64,000 nt of DNA. Origin: Botryllus schlosseri (taxonomy: Eukaryota). The notes under the pieces are model-generated. The model searched no databases. It saw only the letters and a program-made list of their open reading frames with translations, and was not told where the DNA came from. The stretch covers positions 6,200,001-6,264,000 of the forward strand of contig CM119375.1 of the NCBI GenBank assembly GCA_051294905.1, in the 5' to 3' direction. Numbering within the stretch: position 1 is the stretch's first letter; each line of letters opens with the position of its first letter. Below are positions 1-64,000 of the stretch, in pieces. The position numbers and the translations under genes were made by a program.

Positions 1-186
1 TGCAGAGCGAAATCCAAGACAAATATCCAAGTACATACGGAAATTCGGATACTCACCGCTCAATTATACAGCCCGTTGTCACGAGTATAAAAGTGAGGAT
101 TTTTTCCTGAATTCATTATTTTTTTGATACCAACTCTACCCATCTCATCAAAAGAACATATTATACCAGATTTGCCCTCCATCGCG

Positions 187-400
187 AGATAGTGTAATGG
201 TTATGCGTCCGGCTTCTCGATCGGTAGGTCGTGGGTTCGATCCCCGGCCGGGTTACACCGAAGACTCGAAATTCGGCATCCGCAGCTATCATCAGCAATA
301 ACGGATAGCATGGAGGAGAAAAAAACGGCCGTATCGCAACTCCGTCGTCGAAGCATCTCGATGGTGCAGGCAAAAAAATAATATCATATCCCTCTGTGTC
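187..400 (+). mobile_element. tRNA-derived SINE (tRNA head + conserved central domain + tail)
   Basis: A-box-like TAGTGTAATGG and B-box GGTTCGATCC, then GGCCGGGTTACACCGAAGAC. A second head+core copy lies at 52641-52815 (-) and the tail (325-390) recurs inverted at ~42135-42210. No clean acceptor stem. Confidence 0.8.
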
Positions 401-682
401 TATGATTCTATGTCATCCTTAACTAAGCTTCATTTAAACATTATTCATTTCAAGCGACCACTCATTCGTAATTTACTCGCCTCTTCAAACAATACAATGA
501 ATCCAATGGAGAAATGCAATTAATCGCGAAAATTCTTTACTGACATCGTTTTAACTTGCAGTATGAAACCAGAAGCCACGCTTTTTAGATCGTTTTGAGA
601 TTGGCATAAACTGGTTTTGGGTAGATAGATATATTCCTCAGTCCTGGGTGCAGGAAATAGTACCGGAGAATGGACCATTCTG

Positions 683-1976
683 CATTAGGGTTGTTCAAAA
701 ATACCTTTTATTTCCAAATTTCACTCGCTTGATGATAAAATTGTCAGGTTGCCTAAAAAACGCTATACACCAATTCTGGGTTAATTCCGACCACTAAAGG
801 TAGTGCAATCTTGAATTAAAATTTCGACCATTTTTGAATATATAGTATTTACGGTGGAAAATTTCGACACTTCAATATGACCAGATATCGTGTTTCAGGC
901 ATGCCCAGGCCTGTTTATTTTTGGATATTGTTTTTTTGGAGATTCACCAAATATAAGATTTGAAAACATCCAAAAATAAGTTTTTTTAGAGAACGTTTTT
1001 TTTCAAGTTTTTAAATGATATAACGTGGTCAGAACAGTGTAAATACTTTTGAAACAACCAGGAAACTCATATAAACACAAAAGACAGCATGCGTGTGAGG
1101 GAGGTAGTCACCGTAAAAGTACTTCCTCTCATTCCAGATTCCACGTCAAGATACTACACAATACAGTGGCAGTGAATGTCTGGCATAGCTCTCAGCAATA
1201 CCCATCTGTATATAGCATAGTAATCCAGTTTTACCTAACATAGATTTAGCCTGACTAATCATTTGTAAATCTCTGCGAATGCTGTCGGGAAATGAATCAA
1301 ACGTACCGTACAACGTACAGGCCGCATAGTGCAGTTGCGCAATAGAGTGTGTTCTAAGACTCGACACCTGCCGGACATACTCACATAACCTCATTCTCAC
1401 TCCATACTGACCTAACACTAGCTTCAGTTGAAAGTTGGGAATGTTGCGAGTGAATGTTGTGGAGTATTTGATTGTATTACGGTAAGCATCTTTTATGAAG
1501 TACTTGGAGATACGAAGCCCTTGCGGTGCAACCTTCAATTCTCCAATCACTGTCTCATGAACCTAGGACGAGTATGGCCGACGGCCTTCATAGACCGACC
1601 CAGGGAGCTGCGATGCTCTTTGAGCACCAGTTATCCAAGGCACAGCCACGGTGGCGGAGGGATCAGTGGCCACAGACGCCCCTCTCAAAGCTGTGCCTGT
1701 GTCAGCCGATTGTACCTTAAAAGTAAAAAAAGTAGAAACGAAGAAGGCAACCGAAATGGGTGCTTTATGTCCAATGACACAAAGGACCCTATTAAAGGTG
1801 CTGTGACGCCGTGCTGTGGTGTAAAACCACAGTATACTGTCACATTGTTACGGGGTGAGGTTTACTGCGGTTCCTACAGACCCCTGAAAAATGAGTAGCG
1901 TTTTGCAGGCAACCTGACAATTTTATCACTAGGCGAGTGCAATTTGAAAAAAAGTTATTTTTGAACAACCCTACTG
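683..1976. mobile_element. Non-autonomous TIR element of the foldback family (Tc1/mariner-pogo-like ends) bracketing ~0.9 kb of unrelated sequence
   Basis: Left end CATTAGGGTTGTTCAAAAA and right end TTTTTGAACAACCCTACTG-TA are inverted repeats and match the arms of the palindrome at 40416-41039. Confidence 0.7.
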
Positions 1977-2327
1977 TACATCTTTCAACTAGATTGTATT
2001 GAAACATTTATAGCCCGCAGATGACAAGTATTGCAAGTCTACTCTGAATGGTCATATGGGGTGACATGAGGGGGCCACAACATGGCAAAACCAGCAACTG
2101 CCACTGTTGGGCAAAATAGAGTAGGCTACCTGAGTGATTTGATTCTGAATTGGCTATTATAGTCGAGTAGATTATTCTTTTGGCTATCGCTCATTATGAA
2201 GCCATAGCAGAATGAATATGAGGAAAGTTCAAATATGTCCCTTATATGAGACCACAAAGTATAAAATGCCGGTTCTACAGCTATGGCACTTTGAGACAAT
2301 GTCGCAGGTTGATCACTTAATTCTCAT

Positions 2328-2887
2328 CAGGGTTGTAACCAAGTCACAAGGCTCCGAGTCACAAGTGAATCTCACGTTTATAGTTTTGACTCGAGCCAAG
2401 TCGAGTCATTTTCAATTCACCACCGAGTCGAGTCCGAGTCCAAGTAAGCGAGCAGAGGGTCATGTCCGAGTCATGGTATTATGGCTCGAGTCCGAGTCCA
2501 AGCCATTGTGTTGACTGATCAGTTTCGATTTAAAGTCTGTTGAATCCACTTTATACAACTCTGTTTGGTGATATCGAATGGTTCGCGTATATAGTATACT
2601 AGTTTTATCCACCTTTAGCAGTTTCTGCTCGCATTTTCAAGTACCAGGACCAATAAACATAATCCCAATAGTGTGGTTACTTTACTAGTTTACTAATGTG
2701 GAAATTACAATTAAATGTCGGTCTGGGCCGTCTGAGTTTCGAGTCCCATGACTTGGTTCGAGTCATGCACAAGGACTCGAGTCTAAGTTGAGTCAATACA
2801 CAGATTGACTCGAGACCGTATTTTAAGAAAATGACTCGAGTCAAGTCGAGTCATCAGAAAATCGTGACTCGAGTCATTGCAACCCTG
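2328..2887. mobile_element. hAT-type MITE with GACTCGAGTC subterminal arrays
   Basis: TIR CAGGGTTG...CAACCCTG; 8-bp TSD ATTCTCAT/CTTCTCAT; many GACTCGAGTC/CGAGTC repeats at both ends. Confidence 0.85.
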
Positions 2888-2929
2888 CTTCTCATATATG
2901 GTGTTTCCAGCTTTGAACTACATATTTAG

Positions 2930-3144
2930 TATGCTACGATATGACAAGACAAATCCGGGTTTAAGGCTTTCACGATCGAAAATAGTATCGAAACTATAAT
3001 TTTCGTTGATAAATTAACTCCCAATGACAAGTAGCGTGTAATTTCACTGTTCGAAAATATCACCATCGGTAACTACTCGACTCGAATTAATAATAATAAT
3101 ACCATAGATTCAGATTGGATACTCGAATCATTAAGCCCAGCTCT
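2930..3144 (+). repeat. Diverged 3' half of the TAGGGCTGGGCA MITE family
   Basis: Alignable by eye with 34965-35176 (ACTACTCGACTCGAAT...GATACTCGAATCATT...GCCCAGC). Confidence 0.65.
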
Positions 3145-3331
3145 AGTTATTTATTACTGTTTCGTTTTGCTTAATTCGAGAATGAAAATTGTGAAGTCAC
3201 CGAGAGGACGTGGTCCTACTTCAACTTCCAGAGTTTTTTAACAGTCTGTTATTGTCTGTCATTTTACCCTATACTCCGCTAAATATGAACAGGAATGTTC
3301 AAGTTTGAACTATACTAGATATATTTGATAG

Positions 3332-3508
3332 AAACGCCACTTCAATTCTTCTGGCCGTGGAAAAAAGTTCCACTGCCGCCAGTGGAAAATTTCGGGGGCG
3401 TTTCCATGCTTCATGCTACTCAGTTTCAAAATATTAACGGATTATCGAATCTCTATTGGGGATGGGGAGGAGAAGATGATGACATGTACTTTAGAGTGAA
3501 AAGTAAAG
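3332..3508 (+). CDS. B4GALT: beta-1,4-galactosyltransferase family (GT7) internal exon; 5' boundary uncertain (candidate acceptors at 3318, 3331, 3382)
   Basis: Translates ...ENFGGVSMLHATQFQNINGLSNLYWGWGGEDDDMYFRVKSK(G), the hallmark FGGV/WGWGGEDDD motifs; donor AAAG|gtacgc at 3509. The symbol is family-level only. Confidence 0.9.
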
Positions 3509-4469
3509 GTACGCAGCCGGTGATTTATAATATAACGTAGATTCCGTATAATGTCCTATTACTATTTTGTGTCGCTAACGCCATCTTTGAACACTTACGC
3601 GTAACGCATTGATGTTGCTAATACTCGGTTCGATTCATCGGTCCACGAACCTCAGAGCTAGATAGCTAAGATTTTGCTAAACAAGAGCACGGTTGGTGTC
3701 ATTCAATTGATATCACTTATGACAGTAGCCTACATAATATCACTTATGACAACTATACGGCGAAATTTTTCATCCTGATCGTATAGCTTCTATCTTATAC
3801 CGTTTTTGTAAATTTCCACTCAATCTCATGGTGTTCGCTTTTGAACCACAATGGCCCCTCATCCGGACATAGCGAATCCTTGGATTTCATAAAAACAATT
3901 CCGCGCCATCAGACCTACGTATACCTCGCCGCTGTATCCAGCATAGTCAAGTCCGACACTGCGTGGGAAGATGGGCACGTGACCTCGCTTTCTGCCGTTC
4001 CAAGCCAAGAAGATAATACTGTAACGGAAGTGTGTTAATTTCTTATTTGCCGGAATAGCGTGATATGTTAAGTTTTGTTCTCTAGACTCTGGTGTATCTT
4101 GGATTTTCGTGGAATTTCCTTTTTTCCTATCACCTTAATTCAGTGGTTTTTCAGCCATTAGGGCGCGACCCAAATCTGAGTTTTAATGACTGCGACCGCA
4201 GTTTCGACATATTGAAATTTCTCATGTCAGTCTGCTTACGGGCATCCATACTATTACTGATGCACGAATCTGCGCTGTATTGGACTCTAGTCGTATAACA
4301 GCAACGGTTTCCTACATTTTTCTATTCATTAACTCGTTGCAGGGAATTAATTTCTAAGCTCAGGGCTCCCTGCATCATTAAAACTTGCGATACATTTTAC
4401 AAAATCAAGCATTTACGCGCATTTCTATACGTGTGATTCACAAACACATACGCGCGCACACCAGTGATG

Positions 4470-4935
4470 AGCGGATAGTGCTTTTCGAGACTCCGAATCC
4501 CTCCGACAACTTTAGTGTCGGAGGAAAACTCCCTCCGACTCCGAAGAGTTCAATCCCAGACTCCGAGATCTCCTATGAATCTCGTTAAGTATCCGAAACA
4601 GTGGCAAGCATGGTACACTTGGTAATGTGTTTTACTAAATTACTACTCTCCAGTCCCCAATTGCAGTGCACATGGCTGATTTTTATGCACTTGACAAACA
4701 CTTTTGTGTGTTACCCGCCATTACAACTTTGCAAGGTGTCATCTGTCTATGATTTGGTTTGAAATCAAACCACAATCAAGAGTGTATTCTGGTCAGAGCT
4801 ATCCAAAGATATCGGAGACAAAAGTTACAATACTCCGAAATTATCCGAAAAAATATCTGTAGTAAACTCCGACACCGCTCCAACTGTCACAAAATCGGCA
4901 AAGCTCCGCTCCGAATCCACTCCGACTCCGCCCCG
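4470..4935. repeat. GACTCC/CTCCGA short-repeat arrays (probable MITE subterminal regions)
   Basis: Clusters of CTCCGA(C/A) at 4485-4570 and 4865-4935; TIRs and TSD not resolved. Confidence 0.45.
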
Positions 4936-5691
4936 ATGCTCATCACTAGCGCACACGCAACACGCACACACACGGTCTTTCCGTTGTAGACGAAGTTCTT
5001 TATCACGCCATTCACGAACGAGCCGGAATATAGTTAAGCCCAAGCCCAAGTACGAACGTAAGACATATATATTGCTTGCCTAAATATTGACCATTTGAGT
5101 CCTATCCCAGCTAATGTCATCAGATATAGGACCGGTGGAGTTGAATAAGCTGGCGTAGTTGGTGTCTTCGAAATTGAAGGCACGGAATTCTACATTCTAA
5201 TGGAGTCATGTTCGTACGTAATCACTATTGTGGGCGTGTCGAATATTGGCTGTAGCATTGCAACGGTGTCGCTACTGGTTCTTTACTCTTCAAGTGTAAA
5301 TCAGTTCACAGCACAGCCAGACAGATACCGTAGCAGTTATATTGACGACAATAAGAATGCGTGCACCACACAGACAAAATATTCCAGAAGCTGCGGTTAT
5401 CTCTCGCGAACGCATTGTCTCTAGGCGTGACGTCATCAGTCGTCGTAGATGGCGCCCCGTCACAGTATGCAACACAATGCACTGGGAGTGCGGATAAATT
5501 TTTGTTGCAAGAAATTCAGCAAATATCGCATATTTACTTACATACTTTTCATCGCATAGGCCAGGAGGGTGTCTGATTTCAAATACTACTCCAAGTCGTT
5601 TCGACACCTCCCTATCTTTCATTATATCGCAGTTTTGTGGTGTTTTGAAATGATGAAAATATTAACAGACTGATACTGATACATATTCAAC

Positions 5692-5976
5692 CAGTGGATC
5701 TCAAACTTTTTTTAGGCACGCCCCCCTTTATGATAGTGATGAACTTCACCCCCCCCCCCCCTTATGGTCAAATCACAAAATGCCACCAAAATGCTAGCAA
5801 TCCCAACGTATAGAATGGCATGGAAGGGTATGACTATTGATGTGAGAATTCTTCAATTTGAAATTGGGACTATATACAGAGCAAAGCGCGAAAAGCAATT
5901 TCAGCTGACCGCATAGCTTCGCGTCCTCCTTCAGATGCTTTCACGCCCCCCCCCCCCCCCAGTTTGAGTTCAACTG
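5692..5976. mobile_element. Buster-type hAT MITE in the B4GALT intron
   Basis: CAGTGGATCTCAAAC...GTTTGAGTTCAACTG ends; degenerate TSD TATTCAAC/TATTAAAG; related copy at ~42650-42953. Confidence 0.7.
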
Positions 5977-7051
5977 TATTAAAGGGGCACTGCGCTCTAG
6001 AAATGATGTGGTCTCAAATTGAAGCGCAGATCGAAAGAAATTTTTGGCCATAGTCATTTTTTTCAGAAAGACACCGCAATGTAGCTGCAATTAAATGGAA
6101 TTTGTAAAGGCTCTGATGCGGTCGCGACCCATAATTCAAGAATATATGTCTTAATCGATGCAGCGACTAATAGGATGTTGACTTGTTGAGATATGCACGG
6201 CAATGTGATCAAATATGTTGAGATGACTGTAAAATTATAATATTTCAAAAAAGAGCACAACAGGGCAGATCCTACCGAACATAAACGTGAACTAAACGTT
6301 CACACCATCCCTAAATCATAATTGCGGCCGAGGCATCATACGTAAAGCAGGGCAACACAACACTGGGCAGCGCTACTAGAACTGTCACATAGGGCAGTGT
6401 GGAATAGAATATATATGCCTGATACATACGTTAGTATTTAGTATTCACAACGTTTGGACATCAATGCTCTGGCATTTTGCACTACGCCAATATTATTACG
6501 TACGAATCTGGAACTGTCGACAAATCTTATGACACAGATTATCGGATCGGGTATAGCGAGCAAGAGTTTGGATGAATGTCTAATCGTTAGGTGATGATCG
6601 AGAGCCGTCCTCGGTCGCATTCTACAGCAGTTGAGTAAAGGCTACCAAAAAAGTTTTTGGGATGCTGCAGCGCCACAAAACACCTCAATCCTTTTGCCCT
6701 GAATGGATTATGAAATATATTCTAAAATTCAAGTACGCATGCAGTATTCCTTCCACGCCATAGTGGAATCTTGTGGTCAATGACATTTCAATACTAGGTA
6801 ATTTGTTGGTTGGTTGTTGTTGTTGTTTATTAAACATAAATAATGGCGCTTATTGCCTGACGGCCTTTTGCTCCACGACCAATAACATTTGTTGGTATTC
6901 CAAGCCACTATATCGGAAATAAAGGAGTGATGACATCCTGAAATCGATGACATTGGGACAGTCTGCTATGCTACCGGGGCGAGACAATTTATTCAATCTG
7001 AAATGGAAACACACCAACGCTGATTATTATAAGCGAATATTATTTTCGAAG

Positions 7052-7202
7052 GATATGAAGTCTCCAATCCTTATGGCCGAAAGTGTTCGTTTCGTATGAT
7101 AGCGCATGAGCACGAAAGCCAGAATGAAGAAAATTCTGCAAGGCATCTTCTTATTAGACATGCAGCTGCGCGGATGTACCTGGAAGGATACAACACCCTC
7201 CG
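7052..7202 (+). CDS. B4GALT: beta-1,4-galactosyltransferase family penultimate exon
   Basis: Acceptor ttttcgaag|GA; phase joins the upstream exon (G+GA). Translates GYEVSNPYGRKCSFRMIAHEHESQNEENSARHLLIRHAAARMYLEGYNTL(R), with the RMIxH metal-binding motif; donor cg|gtattt. Confidence 0.88.
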
Positions 7203-7350
7203 GTATTTATTCTTACCCTTTCGGATATTTACACTTTGACGATTCCTGTGGTTCATATTCATACTCATAGTTTGACCGGAAATAGTGATGATGACTATAA
7301 AAATAATCGTTTATTGCACATTGCTCACATTGCACATTTGTTCATTACAG

Positions 7351-7495
7351 GTACGAGATTTTGTCGCATGACAAAAACCGCATGTATACAAATATTACAG
7401 CAAACGTAGGTTTTCCGTCGAGGAGAATGATGAGATTCATGCGTACATCGGAGAATAACTGTTTCAGCAAGATGCCGTGGGAGGGACATTATTGA
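7351..7495 (+). CDS. B4GALT: beta-1,4-galactosyltransferase family last coding exon
   Basis: Acceptor ttcattacag|G, phase-compatible. Translates YEILSHDKNRMYTNITANVGFPS..., matching the family C-terminus (LYTxITVDIG), and ends at TGA 7493-7495. Confidence 0.88.
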
Positions 7496-8833
7496 TATAT
7501 GATAGATTGTGAGAAATCTTTGTTAAAATAAATATGCTATGTGAAGCTATAGGTGCTTGGCAATATGATGGTGATTATCAGCGTTTACCGGATTAGTGAC
7601 CCATTCCCTAATATATAAAGTATATTATTAGATGCGGAACAATTTGAAATTGTGTAGGGGAGACAGGGGACAATTCTAACACTTTTTGTATTTACTACAA
7701 CATTACGTGTTTTTCTCCTGGAAATTTCTTACCAAAGTTTTATATGAAGTAGCCAACAACTCGATAGTTGATATAAAAATTAAAATGGAACTCGATCAAC
7801 AATCACTCATGGAACTATTGGGTCGCAGGGGCAATTGTACAACCCATGCGGGGCAATTATAACACTGGTATTTATAAGTAAAAACAAACGAAATTAAGAA
7901 CGAAAACGTGAGCGCAAATTGTATTATTGCATTAAACTAAATTAAGAGAAGTTTGAACGCCCCATCGCATTTTTGGCATCTGAATACAGTATCCCCCTTC
8001 GTGCCTTCTTAATGAGCTCCAAGTGTATACGAGAAACACATTCATTTCATCATCTCTGCACATATTCGGCATCTTCTGCCAAGGTGCTGTTGTTTAGCGT
8101 GCATAGTGGGTTTGGGCATTCGGTCACCTACGAAGGTGCGAAACCGATCTGGCCAAAATATCTTGGTTGAATGGGCCGGTGATAGTGTAGCAAAACGAGG
8201 ACACGACATTGTGTGGCGTCAAAGCTAATGGCATTCTTCTGTTTTGCACAAAATTAAAATATGTTGCTCACACCACATGACAAAATGTAAGTGGGCCATG
8301 CTCAAAGCCACTAGACGAGGATTCAGTCATGGGCAAGTTCTTAAGTGGTCATTGAAGGTCGACACACCAAAAGTCGTTAACATGAGAAAGGGTGGTAAAA
8401 TGATCACGGAAATAACCGAACCCTAAGATTCACATCACCAATTCTTTATGGCCGTTCCGACAGATGATCATGTTAATATTGGTATGGAAAAGTAGTATCT
8501 GTTCTGGTATTGAACTTCTGGCTGTTGCAAGATTCATCTGTAGCAGATAAATGGTTATACCAACATATGAACAAAGATATTCAGCATTGAAAAGATATTG
8601 TAACGGGGCAAAATAACAAAGAGTTACAATTGCCCCTGACACGCTCGATCATGATTAGTATGAGTATCTCAGTATGGTATCTGTCGTCTCCAAGTAAGAC
8701 TTGGAACTCCAAATGGACGAATATCTCATTAAAATACCGTTGAAAAATTGCTGGTAATATCCTGGTAATACTCCAGTAAATAAACAATAAATGAACAGAC
8801 CAACAACAACAAAACAAGCTGGCTACTCTCACC

Positions 8834-9929
8834 GGTTGCCAGTAAATTCGGCCGCCATTAAATTCGACCCTCGGAAATTCGGCCGTACATAGCTATACTA
8901 TTTTCAAGTTATTTGGAGGTCAGGGTATGCGTAGATCGCGTAATCCCGGGAGATAGTGCGGATATTTACGGGGCCAAATTGGGTAAATTCGACCCTCGGA
9001 TAATTTTGTATAAGAATGTATTACCAACTATTATGGTGAATTAATTACATAATTACATTATTATCAAGTGATTTGGAGGTCAGGTAAGGTATATCACGCA
9101 GACACGAAAGATAACGCGGATATTTGCGGGGCCGAATTTATCTAGGACCGAATGCAATCGTTGAATTCGGCCCTCGGAAAATTTTGTGTAAAAATGTATT
9201 ACCAACTAGGCAACTATATGGTGAATTAATTACATAATTACATTATTATCAAGTGATTTTGAGGTCAGGGCATGCGTAAATCACGCAGTCACGTCGTGAT
9301 TAGATCACGTTACGAGACAATGCTAGGGGTTAGGGTTACGGCGGGTTGCGGTTAGGGATCGGTAATGTTATTGTATCTTTAGGTTGGGAGAGGGGTATTA
9401 GGGATCGGTAGGTGGAATATTAGGGTTGGAGGATGGTGACCCTAAACCTAACCCTAATCTTGGGATACCTTAACCGTAACTCTAACCCTAATATATCCCC
9501 GCCCACAACCCTAATCTCCTCCTCCCAACCCTAATACCCATCACCCCCAACACTAATATTGTAATACCTTAACCCTAACCCTAATGTCCAACCCTAATAT
9601 CTTCCCTCCCCAACCCTAATCTCTCCCCTCCCAACCCTAATACCCATCACCCCCAACCCTAATCTTTGGATACCTTAGCCCTAAACCTAACCAACCCTAA
9701 TATCCATCAACCCCAACCCTAATCTTGGGATACCTTAACCCCAACATGAACCCTAACCCACCTCCAACCATTATGTATCCCCTACCCACCCACGGAACGT
9801 AAAATATCCCTATTTGAGACTAATAATTCGTATTAAATGCATTTAAAATGTAAAATAGATCAAGGGCGGAATTTACCGAGGACCGAAGTGACCGAGGGCT
9901 GAATTTTCCGGCCGAATTTACTGGCAACC
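8834..9929. mobile_element. Non-autonomous TIR element with GG termini and 8-bp TSD (Merlin-like)
   Basis: 20-bp TIR GGTTGCCAGTAAATTCGGCC...GGCCGAATTTACTGGCAACC; TSD CTCTCACC/CTTTCACC; ~2.5 internal copies of a ~175-bp unit (8890-9290). The superfamily call is inferred from termini and TSD only. Confidence 0.75.
9325..9760. repeat. Degenerate telomere-like repeats, G-rich (TTAGGG) block followed by C-rich (CCCTAA) block
   Basis: GGGGTTAGGGTTA...TTAGGGTTGG to ~9435, then many AACCCTAA(C/T) units to ~9760; lies inside the 8834-9929 element. Confidence 0.85.
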
Positions 9930-10413
9930 CTTTCACCACGTCGCTCACGTAAATGAACACACGTGCGCTCCAAAGCAGTCCAAGTGGCGAGTGAACCATA
10001 AAGAAAATAATGTTCACCGTGAAGTATCTTCCGGCAATGCAAGTCCTATTTTTCCTATCATCACGGTAGACCAGGGGTCACCAACGCGGTGTTTGCGAGC
10101 CCCCGGTAGCCCACGAGGATCAGATGAGTAGCCCGCGAGCCTGTTCTGAAAACAGACCGAATAGCACCGCTTACCAGTGAGCTTTTATTTATATATATAT
10201 GGATTGATTGATTTAGCTATTCTTGTATAAATCACGCTAACCTGTAACTCACAAATGACAGTACATATATATAAACACATAAAATGATGATATCGAATAT
10301 CCTCGCAATTACAATGAGTAATGTACCAATATGTAATCAAATCACAAGATATCGAAGACTGCGGATCTGGCGTGCTGCCTATAAAGGCGACATGACGGAA
10401 TAATGCCATACAC

Positions 10414-10960
10414 CAGTGTTACCCAACCGGGGGGGAATTCCTCCCTTGGGGGTAATTTCGAAACTTTTGAGGGAATTTGTAATTAGCGTTGTAACGCAAG
10501 ATACACTTGGTTCGCAACATTTTTCGACTTTTATGTTAGAACTGCAAGTATGAAACTAGTTCTTTGAAGGTATCTTTTGGCGGATTATTAGCTAGATATA
10601 TATTTATATGCCTCTACAATCCCCCCCCCTCCCTTGAAAAAGTGAGGCGCGTGAGACGATGTCGTTGGGCCCGCGACAGCCTCTCGACCAAATTGCTACC
10701 GAGCAGGGAAAAGTCCGGGAGAATTCAGCACAAAAAGGCCGTTGGAGAAAATGTTTACCTTTTTCAAGCCAACATCTCTGCTAACGTGAAAAACACGAAA
10801 TTCATTGATTGAGCTCAAGGCTATCGCAAAAGCGAATTTGGTGATTTATGATTTATTTGTAATTAGGAGCTGCCCGAGCAGCCCGACCAGTAAAAAACAG
10901 GTCAAATCTAGAGTAATTTCACCACAACGGAAAGTAATTACCTAATTTCTTTTGATTAAG
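10414..10960 (-). repeat. Partial inverted copy of the 52361-53410 Buster-type element
   Basis: CAGTGTTACCCAACCGGGGGGGAATTCC matches the 53370-53410 end; 10620-10930 aligns to the reverse complement of ~52860-53160. Confidence 0.7.
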
Positions 10961-11295
10961 ATAAATTTTTGATAACAAACAGTGGTGACCCTACGATTGG
11001 GGGTCCTGGGCGAGACTTCCAGGGGGACCTATAAGTATGTAATCGCAGCTTTTGAGGAACTTCACCTACAGACACCCCTCGCTTTTATTATTACCAACTT
11101 AAATTGATGCGCCATATGGACCGGAATTAGGCCTACGTCACTCACGTGTATGACACTGTAACACTGCATTGAAGTAGGCTTCAATGTTGAATTGTTGTAG
11201 CTCCTGGGCCTTCTTTTAATATACATTGTAAAATTATAAAATAAGTGACCCGGTTAAATATATCTCATGTCTTCATGTTGAAGATGTATGCAATG

Positions 11296-13754
11296 CAGAC
11301 ATGGGGTGATTACTTCATGAATGTAATCGATTGCGATTACGATTACTTCAGAATCACGCGATTACGATTACGATTACGATTACAGCAAAATCACGAAGTA
11401 GTCGATTACGATTACGATTACATTCGAAAAGTAATCACGATTCCTCACGATTACATTTCTTTTGCTTCTTAGGACTGTGATCTTAAATGATATATTGGAA
11501 GACAATACACAAGGATTGCGACGAAAAGGCTTAATGAGATATCAACTCTCTTCATACATCATGCGTCATTTGCTTATTACGTCATAATATACCAATTGCC
11601 CAACTTTATTGGGATGATTTATCGCACCCAACGATTTGCATTATTGCCAGGTCTTTACCTGCCGCACCCCAAATTCCTTAATAGGGTGGGGAGCGTGCTC
11701 GAGGGGGACTCAAAAGTATTTCGTAAATCAACATAAATTATAGAGTATTTTCGAGAATTCAATTAATTCTTGAAAATGTTCTTCGAGCTTCGCGATTCAA
11801 ATGTCTCTAGTACAGGGGTCACCAACGCGGACCAAATGAGTCGCCCGCGGTCGCTGTAGCAAATATTCAAATGAAAGATTTGAAAGTTGAAGCTGGTTTC
11901 ATATGAGCAGCAGTTGAACATGGGTCGGCCAACCCCACGGAACATACGAACGCAGTCGCTCGGGGCATTGCCCGTCTTCGCCCACGCGGCGGCTCAACTC
12001 GAATGAGCCCGGAGGAGCTGGTGTGAGTCCCGGCGAGTGAGCGTTTTATGTTCTTGGTAAGGGGCGGAAACCCGGCCCAGTGCTCTGATTGTTTTCCTTT
12101 TAAGTGAAGAAATCCAACTGAGCACGGATAAACGACGGGAGTAAGTGGTAACCCGTCGGTCGTCGGAATAATCAGTACACACTACACAAGAAGTAGCTTT
12201 TTGTTTCAAAACGGTTGGTGACCCCTGCTCCAGTAGATAGCTGGGTTTGAAATGCATACCTCTCCCCCTAAAAAAAAACATGCATAGGCTATTTTATGGG
12301 AGCAGGCATTTAGGAGCCGGTCATTACCGCGCCACGATCCCACAACACACCGAAAGGCATATGCAGTTTCAGCCAACACGCAACTCCACGGGATGTGATA
12401 CCAAAGAAATACCTTGGTCGAAACTTAAGGTATTCGTCCATTGTCAATAGCCGCATTAGGTGGGCGTGACTAATAATAGTCCTGTCCTTCCAATATGAGC
12501 CCACAATGCAAATGCCACCCGGCGCATCCACATAGGAATAAAGCCATGACAATTTGCGTGTGTGTCTCACGAAAGATATTCTTTTAGTCTGCTATGTTTG
12601 GGCGAGTACAATATCTGTTGATTAATCAACAGACTGGAGGTCACGAATTAACAACATACAATAAAGTAATTATAACAACATACCAGATGCTATAATTATG
12701 AATTACGTGCCCTAGCTCTACAGGTAAATCTGACACTCGGGGCTGAGAGAGGTTAAAAATAAATAGTAATCAAATTCAATGACCAATATTATTGACGAAA
12801 TTCAGTTTTGAAAATTGACCAACGGTTGGACTGGGGGACGAATTGCTGTTGGTTCTGACTCTAGCTACAACCCAAGCTAACATGTCAGGCTATATAAGCG
12901 GATGGTTATGGCGGCAGGTCCAAATGTTGAGTAACGAACTGTGAAATAACGATTGGCGCCCGTTTCAAGTAGTTATATGAGAATAAGATATAGTGAACAT
13001 AAAAATTCTGCCTTTAACTTAATACAGATACTACGAGCTGCTGTTACGAGAAACGGCTAAGCACGGCTCGGTTATGATATATATCAGCACTAGCAGCTGT
13101 TTATTTGTAATGCTTCGTTGTGGAAACTGCAATGTTTCATTCGACGAGTACAAAACTCCGAATTTTTGTCAGTTGTACGTGCGTACGTAGGCCTACTGCT
13201 CGCCAAGCCAAGCCAAACGTTGAAACTGCGTTTCACTGGGCACAACCAAACATCAATACATAAACCAATGATGATGAAGTTACTATTTGAAACTATAGGC
13301 AGAGTGGTGATCAATATCCTGCTGCGAGGTAGGGGCTTCTGTAGTGTATTGATAACCTGATATACACCACGGGGGTGTTCTAACAATCACACTACAATGT
13401 CCATCGCATGTCTGTTTACTATGTGTGGATACTTCTTACGCAATGACGAGCGGAGCTAATACTTCTGACGTTATAATGAGTAGTGGCGTTTGAAAATCAG
13501 ACGTTTGTGCTATCGCTAACGTGGTATATGATCTCATTCTTGTTCACGAATATTCAGTTTATGTCATAGTCCTTGTAAAAACAAAAAGTAATCGTTCTTT
13601 CACAAAGAAATCGATTAGATATGGGAAGTAGTCGATTACGATTACGATTACTTCGGATTTTTTTCGAATGTAATCGATTGCGATTACGATTACTTCAAAA
13701 TGCTGTAATCGTCGTAATCGATTACGATTACTAATCGCGATTACCCCATGTCTG
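11296..13754. mobile_element. hAT-type non-autonomous element with GATTAC subterminal arrays
   Basis: TIR CAGACATGGGG...CCCCATGTCTG; perfect 8-bp TSD ATGCAATG; (GATTAC)n arrays at 11305-11460 and 13630-13745. Confidence 0.9.
11813..12227. mobile_element. Buster-type hAT MITE nested in the GATTAC element
   Basis: TIR CAGGGGTCACCAAC...GTTGGTGACCCCTG; TSD CTCTAGTA/CTCCAGTA; a related left end is at 10072. Confidence 0.85.
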
Positions 13755-16700
13755 ATGCAATGTAGCGTGAAATAATGAAGCAGCGATACAACAGGCTAAT
13801 AGACCACATTTATTCCGTTACATTAGTAATAAGCCAACACACCACGTCAAGGTTTGATTATCGGGTTATGGAACTTTTCTAACAAATGCAGAGATTTGAT
13901 GATTGACCCATCTGTACGGAACCATCTTTTTGATTGGTACTCGGATTTCCACGTTTATTTGCTATAATCCTTGAAAAAGCACTTAAACCAAAGATGGGAT
14001 GATATGGAAGTTGTCAGCGGTACTTCACGAAAGTGTAATGCGGTCCGCATTCAACATAGTTGGGCCATATCTGAATACGTTTTGGCATATATTGCTCAGT
14101 CAACAAATGGCCGTGCGTTAAAAAGCACCTTTTTTGTAACCGGACAACTTTTTCTTAGGGGGGGAATTTCGGCTCAAATATTGGACAAGGGGTCCACGAG
14201 CCGAAAAAGGTTAGGAACCATTGCCATACACGGTCTTCTTGAAATATCGGGAGAAGGGTGCCGTTATGGTAGATCGACGTCCATAGGACAATGCCAATTG
14301 AGTAAACAATATTACCATTAGGTAGCAGATAGCCGTGAAGCACGGGCAGATATTCGATATCTGTATGCACATTACGTATTGTATCTTTTGACACAGCTTG
14401 ATTCTCTTACACTCAACGCAGTTTAGTACCATGTTTATAACTTCTGTGGTCGTTGCTGCTGTCCCGTGGAATGAAATCTATTGAGCCTAGATGCTGGACA
14501 GCTAAAGATTGAAATTGTAAGTGTAACGCTGCAAAATCACCTCCACCACAAAACCCACCAGGCTGCACGAAAGTACAGTGGTGTATGAGCAGCATTTTCA
14601 GTTGACTGTAGTTCGTAGAATATACTTGTCAAAAATTTTGAACGAAAAATTTGTTGACTTTGAGTTGGAACTTGGCGCGCTGATTCCGAAAATGCCGCTG
14701 GTTTTCTTCTATCACATTAAGTTTTTGCGCTACGACATATGCCCAAAATAAGCAAATTTTCACGAATTGACGAAGGTACTGGTATCGATCTAGGCCGATG
14801 CTTTCACCGATTTTTGATTATAGGATGCAATCATCCGAGGATATTTCGGACACATATTTGATGCAAACTGCAGGATATGGCAAGAAAAATAAACATTACA
14901 TTTACTATCAGCTATATACGTCCAATGCTACATTCAGCTTATCCCGTGCAACTTGAAACTCCTCTACGCTCGATAATTTGGATCAAGATGAAGGAAGATC
15001 TTAGGGATAGTAGGCCTAATAATGAAGATTTTGAAATCGAACATGATTCATAACGTAGAGTAGTCCATCAACACAAGTTAAATGATCATACATGGGCTTC
15101 GGGACCTGGAATAGAAATATTCGGAATTTTCAGCATCCTTGTGAATCGATAAAAGATTATTTGGCAAGAGAGAGAAGATATCTCACTTTCGATCATGAGA
15201 GACCGCGTTTTCATCATAGGGCTACTTTCGGTAGCTTTGTGTATTGCCGTGATACTGGCATTGGTATGATCTTGTTACCATGGGTTGCTGGAGAAGTTAG
15301 GAATCCCGATTTACCACTCCAGTGAATGGCAAATATCTATTGGTAGCTCAAAAAGGATTCTGCAAAGTGGCAACAGTCGTAGGGTCAGTAACAATTGCAC
15401 ACTCAGTTGGTCTTCGTGAATAATACAGAAATGTTGAATGGTTGCAATATCACAAGCACGATTGGATCATATCTGTCAGCTTTGGAATATTGTGTTTCTT
15501 ATTGGCCAGACAATAAGGATGCACAATGCACATTGCACATGTAACCCTGATACACATGTGCCACTTTCATATCTTTAAGTCGGACAGAAGACAATAAAAA
15601 AGGTAAAATATCGATGTAATTTCCTGGAAACCCAGGGCATAGTCAACGATGGCAAGGAGAAAGTGTCCCACAATATCTGAAGATGTTTGAGGTAAGATAC
15701 CAGAGTAGATTGAAACTTTCATATGTTAGCTCACTATTGATCCAGTATCAAACGAGACGATCCACAGAATTATGAGTTATTAGCATAAATTTGTACCCTG
15801 AAACTCGCACTTTATTTGTCATGCAGAATCAATATCAGTTTAAATCAACCAAATAAAGTAATGCAAATGTTTATTTGAAGTCTATTGATTTACTATCGGC
15901 TGCTCGGGGTTTTTAAAAGTTTTATACAATAAATCAAAATATTCAAAGTAGTAATTTTATGTTGGTTATGAGACAATGTGGGGGTTCATAACCTAAAAAC
16001 TTGATGTGGTCGAGAAAAACGGAAATAATTTTTAAATTCAGAGCCCAAATGTTAGTCAAGATCAATTGTCTGATCGAAGTCAACAAAAATTGTGTTCACC
16101 ATTGATACAGATATTTTTGCGATTTTGGTTTCCAATCCCTTCTATTACCCCACCTGAGTCTAGCTCAAACGTAAATCAATAACCAATGGCGCAGACCGCG
16201 TGCAATTACAACGTAAAACTTTATCAGGGGACTAACAATTTTTCTCTACGGGTCGCAGGTGTTCGGCAGAAGAACAATTCATTGAGTGCTTTTATGTAGC
16301 CTTAAAATGAGCTTCTCCAGAGTGGCATTATCCAGAATGTACCCTAACTGAGTATACTCAGTAGAGCGGCTACTCCGAAGTTGGAAGTCACTTCGATCTA
16401 AATCTCTGTTTCTTAGGTTCAAAAGGTATATTATACATGGCATATGACATAACCTTATTATGTCTTATTTATCAGGACCTTTGTGTCGTTCTGCGCCCCC
16501 ACACAGTTCCTTGGCCGACATGCCATAATAGCATCAGCTAGCAGTTACGCGAATTCATCAGTTAACCTTAATTTAGAGCCCTTTTCCTGTCGGTGATCGG
16601 TTTCAATCAAAATCTATCATCGGTTTATGGATGGTACGACGCAATTATGACATTTAACATCGTGATATATTTTGGAAATTGCAGTTGTTGAAACCTATTT

Positions 16701-17616
16701 TTCTGCACATATTAAACTTATTTTAAGATCAATAAAATCCGTTCTCACAGACGGCTTCGCGCCTATTTCAGATATTTTCACGCCCCTCATGGGGGGGGGA
16801 CAATTTGAGAACGAGGGGTCAAGTTACATACCAGAGTACAACGCACTAGTTGATAGCATTCAATGCCGGGCTTCACACTGACTGATATAGAAACAGATAA
16901 CATGATGTCCAGTCCAAAGTGTGACATGATTTATTTAAAAATTTGAGTTAACTATATTGTTGCATAATTTATACAACATGGCCGAAAATGGCGCACTCCA
17001 AACCTCCCAATAGCGGAAGCGGCGAGCTCGACGGGGGCCCAACATTATATTGTAAATCAACATAAATTATAGATTGTGTGAAAACGTATTAGGTTGCTGT
17101 GGGGAACAATCGATTTACCGACTGCCTTTTACTAACAAAAATATCCGTTAGCGCAAACCTGTTCCACTCGCTTTCGAAATTTGGCCCCATGTCCTTATTT
17201 ACTAAATTCTCAACTGTTCGGATACGCTATTGTGCAAGTTGAAAAGACAAGTTGTACAATTCTCAACTATAGCATTTCCGAGCTGTAGCCTATTCAAACA
17301 ATAGATAACTTGATGATCAGAATGAGAAAATTGAAGGGACACTGTCATGAAATGAAGTAAATATTTTACTGAGGAATGGTTTGATATTTGACAATTTGAC
17401 ATTTTGACGATCTCGCTTTAAGCATTTATCTTGGGATGTGACAGATGGCTTATTATGCGCACTAATCCTGGATTATCCACTAAGTTGGAAATACATTTGA
17501 CACATCCAAGTAATGGTAACGACCTTACATAATATGCAGGCACAACACATTCTTGAATACATCGACGATGATAGCTCATAGCCTATGATCGGATTGCATT
17601 AGGGTAAACTCTAGGG

Positions 17617-17850
17617 CAGTGCTCTTCAACCGGGGTTGACTACACCCTAGGGTGTACCGGAATTTGCAAAGGGTGTACCACTCGGATGGGGTGTACAGGG
17701 GTGTACCAGATCCGAATTACAATGAGCCGATGGCTAGCTATCACAAAGGCAGTTTTATGGGTCAGTACAGGTTGACGCACAGGTTAATGAGCAATATGGT
17801 GCGATGTTATCTCAAGTGTAATACTGCACACCGCATGATTGTGATGTCAT
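17617..17850 (+). repeat. Left part of the CAGTGCTCTTCAACC MITE family
   Basis: Near-identical to 25828-26060; no right TIR found. Confidence 0.8.
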
Positions 17851-20800
17851 AAGCAAATATTTCGGGTCAAGTATACTAAACGCCCAGAATAATGCCGGTA
17901 TCAGTGGGGAACACGGAATTTGAGATGTGATGTGATGCAGTATGTTTTGATTTGTGTTGCACGTGGGCCGCGATTTGGCCGGGGCTCAAGATTATTTGTA
18001 CTATATACGGAACAGATAAGTTTAAAGCCCGGAATAGGAGAGAAGGTGCATTGGTAATAAGCTGTCAAAAGAAGTTTATATGGGGCGGCTTTGAATTTTG
18101 ACCAATCACGAACGAGATAATCGCATACCTCTTCTCACAAGGGGCGTCAATCAGCCAAACTGAAACGAGCTATTGCCTCACAAAAACTAGGTTAAGTAAT
18201 TACAAAGCACCCGGGACAATGCAAAAGATCACAGGCTATCTACCTCAGGTAAGTGCCGCCTTGCGTGCAGGGATTTCGACGGGAGACACTTCTGGCGAGC
18301 TAATGATTGTGGGGATAAAAACCCGGGCCATTCCAGCGGCTTCACATTACACTGAACTGCCTCATATTATGGAAGACAACGGTGAAATTAATTATACCGA
18401 TCGTTTGCGCGCACATTTGATAATGGAGAGATGATATAAGGTAAGGCGAACAAATTTATAACCGTCATACTAAGTCTGATTTTAATAATAATAATATTTG
18501 TGTGCGTGCATTGTTATCGCAAGCATAAGTCCGCTTTCTCCGCACAATATTTGCGAGTGATATTAGTGCGTAATAATGTGAGAATGTGGGGCACAATAAT
18601 TTCATTTCGCAGGAGGTCAGCGGTGAATATAATAATCATCATCATTGATTTATTAGCAATTTTTGTCGGTTCAATGCTCCGCGGAAATGTGATACAATGA
18701 AAAGATAACATTTTTTGCGCTTCTCGCGATTTACCATGACGTATAGTTACTTGATTTTGCGAAACCCACGAAAATATATACGGCAACCTAAGATCGTATG
18801 AAACTGTTTTGATGCTTTAATCAGCGAGGGTGCACTGTGCAGCCTGTGGGACCGCGAATAGTTTATATGAACCAGGATTTTTGCGCTTGGCATTTTCACG
18901 TTAAGATACGCACGTTTCGGGCAAAATGCGACTGCTGCGTGTACTGTATGCGTTGCCAAATGATTGGCGGCGATAAAGCATCGAAATATAATAACCACCG
19001 CATGTTGGCCTAAACTTTCGACATTGATATGTCCAGGCACCGAAATCAGGGGTATATAGAGTTCTATAAGTCCCTGGCCGAAATGACCGACGCGGAGCTT
19101 GAGCCGCACGTCCCATATGAGATCCACACAAATAATGAGTCCCGTGCCGAAATGCGAATTTTAAATTGGGTTGGTCTCACGAAAGGATATGTTATTTTCG
19201 TTTCACCTGATACGTGTAAGCAATTCTCATATGTCTGGAGCAAAGACAACCTTTACCGCTATACCGCGATCTTTGAAGCTTTACAGACAAATCTAGTGTC
19301 AGACCAATAGTAACATCAAACCAACTTGCATGGTATAGGCGTAGAGACATTTTTTTATCATCAGGCCATCTCTTCATAACATCTTTGATCGGCCTGTCGC
19401 TTATTGGCTATGGTACCGAACACAGTAGCCTTGGAAACGATCAAGGTAACCACTGAAGATTGACCATTACGCGACTAAATTTAAAGGATGCACAATTGCA
19501 CAATGCACATATTACGTACATTAGACGGTAGGTCTAGTGCGGTAAGGACCAAAATTTATACCTTTCACGGCCAATACTGTAAGAATCACTGGCGTAACCA
19601 ATGCCGTTACCAGCTGCAGATAGGTGGTCCGTGTGATTCCTTACTTGAAACATTGAATATGACAAAATAAAATGGTTGGCACGCAAGTTGGTAATATTTT
19701 ACATTGTCTGATATTTTGGCATGCTGCATACGAAAGGTTGCCGGCACCTGGACTGGTGTTTATTTAGTGGCGAATGCGTGTGTTTCGACTTGGGTGCGGG
19801 CATGCTCGTCGGCTGTCGGATGGCCGGCGGGATGCTATTCCGCACGTCAGGTCCGGCATGTTTGATGGAGCGATGATCTTTTCGGTCGATCATGTGATGT
19901 TTGGGCGGCGTGCGGACGCGCGTGTGTTGTGCTTGTGCGCTTTTGATTCCGAGGTGAAGGGGTCATTGAAGTGTTCGGGGCAGTGACCGCAGTGGGAGAA
20001 TAATTATGAGTGTGAACAAAATGAGCCGGTGGAATTTATCGGCCAATACGAATATTGCTCACCAACTTGTGCAAATTCTAGAATAACGGCTAGACTTGAA
20101 AATATTGGGGTAATTTAGCACAAGAAGTCACGCAAGCAATAATCGCGTGTCGATAATCTTTTGTTTTTTAGTTTGCTCGTGGCGATCGTTATAAATAATT
20201 GATGAATATTCCGTTCGTGGTGACGATCGTAAGCTTCGTCGTGCTGCAAAGCTGTAATATCCGAATTCCTCAAAATGCGTTGCAGGATGGGCTGTTATTT
20301 TTCGCTTGCTACTATCGGATCGCTCTAAATAATTAATGAATATACTACTCTCGATGATGATCGAGATTTTCGTTGTATTTGAGACTTTTACGCGGAGTAC
20401 GAATTATATAATTCCCAAATTGCCGGGGATATTAATTCTACGATTATTACCGGCCCATATAATAGTACAACAAGAGAAGAATCAAGCTCGGTTAATAACT
20501 TGATACAGTGCATATCCACAAACAGGGGAATTATTACGCCTTTACGCCAAATACGACTCATGTTGCACCATACCATGGTATCATGCGCACTAAAACCACA
20601 TGGGGCCTAGGATCTGATATGTATAAGTTTGTATAAATGCAAACTACTCGCCTGCGCCCAATAACATAAGTCAATAATGCCCAAAATAGATTTCTACGAG
20701 GGCGAGATTATTCCATCAATGGAATGAGGCTTGAATTTCAGTGATCCAGACGCTTGAAAAACGCGTAGAAGCGTCAGACATGCGATCCGCAGAATGATTT

Positions 20801-23800
20801 ATTCCAATGCGTGAAACAAGTTTGAGCATTATAAAATGTTTACACAATTCGACGTAGGTTTTTAAAAAATACTGATATCTTGAATCCAAAATACCCCTTA
20901 AAGATAGCAATATGTTGAGCATATTCGTGGCTAGAATTCGAGATCGAAGTAACATAATCCAACAGCGATAAAGCGGTTTCGCTCTAGTATAAAAGATAAA
21001 TCATTAACAAAGAGCTACGGCGGACCACATGGATATCATAATAGTATACAGCGATATTTATGTGGTCATGCTTCTGTAATACTCCTGGATCGCTTGCATT
21101 TGAACCTTCAGTGTTCATCACAAAGCATGTTGCGATTGTCTAAAACTATATTACGATCTAGGAAAAAAATCACTGCCTTGTATCTTTTGTCAGGGCCGTC
21201 GTTTTAGCGGATGCAATAACTATATTTCCCTGGCAAATCGCCGTATTGTGTGCAGATTCTGTTGTTTGCGCATAAACGTATTGATATAGTGGGGCTTGAG
21301 AAAGTAGCCAGAACCTTACGCTAGACCGGGTGTGGGCAATTATTTTCCATCGCGGGCCAAATCAAAAGCGGCAAAAAACGTTGGTGGGCCGTAACAAAAG
21401 TCCAGACTATGGTCCGCGGCGTGCAGTTTCATCTCTAAATTGAAAACAGAATTATATTGTTAACACATGTCGCGAAGTGGATACTTAAATATTGGGCTGC
21501 GTCCCCAGCTCTGTGTGGCTTGGTAAAGTAGCCTTGCTCTTTTGCTAAGCTTCGGTAGCAGGTGCGCATCAGCCGCGGGTATGTATTCACTGCATGATTT
21601 GTTATCATAATGCCGACCCAAATTATATTCATTGAGCTCTGAGACCTGCTCCATGCCCATTACAAACCTTATGCTTATCATGACATTGTTTGTGAACGAG
21701 AACTGATCCACTTGATGACCGATTTGGAAACATATCCCTTCTCAAATTGAAAACCATTCTTACAATGCGTAATGTTACAATGACAACCAGAAGGTTTAAA
21801 CTGAACTATATGGAAAGAGTGAATTCTTGTGACTCCAAGGCTGCTCAAACTTCGCCAAATACATTGCCGTTATTTTGAGTCTTAATTACGCGTGCCAAGT
21901 ACGTGGACAGCATAATCTTGGCATATTAATGAACATGCTCCAAGGTGAACTGGTTTCCTGTTTAATTAATAGTCTTTGATTTAGTCATACAAAAATTCTG
22001 CCATGTCTGAGCCATCATTGCGGTTTCCGCAAGGGTATTGGTGGACAGATGTCGTGGTCCGAACAGATGTTATTTTTTCCCATACTCTACTCCTAAGGGA
22101 CCAGGATCATTGACATCTGTTAGGTGAGGTAATTAGTTACCGCAGCAGAATGGGGAATGTGCATTAAAAGCTTGTTACAGTTGAAATGTAACATTTTATA
22201 ACATCGTGAATCTGGTATAGGTCCGTCCCGAAGCGTAAACTTGCTTAGTCGTCAGACCATATATGATGCGAGCATGGCACACCCTCTAAAAGTCTTCGTA
22301 CACATTAGGGTATACGGAACATCCAGTTGGGAGCCCGCGCTTATACAATTGATCCCCTATGGCATATGGCAGTGGTTCTCAACCGCCGGTACGCGACGAC
22401 ATTCCTGCCGGCCCGCCAGTTCACCGGTCCGCCAGACGATTATCTCCGGCCTAGCGTGGAAATTTTAAGCCAATATACATCCTAAAGCGGCTCCACTCCT
22501 GTATAGGAGAAAAGTCGGCAAATCGATCCACCGCCAAAACGAAACCGTCATATGCAGTTTGTAAGAAGATCATAATAATTACACAAAGGTATGTAATTCC
22601 AATATCTGCGGCCGCTCCGCAGTATCACTCCCGTTTCGTAAGATAGGCCTACCCGAACAGTACAAGAACGCAGATTTCAAGGTGACATGTTAGACCTCTG
22701 GGATGAGATACTTCTCGCTTAATGACGTGTTTAGCTGGGCCCGATATCGCTCTAATATTCGCTGAAAAAGCGTTGTCTTTGTTATGTATCGTGCGCAACT
22801 CATAGTATAATAGAAAAGGAAGTTTCTGATCATCATGATGGTTATTATAATTATTATGACTATCATTGCAATCATGAGTGGTGCTTATCGCAATTTATGG
22901 CCTTGTGCACCACGGTAATCGGGAAATTCAAATCAAGCAGTAACTGAAGCAACTTATAACAACTTATTGCGCACTCAGCGACGGCGGTCGACAATTGAGA
23001 TAGAAGATCGATCATACCGATGCAGCAGGATTATACTACAAATCTGTTTGCGGCGAACTGTTTATGGATGTGTTAGGTCTACATTGACCCAGAACGCGAC
23101 GGCAGCAGCATCGTGTACAACTGTACAGTGTACATGCTACTTGACGATGCGATACTAGTCATGTAGTCTCAGTAATTGGGTTGTAGCACCCCGGGCCGCT
23201 AAAGTGCGATGAATATGAAAAATAGGTCACACATTGTGCAAATCGATCATACGTATGGCAGTGATGTAGCAGACTCTGTGAGACTGACCATTTGCGGACT
23301 GACAGTGCAGCAATGTCACGGGCATAAAGACCACAAAATGGCGAACACACAGTATCTAATGCGCAAAGTGCATTAAGACTCAGAGAGTGCAAAAACAACA
23401 TTAACGGCTGCTAAGGGGATTTAATGTTACTTAATGTCAAGAAAAACCATTAGAGAGTGACATCTCAGTGGGAAAACCACATTAATTCTGTTAAGAGCAT
23501 TTTCAGAGTGCTGTTTGACGTCACTAACTGTTAAAAAATTCTGATGTAACCTGATTTTATGGCATAAATCCATTAATGGTCCTTGGCCGGCTGTCCGTAA
23601 GTGATTAATTATTCAGTGTACCCCGAAAAATACCTTAAAATAGCTTCCCCCCATACACAAATCGTAGAATAATAGATTATTACACGCCATGAAAACTGTA
23701 TATAAACCCCAACATTGGCATGGTCAATATCAGAACACTTGGGTATCTACGGAAGAAGGAGGGAAGTCGAGATAGCAATACAAGGCTAATAAGAAGTTAG

Positions 23801-24053
23801 GGGGAGGCTATGCCCGACATTAGAATCGGACTCAGAAAACTAAAATGTAGGTAAAGGGTACTTATGCATACTGACGTGTTGAAAGGGGGGCCTTTGATGT
23901 ATATAGTATATCATTGATGGATAGTGCGAATACGGAAATGGGGTATAGTGGTATAGTGGCACTAGTGGTACGCGAAGGTCTTCCGGGTGGTACGCGAGTA
24001 GATTCTGTTTTTTTTTCGACCGAAGGGAGTTATTAGTTCAGGTGGGGTAGATT

Positions 24054-24190
24054 TTGAGTTTTCTGAAGCCGTCGTCTCGTGCTATTCCCCAGTTGCTAAT
24101 TTTCCCTTATAAATGGGAATGCGAGCAAGGATTTTCATCCCTGATGACTATTAAGTCGAAGAAACGAAACCGACTTGTTGCGCCCATACA
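24054..24190 (+). pseudogene. hAT (Buster/Charlie) transposase C-terminal remnant
   Basis: AIPQLLIFPYKWECEQGFSSLMTIKSKKRNRL matches the hAT dimerisation-domain consensus LLPFxTTYLCExGFSxLxxIKxKxRNRL; a matching right end ...AAAAAGGTTGGGAACCACTG is at 25711. Confidence 0.8.
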
Positions 24191-24390
24191 TGACTTTGGA
24201 TGCGCTGTAAGCAAACGTATACCATACCACGCATCGACAAGCTAGTGGAAAATAAACAAATGCAGCCATCGCATTTAAATAAATTGACCTTTGAATGTGT
24301 TTTGTTATTTCATTATGTTGTTCTTCTTGTGACTGGTGGTGAAAAAACAATACCATACATCCCATCAACCCTGGGTGATAATGTCTAGTT

Positions 24391-25559
24391 CAGGGGTGTC
24401 AAACTCAAATTGCATCGCGGGCCGGATCGAATTCATGAAATCGCTCGCGGGCCGGACCAGTCAACGGATTACAAAATATTGCCTCGTGCCATTGCTTCTC
24501 GCAGGAATACTTTATTATCAAGCATGGATCGTAGGGGTTTCATTCTAGCGAGTCGCAACACCATTATTTGCGAGCAATGAAATTGGCGAAATTACGATGT
24601 TTGTCCGGTTAAATACCAAAGCATTACCGGCGATACAAGTAGACATATTTCAGTGTTCCCTTTGCTTTGGTCTAGGGGTGGCCAACCTGCGGCCGTAAGA
24701 GGGAATTTGTGCGGCCGTAGACACGCAATTCAATTAGTATGTGTTGGCGGACGTCGACATGCAATTCAAATTTACGAATTGACTCCCGATTTCTTGAAAG
24801 ATTTTAATTATTCTTGAAATTTTCTTCGCGCTGCGCGCGATTCAATGCGACTACATTTTTCGATTTTAATATAGTAGCACCCTTTACAATCAGAGCCCCA
24901 CAATACAGATGCGAACATCGATGGAAAATGATGCGCCTCACATGGAAATATCAGCTCGGAATTGTGTGCTCCTCACTATACTAACAATCCTGATGGGAGG
25001 TCAAGAAATAACAGCTTGCTACAAAATGACTAATACCAATTGGCACACCCGAAGATGCATCATAATTTAAAACTTGCGTTAAATTTTCGAAAACACCCCT
25101 ACCTCAACTCTATACCAGTGAATCTGATCACACGGGATGAGAAAGGATAAATTTTTTATGGTAATATGTAAAACTACTAATATCAATGACGAAATTCAGT
25201 GGAGAATCTGTTTTTTTTTAGCGCTTCCTTCCTTAACATTACCAGTGACCACTCGCGATTTTGGTGCGTCCAGCTCGTGCATTACAACTATGTCTTGCAA
25301 TGCGGTCGTAGGCTACGCGAGGAGTCGAAATGCGGCCGTGAATGGCAAAAAGGTTGGCCACCCCTGCTTTAGTCATAATCTGGCGTTATCACTGCGTGTG
25401 CGTTGTGATGAATACAAGATATTTAACTTTCAACGCGGACTTTGTAATTTGGTTCATTACTGTGGATGTGATGGATAATATAATCTATTTTCAATGTACT
25501 CAGAATTGCTATGCGGGCCGGATAAAATCGTGTCGCGGGCCGTATGTTTGACATCCCTG
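24391..25559. mobile_element. Buster-type hAT MITE (CAGGGGTGTCAAAC family)
   Basis: TIR CAGGGGTGTCAAAC...GTTTGACATCCCTG; TSD GTCTAGTT/GCGTAGTT; same family as 62140-62972. Confidence 0.8.
24673..25366. mobile_element. Buster-type hAT MITE nested in 24391-25559
   Basis: TIR TAGGGGTGGCCAACC...GGTTGGCCACCCCTG; TSD CTTTGGTC/CTTTAGTC. Confidence 0.85.
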
Positions 25560-25827
25560 GCGTAGTTTAATAGAATTTGTTAATACACCTCGCATAGGTC
25601 AAATACGTGATTATGACGTCATAAATGTTGGAAACGTAACAATAGGTGGTACGCGAGCACTGCATAAAACCTCAAAATGGTACGTGGGTGGAAAAAGGTT
25701 GGGAACCACTGGACTAGGGCAATGGCACCCCCTCGAAAAGCATCTCAAATCTGATAATCGACCCAATCGCAACTACTCAAGGGTCATTGTTATGGTCAGT
25801 GTGCTGCGTCGCTGCGATCGTTTAGAA

Positions 25828-27093
25828 CAGTGCTCTTCAACCGGGGTTGTCGTACACCCTAGGGTGTACCAGAATTTGCAAAGGGTGTACCGCTCGGATG
25901 GGGTGTACAGGGGTGCACCAGATCCGAATTACAATGAGCCGATGGCTAGCTGTCACAAAGGCAGGTTCATGGGCCAGTACAGGTTGACGCACAGGTTACT
26001 GAGCAGTATGGTGCGATGTTATCTCAAGTATAATAATGTACACCGCGTGATTGTGATGTCATTCCTCCTATTCATTTAGCCGTCGGCAATGGACCAATGG
26101 TTCCGTTTGGTGTTAGAAAGTATGCAGTTAACAAACATGTGTTCAGCTAGTCACTTGTCTTTTAGTGATTTTTGAGGGAACCTCCGCGATAGCTCAGACT
26201 TCTTGAATCGGTACTTCTAACCGACGTTAATAAATACCGCGGTACTTCCAACCGACCTTAATAAATACCGCGATGCACATAAATGAAGTGACGTAGCCAG
26301 CCAGGGTCGAAACAGCTTCCATGTTGAAATCGAAACCCTTTTGTTTTAAAATGCCGATTTTATCTCCAATATTTCGCCATACATTTACAATTTAGTATTT
26401 TGTTATCAGTGATGCAAATTAGCGAAAAATACACTGTGTATAGCGGCATGCGATATGAGGTTACTGACATTTCTTGCAGCCCAAGTGCTACTATCGACTG
26501 TGTGTGGTGTGGGGCAGGTCTGATACGTAGTAGGCTGGTGCGCCTGCTATCATCGCTGCGCTTCTGCAGCAGTAACTTTACCTATTCTTTCCCCAATACT
26601 GTTACATTTAGGTTGATTATCGTTCGTAATGTCATGCTGTTTTTGGGGTGACACGAAATAAATTCCAATTTGCGTGGCGGGCGGCTTAACTGACTGCGAA
26701 TAGACTCTGTGACCAAATACTATTTTATTCAAATCCAAATTTTTTGACGGCAATAACTCCGCTTCTACTGGTTGGAATCGAACCAAATTTGAAGAACATC
26801 GTTTTCATAGACAACCTAATACTTTCATGGGGAACAAAAAAATTTCAAATTTTTCGGTATTTATTTTATATAATAAATAGAAACTTTCCTCTCCCGTAGC
26901 AATGCGGCTACCGGTTGGAATTGAACCAGATTTTTTGTGTAAGCTTAAGTTAGGTAACCTGACAATTTTATCAAGTAGCCAGTACGATTAGAGAAAAAAA
27001 GTCATTTTTGAAGACCTCTAATGAACAGGGGTGAACGAGTTTTGAGCAAACGTTAAAAGGGTGTACCACGTCGAAAAAGGTTTAAGAGCACTG
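25828..27093. mobile_element. Buster-type hAT MITE containing a foldback-family fragment (~26720-27020)
   Basis: CAGTGCTCTT...AAGAGCACTG ends; perfect TSD GTTTAGAA. Confidence 0.85.
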
Positions 27094-27330
27094 GTTTAGA
27101 ACAATGCCGGTTTTTCGATTTGAAGGCTATTTCGGGGTGGTTTCATTGCCTTGATAAAATTGCAATATATATATTGAGAATCAACGCGACAGTAGCTTTC
27201 TAATAAGATCAACTTTATTTACCTTGAGCGATAAGTGTCGTCAGCTGTGGGAGTAGAAATTATGTTGCTTTCATATTTCTGAGCTGTGATTTCCTCTGAG
27301 CAAGCAAGCGTGACGACGGGTGTTGCATAT

Positions 27331-27917
27331 TTTAACGAAATATATTGGTATAACGCCATTTTAATAATGGTTAATAAGGAGTTGGTAAACCTTACGTAAT
27401 TCCCTGAACTGAGACCTGATAAGACCTTTGTGAGTCGTCTATTTGTCGTGTGAATTATAGATAAAAAGATAAATAAATCGTACGATGTTTGGTGCATTTC
27501 GAGATATACGTGTAATACCACGTAGAGACATTGATGCATGCATTGGTGATTATTAGCTGACTCGGAAGTCGACAAACATTCATGATTATTAGCTGATTCG
27601 AAAGTCGATATACCTTCATAAGTATTCCGCTGATTGGGTGAAAAATATATCGCATTTTGGGCCGTACGTGATTGGCAATAAAAGTACAAGTCGTGGAGAC
27701 AGAAACAAAATATATTCGTCAGTGTGATCCATCAAATTCGTGTGCAAGAGACAGGCTTCGTGGTACGTCAGCCAACAAGGTCGTACGGCGTGGTTACGCC
27801 GGTCGTCGAACGCAAGGGAACACGCAGCGAATCGTAACCGCAACCTTCTGGAGTCAATAATACATCTTGGAGTCAGATATACAATTATACAACTACAAAC
27901 ATTCGCTCTGCGTTATA
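27331..27917 (+). repeat. 5' LTR
   Basis: TTTAACG...CGTTATA; about 12 substitutions versus the 3' LTR counted by eye; internal ~36-bp tandem duplication; AATAAA near 27677. Confidence 0.97.
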
Positions 27918-27934
27918 TGTTGACCTCCGACGTT
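27918..27934 (+). promoter_or_regulatory. Primer-binding site, degenerate tRNA-Trp complement
   Basis: TGTTGACCTCCGACGTT directly after the 5' LTR, versus the tRNA-Trp complement TGGTGACCCCGACGTG. Confidence 0.75.
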
Positions 27935-28507
27935 CAATTAATCAAGACCGACCGGCCGACCGAAGACAATCAATATAAAAATTCGCCTTGCACGACGATG
28001 AGAAGGATCAATCAGCAATCAGTGACGAGGACATACATCAAAAGTCATAGCGACGTTCTCGCAGAAGAAACGACAACGAACAGCGCCTACTCAGAAGAGA
28101 CGAAGGATTGTAACATATTTGAAGTTAAGTAGCTTTCCCGGACAGGGTTTTGCATTTATTTCAATTTCAGTGACGGCGTTGTTGAATGGAACTGTGTCAA
28201 TTGTGGAATTAATTGTTTAGTCATGTCAGAGTATCGAGCTATGTGGTAAAATTGTGTTGTTTGGGAAGTTTTCATGTCCGTTGAACAGGTTAATTATAAT
28301 TAGAAATTGCTAGTAAGTTTGTGTGAATTCCGTATTGTTCATTGTAATTTTGTTTTTCAGTGATATAGCCATTATTTCGAGGTAAAGTCTGAGTTGGCGT
28401 TCCTGCCGGAATATTCGTCTGTGTGCGGTACGACATTTGCGTGTACGGGCAACGAAAAGGTAATCATTTTCAATTCTCGCATGAGCAATTGCTATTCACT
28501 GTCATAA

Positions 28508-29413
28508 ATGAAAGTGAAAAGTAGTGACAACGAACCTCTGGATAGATTCACCTCTAGCGAGATCACTATCAATCGACATTTTAACAAGCAGGAACCGGCG
28601 CTGCATTTCAGATTATTAGAACATCAGCTCGAGGGCGAGAATGTACGGTCGCAAAAACCTAAATATCTCATTTTGTTGAGGAACTTGAATGACGCACACT
28701 TCGCCGCTATCGATGGAAGTATTCCTGGCCCACATGATCCTAATTGCTACGACTTGCTTAAAAAGGTTCTGTTGGACCGTTTTGATGTTCCGATTAATCG
28801 GAAGTTGAAAAACTTTTATGCCGAGGCAGTTGTGGGTATGGATCCCAGAGATTTGCGATCGCAGATTAATGAGTGAGCGGGTGCCGATAATTCACCGCAT
28901 ATGGCGGGGTTCAAGCGCCACATGTTCTTGCAGTACTGCAGGCCCGACATCGCTTTCGCATTACGTGGACATTATAGAGATGATTTTGATACAATGTGTC
29001 AGCGCGCGGTTGCGCTATGTGGGGGGTCAAATTCGGGTAATTACTCCATTCAAACTAATGAAGTAAGTGTGGCAAAACCGGAAAAGCAGCGCGCGGTTAG
29101 AGCTGAGGAAGATACGCAGTTAATCGAGTCGATAAGTAAGCAACTTGCTAGGATGGAGAAGCAAATGGCGGAATTGAAATTGGATGATGTTAAAGTGCAA
29201 CCAAGTGATGATAGCAATAACTCTTTGAACCATTCTCCCATGACGCAGAATAGGGCTGAGTCAATCCGCAGAGGTACGCGATATTATCGGGGCGGCAACG
29301 TTGGTCCAAGAGGTGGCAGTAATACCGATTGGGTATGCCAGAATCATCACCGATATGGTGATCGGGGCTTTTCAGCCTATCGTAAACGTAAACGTTTTGA
29401 TCGTAGTTCATGA
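28508..29413 (+). pseudogene. gag: Gypsy gag with in-frame TGA at 28874-28876
   Basis: FNKQEPALHFRLLEHQL...YDLLKKVLLDRF...VGMDPRDL...FLQYC pattern of CsRn1-type gag; C-terminal CQNHHRYG knuckle-like motif; the two ORFs share one frame. Confidence 0.8.
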
Positions 29414-31445
29414 CTACATGGCAGTGGTTTCTACCCAAGTGGTCCAAGTATTAATTCTTTTGATTTCGAGTATCTGGCTTATGCGTTTGATAAATTAAAT
29501 GGTTTGAATTTCTTGAGTGAAAGTGGGTCCATGATTTCTAATTTACCAGCTAGTGAACATGTGATTCGGAACTATACGCCGAAATGGCAATTTCGGGGAG
29601 CAAATGGTTCCGTGATTAATGCGTATGGCACTAAGACTTTGATGTTGCAGTTTGGTGATAATGAACCACTTGAATGTCCTTTTGTAATAACCGGAGTGTC
29701 GAAGTCAATATTGGGCTGGAATTTCATGAAAAAGCATAGGTTGCTTTTAGATCCAGAATTGGATGAACTCGCGACTCGTGACCGCAGTACTGTAATAAAA
29801 TTGTCTCAAAACAAATTTTCGTGTCTTGTCGCGCATATCGACGCGAGTGAACGCACACCATACGCTGAGTTACTTAAAGAGTTTCCGGAGATCTTGGTCC
29901 GGTAACCTGTTAAACGGCGCGAAATGAAACATGTCATGCGAATAAAAACGTTCGGTTATCTAAAATCTCCGAAGCCACGTTCGATCCCAACCCAGTATTT
30001 GTTAGAAGTTCGGCGGCAAATTAAAGATATGTTGCAGCGCGGTGTAATTTCAAAATCGGATTCGGATTTTTGCTCGCCGATCGTGTGTGTTCCAAAACAG
30101 AGTCACGTTGAGGGTAAACCTCCCGGTGTGCGGTTGTGCATCGATTATCGTTATTTGAATTCGCATGTGGCTCCTCAGTGTTATCCATTACCGATTATTG
30201 CGTCGATGCGTACACAAATGGCAGGGGCCAAGGTATTTTCCACTCTGGACATAGCAAGCGCGTACCAAAACATTGAGGTGGCGGAGTGGCGGAGTCAGAC
30301 CGCCATTTGACAGCGTTTTATGCGAAGGAAATCGGTAAACTTCAGTACAATGTGTGTCCGTTCGGTTTTCGGTCCAGTGGGGATCAATGGTGTAAGCTGG
30401 CTTACGAGTTGCTTGGGGACATTCCTAATACTTTTCTGTATTGTGACGATATTGTGGTAGCGACGCCTGACGAGAAGTCTCATTTGGAGACGTTGCGAGT
30501 AATTTTTGAGAAACTAAAGAGTGAGTCCCTTTCGTTGTCTATTGAGAAGTGTAAGTTCGGAGCAGAGTCAGTTCGCTTTTTGGGGTTTTTGATCGACAAG
30601 GATGGCATCAGACTAGATCCCAGACGAGTTGAGGCGATTGGGAAATTTCCAGTGCCAAAGACTATTCGTGAGGTGAGAAGGATGATCGGCATGATCAACT
30701 ATTATTCGAGAAGCATCAAGAATTGCTCATCAATTATGCAGCCGTTGTATGATTTATTAAAAGGAACAAATGCTCGGAGTAAGCTCAAATGGTCCAGTGT
30801 GGCGCAGAATGCATTTGAGCAGATCAAATCAGCTTTGATAGATGCAGCGAGATTGGCTTTTCCGACATTCAAAGGACCTATACAGCTTGTGACAGATGCA
30901 AGTCAAGTTGCGTTGGGCGCAGTAATCAATGAGTACCAGAATGGGAGATTTGTACCGCTGGCTTTCTTCAGCAAGAGTTTAACTGAGTCTCAGCGAAAAT
31001 GGTCAGCTGTGAAGAGAGAGACGTACGCTGTATACATGGCTCTGCAGCATTTTCGAGATTGTTGCATGGGCAGGTCAGTGAGCCTTGTCACGGACAGTCA
31101 GGTGTTGGCTAAGATGATTATCAATCCGAAGGAATGTGCTGACCCAGCTATGTTTCGGTATCTTGAGTACATTAATTACTTTGTGAACAAAACTACATGT
31201 ATCCGCGGTATTTTCAACTCCGTTTCCGATTGTTTGTCCCGTGTTGAGATAAATGAATTTGTCGTACCAGAGGGTTTGAAGCCTGATTTTATCAAGCGTA
31301 TTGCAGCGGAACAGTTGCGAGATAAGGAATTAATAGAATTCCGAAAGAGCAATTTGGCTGAGACTGGTTTGAAGTTAAGAGTGTTGAAGTTGTCGGTAGA
31401 TCCCAGAAGTCGTCTGTAATTCCACGAGTTTGGGTTCCACGTCAT
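29414..31445 (+). pseudogene. pol: Gypsy pol: protease, reverse transcriptase and RNase H (disrupted)
   Basis: Degenerate protease site FLSESGS; RLCIDYRYLN, FSTLDIASAY, LYCDD; RNase H LVTDAS and TDS. Stop at 29903-29905, 8-bp duplication frameshift at 30278-30295, and a frameshift/stop near 31417. Confidence 0.93.
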
Positions 31446-34268
31446 ATGAGACGAGAATTGTTTGAACATGTACATTCTCTTTCGCACCCCGGAATGCGCG
31501 CGACGTTGGCATTGGCCAAACGGCATTACGTTTTCCCCGACATGGACAGGTGGTTACGAGAATCAGTGAGGGCACGTCCGATGTGTAACAAAAGCAAAAT
31601 TATTCGTCATGTACGCTTCGCATTAAAACACGTACCGCGACGTAGTCATCGCAATGCTGACATTTCAATTGATATCGCGGGTCCGCTTCGTGAAACGGAA
31701 GATGGTAATCGATATTTTCTTATCATCGTTGATCGTGTAACAAATTACACTAATGCAGTCCAGAGTTGGATCAATTGTAATTTGTAATGTAATTGAATGT
31801 AATTAATTACATATTTCAATGTAATTGTAATGTAATTGTAATTGAAGCATTTTTATTTTGTGTAATTGTAATTGTAATTGTAATTTGACAAAAAGTTTGC
31901 TCAATTACAATTTATATTACATTAAATTGCTATTGAGACCTGACAAGCACAACATAAAATAATTGACTTATAATGCATTCTCTTTAAATGTCGACAAGGA
32001 ATTTGGTGGATCCATTCGCGGAAGCCCTTGACTGCGCCCTTGCGGGTTAAGTTTTTTATTTTTACCGCTATGCTGGCCTCGGCTGCCATTGTATACAATT
32101 ATTAGATTACTAACCATCGGATGGATTCGCAACACGTGACTCACGATTGAATACGCCGAGAAGCGAACTGCTGAGTCGGCTAAAAGCAGCAGAATTGATA
32201 GTCCCATAGCTAACGATCCAAGCGTCGAAATTTGATATGTATGGTCCTAATCGAAAGCTAGTGTCGCACTGATTCCGCAATAAAAGTATATTTCCAGGCA
32301 ATGGTACCATCCCAAAATAGTCGTGAAAGTCTGGGAATCGGCATTGTTCTGAACAATCGCTGGGAGTAATTGGTCATTGTTGTGGTCATGCTGCTGCGGC
32401 GCTCTCACTTTTCAGAACAGTCGGCCTTAAACGGCTATTTTGGAGCAGTTACATTGCCCTGACGAGATTTTAATTTGTATTTTCGGAATTAGTGCATCAA
32501 TAGCTTACGATAAAGACCAGATGTATCAAATTTGGACGCCTGAATCGCCAGCTCTAGGACTACAAAGTTTGCTGCTTTTAGCCGGCTCTGCAGTACGTTT
32601 GTCGGTGCATTCATCCGTGACTCACATCTTGCGCATCTATCCGTGGGTTGGCAATCTACAATACGATTTCAGATCACGATGCTGCATCGTTACTTCGTCT
32701 GGCTAACTAACCAGACCACTGGATATTATATAACGTCTTATCTGACAAAGCACGGTTTTGTTTTCACCCCTCATCCTAATTCCTACGTCCCTCGATAAAA
32801 ATAATATTATTTCTTTAATTATATACTATATACGCAAATCCAACCCGTGCATGATTCCAATACTTTTTTCAACGACATACTGCATACTGGAATAGTTCGA
32901 AAACGTTTTTCTTTTATTAATTACCGGGTATTTGCGTATCATGAATGAAACATGAATACTTGAATTGTTGTTAATTACGACGCTACGGTTGTCAAGGAGC
33001 ACGGTTGAATTTATCATTATTCAATTACATGTTCAACAGCAGCAATTGTAATTGTAATTGTAATGTAATTGAAGCATGCAAGGAGTAATTGTAATTGTAA
33101 TTGTAATTTGATATTTTTAGCATGGAGTAATTGTAATTGTAATGTAATTGAAACATGCATGAAAGTAATTGTAATTGTAATTGTAATTGAACTGAAATAA
33201 TGTAATTGATCCAACTCTGATGCAGTCCCCATGAAAAGACAAGATACTGACACGGTGATCCGTGCTTTGATAAATGGTTTTGTGAAGGATCGTGGAGCGC
33301 CCATGGTTATAAGGTCCGACCGTGGCTCAGTGTTTACATCGTATGAATGGGAAAAGTTCATGTCGGTCCTTGAATGTAAACACTCATTTTCGTTGGCACT
33401 TTCGCCACAGCAGAATTCGATCTCCGAGACGGGGATCCGGCGAATAAAGCGCGGTTTGCGGTGCGCTAATAATCCCGCGGCCTGGGATCGGCTATTGCCT
33501 TTTGTGATTTTGTCATTGAATGCCTCTGTGCGAGAGGGATATGATTATTCCGCGGCGGAAATGACGTATGGGGAAAATGTGCGGTTGCCGGGAACCTATT
33601 TTGAGTATGACCCCAATAAATTCAAGAATAGTCAAGCGGAGGTACTGTGTGATGTACGGGAATTTTTCGAAAACTTGAATTTCAGTAAGTCCAACATCCG
33701 GACGAATGTCAATGCATACGTTCCGCCGGATCTCATGGTTTGTGCACATGTTTATGTAAAAAACGAGAGGGGTAAAAAGACCGCTTTTGATTTCTGGTAT
33801 GTGGGTCCTTACAAGGTAATCGAGAGATCGAAATCAGGGAAGGCCTTTACCTTGTTAATCAAGGGAAAGGAGAAGGCTGTGTCGATTGACAAGCTGAAAG
33901 TGTGTTACTTTCCTCCATTTGATGTAGATAACGACATGTTTGATGATTTCGTTCAGCAGTTTCCGCCCGTTGATGCGGACAAAGTGGTACTAAACTCCGC
34001 GGTAACTCCGGGTGACGCGTGTGTAATTTCGTCTGGTAGTGATGGCAGCGAGAGCGACTGTCCGAGTAGTATTGGTAGCGCGTCCCGAGAGCGTATCCCT
34101 GAATGCTTACCTGTTGATGTCGATCGCGATAATAATGGACATGAATCCAAATCTAAGACCCAAACATGTAATGAAGGCAGAACTCTCAACGAGTCAAGTC
34201 CAAGATATACGTCGAGAGGGAGACGAATTGTTAGACCAAGACATTTGAATGATTACGTGTTGCATTAA
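31446..34268 (+). pseudogene. Gypsy integrase split by a MITE (segments 31446-31760 and 33228-34268)
   Basis: HVHSLSHPG zinc-finger region, ISIDIAGP, IRSDRGSVF, ...SISE..., GPY motif YVGPYKV. Removing the MITE plus one TSD restores TNAV-PMKRQD. Confidence 0.93.
31761..33219. mobile_element. hAT-type MITE with GTAATT/AATTAC arrays, inserted in the integrase
   Basis: TIR CAGAGTTGGATCAATT...AATTGATCCAACTCTG; perfect TSD ATGCAGTC; homologous in opposite orientation to 41648-43381. Confidence 0.95.
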
Positions 34269-34667
34269 ATCACGTAGAATAAAGATATGCGTGATGAAAA
34301 TTGTGCTTAGTACAGTGATATGTTATGTAAATGCAAGATTGCTGCATCATGTTGTGACTCCTGTCGTAGAACGTAAGGATGGGGTCACCGAAGCCCGTTG
34401 CTCAAGTATGTGTTGTAGTAATAAATGCTGATATCAAAATATTAGGCTCGTGTAGGCCGGTTATGCTTCACGGAATTGTGCGTCATATTTGAGATGATCA
34501 CGGCAGAATTGTCGTTGAGTTGCCATAAGCCCTCTGTTGTTGCGATCGGACAACATGGATTTGGTAAGAATGGTTGCTGTTCCCGCTGGACGGGTTGACA
34601 GTAATAATGAGAAAGTAGAAGAAGAAGCGATTGATGACAGTGAATAGCATGTTCTGTGGGTCTTGAG

Positions 34668-35176
34668 TAGGGCTGGGCAAAATCGAGTACCTGAGTGATT
34701 CGATTCTGAATCACGTAAAATGCTTCGAGTCGAGTCGAGTATTCGAGTATCACTCATTATGACGTCACAACACAATGTACTATGTAAAAGTTTAAATATG
34801 TACCTTTTATGTCACAACGAAGAACATAATGCCTGTTACCCGTCACGATACTTCGGTATGTTTTCGACCATACCGACTTCATTGCACTTCTTGACAATGT
34901 TGTGGAACGATCATGACTTCGGAAATGTGTTATTTCCAGTAACGTTCGTAGCTTTGTACTATGTCTATGATGCTACGACACGGCAAATCAAGGTTTCAAG
35001 GCTTCCTCAGTGGAAAATATTATCAAAACTATAATTCTCGTTAGTTCATTAACTTTCAGTTGCGAGGAGCGTACAATTTCAGTACTCTAAAAAATCGTCT
35101 TTTACTACTCGACTCGAATCATTACAATTAATACTCGATTCAGATTCGAGTACTCGAATCATTGTGCCCAGCCCTA
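34668..35176. mobile_element. hAT-type MITE in the 3' non-coding part of the Gypsy element
   Basis: TIR TAGGGCTGGGCA...TGCCCAGCCCTA; perfect TSD GTCTTGAG; ACTCGA/TCGAGT subterminal repeats. Confidence 0.92.
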
Positions 35177-35710
35177 GTCTTGAGGCATGATTGCTGAAGG
35201 AAATATGGTGTTGACCTTGCATACACGTAGATGGTATTCGTCAGTGCATATAGACTGGTTTAGACTGGTTACGTCTGTGAATTGCATTGCATTTTCTAGT
35301 TTGTGTTGCTCTTTATTATACATTTTCATTAATTTGTTGTTATTGCATGCGAAGTGATCTGTAATGTCACGGTTGTAACGCTTTTGTGCTGGTTGAATTA
35401 TGTATTTTATTTCTTTGTTTTGTTAGAACGCTAACTATTTTTGATCTGAGGTTCAGTTGCCAGTAGGACGGAACGATGATATTGCGAGTCGTTCCGAGAT
35501 GGTAATGTAAAATAGGGTGTCCGAATGCCACGCTTGGATGGTATTTCGTTTCATTAGTTTACTTTTTCCCCTGCATATAAAATCGTTTCCTGTCTCCAAT
35601 CCCTAGGATTAGCTTCAGTCTTTATGATTAGCCCCAGTCCATATGTTGTATAACCCTAGGTATGAGATATTCACCAATATATTCGTTTTTTTTTTACACC
35701 AAGTTCTTTT

Positions 35711-35725
35711 GGTAGGAAGGGGGAA
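35711..35725 (+). promoter_or_regulatory. Polypurine tract
   Basis: GGTAGGAAGGGGGAA immediately before the 3' LTR. Confidence 0.9.
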
Positions 35726-35727
35726 CT

Positions 35728-36314
35728 TTTAACGAAATATATTGGTATAACGCCATTTTAATAATGGTTCATAAGGAGTTGGTATACCTTACGTAATTCC
35801 CTGAACTGAGACCTGATAAGACCTTTGTGAGTCGTCTATTTGTCGTGTGAATTATAGATAAAAAGAGAAATAAATCGTACGATGTTTGGTGCATTTCGAA
35901 ATATGCGTGTAATACCACGTAGAGACATTGATGCATGCATTGGTGATTATTAGCTGACTCGGAAGTCGACAAACATTCATGAATATTAGCTGATTCGGAA
36001 GTCGATATACATTCATAAGTATTCCGCTGATTGGGTGAAAAATATATCGCATTTCGGGCCGTACGTGATTGGCAATAAAAGTACAAGTCGTGGAGACAGA
36101 AACAAAATATATTCGTCAGTGTGATCCATCGAATTCGTGTGCAAGAGACAGGTTTCGTGGTACGTCAGCCAACAAGGTCATACGGCGTGGTTACGCCGGT
36201 CGTCGAACGCAAGGGAACACGCAGCGAATCGTAACCGCAACCTTCTGGAGTCAATAATACATCTTGGAGTCAGATATACAATTATACAACTACAAACATT
36301 CGCTCTGCGTTATA
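35728..36314 (+). repeat. 3' LTR
   Basis: Same length and termini as the 5' LTR; followed by CATAT. Confidence 0.97.
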
Positions 36315-37239
36315 CATATCTATCCGTAGGTTAGTTATCTACAGTTATTGTGTATGCATGAGATTGAAATTCATTCTTTCTGCAAAGGCTTTGCGAACGT
36401 TAAACGGGAAAGCAGCAATCTAGCCCGATTTGTTGTCATAATCAGTGAACAACCGTAGCAACGCAAGCTACTCATAACTTCTTTGTGTTCGATGTAATAA
36501 ACGAATTGCTGATTGTATACGCGCTTTCTCGTCCGCTGTTGTTTGTGGCATTCATGGTGTTTTTGTACTGCAATGGCCATTTACATTAGTCCGATATTCG
36601 TTATTACGATTCCGCATCTGATGACTTGGAGCACGGTCCATTTCCAGACGCCGCTTAAGAGAGGGAGAGAGAGAGAGAGAGAGTCTTTATTTCTTTCATC
36701 CGACCGAAGTATATAACAAAACATGGTTCCCAACCTTTTTCCACCCACGCAACACTTCGAGGTTTTATGCAGTGCTCGCGTACCACCTACATAAGGTACG
36801 CACGTCGTTGGCGGTCAAAATGTTTTCACCATTTATGACGTCATACTCACGTATTTGAGTTATGTGAGCTGTAATAACTAGGGCGATTTTTTACCTAAAA
36901 ATCGGAGGATTTTGACCTAAAAACACTTAATTTTGACAACATTTTGCCTTCACATACGCAAATTAAGTGTCTTCGCACATAATGTTAAATATGTGCTACT
37001 TATATTCATTTCTGGTAGGGACTGTCCGTCCTCACGAAAAAGCGTTTTTCACCTGAAAGATGACATATTTTGACATGAAAAAACTTGATTTTAACGATAT
37101 CTGGCCCAGTAGTTACACTACGAATTATGGTCGAGTTAATTAAAATTTGTTGTAGTACAACGAAATATACTTTCTTACATTCTCTTTGAAAATCAAACGT
37201 TTGTGCTCTCAATAACCGATATAACATCTCTTCCTTGTA

Positions 37240-37460
37240 CAGTGTTCACGAATGTTCAGTTTATGTCACAGTTCTAGCTTTTACAAATAAAAGGTAATCG
37301 TTCTTTCACAAAGAAATCGATTAAATAAGGGAAGTAGTCGATTACGATTACGATTACTTCGGAATTTTTTCGAATGTAATCGATTGCGATGGCGATTACT
37401 TGAAAACGGTGTAATCGTCGTAATCGATTACGATTACTAATCGCGATTACCCCATGTCTG
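37240..37460 (+). repeat. Right end of a GATTAC-array hAT element (left end not found)
   Basis: Aligns with 13540-13754 and ends in ...GATTACCCCATGTCTG. Confidence 0.8.
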
Positions 37461-39239
37461 ATGCCAACGTAACCATAAGACACCGCGCGAGAGATGGCCA
37501 TACCCGGCGGTCAACACGAGTTCTCGAAGCCGCGTGCGAGCGATCCGTATACTGAAAAGGGTTACCATGCGACCACAAGACACAATAGCGGCATGCGAGC
37601 GAGCGGTGGTCGTGCGAACACGGGTTTTCTAAGCTGCGTGCGAGCGATCCCTATACCGAAAAGGGTTACTGTGCGAGAGGGTCCATAAGACGCAATAGCT
37701 GCGTGCGAGCGATAGGGGGGGTCAAAAGGGTCACCATGCCACCACGAGTTTCGCGGCACCATGCCGCCGCACCCATAAGCCACAATGGCGATATGCAACC
37801 GATCATAATGACTACTGTCTGCTGTATAGTTTTTCAAGAAAAACAGACATTCGTGGTGGTGTCGGTGCTTGTACGCTATACAACACATTCATTGCTACGA
37901 TACTATAACTTGACGACTATGTGGAAGATGAACGCTAAAGGGATTTTCTGACCGGCTGGCTAGCGCTTCATTGCTGATAAATGACAAATGACTCTTCATT
38001 CGAAAGTTATTCCTCACAAAAGAAATAAAATTCGATCAAAACGTGTGTTATATGTTTGGGTAAGTGGTATGACACGTACATCGACTGACATAAGTATGTT
38101 CGAAACGTTTCTAGTGTATTTAAGTATAGGGTGATTTCGCGAAATCAAATGTATATTTTTACAACTGTAGAATGTGCTATCCTGGCAAACTAGTCTTTGG
38201 GTTACTGATAAATGACATAATGATTTACACTGCACCCTTTAAATTTCGTTGACATAATTTGTAGCATGAAACCAACTCAAGCTTCTCAGAGACACATATA
38301 TTCCATATTCACGTAGTGAATTAGTATACCTTCGATTAAATTTCTTGATCATACCTCGAATTACTATCGAAAACACAATTACGCGAGCACAAGCATCTGA
38401 TTCATATAGTTTATTATTTAGTGGAAAGTGGCTTTGTGATAGTTTGGTCGCGGTATGTCTTACTGATAGCATCGCGACACCACGAAGTCCGACTACAATT
38501 ACTACGTCGTTTGGTTGATATGAATGTCCTAACACCACAATAGAAAAGCTGGCTCACTTCGATTTCGTGTCACCCTGACGTCACGAATCTTCAATATTAA
38601 CGACCGGTCATTGCCATTATTATATAGCTCCGTTGGAATTACAATTGAGAATATGGCTCCATTCACTATAAAGGTTTCCGCCCCTGCAGTACAACTTGAG
38701 ATTTTATGGCATCAGTGCCCAATGGCCATATTTATCACTAAAGGTTGGTTAGTATATTGAAAAGGGATTGCAACAGTACTTTGAAATCTCATCTATAGCC
38801 TACCATACCATGTATAGTACTATATTTCTTGTCATTAATTTGACTCATTACACAAGCAAAACTTATATAGTGGAAAAGTGATGATATGGTATGTTGCTAA
38901 GCAAATCTACCACGTATGTCATGTGGAACTAGATCGATCTTCGCACCAGAAATTCATCAGTCATATGCTAGTTGACGTTTTCTTTTACTGGCCAAATAAA
39001 GTTTTCAGGAGGAAATCGGCCCCGTGCGACTGTGGATATGGAATCTAAAATTGTTTGTGTGTGCCCTCATCATGTGAAATATGTTCCATCCGATTTTAAC
39101 CATTCACCTCTTTCCTCGTGACAAACGTGACGTGATCGATTTCCAGCACATGGGATAGTAAATGCTTGAACCGTTTTATTGCGATATGTCAATGTAATAA
39201 CAACGATCATACTTGTACAAACTAATGGATTTTCGAAAA

Positions 39240-40375
39240 GTGCAACTGGAACTATAGTTCTAGAAATTCTCAATTTTCAAAACTCGCAACTATAACTGGA
39301 ACAAGAACCACCAACTTTTCAAAATCCGTAACTAGAACTAGAAGTAGAACTATGCTCACTTTTAAAATTCGCAACTGAAACTAAAATCAGAACTACACTG
39401 ACTTTTCAAAACCCGCAACTGTAACTAGAACCACAAAACTAACGATCTTCAAAAATCCGCTACTATAACTAACAGACAGCAAACTAGATCAGCGGTTCTT
39501 GACCGGTGTGTCGGGGTGCCCAATGTAAGGAAAGGTAATGTAATAAATGTGTAATTATTTGTGTAATGTAATGGATTTTTGTTGGAGTTACTTATTGAAG
39601 ATGCGGAGTCTCCCCGAAGTCCTGCAGATTAAATTAGCGTAGGGCCCATCTCGGCATTTTACGACCTGCGGACTAAAGTCGGACAACGAAATGTTGCTTC
39701 AGATTTTGAATAATGCATTTGAATAGGCACTAATTGAAATCTGGGCCCGTATAAATTGAAGTGGAAATATGTTTTTTTTAAGTCTGTCTAGTGTTTATTC
39801 ATGAACCGTGGTTACGTATAACATATGTTTGTCGTATGCGTAATCAAGATTCAAAATATAGTCGATATAAGAGGGATTAGTTCGAGTCGGGATTATGACG
39901 TAAACAAGCAGTTACCCGACTTCGACTGTATCATGTTCTCAGAAAAATAATTGCCGACCCCTGGGGTCGGAGTTGCCAATTCAATATATGTTAAGAACCG
40001 TACTGAACTGAATTTCATTCCCCCGAGAAACACATTACTTTTTGTTTTATTAGAAATATCAGACACGGAATAGACATTTCAAAAGGATATGAGATGGAGA
40101 GATTTAGACCCAACAAATCTACCGGAAGTCTACGTAGCTGGTAATAGTGTTGGCTCCTGAGCTGCACGAACATCATCAAACAGGACGCCGGCATCTATAG
40201 ATTCGCGCAAACGACGACACGTGATTTTTAATTGTTTGGCAACTAATTTTTTTAATGTGCAACTAGAACTAGAACTAGAATAACTGAATTTTAAACATTT
40301 GAAACTAGAACTACTCAATTTTCAAAATCCGCACCTAGAGCTAGAACTAGAACACTAGAACTACTCAAAAACCGA
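39240..40375. repeat. AACTAG/ACTAGA short-repeat arrays at both ends of a probable MITE
   Basis: Arrays at 39240-39490 and 40260-40375 with a shared TTTTCAAAA(T/C)CCGCA motif; TIRs not resolved. Confidence 0.5.
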
Positions 40376-40415
40376 GAGATAGTTGACCTTCAACTGACTA
40401 ACTGGGCAGTTTGTA

Positions 40416-41039
40416 CAGTAGGGTTGTTCAAAAAAAAACTTTTTTTCCAAATCTCACTCGCCTAGTGACTAAATCGTCAGGTTGTCCAAAAAAACGATGC
40501 ACACCAAATTTGACTCAATTCCAACCAGTAACGGCCGTGCAATCTTGAATTGAAATTTTTAAATTATTATTAAAAATAAAAAAATAAAAATTCTCCATTT
40601 TTCTGTCAACCCCATGAAATTGTTGAGCTGTCTTCAAAGACGTTGCAAAACAAATTTGAGTCAATTCCGACCAGTAGAAGCGGGTTTATGTGAGTTTTTC
40701 GTTGATAAATCGCGGATTATCCACCAATCAAGGATAATCCGAGAAATTTCAACGAAAAACTCCAATAACTCCGTTTCTACTGGTCGGAATTGACTCAAAT
40801 TTGTTTTGCAACGTCTTTGAAGACAGCTTAACAATTTCAGGGGGTTGACAGAAAAATTTGAGAATTTTTATTTTTTTATTTTTAATAATAATTTAAAAAT
40901 TTCAATTCAAGATTGCACGGCCGTTACTGGTTGGAATTGAGTCAAATTTGGTGTGCATCGTTTTTTTGGACAACCTGACGATTTAGTCATTAGGCGAGTG
41001 AGATTTGGAAAAAAAAGTTTTTTTTGAACAACCCTATTG
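40416..41039. mobile_element. Near-perfect 624-bp foldback (palindromic) MITE, TA-flanked
   Basis: TA|CAGTAGGGTTGTTC...GAACAACCCTATTG|TA; the two ~300-bp halves are reverse complements with only scattered mismatches. Confidence 0.92.
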
Positions 41040-41647
41040 TACAGGTCTGGCTATGATGCTTTTTCAGTCTATGAATATCGTAAATATTTTTGAAATTATC
41101 TTATACACTCACCAGCCCTGTGCGGTATGCCGATCAGAAATATAAACTGTAACGTACGTTCAGTCACTGCCTAGCCAACGACCACAGATTATATTTTGAT
41201 TGGATATTCTGCAATGTAAAGTATGGCTGGCCGAGATGCTTGTCAGCTCAGTCGCAACCCTGCGTTGCTTGTAATCACTTCCGATGTATAGAGGCCTACC
41301 GCTGAGGCCATGTCAATATAAACCACTGGTTTACAGATTGAAAATTTATTTTTTGGCTAATTAACGTTCACGCCCATATAAAGGTACTAGTCGCAAAATG
41401 TTAACCATAGTCAACTCTCAACACTCTGAAAGAAAAGAGTCTGTATTCACACCCAAAGGTCAGAAAGGGAGGTACACAAAATCAGAACTTTACTCAGAAT
41501 TATATCGCTGTCATACGCGTGTGGTGCCTACCTTCCAACGTTACTACGTGCATCCATAATTTTGATTAAAATGTTGTACTTGATTTATACCGCGGTATAA
41601 GTCTGAGTTAGGAACTGGTGTCCTGTGTCATGGCTGTACATTCACAC

Positions 41648-43381
41648 CAGAGTTGGAAATTACAATATTTTAATTCAATTACAATTACAATTACAATTAC
41701 TTCTTTGCATGTCTCAATTACATTACAATTACTCAATGCTAAAAATATCAAATTACAATTACAATTACTGTTAAATATGTAATTTATTACAATTATAATT
41801 ATAATTAAAATTACTTTTAAACAGGTAATTGATTCATTAAATAGGTGTTCTTTGACAACCGTAGCGTCGTACTAGCAACAATCTCAAGCTATTCATGTTC
41901 AATTCCTGATATGTAGAATACCCTATATTTAAACAAAAACTTGAACGTATTCGAACTATTCCTTATCATGAGTACTGGGAAATACAAGCACAGAAAAATG
42001 TTTCAAGCGACTGTTAAGAACCACAGGTTTGAGTGACTAACAGCGAATAGGCTACAGGACAGTCAATGGAATGTAATCAAACGATTAGGCTACTCAGAGC
42101 TGAGTCCTTTTTTTTTCTATTCGTCGAGTGTTAAATGTGCAATGAGAGATATGATATTCTTTTTTGCCTGCACCATCGAGATGCTTTGACGACGGAGTTG
42201 CGATACGGCCGTGATGTCATCTAGTAAGAATAATGAAATGTAATTGGGAAGGCGTCAGCGATAAGGATGATACCGATAAGTTGCGTGAAATTAAAATAAT
42301 TGTAAAAGGAAAGAACCTTCTGATAACTAAGAATTACAATATTTTGGTTCGCATTTACATTTTCACTTGCTCGGAAACTGTTAGATTGCATTTGATGAAA
42401 ATTAGGGTGCGAAAAGTTTCTGACCCCAGTGAATTTGGTCAAGATTGGAGGTAAGATTGGGATACATCTCTACAAATGCGTGATCAAGTTTGATGAAGAC
42501 TTGGTTGGAAACTTGAATTTTGTTTTTGCTATTGTTGCAACAAGCCTCGGTACTGGTCAGAGATTAAAGAAAACTTTGACCGTGGTGTGGGAAATGGTTC
42601 AGCACAGGTTTCAGAAGAGTTTATTTGCTATTCATTCATTTTTGAAAATTCTCCAACATTTTTAGACACGCCCCCTTCATGACAGTAAATATTTCGTGCC
42701 CCCTTATCGTCATAACACACAATGAAACCAGAAAGTTAGCAATCCTTACATATAGTTTGATGGTATGGAAGGTTATGACTGTTGATGAGAGAATTCTCCA
42801 ATACGAAATTCAGACTATACACCGAGAAATAACCATAAAACGGAGGTGAATCAGGCCGAGCGCAGAAAGGATTTCAGTTCACTGGACTGTCGCGCCCCGT
42901 TCAGATGCTTTCACGCCGCCCTATGGGGCACGCCCTCACTTTGAGAACCACTGGTTTAGCCTATATTGTAATTTACAAAGTTTTCTCTGTTGCTACTGAA
43001 GTATGAGAAACAGTTTAGCGTGACTCAATTATCTAGTTATAACGCAGCACGCATAGAACACCGATGTAAATAGGCTAATTATTACATGTCGTGACTGTTT
43101 ACTAAGGCCTTAAGGCCCCTCGTCGTCATCCTGGTTCGTACCGGATTTTCACTGGTGCGGCGAATAAATGAATGATTAAATGATCATTTTATGTTGTGAT
43201 TGTCAGGTTTCCTTGAAAATGTAATTGAGATTGTAATGGAGCAAAATTTGATCAAATTACAATTACAATTACAATTACACAAAATAGAAATGCTTCAAGT
43301 ACAATTACAATTGCAATTACATGAAATAATGTAATTAATAAACATTCAGCTCAATTAGAAATTACAATTGATCCAACTCTG
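41648..43381. mobile_element. hAT-type MITE with AATTAC arrays, containing a SINE tail (~42135-42210) and a decayed Buster MITE (~42650-42953)
   Basis: TIR CAGAGTTGG...CCAACTCTG; perfect TSD ATTCACAC. Confidence 0.9.
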
Positions 43382-44365
43382 ATTCACACCCTTATATCAG
43401 GAGTGGTGCAAGGATTGTACTACAGACTATTTTCTTTAATAGTGTAGGGCAGAGGTTTCCAACCTTTTTTCTTTCATCCCCCATCATTTGATTATGATGG
43501 TCTTTAAATCCCACAAACTTAAATCCCTCTATTGAACCCTGAAAAATGCTCCATTCAATAAAATTCGGTTATACTTTGTATCGCAACGTCTGACAGTAGG
43601 CATGAACAATTGCCTTTTACTGCAACATAAACTTCTCGTGTGTGAACCCAATTTTGGTTATCCAGAGTTTGCAATGAGTTTTTGTGGACAACAGGCGATA
43701 GAATTACCGACGCATATGTATTTCAGAACAGTGAACTAGTAACCGTAATCGTGGTGTTATGCCTGCGTAACAACGCTGTCTGGCGAAACGAGAGAGTAAC
43801 GACAGACTAAGGCTCTCGTTTCGCCAGACAGCATTGTTGCGTTCCAATGCCAATCTCCATACCAATGAAAAATTCGAGGCTCATTGTGGGGGTTCGAGGG
43901 CCGCGAGCGGAATATAATTTATATTTTCGTAATCAGTGCAGAGTCAGCTTTCGATTGATACCCGTAATACCAAATTTAATGCTTGGCAAGCCGGTCAAAA
44001 ATGACCGTCAAATTGCCTGTAGCCAAATGGAAATTGTGACGTGATACAATTTCACTGAGCCGTGAGATTTGCTTGTGTCGACACCATATAGGACACTATG
44101 CTGAAACCAAGAAGGCAATGGTGCCACAAAAGGCACCGGTGAGCGTGATGGCTCATGTACAAAACGAACAATTCCTCGTGTTACATAGCCAACACCACTA
44201 ATGGAATCGTATTAGGAGAAACGCGATTCATCAAAATTTAGCGTTTGTGTAATTTGCTAAATTTCATCACATCATTTGCAATCCTGGTGAGTTAAGACCA
44301 ACATGAACTAAGTAGAATGTGTTATAATATTACATTTTGTAGGGTAATTGACTGCACAAAATTTG

Positions 44366-45911
44366 TCAAGCGTAATTCACATCGCCCACAAATCCATTAT
44401 TTTTTCCTCGCTTCGTTGGAAAAGGATGGTCCTCTCCAAAAATGTGCATCGAATACGCGACGTGCACCCAAGCCGATTTTTTAATGATCGGCCAGACCTT
44501 CGCCGTCAGGAAATTGATGTCCACCATGTATTCGTCATTTCCCTTATATTCCGCGATGAGTTGTCTCATGTTGGGAATAGAATTTCCGTAACCTCCCCAC
44601 ATCTGACCGTTGATCGGAACCTTAGAATGGTTTGGTTGATCCCGCATGACATGAAATTTCCTGCCGGATTTCAGCCATTCTACTGTGGCCAATCGTCCTC
44701 TTTCAAGCGTACGATAGTCGACGTCTAGTATCGTGAAGTACTTGACGGGTTCGGTGGCGATAAGGAACCGACTGGACATACGATTTCCGATAGAGGTACC
44801 CGTCATATTTACGAATTTGACGTTGTACGAGCAAAGCTCGTTTGCGATTTTAGGGTCCACGGTATTATGGACATACATCCATACCTTCCAGCCTGGATAT
44901 ATCGTGAACACCCTTTTCACGTTGTCAAGCGCACCATTCACATATCTCAATTTGTTTCCATAGAAAGAATAAATTAATGCGGGTCGAACCCAAGTACGAT
45001 TTGCAATACTATGCATTTGGCTCAAGTCCAAAGAATACCGCTCTTGCGGATCAGTGCAGCGGTCGAAGTAAAATTCGATGCCGTCCCTAATCCAATTTGG
45101 AAAGTCACACAGACGGAAACCGTACGGGACCTCATTCTCCCCACAGTACTCTCCGTCTTGGTTTCTTTGTCCTATTTTAATCGCCAGCGATTTTGCGGGG
45201 AAAATACCAGTGATATTCTCTTTTTTCAGTATTTGATTCCATTCCAATCGATCGACCAGTTCCCGGTTGCGAGAAAGTAATATTTTCGCAAATTTTCTAT
45301 TAAATGCAATGCCGAATTTGCCGGACACAGCGCCTTCGCATACCTCGTCTGTCTTGATATCACAATCTTTCTGGGAACTGTGAAGGGTAGCCGAATGATA
45401 TAAGGACAGAAATTGACGGTTGTTTTTCTGCACGTGTTTGACTAAGAATTCCCTCCAATTCGACATGAATATCATCTCACTGTCCACAAGGAACAATATT
45501 TCGTAGCTGCTGTCTGTAAATATCTCCAATATATGTCTCATTTGTGATAATTGTTCTGGTAGTATTGTTATTTCATTTCCGTACCATGTATTCAGCAAAC
45601 CGTAAGTGTAGGTGTTCTTATTCTGCGGGAAAACATATATATTATATATCCACATCTGGAATTTCGTGATATCTTCTTACTACAGATGCGGTGAATCTGG
45701 AGTATCCTATTCGTTTAGTTAGGGAGACGGCAAACATGATATCTCCTGTATTTGCTCTCTGTTTCTCCGACTCCAACTCAATTACCGAGTCGAGCAGGTC
45801 ACCATCAGAGGTGGTCGAACACATCCGTGAAAGGAAGAGACTTTAGACGATGAGGTATATGACAATAACAAATGAAACCGATAATATTCCCATCCTCTTC
45901 GGTAATTTCAT
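44366..45911 (-). pseudogene. Two-domain glycosyltransferase-like type-II membrane protein, copy 1 (disrupted)
   Basis: ATG 45911, MKLPKRMGILSVSFVIVIYLIV*SLFLS signal anchor with TAA at 45845-45843; frameshift from a 7-bp duplication at 45636-45649; then a 429-aa open frame with FLVDSE (DxD-like), YSFYG, YPGW, EWLKSGRKFHVMRDQP, GQMWGG and PFPT...FVG. Confidence 0.8.
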
Positions 45912-46902
45912 ATTGTATTGCGTCATGTCTGATAAGGATCTGTGAATACAATTTGAGGTCTGTAAGTTTATTTGAATTTACCGGAACGTAAGATATGGTA
46001 TGGAATAGTCCGACGTACATGAAGTTTGTGCCCTTGAAATGCCCTGCGTTAATCAACTCTGAGATCCTCATAAGCCTCATACGTTACGCAGGTGACTGGT
46101 GGAAACCCGGGCGTTCCAACAAGTTTTGCGATTTCTTGAAATCCTCATCATCATTTGTATAACTTTCACTATAAATTTACTCGACCATTCTAATCGAGGT
46201 ATTAATTGAATCGAGAATTATTAAGCAGAAGTGGTCAAACTAGTCGAAAATCCAACTCACATCCTAGAAGCAGACGTTGTGACGTATAATTCTATCCACC
46301 GAAAGAAGCAGTGGTTTTCTAAGCAGGCCAAAACTACTTCGAGTTCATAAATTCAAATGCGCCTACTTGGATATTACTCAAGGAAGTAGGTAATTATGGT
46401 TATAGTTATAAAACTCTCGTATGGGCTTACCATTCTGGAAACTGACGTTTGAGGATGATTTGAAGAGCTGGATTCGTGCTACTACATACCAGGAGGTCGC
46501 ATCTGCAACAACGTAAGGAATTCGGCCGCATCCGGAGGCTCCTATATGTATTGTATACATAGCTTTCAATAAAACATCCATTGTAGTAGAATATTTATTG
46601 AACCCGAAGATTTTGTGGGTGCCTCATTTCAAGAGTTAACGGTACACTAAAGGGCAACATTTAGTGAAAAACTCGCCCGTGCACACTGCTCACAACACTA
46701 TAATGACAATATGTTCACTGCCATTGCGCAAGTCAGATCTGTGTTTCATTCAAAAGTATTGGAGTCTATCATTATTTAATTGCCTAAACCTATTCTATGC
46801 AGACAAAATGACTTTCTCTATAACTTACAAATTTGTCATTACTTTGTTTTCTTTCGTGTTTGTATCTTTATTTTCAAATTGCGTTGTGACTATGGTACCG
46901 TA

Positions 46903-47089
46903 GGTTGCCAGTAAATTCGGCCCTCGGTATATTTGGCCCCCTGTAAATTCGGCCTCGGTAAATTCGGCCCTTGATCTATTTTGCATTATAAATGCATTTA
47001 ATACGAATTATCATTCTCATATATGGAAGTTTTACGTGTTGTGGGTGGGTAAGGGGGACATTAGGGTTGAAGTTAAGGCATCCCAAGAC
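46903..47089 (-). repeat. Truncated inverted copy of the right end of the 8834-9929 element
   Basis: GGTTGCCAGTAAATTCGGCC TIR followed by sequence matching the reverse complement of 9730-9929. Confidence 0.85.
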
Positions 47090-47340
47090 AATATCGGCCA
47101 GGTTCAAAGGACAATACCATGAATACCATAACAACCCGTAACGGCGCTGCTGTGAAATCCCATTCCAGAAAGCTAGTTAACAGTGGGGAATATTTTAAGT
47201 ACAATACGAAGTCTACGCTTTCGGCCCTGATCATACGGGTGAATACATAGCTTACGGCAACTTTCCTTATAAAAACGACGCACGTGGTTTACCATACAAA
47301 CTGTGATTTGTCTACGATGGTATTTCATGCCGACCTACGA

Positions 47341-48699
47341 GATTACCTTAAATTATGACATTTAACCGTACATACAATCGCAATTGATCTATGATATTGA
47401 TAAGCAATACAGACTGACATTTCTAAATTCGCTCATGCACCATCCCTGGTTCATACATTCTCCCTTCAGCATCGGGGTTTTCTAAAGTTAAAATGAATGG
47501 CGACGATAACGTTTTCAACTCGCCGGTTGAATCGCCGGTTTTGAAAAATTACAATGAAACATACGAGACACTAAAAGAGGTGTGACTAAAACTCAGAGAA
47601 GGGTGACAATTGGGGATACGCTCTCTAAAGAAAAATACCAGACAATACAAAGAGATTGCATCAATCACCGTGTTCATTGTAACTTCACACGAACCATTGG
47701 AGGTAGAATGAGAAACCGCTATTTTTCGAAATGTATACAACGGAGGGGTGATATGGTTAGGATGCTGCTCAGATAACGAACGCGTGCTCAGTAATTGATT
47801 TTAAATTGTAATACCTCATTAGCCGTCAGGGTATGTAAATAGAAATATGGAGAACGCTAAATGATTAATGGTATTTCTATGCTGATCTTCATGAACTGCT
47901 AGTTGCGGACATATGTCTGGACCCGAAATTACGCAGATTGAATATTTATTGTTTCGACATAGGGCTACAGCAGGGGCAAGGCAGACACCAGCAAAGCCGC
48001 AGCCGTGTCCATGAACAAAGATTATGCTGCATAGAGGATGGGCATGTCACATCAGTCAACAATGTATTTGCAAAAACCCCTTCATAAAATGTCTCAAGTC
48101 ATTTAAGTGTAATAACGAAATTGGTACCAGATTACCTTAAATTATGACATTCAACCGTACATACAATCGCAATTGATCTATGATATTGATAAGCAATACC
48201 GACTGATATTTCTAAATTCGCCTATGCACTATCCCTGGTTCATACATGCTCCCTCCAGCATCGGGGTTTTCTAAAGTTAAAATGAATGGCGACGATATCG
48301 TTTTCAACTCGTCGGCTGAATCGCCGGTTTTGAAAAATTACAATGAAACGTACGAGACACTAAAAGAGGTGTGGCTGAAACTCACAGAAGGGTGACATTT
48401 GTGGATACGCTGTCTAAAGAAAAATACCAGACAATACAAAGAGATGGCATCAATCACCGTGTTCATTGTAACTTCACACGAACCATTGGAGGTAGAATGA
48501 GCAACCGGTAATATTCGAAGTGTATACAACGGAGGCGTGATGTGAAGAGGATTCTGCTCAGATAACGAACGCCAGCTCAGTAATCAATTTTAGATTGTAA
48601 TGCCTCATTAGCCGCCAGGATATCTAAATAGAAATATGGAAAACGCTAATTGATAAATGGTATTTCTATGCTGATCTTTATGAACTGCTAGTTGCGGAC
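47341..48699 (+). repeat. Direct duplication of a ~570-bp unit (47341-47910 and 48130-48699)
   Basis: Both copies run from GATTACCTTAAATTATGACATT to GAACTGCTAGTTGCGGAC; 219-bp spacer; visibly diverged. Confidence 0.9.
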
Positions 48700-48914
48700 T
48701 AGTTGAAACGGTAGTGGAGCTCTCGGCTAACCAGTCCTCTCGTACGTGAGTCGCAGATTGCATGTTGCAACTACGTGAAGACCAGGGCCCGGAATTTATA
48801 CCTGGTATCAATTGAATGATATTGTCTCATTGATTCCGAAACCATCTATAATATTTATAATAATTCGATACCTCAAAATGAAATGTGAGAAAATGTGGCG
48901 ATGCAGAATAAACA

Positions 48915-49050
48915 TTGTATCCATAGTCAATAGTCGTTGGCGCTACATGGATCGTAAACAAAAAACATGACACATATCCAGAAGATTCTAGGAAACGTTC
49001 GATTCGACATCATCCAAAAGATCGCCTTGTTGGGCACTGTGCCAGTGTAC
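48915..49050 (+). mobile_element. 3' fragment of an RLE-class non-LTR retrotransposon (R4/NeSL-like)
   Basis: IVVGA... then HIQKILGNVRFDIIQKIALLGT matches the typical C-terminal VVGALG...IQKxALLGT motif; contains a frameshift. Confidence 0.6.
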
Positions 49051-50054
49051 AGTACATATTCTCCGAGAGGCCTTGACTACTGGCCACTAGACCAAAATTA
49101 TATACATCAGCGACTGAATGACACCCTAATTTCTGTAACTTCGATGCTTCATGTTCAATCATGTCTACCTCTGCTCTGCAACCTTCGCCAATTCTTCATC
49201 TACCGCAATTCTGTAACCTGACCTCTGGATGTAGGCTACTGCAAAGGAATAACAATTTGACTGTATTAGTGAAATTTCAAAATTTACTACAATCTCGCCA
49301 TTATTCTTTGGGGGCAGTTTGCTCCCGGATTATGTGTGTATTTACCAGTTCTACTGTGAATAAAGAAAATAATATTATTAATAATGTAAGGCCACCAGCA
49401 TCGCCAAAATAACAGGAAACGTAAAAGTTAAACAGTAAGATAGACTTCGTTGTTCAAAATGATTGCGCATGCGCAGTGAACTATACGAGGCTTGCATAAT
49501 GTATATACAATTCAATCTGGCGCACCGAATGATGACCCAGTAATGGGTAATGTGACAACGGCAAAACATTGAAACTAAAGACAGTACAGGTCAAGGGGCA
49601 GCTTTCATAGCGAAAATAGTGTATATTTCCGTATATCAGGGGTGGTACACGGGTGGAAAACATCTTTTTGCTAAGCGTGTGTAGTAGAGAGTGTTTAGTA
49701 CAGTGTATATACTTCCTCTCTATGTATTTTTGGGACAAAAACCTACCAAAATTTTAGGCATAAATGTATATAGCGTAGACCTAGGCTCAAAGTTTCAGAA
49801 TCGGACGGACGTGGGTGCGGTTAAATTATCCTGCTTTTCTGTCTGATTCAAGGTTTCTATAGTGTGGCACCCGAAACAATTACAATTTAAGTAATGCCTG
49901 TCTTCGATTTCCAGCCCCAATGGAAGTAATAATCACGAGCTTCTCCAAACTACAGACTCGCGCACAGCATAGCGTAGTATTATAGTCATTACCGACCGCT
50001 GGATCACTATCGATAATCTTTCATTTTCAGACATCGTTGTCCTCTAAATGTGAT

Positions 50055-51416
50055 ATGCTAACAGGGGGAGCATTCCGAACGTTGAGCCTGATATGTGCAG
50101 CTCTTGTTGTAACTTACTGCTGTAACAGGAAAGGCATCTTAAAGGCACTTTTAGCCATGAATATGCATTCAGATGGACAACCACAAAATCTAATAATGCT
50201 TGGAGTTCGACTAAGGAAGGAAAAAGGATACTCCAGTTTCACTGGCTCCGTAATAAAAAAATACCACAAGATACATAGTGAAAATCTGTACATAGTACGC
50301 CACATCGCCCAACACAGTGACCATTTGCTACAGAAATGGTATGGACCAGACATCAACATCGTCGTATCAGATTCAGATACTGGATTGATGAAACTCCTCG
50401 TTGAAAGGTTCCTTGAAACCGAATACAAGATATTATTCTTAATCGACAGCGACATGGTGTTTCTCCAAGGCTGGGCTGATTTCATCACCAAGCAAATGAT
50501 TGAACTTGATGTACCCTTACTGTCACTGTATCACTCAGCTCATATGCATGATTATTCGAATGACTGTCCATTTGATACCGGGGATCTTTGTATAGGAAAT
50601 CTATCCAGTACACTCGGGATAGCTATCTCAAGGAAAATGGGTAAAGCAATCGTATCCCGATATTTGGACTTATTACAAAAATATGAGTGGAACAGGATAG
50701 CGGCAAAAAATGATGCACTGGCTCTTTATCCGAAAAAATCTCTTGTGATGAAAATTGGACAAGTGCGGCAGGATGAAAAATTCTGCGGAGAAAACGAAGT
50801 TGCTTATCGATTTCCAGTATGCCAACTTCCTCAATGGGTACGAGATGGAATCGAATTTTATTTTGATCGCTGTACTAACCCCGAGGAACTATATGCTCCT
50901 GGGCAGTCCCTTGTGCGAATAAATAACGAGCAACGGTTGTGGGTACGCCCTGCGATCTCCTACAGTCTATACGGCACTCAACCAAGATACACGGGTGGAG
51001 CAGTAGAGAACTCAAAACGTGTGTTCAGTGTCTATCCTGGATGGAAGATTTGGATGTATATTGATAATACAGTCCCAATACACATCACTGAGCTACTATG
51101 CGAAAACAATGTTTTATTTGTCAATATGACAGGTAGCAACATCATAAATCGAAGATATTGGCGGTATCTAATTGCATCCGAGCCTGTGAAAATGTATGCA
51201 GTTCGGGATATCCACTCTCGATTACATCACAGAGGCAAAGCCGCCGTGGATGAATGGATAAAATCAGGAAAGAAATTTCATGTCATGAGAGATCACCCCA
51301 ATCTTTCTTCTTTGCCGATCAACGGGGGCATGCGGGGACGTACCGGTGATGCGACAACAAACAAGAAAAAAAATATTCCCAATTACTGCAGCGAAAACGA
51401 GTGCATCACAGACTAA
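50055..51416 (+). CDS. Two-domain glycosyltransferase-like type-II membrane protein, copy 2 (premature stop near the C-terminus)
   Basis: Acceptor-like ttttcag at 50030, ATG 50055, hydrophobic anchor TLSLICAALVVTYCC; FLIDSD, SYSLYG, GAVEN, YPGW, WRYL, RDIHSR, AVDEWIKSGKKFHVMRDHP. Homology to copy 1 continues in frame past TAA 51414-51416. Confidence 0.8.
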   Translation: MLTGGAFRTLSLICAALVVTYCCNRKGILKALLAMNMHSDGQPQNLIMLGVRLRKEKGYSSFTGSVIKKYHKIHSENLYIVRHIAQHSDHLLQKWYGPDINIVVSDSDTGLMKLLVERFLETEYKILFLIDSDMVFLQGWADFITKQMIELDVPLLSLYHSAHMHDYSNDCPFDTGDLCIGNLSSTLGIAISRKMGKAIVSRYLDLLQKYEWNRIAAKNDALALYPKKSLVMKIGQVRQDEKFCGENEVAYRFPVCQLPQWVRDGIEFYFDRCTNPEELYAPGQSLVRINNEQRLWVRPAISYSLYGTQPRYTGGAVENSKRVFSVYPGWKIWMYIDNTVPIHITELLCENNVLFVNMTGSNIINRRYWRYLIASEPVKMYAVRDIHSRLHHRGKAAVDEWIKSGKKFHVMRDHPNLSSLPINGGMRGRTGDATTNKKKNIPNYCSENECITD

Positions 51417-52360
51417 ATATTTCTGCGAGATGTAATCTGGAAAATAGCACAAGAATCAGCATGTACCCACGGTTCATTTTCTCCGCATACGCTTGGAAGT
51501 GATAGCACTAGGCTAAAACAAATAATAGTAAAATTATCTTTGGTAGAATTGACTTTCATTAGTTTTCATGCCCAGTATGTTTTATCTGTGTGTATGTCGA
51601 TTTTGATAACATGTCGCCAAAGCTCCCGAGCACAGTGGTTCTCAGTATATAGTAGTCGTACCACCAGCAGTGGTAGCCTATACGCGAGACATTTCTTGTT
51701 GGTTCACGGGTTGATTTTCATTGCGGTCATCAATCTAATACTGTGGATTCTGTTATACTTGGGTATCTCTAAATCGCAACGGTAGCTCAATTCCTCATCC
51801 CCGTGATGAGTCGTTCTTCCATTTTCACGATATTTGTGGGTAAGGACTGTCTAAACTAAGAGGACTCGAGTCACTTAGCAAAAATGTCTTGAATTCACTC
51901 GGAATTAGCATTTTAGTAATTGGTGATCTGTAGTAGTATAGCTAACAATACGGAATACTTTACGCCAGTGCTTTTCAACCTGTGTGACGGTTCGCACTCG
52001 TGCCAATGAAAAAAATTGCAGTGCGAATGACGAAGGTGGTGCGAATAGTGCGAATGAAAATCCGGATCGAGTGCGAATGAAAACAGTGATTAATTGTTAA
52101 CTTTTCTGACGTGGAATAATTCAAATGAACCTAATAGGAAGTTTAAGATCAGAGTAACTTTTGTAGTTGCGACGCAAAATTTTCAACTTTGTCGCGGAGT
52201 TGCGCAACCCTGTCGCAGACGTGATGTTGCGAGTTGCCGGCAACTCCGGTGTGCATAGCCTCGTCGCAGACAGGCGCGATTCTCTCGTTTTATCGGGTCG
52301 CGAGCTCAGTGTGCAGAGGCCTCGACGCACCACTCATCGTAGCCCTCACAAGCCGTAGTG

Positions 52361-53410
52361 CAGTGGTTCCCAACCTTTTTCGTCTCGTGCCCCCCCTGGC
52401 CGATATTTGAGCTAAAATTCCCCCCTATGAAAAAGTTGCCAGTGACTAAAAAAATATGCTTTTCAACGCGCAACCACTTGTTGAAAGAAAAGGAAAGGAC
52501 GTAGTTTATTTTTGTCCTTGATGTTTTTTTCCGGCATATACACCGACTCATGATACACATACATACGATCTGTGCATATACGTACCATTAGCGTATGGTT
52601 TGCATATGCCGCTGGACAAGGAAGTGCAGATATAGCCTTTACGGCTTTTTAAGTCATGCACCACCCCTCCATGCTATCCCAGTAGTGCATGAGCGCCAAG
52701 CAGGGAAGTCATGGATACCAGTGTTGCTGTAATCAGGTCTTTGGTCTGACTCGGCCGGGGATCGAACCCACGACCTACCGATCAAGAAGCCGGACGCTTC
52801 ACCATTACGCTATCTTGAGCAACTAATGGCCAGACATATTCAGATATGTCCGAAGTATGGCGAATGCGGACCGCAATAAACTTTGGTAAAGTACAGTCAA
52901 ATTTGACCTGTTTTTCACCGGTTGGGTAGCGGCTGACGAAAAATAAATCAAGTCCGCTCGCTATGGACTTGAGTTGAATTGTTGAATTGGTACGGTATGT
53001 TTTTCACGTTAGCACATATGTTGGCTTAAAAAGTTAAACAATTTCACTAGCGGCCTTGTGCTGAAGTCGGCTTGACGTTTTCCTGCTTAGTAGCAATTTG
53101 GTCGAGAGGCTGTCGTGGACCCAACGAAATCGTCTCTTGAGTCTCACTTTATCAGGGGGTGTAATATATACGGAAGGCATTTGAACATACACCTAGCTTG
53201 AAATACGCCAAAGAAACATACAATTGTTAAGAACTAATTTCTACTTAACAGTTCTATACCATAAAAATCTGAAAACCTTGTGAACCCAGTGTATATCTTC
53301 CGATACAATGCAAAAGCCAGATTCCCCCTAAAAAAATTAAGCCAGATTCCCCACTAAGAATATCAAAATTCCCCCCAAGGGGGGAATTCCCCCCCGGTTG
53401 GGAACCACTG
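52361..53410. mobile_element. Buster-type MITE nested in 51966-55110
   Basis: TIR CAGTGGTTCCCAACC...GGTTGGGAACCACTG; perfect TSD CCGTAGTG. Confidence 0.92.
52641..52815 (-). mobile_element. tRNA-derived SINE nested in 52361-53410
   Basis: Reverse complement reads GATAGCGTAATGG...GGTTCGATCCCCGGCCGAGTCAGACCAAAGAC...TGGTATCCATGACTTCCCTGCTTGGCGCTCA; head nearly identical to 187-260. Confidence 0.85.
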
Positions 53411-54779
53411 CCGTAGTGAATTAATATTCCCGCACTCTAATTATTACGTAACCAAAAGCCTGGTTTGAAGCTGGTGTAGTGGCAGTATAGAGATCTCTAC
53501 AAAATCTATATAGTGGCAGACATATGGTACATCAGCCCGTCTGAGCCCCGGACAGGCTGAAAAAATGACGTCGAATTGACTTTCTGCTTTCTTTCGCTAA
53601 ACAATCATCATATTTTCGTAATAACTGTTCGATTTGCGCGAGGCACCAGGATATTAGTAAATACCATCATTACAGACTCACATTTGCAAGTTACTGTAAC
53701 GCATATTTTTACCCCTTCAAGGGTTATTACAGTATGGACCGCAAAGGGTATAATTTTGGGTCTACTCGGTGGCAGAGCTATCTGTTAATTTGTACGTAAT
53801 ATTTATTTAATTTATTGCAAAAAGTCCTGCGATCGTTTCTACATATCGTAGCCAATAAGCGAGACACGCATTAAATGTGGTTTTATCATGAGAATTCATG
53901 ATAAGATTTGTCCGACTGTTTTTTTTTTTGGAAAACATGGTCGAAGACCGTTGGGATGAACTAGTGTAGGGGTGTGCAACGAGCGAGTTCAGGCCTATGA
54001 GACTCATTTATTTCGAGGCCAACCCCTTCTGCGTCGGGGCACATGAAGACGTCAAGTTTCGGCGAACAAACCGCTGATAAATGCGGTGCCAAAAACATAA
54101 GCGGCGACAAAACCTCGGTCTACAAATTACCGATGTTGGATGACCAAACCTTTCGAGATGGATTGGATATGTTCCGTTGTCTGCACGGAATAGTCCCGTT
54201 CTTGCAATCTGAGTTGACACTAGTACAACTGCGATCCGCAGAGGAATTTAATTCGCCCTAATTTCAAATCGCGTGCGTCAGACATGTTTTGTAGAGCTGT
54301 GTTGGGTAGAATTGTGGTGTGTGCGTTCTGTATGTCATACATGCCCGTAAAATCGTAACATACAACTGTAATGTTAAAAATAAATTCTTTTTCATGGGTG
54401 AGGCTCGGGTCGTGAGATGTCACAAAAACTCAGATTTTGGTGGTAGTCTAAAAGCTGCTTTACCGTTTTTAAACTGTCATGAATTCCCAAGTTCGACTGA
54501 GCTAAAGAGTATAACACACTGTATCATGAGTTATTTGTTCTTCTCATAAACTTGCGAGACAGAAGTTGGAGCAACGTATCATCAGGTAGCGAGCTCTAAT
54601 GTGCCTACTCTCCTTGATCGTTTTGCACCTTATGTTCCAAAGAAATAAAGCAAAAGCCTCAACACAATCATGTGGGTTTTTCATCCTTTCGACAGATTGG
54701 AGCCTTGCGGGACCTTTGTGTCAGCTCTCAAATACGTTTTCTGCCAGCAAGCATTTTTCACTCGCGAAAAATACGCTGT

Positions 54780-54990
54780 ATTTTGGATAGGAGTGCAGAA
54801 CAGATTTTAAGACCTGGCCATCCAAGCACTAGTACACGTTTTTGTACAAATTCCCAACAACATTGTTTGGCCGAGAAGGGTTTTAGTGAAATAATTGGAA
54901 GCAAAACGAGCGAAAAATGTTGCCTTCTTATCGAGACACTTGATAGCTTAAGTAACATAGTAGTCAATTTGTTGCATATCTGAACAAAAT
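54780..54990 (+). pseudogene. hAT (Buster/Charlie) transposase C-terminal remnant
   Basis: FWIGVQNRF*DLAIQAL... and, after a frameshift, HCLAEKGFSEIIGSK...LSNI, matching the hAT dimerisation domain. Confidence 0.7.
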
Positions 54991-55683
54991 GTTGTTAAGT
55001 AGGCCTATTTTCATCTACTTTTTGTATAACAATTTTCGATTAGTTTGTGCGAATGAAATTTATTTTACAAAAAAATTGCGTACGGAGCACAAAAAGGTTG
55101 AAAAGCACTGCTTTACGCGAAACGTCCTGTTGCTTGTCGTAAAGTTCTTCGTACCAGATATACTCAATGCAGGGTAGTTAGTCTCCTTTTTACGCAGCAC
55201 ATTAATACCAGAATCGATAACCTTCCTTTACATATTGATTCTGTTGTATAGGTAAATGCGCCCTCCTCCAACAGAATATTATTCTAAATCACTCATATTA
55301 TTCACATTTCTGAGGCTATGGTTTCTTGTCAGACATCACTTGAGAATACCGGTTGGCCTACTCATCGACTTCGACCTAATCAAAGAATATCGAGATTAGT
55401 GCAATGCTTAATCGTTGTTGTAACGTCTATATATTCCATTCATATGACCTACAACCTCTCATAGTACTACAATATAGAGATTTGTGAGACCTGCGGCTCC
55501 AAAACTGACCTCCAGGGCAAATCACATGAACACGATTCCTGAGTAAAATACACTGAACAGTGAACCTGAACACGCACTGACCAGCCTTTAGACTCCTTAG
55601 AGGTTGTTTACATTTCGAATGAATTTGAGCCCGTAGAACAACAGATCATAAGCAATCTGACGATGTTGCTTAGGAACAGGGCA

Positions 55684-55771
55684 TGGTATGGTATGGTATG
55701 GTATGGTATGGTATGGTATGGTATGGTATGGTATGGTATGGTATGGTATGGTATGGTATGGTATGGTATGG
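55684..55771 (+). repeat. (TGGTA)n pentanucleotide array
   Basis: About 17 perfect units; forms the left subterminal region of 55677-59490. Confidence 0.95.
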
Positions 55772-56116
55772 AAGAATGGTATGGATCGATATTTTGGTAT
55801 GGAATATGGAACAATGCAAGTATGGTATGGAATGGAAGATTTTAATCTATGGTATGGAACGACATTTTCATACTTCCATACTTTGGTGTTTTATACATTT
55901 TATCGTGATCTGTGCAAGCTTCATGAAGCGTACGTTGTTCGTTGTTTACGGAATACGATCGATTTTCCTATGTGTGAACGTGAACTATTGAACGCTCTGT
56001 AGGAACAAATACGCGCTTATGCAACGGTTTTAGGAGCACTTGGAATGACATGATTTTGTGATGTAATAATGACAACAGTAATGTTGATCCGATATTCTCT
56101 CGAGTCTAGGCACGAC

Positions 56117-58122
56117 CAAAGAATGTAGAAGGACAAGAAGTGCGAGGTCATTGTGTCGTCATTTGATTGTTACGTAGGGCGTCCGCCATTTTGGTCCTGA
56201 AGCTGCAGCGATCTATCGTCGATTTGCCTATAGACGCTCTCGTCGGTTCTCCTAAAATTGACTTTTTGAATGATTTCCACCAGTTTATTCGTAAAGTCCC
56301 AGTATTAATGTTCAATTTATAACATTACTAAGTATTTGAAACGAACACTAAGCCGAGAATATACATAATTCAAAAAGTAGGGCTGTTTATATAGGCCTAC
56401 GCCCTACATGAAGAGGTACTCGGTAGCTAAGCCCTTCCTACTTTTGCAAAGTGCTTGAGTAGTTTTTCTCTAGTTGCAGTACTTAACCAAGTAAATCTCA
56501 TTATCCTATACCTCGCTCCGCATCATATCATCTACAGGCCTTGAAATACGGGGGCGGGGCCATGTCACAGTTTATGAAAGAAGTCGCATCACTGGGGTGG
56601 AAAAGTATAGCAACACTATTCTATAAAAATACATCGCGAATGGAATTGTCCATGTTTGCCAATTCATAACTACTTTGGGCTGCTTCGAAAAGCACTTTAT
56701 ATTTTTACGTGTAGCCTACTAAGTCGAATTAGGCGTCGCTACTTTTACTTCTACTTGAGTAGGTTTGCCATTTGCCTATGAAGCAACAGCAACAGTACGG
56801 ATGAAGGAACAATAAATATGAGAAACAACCATAGCCTACACGTGATATTTAGAAATCCATGTATACAAGTAGCATCTATTGCTATACTATATCGCGTCTA
56901 CTTTGTGAAGCATGAAGTTCAGTCGGCTGTCTTAGTTGACGTAGGCTACCAAACGAGCGAATTTAATCCGAAGTCGAATTCATCACCTTTGGGACAGCTA
57001 CATCCAGGAACACAATGTAGTTCCTGTCATGAAAGCTAGCTTGTCAGATGTCAAGATCTTTGCAATCAAATCCAGGACCAAATGTACTGAATTCCAGCGG
57101 CTAATTAACGTAGCCTATAATACCACCAGTTCACACAGCGCTCGATAAAACGGTATTCTCAGGTATTCATATCTAAAGATCGGTTATAACTATTAAAGAT
57201 CGAAGACTAAAAATCTCTATACTGTGGTTCTACAAGGTTTCCAGGTGAAAACCTGGTTTTCGTTGATGGTGTCGATCGTCGCTCTATTTGTACCCACAGG
57301 CCAACTGTCTGTCCTTCCCGTTTCCCACCGTCGATCTGATCCTATCGGTAAAAAGCTTCCTATCACCTTCTGCATTCTTTTCGTCGTATCAGAGTTTAGT
57401 TTCAACTACCCTGATTGAAAACGATAATAAACTGTATGCATTTGCCTATAATCACAACATTCGGATATATCATCATCACACTTTTTATCGAATCACTACA
57501 CCACAAGATTACGGTAGAATATAATGAAAAGACGGAAGGGTGCCGAAACGACTTGGAGTAATCTTTTAATCAGACAACTACCTTGGCCTACAGCATGTAA
57601 ATAAGAGTCATGCACACTGGATCTAAGAAAGGATAACATAAGAGGAACAAGCGACAAAAATTAATGCAGCATATGTCGGTAGGCGAGGTCGATATGACAG
57701 GTTATAGGTTAGGTCAGGTAATCAAAGTCGAACACCCTGTGTTGGCGTGTATTAATCCCGCTGGCAATTTATCTTCCATATCCGCCTTCTTTTCATCCGC
57801 TGGAAATCGTTACAAAGCATTGCGAGATGCGCAATTTGGTGCAGCACAAAGTACTTGCTGTACGGTAGTTCGGGTATATTTGAAATAAGAACAACGTGTA
57901 GACAACGAAAGAATATTAACTGACCTTGGTTTCGTCGTGAAATATACAAGCAATCCAGCATAATTCCATAAATATCACTGTTAACAGCGCCAAAAACTAC
58001 AGCCGCACGCATATAGCTTCAGGTTGTTTGTTTTGGTTTTTGAGGACCAAAATGGATGCCGCTGCGCAACAATCGCATGACGCAACAATGACCTCGCACT
58101 TCTTGTCCTTCTATATTCTTTG
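56117..58122. mobile_element. Nested TIR element with THAP remnant (P-element-like or THAP-bearing hAT)
   Basis: Long TIR CAAAGAATGTAGAAGGACAAGAAGTGCGAGGTCATTG...CAATGACCTCGCACTTCTTGTCCTTCTATATTCTTTG; perfect TSD GGCACGAC; CCATTTTGGTCC subterminal motif in inverted orientation at both ends. Confidence 0.88.
57755..57848 (-). pseudogene. THAP zinc-finger remnant
   Basis: CAAPNCASRNAL*RFPADEK/RRRIWKINCQRD (one stop, one frameshift) follows the THAP consensus CxxPNC...RFPxDxxRRxxWxxNCxRxD. Confidence 0.75.
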
Positions 58123-58548
58123 GGCACGACGTCTCCGAGCATAGTCTATCATGTGACGCAATAATTGGTAATGTAGGCTACTCCAACTGCCTCATTCTTT
58201 GAGTGACGACAGCTTACAAGCAATCATGATGCAACGAACTAAATGCTCAATGTGATTGATAATTACATTTCTTCCGAAACATTGTCCGCACATCTATACT
58301 ATTTACATACCGAGATATCTTATTGGTCATATTTCAAACGATCTCGCATTAGGATTATATATCAGGGAGTAGGGTAGATATAGTTTGGAATTCTCGCCAC
58401 GCTAACCCCAACAAATACTGTACTAATAACAAACACGCAGATCGCTACAGTATTGCGCCTATATTATAAATTATTTTGCGAGTATTTACTTCAAACTTGC
58501 ATGTGCCTCATGCCAATGTACCGGAAATGAAATGATATCCTTATGGAA

Positions 58549-59131
58549 CAGGGGCGGGCAACTTCTCCAGTCGGCGGGCCGGAAATAGGAAAATTAGGTA
58601 CTTGGCGGGCCGGATTGCTGAATGGATAAATTATTCGCCCATGTATACAAGGAATAAATCGTATTTAATGAATGTATTTTATCGACAGCAATGTCACTTC
58701 AACGCCATTTCTCGCCGATAATGACTATACAATGTTGATTTGAGAATAGCATTGTCATACAGGCGACGCCGTGTCTGCTTCTCCCTGATCAAATAACTCA
58801 CGGTGCAATCCTTAATTAAGATTTCAAAGCGTTTGATAATCCCGGTACCCAAAATTTACCAAGAATCAATTTATTAGGGTTCAGCACATCGTAAATGCCG
58901 ATAATGCAAGTCTCCTCGCTTCGACGAACTTACGCGTAAGCTCAACTCTCGCACGCTGCACAGTGCGCACACCTATATAATAACATACAGTCACTAAAAT
59001 TTGACGTTTAGGCCAGTAGGGGGGAATCTTGGCAGACTGGGGCCGCGGGCCACATTATTATGTAAGGCGGGAAACTGTCCGCGGGCCGGAAAAAATATTG
59101 TTGCCCGCGGGCCGGATGTTCCCAGTCCCTT
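58549..59131. mobile_element. Diverged hAT MITE nested in 55677-59490
   Basis: CAGGGGCGGGCAAC...GTTCCCAGTCCCTT ends, GCGGGCCG subterminal motifs, degenerate TSD TTATGGAA/TTACGGAC. Confidence 0.6.
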
Positions 59132-62100
59132 TTACGGACAGTCCTAGAAATCTGCTGACTATCTCATTTTGCTCGCGAAAGCTGTCAAGTAGAGGTACAC
59201 GGCACCTCACCACTGTGAACTAAACCTCACCCAAACAGACTGTAAAACTATTACTAGGAATTAGATTCGCACCATGGCCAGTTTATGACATCCGAAATAT
59301 CAATAATATAGGTGCTATAAATGGTACTATACTTATGATATTGAAGTATTTGAAAGTATGGAATATGTATCAAGTATGGCATGGAACAATGATGGCATGG
59401 TATGGAAAATTGCAAGTATGGTATGGAGAGAGTAAGGCAAGTATGGAGTATGGAAAATTCTCGTTCCATACCATACCATACCATGCCCTGCTTAGGAAAT
59501 GACTCTCGAACTTCCGTGTGAGCTCCTGTTTGTGTTCAAATCAAAACATGTTGCTGCATACCAACTTCGTGTATCGACTAGAAGACTCCGGGCGAGTCAT
59601 TCCGCTGACTTGACTCAATACATTCTATACGACTTGATCGGGTGTATCAGAACCGATACTTGAATATGAATAAACATGTTGAGAGTGAGAAATGAGTATA
59701 TTATGAAATGGAGGTCTTTGAGATCACTCAAGCATTTCGACATATTGTGTTGAACCTGACTCAAAATCCAAAAGTGAACACTCAGACTAGACGCGTTGAT
59801 TCCAGAGGCAGAAGAGTATTGAATCGCTAAAATTGAAAAAAGAATGCGAAACACTGAAAATACACAAAGAACCGATGGTCAAGCGCGTCTTTAGCGGTCA
59901 TTCACGTGAGCAGGTTAACGGCCAGCAGTCGGTCGAGTAGCCGACACGCGGAATCGGGAATCTCATTAGCATTAGTGTATAGCGATGCGAGTACAGCCGC
60001 GAGGTGGCGTTTTTGCGAGTTGGCTTTGAGCATGGCGGGTTGTTCAGTCGAAATGAGTTGGAAAACACGTTCAATAAAACACCCTGTTGTCCAGCGGCAT
60101 ACGCATACGCAGTACGCACATCATGCACTCATGGTATTCACCGGCACCGACTATGTGTCTGTAGTGTATCATGAGTCGGTTTATATGCCGCAAAAACATC
60201 AAGGACAAACATGTATAACTCTCGCCAGGAACGTGAGGCACAGTAGGGTAACTATATTTTGAGATCCGGACATAAGGACACTTGTTAAAAATCAATAAAT
60301 TTATATGCCAGGTGACAAAACGGGTAATATGAAAATCATTACAGGAAATACTGTCGAAAATGGTCGTTATTGCATCACCCGAAAGACCCGCTCGAACGTC
60401 CATATTTCAGATTCCGTTTCATTGTTGTCCAACCATCTAGTACTTATCGTCACATACACCTAACTTCACTGCAGTCACTGCTCTTCATCTTTTTCACAAT
60501 TGGCGATGTAAATGGTCTGTTGAAAACAACGCCATCTCTATTTATTTTAGCTTTTGAATCTCCGCTACGTTGAAATGGTTTCTTTCACAGAAGGGAACAT
60601 GTAGGCTATTTACCAAGAAGAGTGCTAATCTATTGAAGCGAATTCGCACAAAGATTAGTCATTATTGATTACTAAAAATTGAATTCGATGGCTGCCCGGG
60701 TAAACACCAAAGTTTGCGTTGGTTTGGTGATCGGTTAGGGAATTTCTTATAATGCAATGGTTCTTAAACGGGTGACCGCGAAACCTTCAAACTTGGAAAA
60801 CGGTTGATAACATAAGTTGAATTCTTCAATTAAGGAAATCACGAGGCAGTTTCACTTTACCACTGGTAAAGTGATCGCCCGATATTAAATATTCTATTTG
60901 TGTAAACTCATTTTAATGGCCCAATCGTCAATAGCCTACAGATACAGGCATATTGCTGTTTAGCGATGCTTTGTCGGGGTTTTGGAGTGAATTTGTTCGC
61001 TGAAATTAATTTTCTCCTGTGATATACAACCGCTGTTCCAGAATAACTTCAACATGAGCTGCTAAACTGGGATTACCATATTTTTGGCTCAAATTCATTC
61101 ACTCTATAGCGCCCACTAGCGGATTTCAAAATGAGTTCAGATTCATTGTCTGTAGTTTGAACAGACAGTTTGAACAGTGAAATTCCGGACGTAGGGCAAC
61201 CCTATGCTAGAGAAAAATAATTAGACTGGACTTGATATGCTCAATAAAATCTGTTTCGCTATTTTGGTTCCATAAATGTTGCGATACTACTCAAAATTGT
61301 CGCCGGAAGCGTTACGTGTTATTTCACCACGGCCTATCTTTGTGGAAATGGACTTTCGAAACTCGTTCATATCAAATCTAGGACGCAGATTTTCAAGATA
61401 TGACCGCGCATTTCAGAAAATGCAGCTACAGAATTCTCTTGAAATAATAAAATTCTACCCAAATTATACATAAATAGTATGATGTATTTTATTGAAAAAT
61501 CATTTTGTTGATGTTTATCGCCGGCTTACAGTTAATATTTGCACAGGACAAATGAAGGTTGCACGATAATTGAGTGAAATTAAAACTAAAACGTTTAGAA
61601 GGGCTCTGTGGGGTCCGTACCTGTCCAAAGGTGGTTCGCGAAGACAAAAAGGTTGAAAACCACTGATAAAGTCATTAAATCATCCTTTCTCGGTTAACAA
61701 TTCGGGTTTTTTCTATAGGGAATATTGTCTTGGCACTACAAATATACGTCACGATGACGGAATGCATCCAGTTACAGTGTATTCTGTGGTAGACATGCAG
61801 TGATTCAGAAAGAAGCAGAAAGATATATTGGCCCGTATATCATGATGAGGTAGTTCACTAAGTCACTAAAGTATATAGTACATATACCTTTTAGCAACTA
61901 TCCCTTTAATACTTCACGAGTCTGCGCAAACCAACCAATTTACTGAGCGGTCCCTTGGACAAGAATGCGTAGCATGGGGTTGCCAAGGCTGGACTCCCCA
62001 TTTACCGTCATTTTTCCGTGTGCGGTGTTGACTAGACTCGCGCTTGGTCCGATTCAAGTGCTTAGAGTAAGTGAGAATGCGAATATGACTATAGTGAATA

Positions 62101-62139
62101 TGATAAGTAAGAAAGAAAAATGTGCATCATATTTTAAAG

Positions 62140-62972
62140 CAGGGGGTCAAACATACGGCCCGCGGGTTATTTCGTCCGGCCCCCGAAGCGATTCTGAAAA
62201 ATGGCTGTATCCAGCACATTTCTGACAAATGTGGAGATTTATTGTATGAAATGCTATCATCAAATAATCCCTCAAGACAGCAAATGTCGAGTATGTTTAT
62301 TGTTCATAGGCAACATAACATATTGCCATCCGACATTGGTGTTGTGGTTTCACTCTAGTCGCCATCATCATAAAAGAGCCGCCATTTACACTGAATTCCG
62401 AAAAAATGGACCACAAAGTAGTTATTCACAGAAGTTATAAGCCATAGTTAGAGACCGGTATATGCAGGATATTTGGAGATTTGATTGCTACGCAAAAATA
62501 TAATTCAAATATTTGTGGACGCACTCATATTTCGCTTATGACTTAAGAGTTCCTCGGTCTCCGTAGAGCCCCGAATCGCGATATAATAGTAACGAACCAG
62601 ATTTAATAAATTTCTTGTATTCCTGATAATGCATGCACATGACTATTGCTGGATTACAACTAAAACAAAGCAATCATATAGCAATATACCAATGTATATG
62701 GTCCTTAAAACTACTCCTTTAGCAGTGTATATAACCGTACCTAACCGGGCATCATTTTAATTTTGCTAATTCCATTTATCGCGACTAAAGGTGTTGCTAG
62801 AGTACAATCCTATGATCTGTTATAAATGTATCATATTATTGTGTAGGCTTGATAATTGAGTATTCAAGCAAAAAACATGGGTATGGAACTTGAATCATAT
62901 GAATGGTCCGGCCCGCGAGCGATCAGACGGATTAAATCTGGCTTGCGACGCAAGCTGAGTTTGACACCCTTG
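62140..62972. mobile_element. Buster-type hAT MITE (CAGGGGTGTCAAAC family)
   Basis: CAGGGGGTCAAAC...GTTTGACACCCTTG; TSD TTTTAAAG/TTTTAGAG. Confidence 0.8.
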
Positions 62973-64000
62973 TTTTAGAGAAATAGGCATATTAGCGCCA
63001 GCGATTCCCACACATTGGACAATATTTTTCCTCTATAGGCTAAGAGGTTGGCCACAGAACAGTTTCAAACCGGAAAATGGGCCACGGCCAAGCAAAGGCT
63101 GAGAACCCCTGGGCTAACCCATGCAATTGTTAAGTTGTCTATAAGCACTATGCTAAAATTAATTTTACTCAATTCTGGCCTAGGGAAGGTATTCGAGTGC
63201 GTCATTAATAATTCTGCGAATACCCGATTACCAACGATAGATACCATTTGTTCAAATCCAAGATTTTCAACTCCAAAAGCTTCGCTTTTAACAGTTGAAA
63301 TCTTGGATCCTAGTTGTTATCTCACCCGTGCCTAGAAATCTGCCTTACTACAAGTCGGCAGCTATACGGAATAAGAATGAAGAAAATTGGCCTGGAGTAA
63401 ATGACCATAGTGGTCTACAAACAGCATGAATACCACAAACAACAACAACATTGATCCAAATTTGCAGTGTATCATTTTATTAGATGACTTGACAATTCGA
63501 CGGAGTGAACAGCAAAATTTGAAGACTAAAATTTCATAATAAATTCAAAACTTTCGAACTCAGATAGCTTCACTTCTACTATAGTCCGAACTGTGTCAAA
63601 TTTGGTGTGCAACATTTTCCAGCCAACCTAGCAATTTAGCTAATAGCCGCAAAGATCCGAAGAAAGTTATTTTTGAACCATTCTAATTGTTTTCACAAAT
63701 TATTAATGGTAATTGTTGCTGCTGTAGTCTTGATATTCATGGTGATTCGAATGTCTAAATAGATATACATGCTGACTACTTTAATTTGTAATATTTATAT
63801 TTAATATATTCGCAGCTTTATGTTGGTCAAGATGCAATTCAATATCAATTCCCTAAAGCGGAAGGAAGTGATATTAGTTTCATTCCTTATTGTTATCTTC
63901 CTCGTTGACGAAAGTTTTTTCGTATTTCCGCCGTATCGTGCGACATCCATTGGCGGCGTTTCATACTCAGAAATTGTGTCAAGGACTCAGAACGCAGGTT

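Follow-up and report, generated by a model that had tools for sequence, protein, structure and literature searches.

The 64,000-nucleotide stretch of DNA analysed here (the window) contains, as its two longest open reading frames (429 and 459 codons in the ORF list), a pair of paralogous genes, referred to below as copy 1 and copy 2, which lie on opposite strands in divergent orientation. A reading made from the sequence alone had described them as anciently diverged paralogues facing away from each other ~4.1 kb apart, and measurement agreed with it: pairwise comparison gave 47% identity across 363 residues (E 2e-125), and ~4.1 kb separates the first Met codons of the two homology-defined genes. 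As the copies are only 47% identical, their divergence must have been long; synonymous sites between them are saturated at this level of protein identity. The motifs quoted in the sequence-only reading were all recovered from the translations, namely D-S-D/D-S-E, LSLYHSA, the Cys-bracketed segment, S-[LF]-Y-G, H-x-M-R-D-[HQ]-P and G-[GQ]-M. The two genes are the sole long ORFs within ~28 kb, and the GC content of the locus (0.40-0.42) is that of the whole window. The spacer between them carries a pair of 300-nt direct repeats and a short tandem repeat, and the contig also harbors a eukaryotic LTR retrotransposon and microsatellites.

Features of the two divergent copies, with the evidence used to place each of them
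Feature	Position	Strand	Evidence
Copy 1, whole gene, candidate start Met to stop codon	44366..45911	-	ORF list, tblastn with P0001-P0004, upstream-frame translation
Copy 1, N-terminal GT-A module including Cys-rich C-terminal segment	45011..45842	-	alignment A2, tblastn bounds
Copy 1, C-terminal GT-A domain, uncharacterised family, DxD kept	44369..44992	-	AlphaFold, Foldseek, BFVD matches
Spacer between divergent copies, ~4.1 kb	45912..50054	.	no long ORF
Copy 2, whole gene, first ATG to homology end	50055..51557	+	ORF list, tblastn, translation
Copy 2, N-terminal hydrophobic segment, putative signal anchor	50055..50123	+	Kyte-Doolittle
Copy 2, N-terminal GT-A module with Cys-rich segment	50169..50936	+	AlphaFold, Foldseek, homology to P0127
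Copy 2, C-terminal GT-A domain, decayed	50943..51557	+	hmmsearch envelope, pairwise alignment, conserved-column counts, tail translation

Broken reading frames in both copies

Full-length two-domain relatives, 508-606 aa in length, match the window copies at E values of 1e-112 to 1e-163, a similarity that chance does not explain. The closest are Logan run sequences; besides the window copies, only some five sequences were found to carry the full architecture, each of them from sequencing-run data. Paralogues are 42-57% identical to one another, which indicates that the family is old in the host lineage.

Against these relatives, copy 1 displays one in-frame stop and one frameshift. Using tblastn with P0001-P0004, the homology fell into two abutting HSPs in different frames, and translation showed that it extends upstream in another frame, past an in-frame stop located inside an anchor-like hydrophobic stretch; hence no continuous frame runs through the anchor and the first strand region. 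The change of frame sits in low-complexity sequence. Copy 2 harbors one in-frame stop with homology running on beyond it, a degenerate tail, and no stop codon at its expected end. Moreover, pairwise alignment revealed that the DxD motif of its C-terminal domain reads D-I-H, the second Asp being replaced. Introns are neither needed nor indicated in either copy, yet both reading frames are broken, so that of the intron-free coding region proposed for each gene the lack of introns stood, while its continuity did not when set against the 508-606 aa relatives.

The anchor region gave a similarly divided result. A membrane anchor had been proposed at the N-terminus of each protein, and a hydropathy scan, from which the signal-anchor call was made, located in copy 2 a Kyte-Doolittle 19-residue maximum of 1.75 at residues 7-25. 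Equivalent hydrophobic segments, with their hydropathy maximum within the first 30 residues, are present in the four full-length relatives P0001-P0004 and in P0008. The anchor of copy 1, however, is interrupted by the stop.

In order to quantify decay, we scored the 38 columns of the C-terminal domain that are conserved at 90% or more over 272 domains. The median number of deviations across the whole family is 1 and the 95th percentile 4. Copy 1 deviates at 8 of the 38 columns, four of these changes being unique to it, while copy 2 deviates at four unique columns and lacks a further 8 that fall beyond its ORF end. Copy 1 nevertheless retains all 15 invariant columns of the C-domain alignment A1 (18 sequences), including the DxD, and because of this its decay, if real, must be recent or mild.

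The same data bear on whether both genes could be intact and active, the stops and the frameshift being assembly or sequencing errors in two working dual glycosyltransferases. We regard this as unlikely. Copy 1 with its complete set of A1 invariant residues, the presence of just one or two breaks per copy, and the low-complexity setting of the copy 1 frame change would all suit such a reading, but it requires three independent breaks across two genes, and it leaves the replaced DxD Asp of copy 2, the loss of other near-invariant residues, the degenerate tail, and four unique changes per copy at columns of high conservation, where the median for the family is one, to be accounted for. One assembly does not by itself tell true breaks from assembly errors, but pseudogenes are the most likely reading. 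Function in this window has probably been lost, copy 1 through its broken frame and copy 2 through the absence of the DxD Asp and of its C-terminal end. The locus had been put forward as the window's best candidate for an undescribed system; since the copies are not intact, they do not make a good case for an active system here.

Two predicted GT-A domains and their relatives

The AlphaFold model of the copy 1 C-terminal domain (~200 residues) has a pLDDT of 92.6. Of the 337 matches that Foldseek returned from the PDB at E <= 0.001, the best were to GT-A enzymes including GT8 glycogenin and GT78 (TM ~0.57), and giant-virus and phage proteins in BFVD aligned with the model at TM 0.76-0.87. A GT-A fold is predicted. 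The family is marked by a D-x-D, both Asp residues of which are invariant in the 18 sequences of A1, by an H-x-x-R-D-H-P-x-H segment and by a G-G-M-W-G loop. Whether scanned as whole copies, as separate domains or through 18 members of the family, the sequences had no significant match in Pfam, NCBIfam or PHROGs; only spurious sub-threshold profile matches appeared, to T4 beta-glucosyltransferase (15-16 bits, cut-off 27) and DUF5395. Pfam Glyco_transf_8 (GT8) matched neither the window copies nor any of the 18 C-domain family members, and PDB sequence and profile searches gave chance-level hits only (DltD, E 0.16; HPRT, E 0.14).

For the N-terminal module, the copy 2 model (pLDDT 81.1, pTM 0.85) found its best PDB matches in GnT-I, POMGNT1, WrtF, KfiA, PmHS2 and TarP (E 7e-9 to 1e-6), which predicts a GT-A fold of a divergent, GT2/GT13-like kind; for copy 1 the same fold is taken over from the copy 2 model. 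The two models bear out the proposal of two glycosyltransferase-like domains per gene. The likeness to PDB entries is nonetheless remote (TM 0.5-0.6), and donor, acceptor and stereochemistry are not to be read from it. Pfam scans of both window copies gave neither a GT2 (PF00535) nor a GT13 match for this module, but copy 2 is homologous here to residues 303-537 of P0127, where PF00535 scores 23.9 bits (cut-off 23.3). Pfam gave no match, and neither domain belongs to any metazoan family that has been characterised. No activity is reported for either domain family in the libraries searched, and a literature search on the motif strings returned nothing relevant.

Alignment A2, comprising the copy 1 module, copy 2, P0001-P0004 and P0127, contains three invariant cysteines. 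The Cys-containing segment had been read as a linker between the domains. It is, however, conserved together with the N-terminal module in P0127, which is devoid of the C-terminal domain; this Cys-rich stretch belongs to the N-terminal module as its C-terminal extension.

The motif at the equivalent of the DxD in this module is D-S-D or D-S-E in both window copies, P0001 and P0003, reads D-S-N in P0002, and is absent from P0004. Since P0004 is apparently intact, the module may be non-catalytic in some members. A pseudoenzyme nature of one or both GT-A-like domains throughout the family, with a carbohydrate-binding or scaffolding role, would agree with P0004 and also with the GT2-type nucleotide-binding Asp pair after strand 2, which is present in P0127 and missing from the animal-type modules. 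We nevertheless consider this quite improbable, as the DxD of the C-terminal domain and the motifs around it are invariant or nearly so over 272 domains, a pattern that argues for conserved catalysis at least in that domain.

The C-terminal domain had been described as an uncharacterised one of bacteria, large DNA viruses and scattered eukaryotes, and its distribution proved to be of that kind. We counted 3192 cluster-level relatives (clusters at 50% identity), consisting of standalone bacterial proteins, TPR fusions, proteins on phage and giant-virus contigs, protist proteins and one from the clam Mercenaria; a search with a 5-sequence alignment placed relatives on 32 IMG/VR contigs. A Pedobacter member sits in a polysaccharide gene cluster, amid GT4, GT11, three GT2, WbsX and ABC-transporter genes, and multi-domain relatives carry FkbM methyltransferase, GT61, LicD, RXYLT1/GT47, IRX15/GXM or GT29 domains. 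Identity clustering of unlabelled sequences placed the two-domain family among eukaryote-type and multi-domain members and separated it from the 215-residue bacterial-type proteins. Outside the small two-domain family, the nearest relatives of both domains occur on environmental contigs, among them a Tara Oceans scaffold whose gene content resembles that of giant viruses. The only outside relative detected for the N-terminal module sits on a giant-virus-like contig.

It is highly improbable that the locus is foreign DNA, be it a contaminant or sequence recently inserted from a protist, bacterium or giant virus, for although the environmental, Tara Oceans and IMG/VR relatives and the intronless genes might suggest it, we rejected a giant-virus insertion or contamination on base composition, which matches the window, and on gene density, these genes not being densely packed, and the copies are moreover long diverged, both decayed, and share their contig with the retrotransposon and microsatellites. 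A horizontal origin of the family is plausible and would fit its patchy distribution, the lack of introns and the position of the nearest relatives on environmental or giant-virus-like contigs.

Proposed activity and comparison with known systems

Overall, we favor the view that both loci hold degraded members, most likely pseudogenes, of an old multigene family that is lineage-specific and encodes putative type II dual GT-A enzymes. Intact members would be type II proteins of 500-600 residues with an N-terminal signal anchor followed by two tandem GT-A domains. Their catalytic part would face the lumen of the secretory pathway and be stabilised by disulfides, each domain would bind a nucleotide sugar through its own DxD and a divalent cation, and the two may act in succession, adding two sugars onto the same glycan as other dual glycosyltransferases do. 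The Golgi routing and bifunctionality put forward in the sequence-only reading are putative features, drawn from the signal-anchor-like segment, the conserved cysteines and the two GT-A folds.

More tentatively, the C-terminal domain could represent an unnamed major GT-A family, captured from a protist or giant virus in one marine-invertebrate lineage and fused there to a rarer GT-A module, giving rise to an animal-specific dual enzyme for a glycan outside the standard metazoan pathways. The C-domain family is a large one, spread over bacteria, phages, giant viruses, protists and at least one mollusc, but standard domain libraries miss it. Once it is named and its donor and acceptor are identified, thousands of proteins could be annotated, among them portions of multi-domain glycan enzymes from marine algae and algal viruses. 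The animal-type family with both domains would represent a further, lineage-restricted step of glycosylation and possibly a case of genes transferred into animals. It is the family that is of value; the locus itself appears dead.

Among known enzymes, the retaining GT-A enzymes of the glycogenin/GT8 type (PDB 1ll0, 3u2w; GlaT1, 6mw5) are the closest to the C-terminal domain, being its best Foldseek PDB matches (E ~1e-6). They share with it the GT-A fold and a DxD following the fourth strand, but TM reaches only 0.55-0.59 at 10-14% identity, with neither a Pfam GT8 nor a PDB sequence or profile match, and by comparison with GT8 only the C-domain family has the H-x-x-R-D-H-P-x-H and G-G-M-W-G motifs. 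The N-terminal module is closest to GnT-I, POMGNT1 (GT13) and GT2/GT45 enzymes (PDB 1foa, 5ggi, 5z8b, 8vh8, 6h1j), with which it has in common the GT-A fold and, in both window copies, a DxD-like motif where the equivalent strand ends, and from which it differs in its TM of ~0.5-0.55, 9-12% identity and lack of a Pfam GT family match in the window copies.

LARGE1 is a type II membrane protein. Together with the Pasteurella heparosan synthase PmHS2 (PDB 8vh8), it shares with the window genes the presence of two GT-A domains per polypeptide; in these dual glycosyltransferases the two domains act in turn (for LARGE1, PMC9746966). The analogy is one of architecture only: homology of the domain pair was not found, and the data imply no polymerising activity for the window genes.

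A further comparison is offered by glycan enzymes with several domains from giant viruses and protists, represented by the chlorovirus A064R type (PMC9614988) and the environmental sequences P0014, P0022, P0025 and P0127. Relatives of both window domains are fused to FkbM methyltransferase and other glycosyltransferase domains in a building style similar to that of A064R. Domain 2 of A064R is described in a review as cation-independent, with GT10-like relatives (PMC9614988). We rejected its identity with the C-terminal domain on that published description, which sets it apart from this DxD GT-A domain, and on a weak fold match: A064R was not among the close BFVD matches, an unnamed 638-residue entry reaching only TM 0.51.

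Finally, the C-terminal domain is shared by hypothetical proteins of Naegleria, Acrasis, Prymnesium and Nannochloropsis, by an Aureococcus virus "TPR" protein and by Mercenaria mercenaria LOC123552226 (XP_045197646), all 33-53% identical to the window C-domains. Unlike the window copies, these uncharacterised proteins are devoid of the N-terminal module; the Mercenaria gene nevertheless resembles the window genes in having a single exon and a hydrophobic N-terminus.

The paired genes and their state

The two longest open reading frames (ORFs) of the window, 429 codons on the minus strand (copy 1) and 459 codons on the plus strand (copy 2), lie between 44.3 and 51.6 kb and head apart from each other. 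Pairwise alignment of their products showed 47% identity over 363 residues (E = 2e-125), and all the motifs quoted in an earlier sequence-only reading could be read in both translations; the divergent gene pair that it described is real. With copy 1 as query, a word-indexed search across 5.8 billion proteins returned four relatives (42-57% identical; 508-606 residues), all from Logan assemblies of sequencing runs. As two of the four share one run, the family is multi-copy elsewhere too, and since pairwise identities across the whole two-domain family all fall within 42-57%, the paralogues are old.

An uninterrupted reading frame was found in neither copy. Using tblastn with the four full-length relatives, homology to copy 1 extended upstream of the long ORF in another reading frame, and homology to copy 2 ran past the end of its ORF with the frame unchanged. 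Translation of the upstream stretch revealed one frameshift and one in-frame stop in copy 1, the latter within an anchor-like hydrophobic segment; copy 2 is broken by one in-frame stop, followed by a degenerate but recognisable tail with no stop codon where the end is expected. Decay was counted over 274 C-terminal domains (C-domains) from all fetched proteins, at the 38 columns at least 90% conserved among the 272 sequences other than our two copies, where the family shows a median of 1 change (95th percentile, 4). Copy 1 is changed at 8 of these columns, 4 in common with its closest relative (P0001) and 4 unique, and keeps 15/15 invariant columns of the 18-sequence family alignment. Copy 2 has 4 unique changes, with 8 columns missing beyond the ORF end; the C-domain DxD, invariant in the family alignment, has its second Asp substituted in this copy. 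The simplest reading is that both copies, as read from one assembly, are pseudogenes, copy 2 being the older or more decayed of the pair; with a single assembly as the source, the breaks may also be assembly errors. The genes in the window are probably no longer functional and the locus is probably a relic; the family is worth characterising.

Among the other elements of the window, the LTR retrotransposon carries gag-like, RT/RNase H and integrase ORFs between its repeats, in a Ty3/gypsy-like order, and looks degraded, as its pol region is split across several ORFs. The inverted repeat, possibly a MITE-like or foldback element, lies where the GC content of the window is lowest (0.35), and the paired 300-nt direct repeats are in the spacer that separates copy 1 from copy 2.

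Coordinates of the two gene copies and of repeated elements in the window
Feature	Position	Strand	Description
Copy 1	44366-45911	-	
LTR retrotransposon	27330-36026	+	300-nt direct repeats, 97% identical, 8397 nt apart
Inverted repeat	40412-41043		191-nt arms, 97% complementary, 250 nt apart; second 170-nt pair overlaps
Tandem repeat	46911-46971		16/31-nt
Direct repeats, 300 nt x2	47336-47635 and 48125-48424		94% identical, 789 nt apart
Copy 2	50055-51557	+	
(GGTAT)n microsatellite	55680-55774		~19 units

The C-terminal domain and its relatives

When 1.84 billion cluster representatives were searched exhaustively with phmmer, 3192 hits passed E<=1e-3, of which 1652 also passed E<=1e-10; nearly all aligned only with residues ~225-426 of copy 1. 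No Pfam, NCBIfam or PHROG model matched this C-domain, either in our two copies or in 18 members of the family, and it had no PDB sequence match. Its AlphaFold model, built from the 18-sequence alignment (pLDDT 92.6, pTM 0.89), was matched by Foldseek to GT-A glycosyltransferases in the PDB, the first being glycogenin (GT8), the Skp1 galactosyltransferase GlaT1 and mannosylglycerate synthase (TM 0.55-0.59; 10-14% identity). The predicted fold is clearly GT-A, with no close relative among solved structures.

A profile search with the C-domain listed 1310 proteins at E<=1e-10, the named ones being from Naegleria, Acrasis, Prymnesium and Nannochloropsis. Many standalone proteins of ~215 residues exist, some labelled "protein O-GlcNAc transferase" by JGI, and one of this kind, used as query against species-representative genomes, identified 24 prokaryotic loci (Planctomycetota, Acidobacteriota, Bacteroidota, Cyanobacteria, Acinetobacter, Desulfovibrio and others). 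The Pedobacter gandavensis gene sits in a polysaccharide cluster, with GT4, GT11, three GT2, WbsX and ABC-transporter genes as neighbours. In Acinetobacter piscicola (L019 5533-6837), N-terminal TPR repeats are fused to the C-domain, which hints at a protein acceptor, and such a fusion probably accounts for the "O-GlcNAc transferase" and "TPR" names of family members; its neighbours are genes for a RecN-like protein (SMC_N/AAA) and a SpoU methylase, and the locus is not a polysaccharide one. Long environmental proteins join the C-domain to FkbM methyltransferase, GT61, LicD, RXYLT1/GT47 or IRX15/GXM domains, and six proteins contain it twice (P0010, P0023, P0043, P0076, P0083 and P0105). The one named animal member found, Mercenaria mercenaria LOC123552226, is a single-exon gene encoding a hydrophobic N-terminus; by profile comparison its first 260 residues showed no similarity to the N-terminal module of the window copies.

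At the sequence level, C-domain relatives are encoded on 32 IMG/VR contigs, 3 of them giant-virus MAGs. The five best predicted viral structures (TM 0.76-0.87 to the C-domain model; 22-26% identity) were proteins from a metagenomic Mimivirus, a metagenomic iridovirus, an uncultured tailed phage and an Aureococcus anophagefferens virus (the last named TPR-containing), together with a 539-residue entry without a name. In one giant-virus MAG (L049 5887-12160), ~3 kb separate a C-domain relative from a gene that fuses ATP-sulfurylase and APS-kinase (PAPS synthase-like), a neighbour that may indicate a sulfated-glycan context.

Clustering by pairwise identity places the window copies in one group with the full-length relatives P0001-P0004 and fragment P0007; this group joins eukaryote-type/multi-domain members (43-53% identical) earlier than the bacterial-type 215-residue group. 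Horizontal transfer of these genes may have occurred: it is consistent with their patchy distribution, with their lack of introns in the window and in Mercenaria, and with closest relatives on environmental and virus-like contigs, but a recent transfer is argued against by the host-like base composition, the deep paralogy and the decay of both copies.

The N-terminal module

The N-terminal module is far rarer than the C-domain, matching only P0001-P0005 and P0127, a distant environmental relative, among all fetched proteins. The Cys-containing segment, formerly taken for a linker, is conserved along with the N-terminal domain in P0127, a protein lacking the C-domain, and therefore belongs to this module; three cysteines are invariant in the module alignment. 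P0127 displays GT2-like features (the DxD position reads D-T-D, and an Asp pair follows strand 2) and barely clears the Pfam GT2 threshold, while animal-type modules have lost the Asp pair and keep D-S-[DEN] in all but P0004. Modelled with AlphaFold (pLDDT 81.1, pTM 0.85), residues 45-300 of copy 2 best matched, at TM ~0.5, GnT-I and POMGNT1 (GT13), WrtF, KfiA, PmHS2, TarP and the LH3 GT domain.

In P0127 (776 residues; L060 3918-6248), the module occurs together with FkbM methyltransferase and GT29 sialyltransferase-like domains. The 9 kb Tara Oceans scaffold that encodes it is dense with short genes in either orientation, SET-domain, ubiquitin, GNAT and EamA genes among them, a content that appears typical of a giant virus. 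In P0004 (L001), residues ~35-140 form an additional Cys-rich N-terminal stem, placed after the anchor and ahead of the first GT-A domain, in which a C-C...C-x-x-C pattern occurs three times; the protein contains 24 cysteines, versus 8-11 in other intact members.

Predicted activity and known enzymes

Pfam family tests of the window domains for GT8, GT2 and GT13 all failed; neither domain falls in a curated family, and the predicted folds place the two of them in the GT-A superfamily. The domain-level account of the sequence-only reading was largely right. What is new is a GT-A family without a name, together with an architecture in which a hydrophobic N-terminal segment is followed by two predicted GT-A folds in tandem. 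Neither resemblance, GT8-like for the C-domain or GT13/GT2-like for the N-terminal module, is close enough to tell retaining from inverting chemistry. The second domain of chlorovirus A064R, cation-independent and with GT10-like relatives (review PMC9614988), is not equated with the C-domain, being set apart by that description and by the weak fold match; the only possible A064R-sized BFVD match to the C-domain model had a TM of 0.51.

Relatives of the window domains are found in a glycan-synthesis context. Localisation, bifunctionality and horizontal origin are all inferred. For the first two, intact members would be secretory-pathway membrane proteins of type II, whose two luminal domains may add two sugars in turn, by analogy with the dual enzymes PmHS2 and LARGE1 (PMC9746966).
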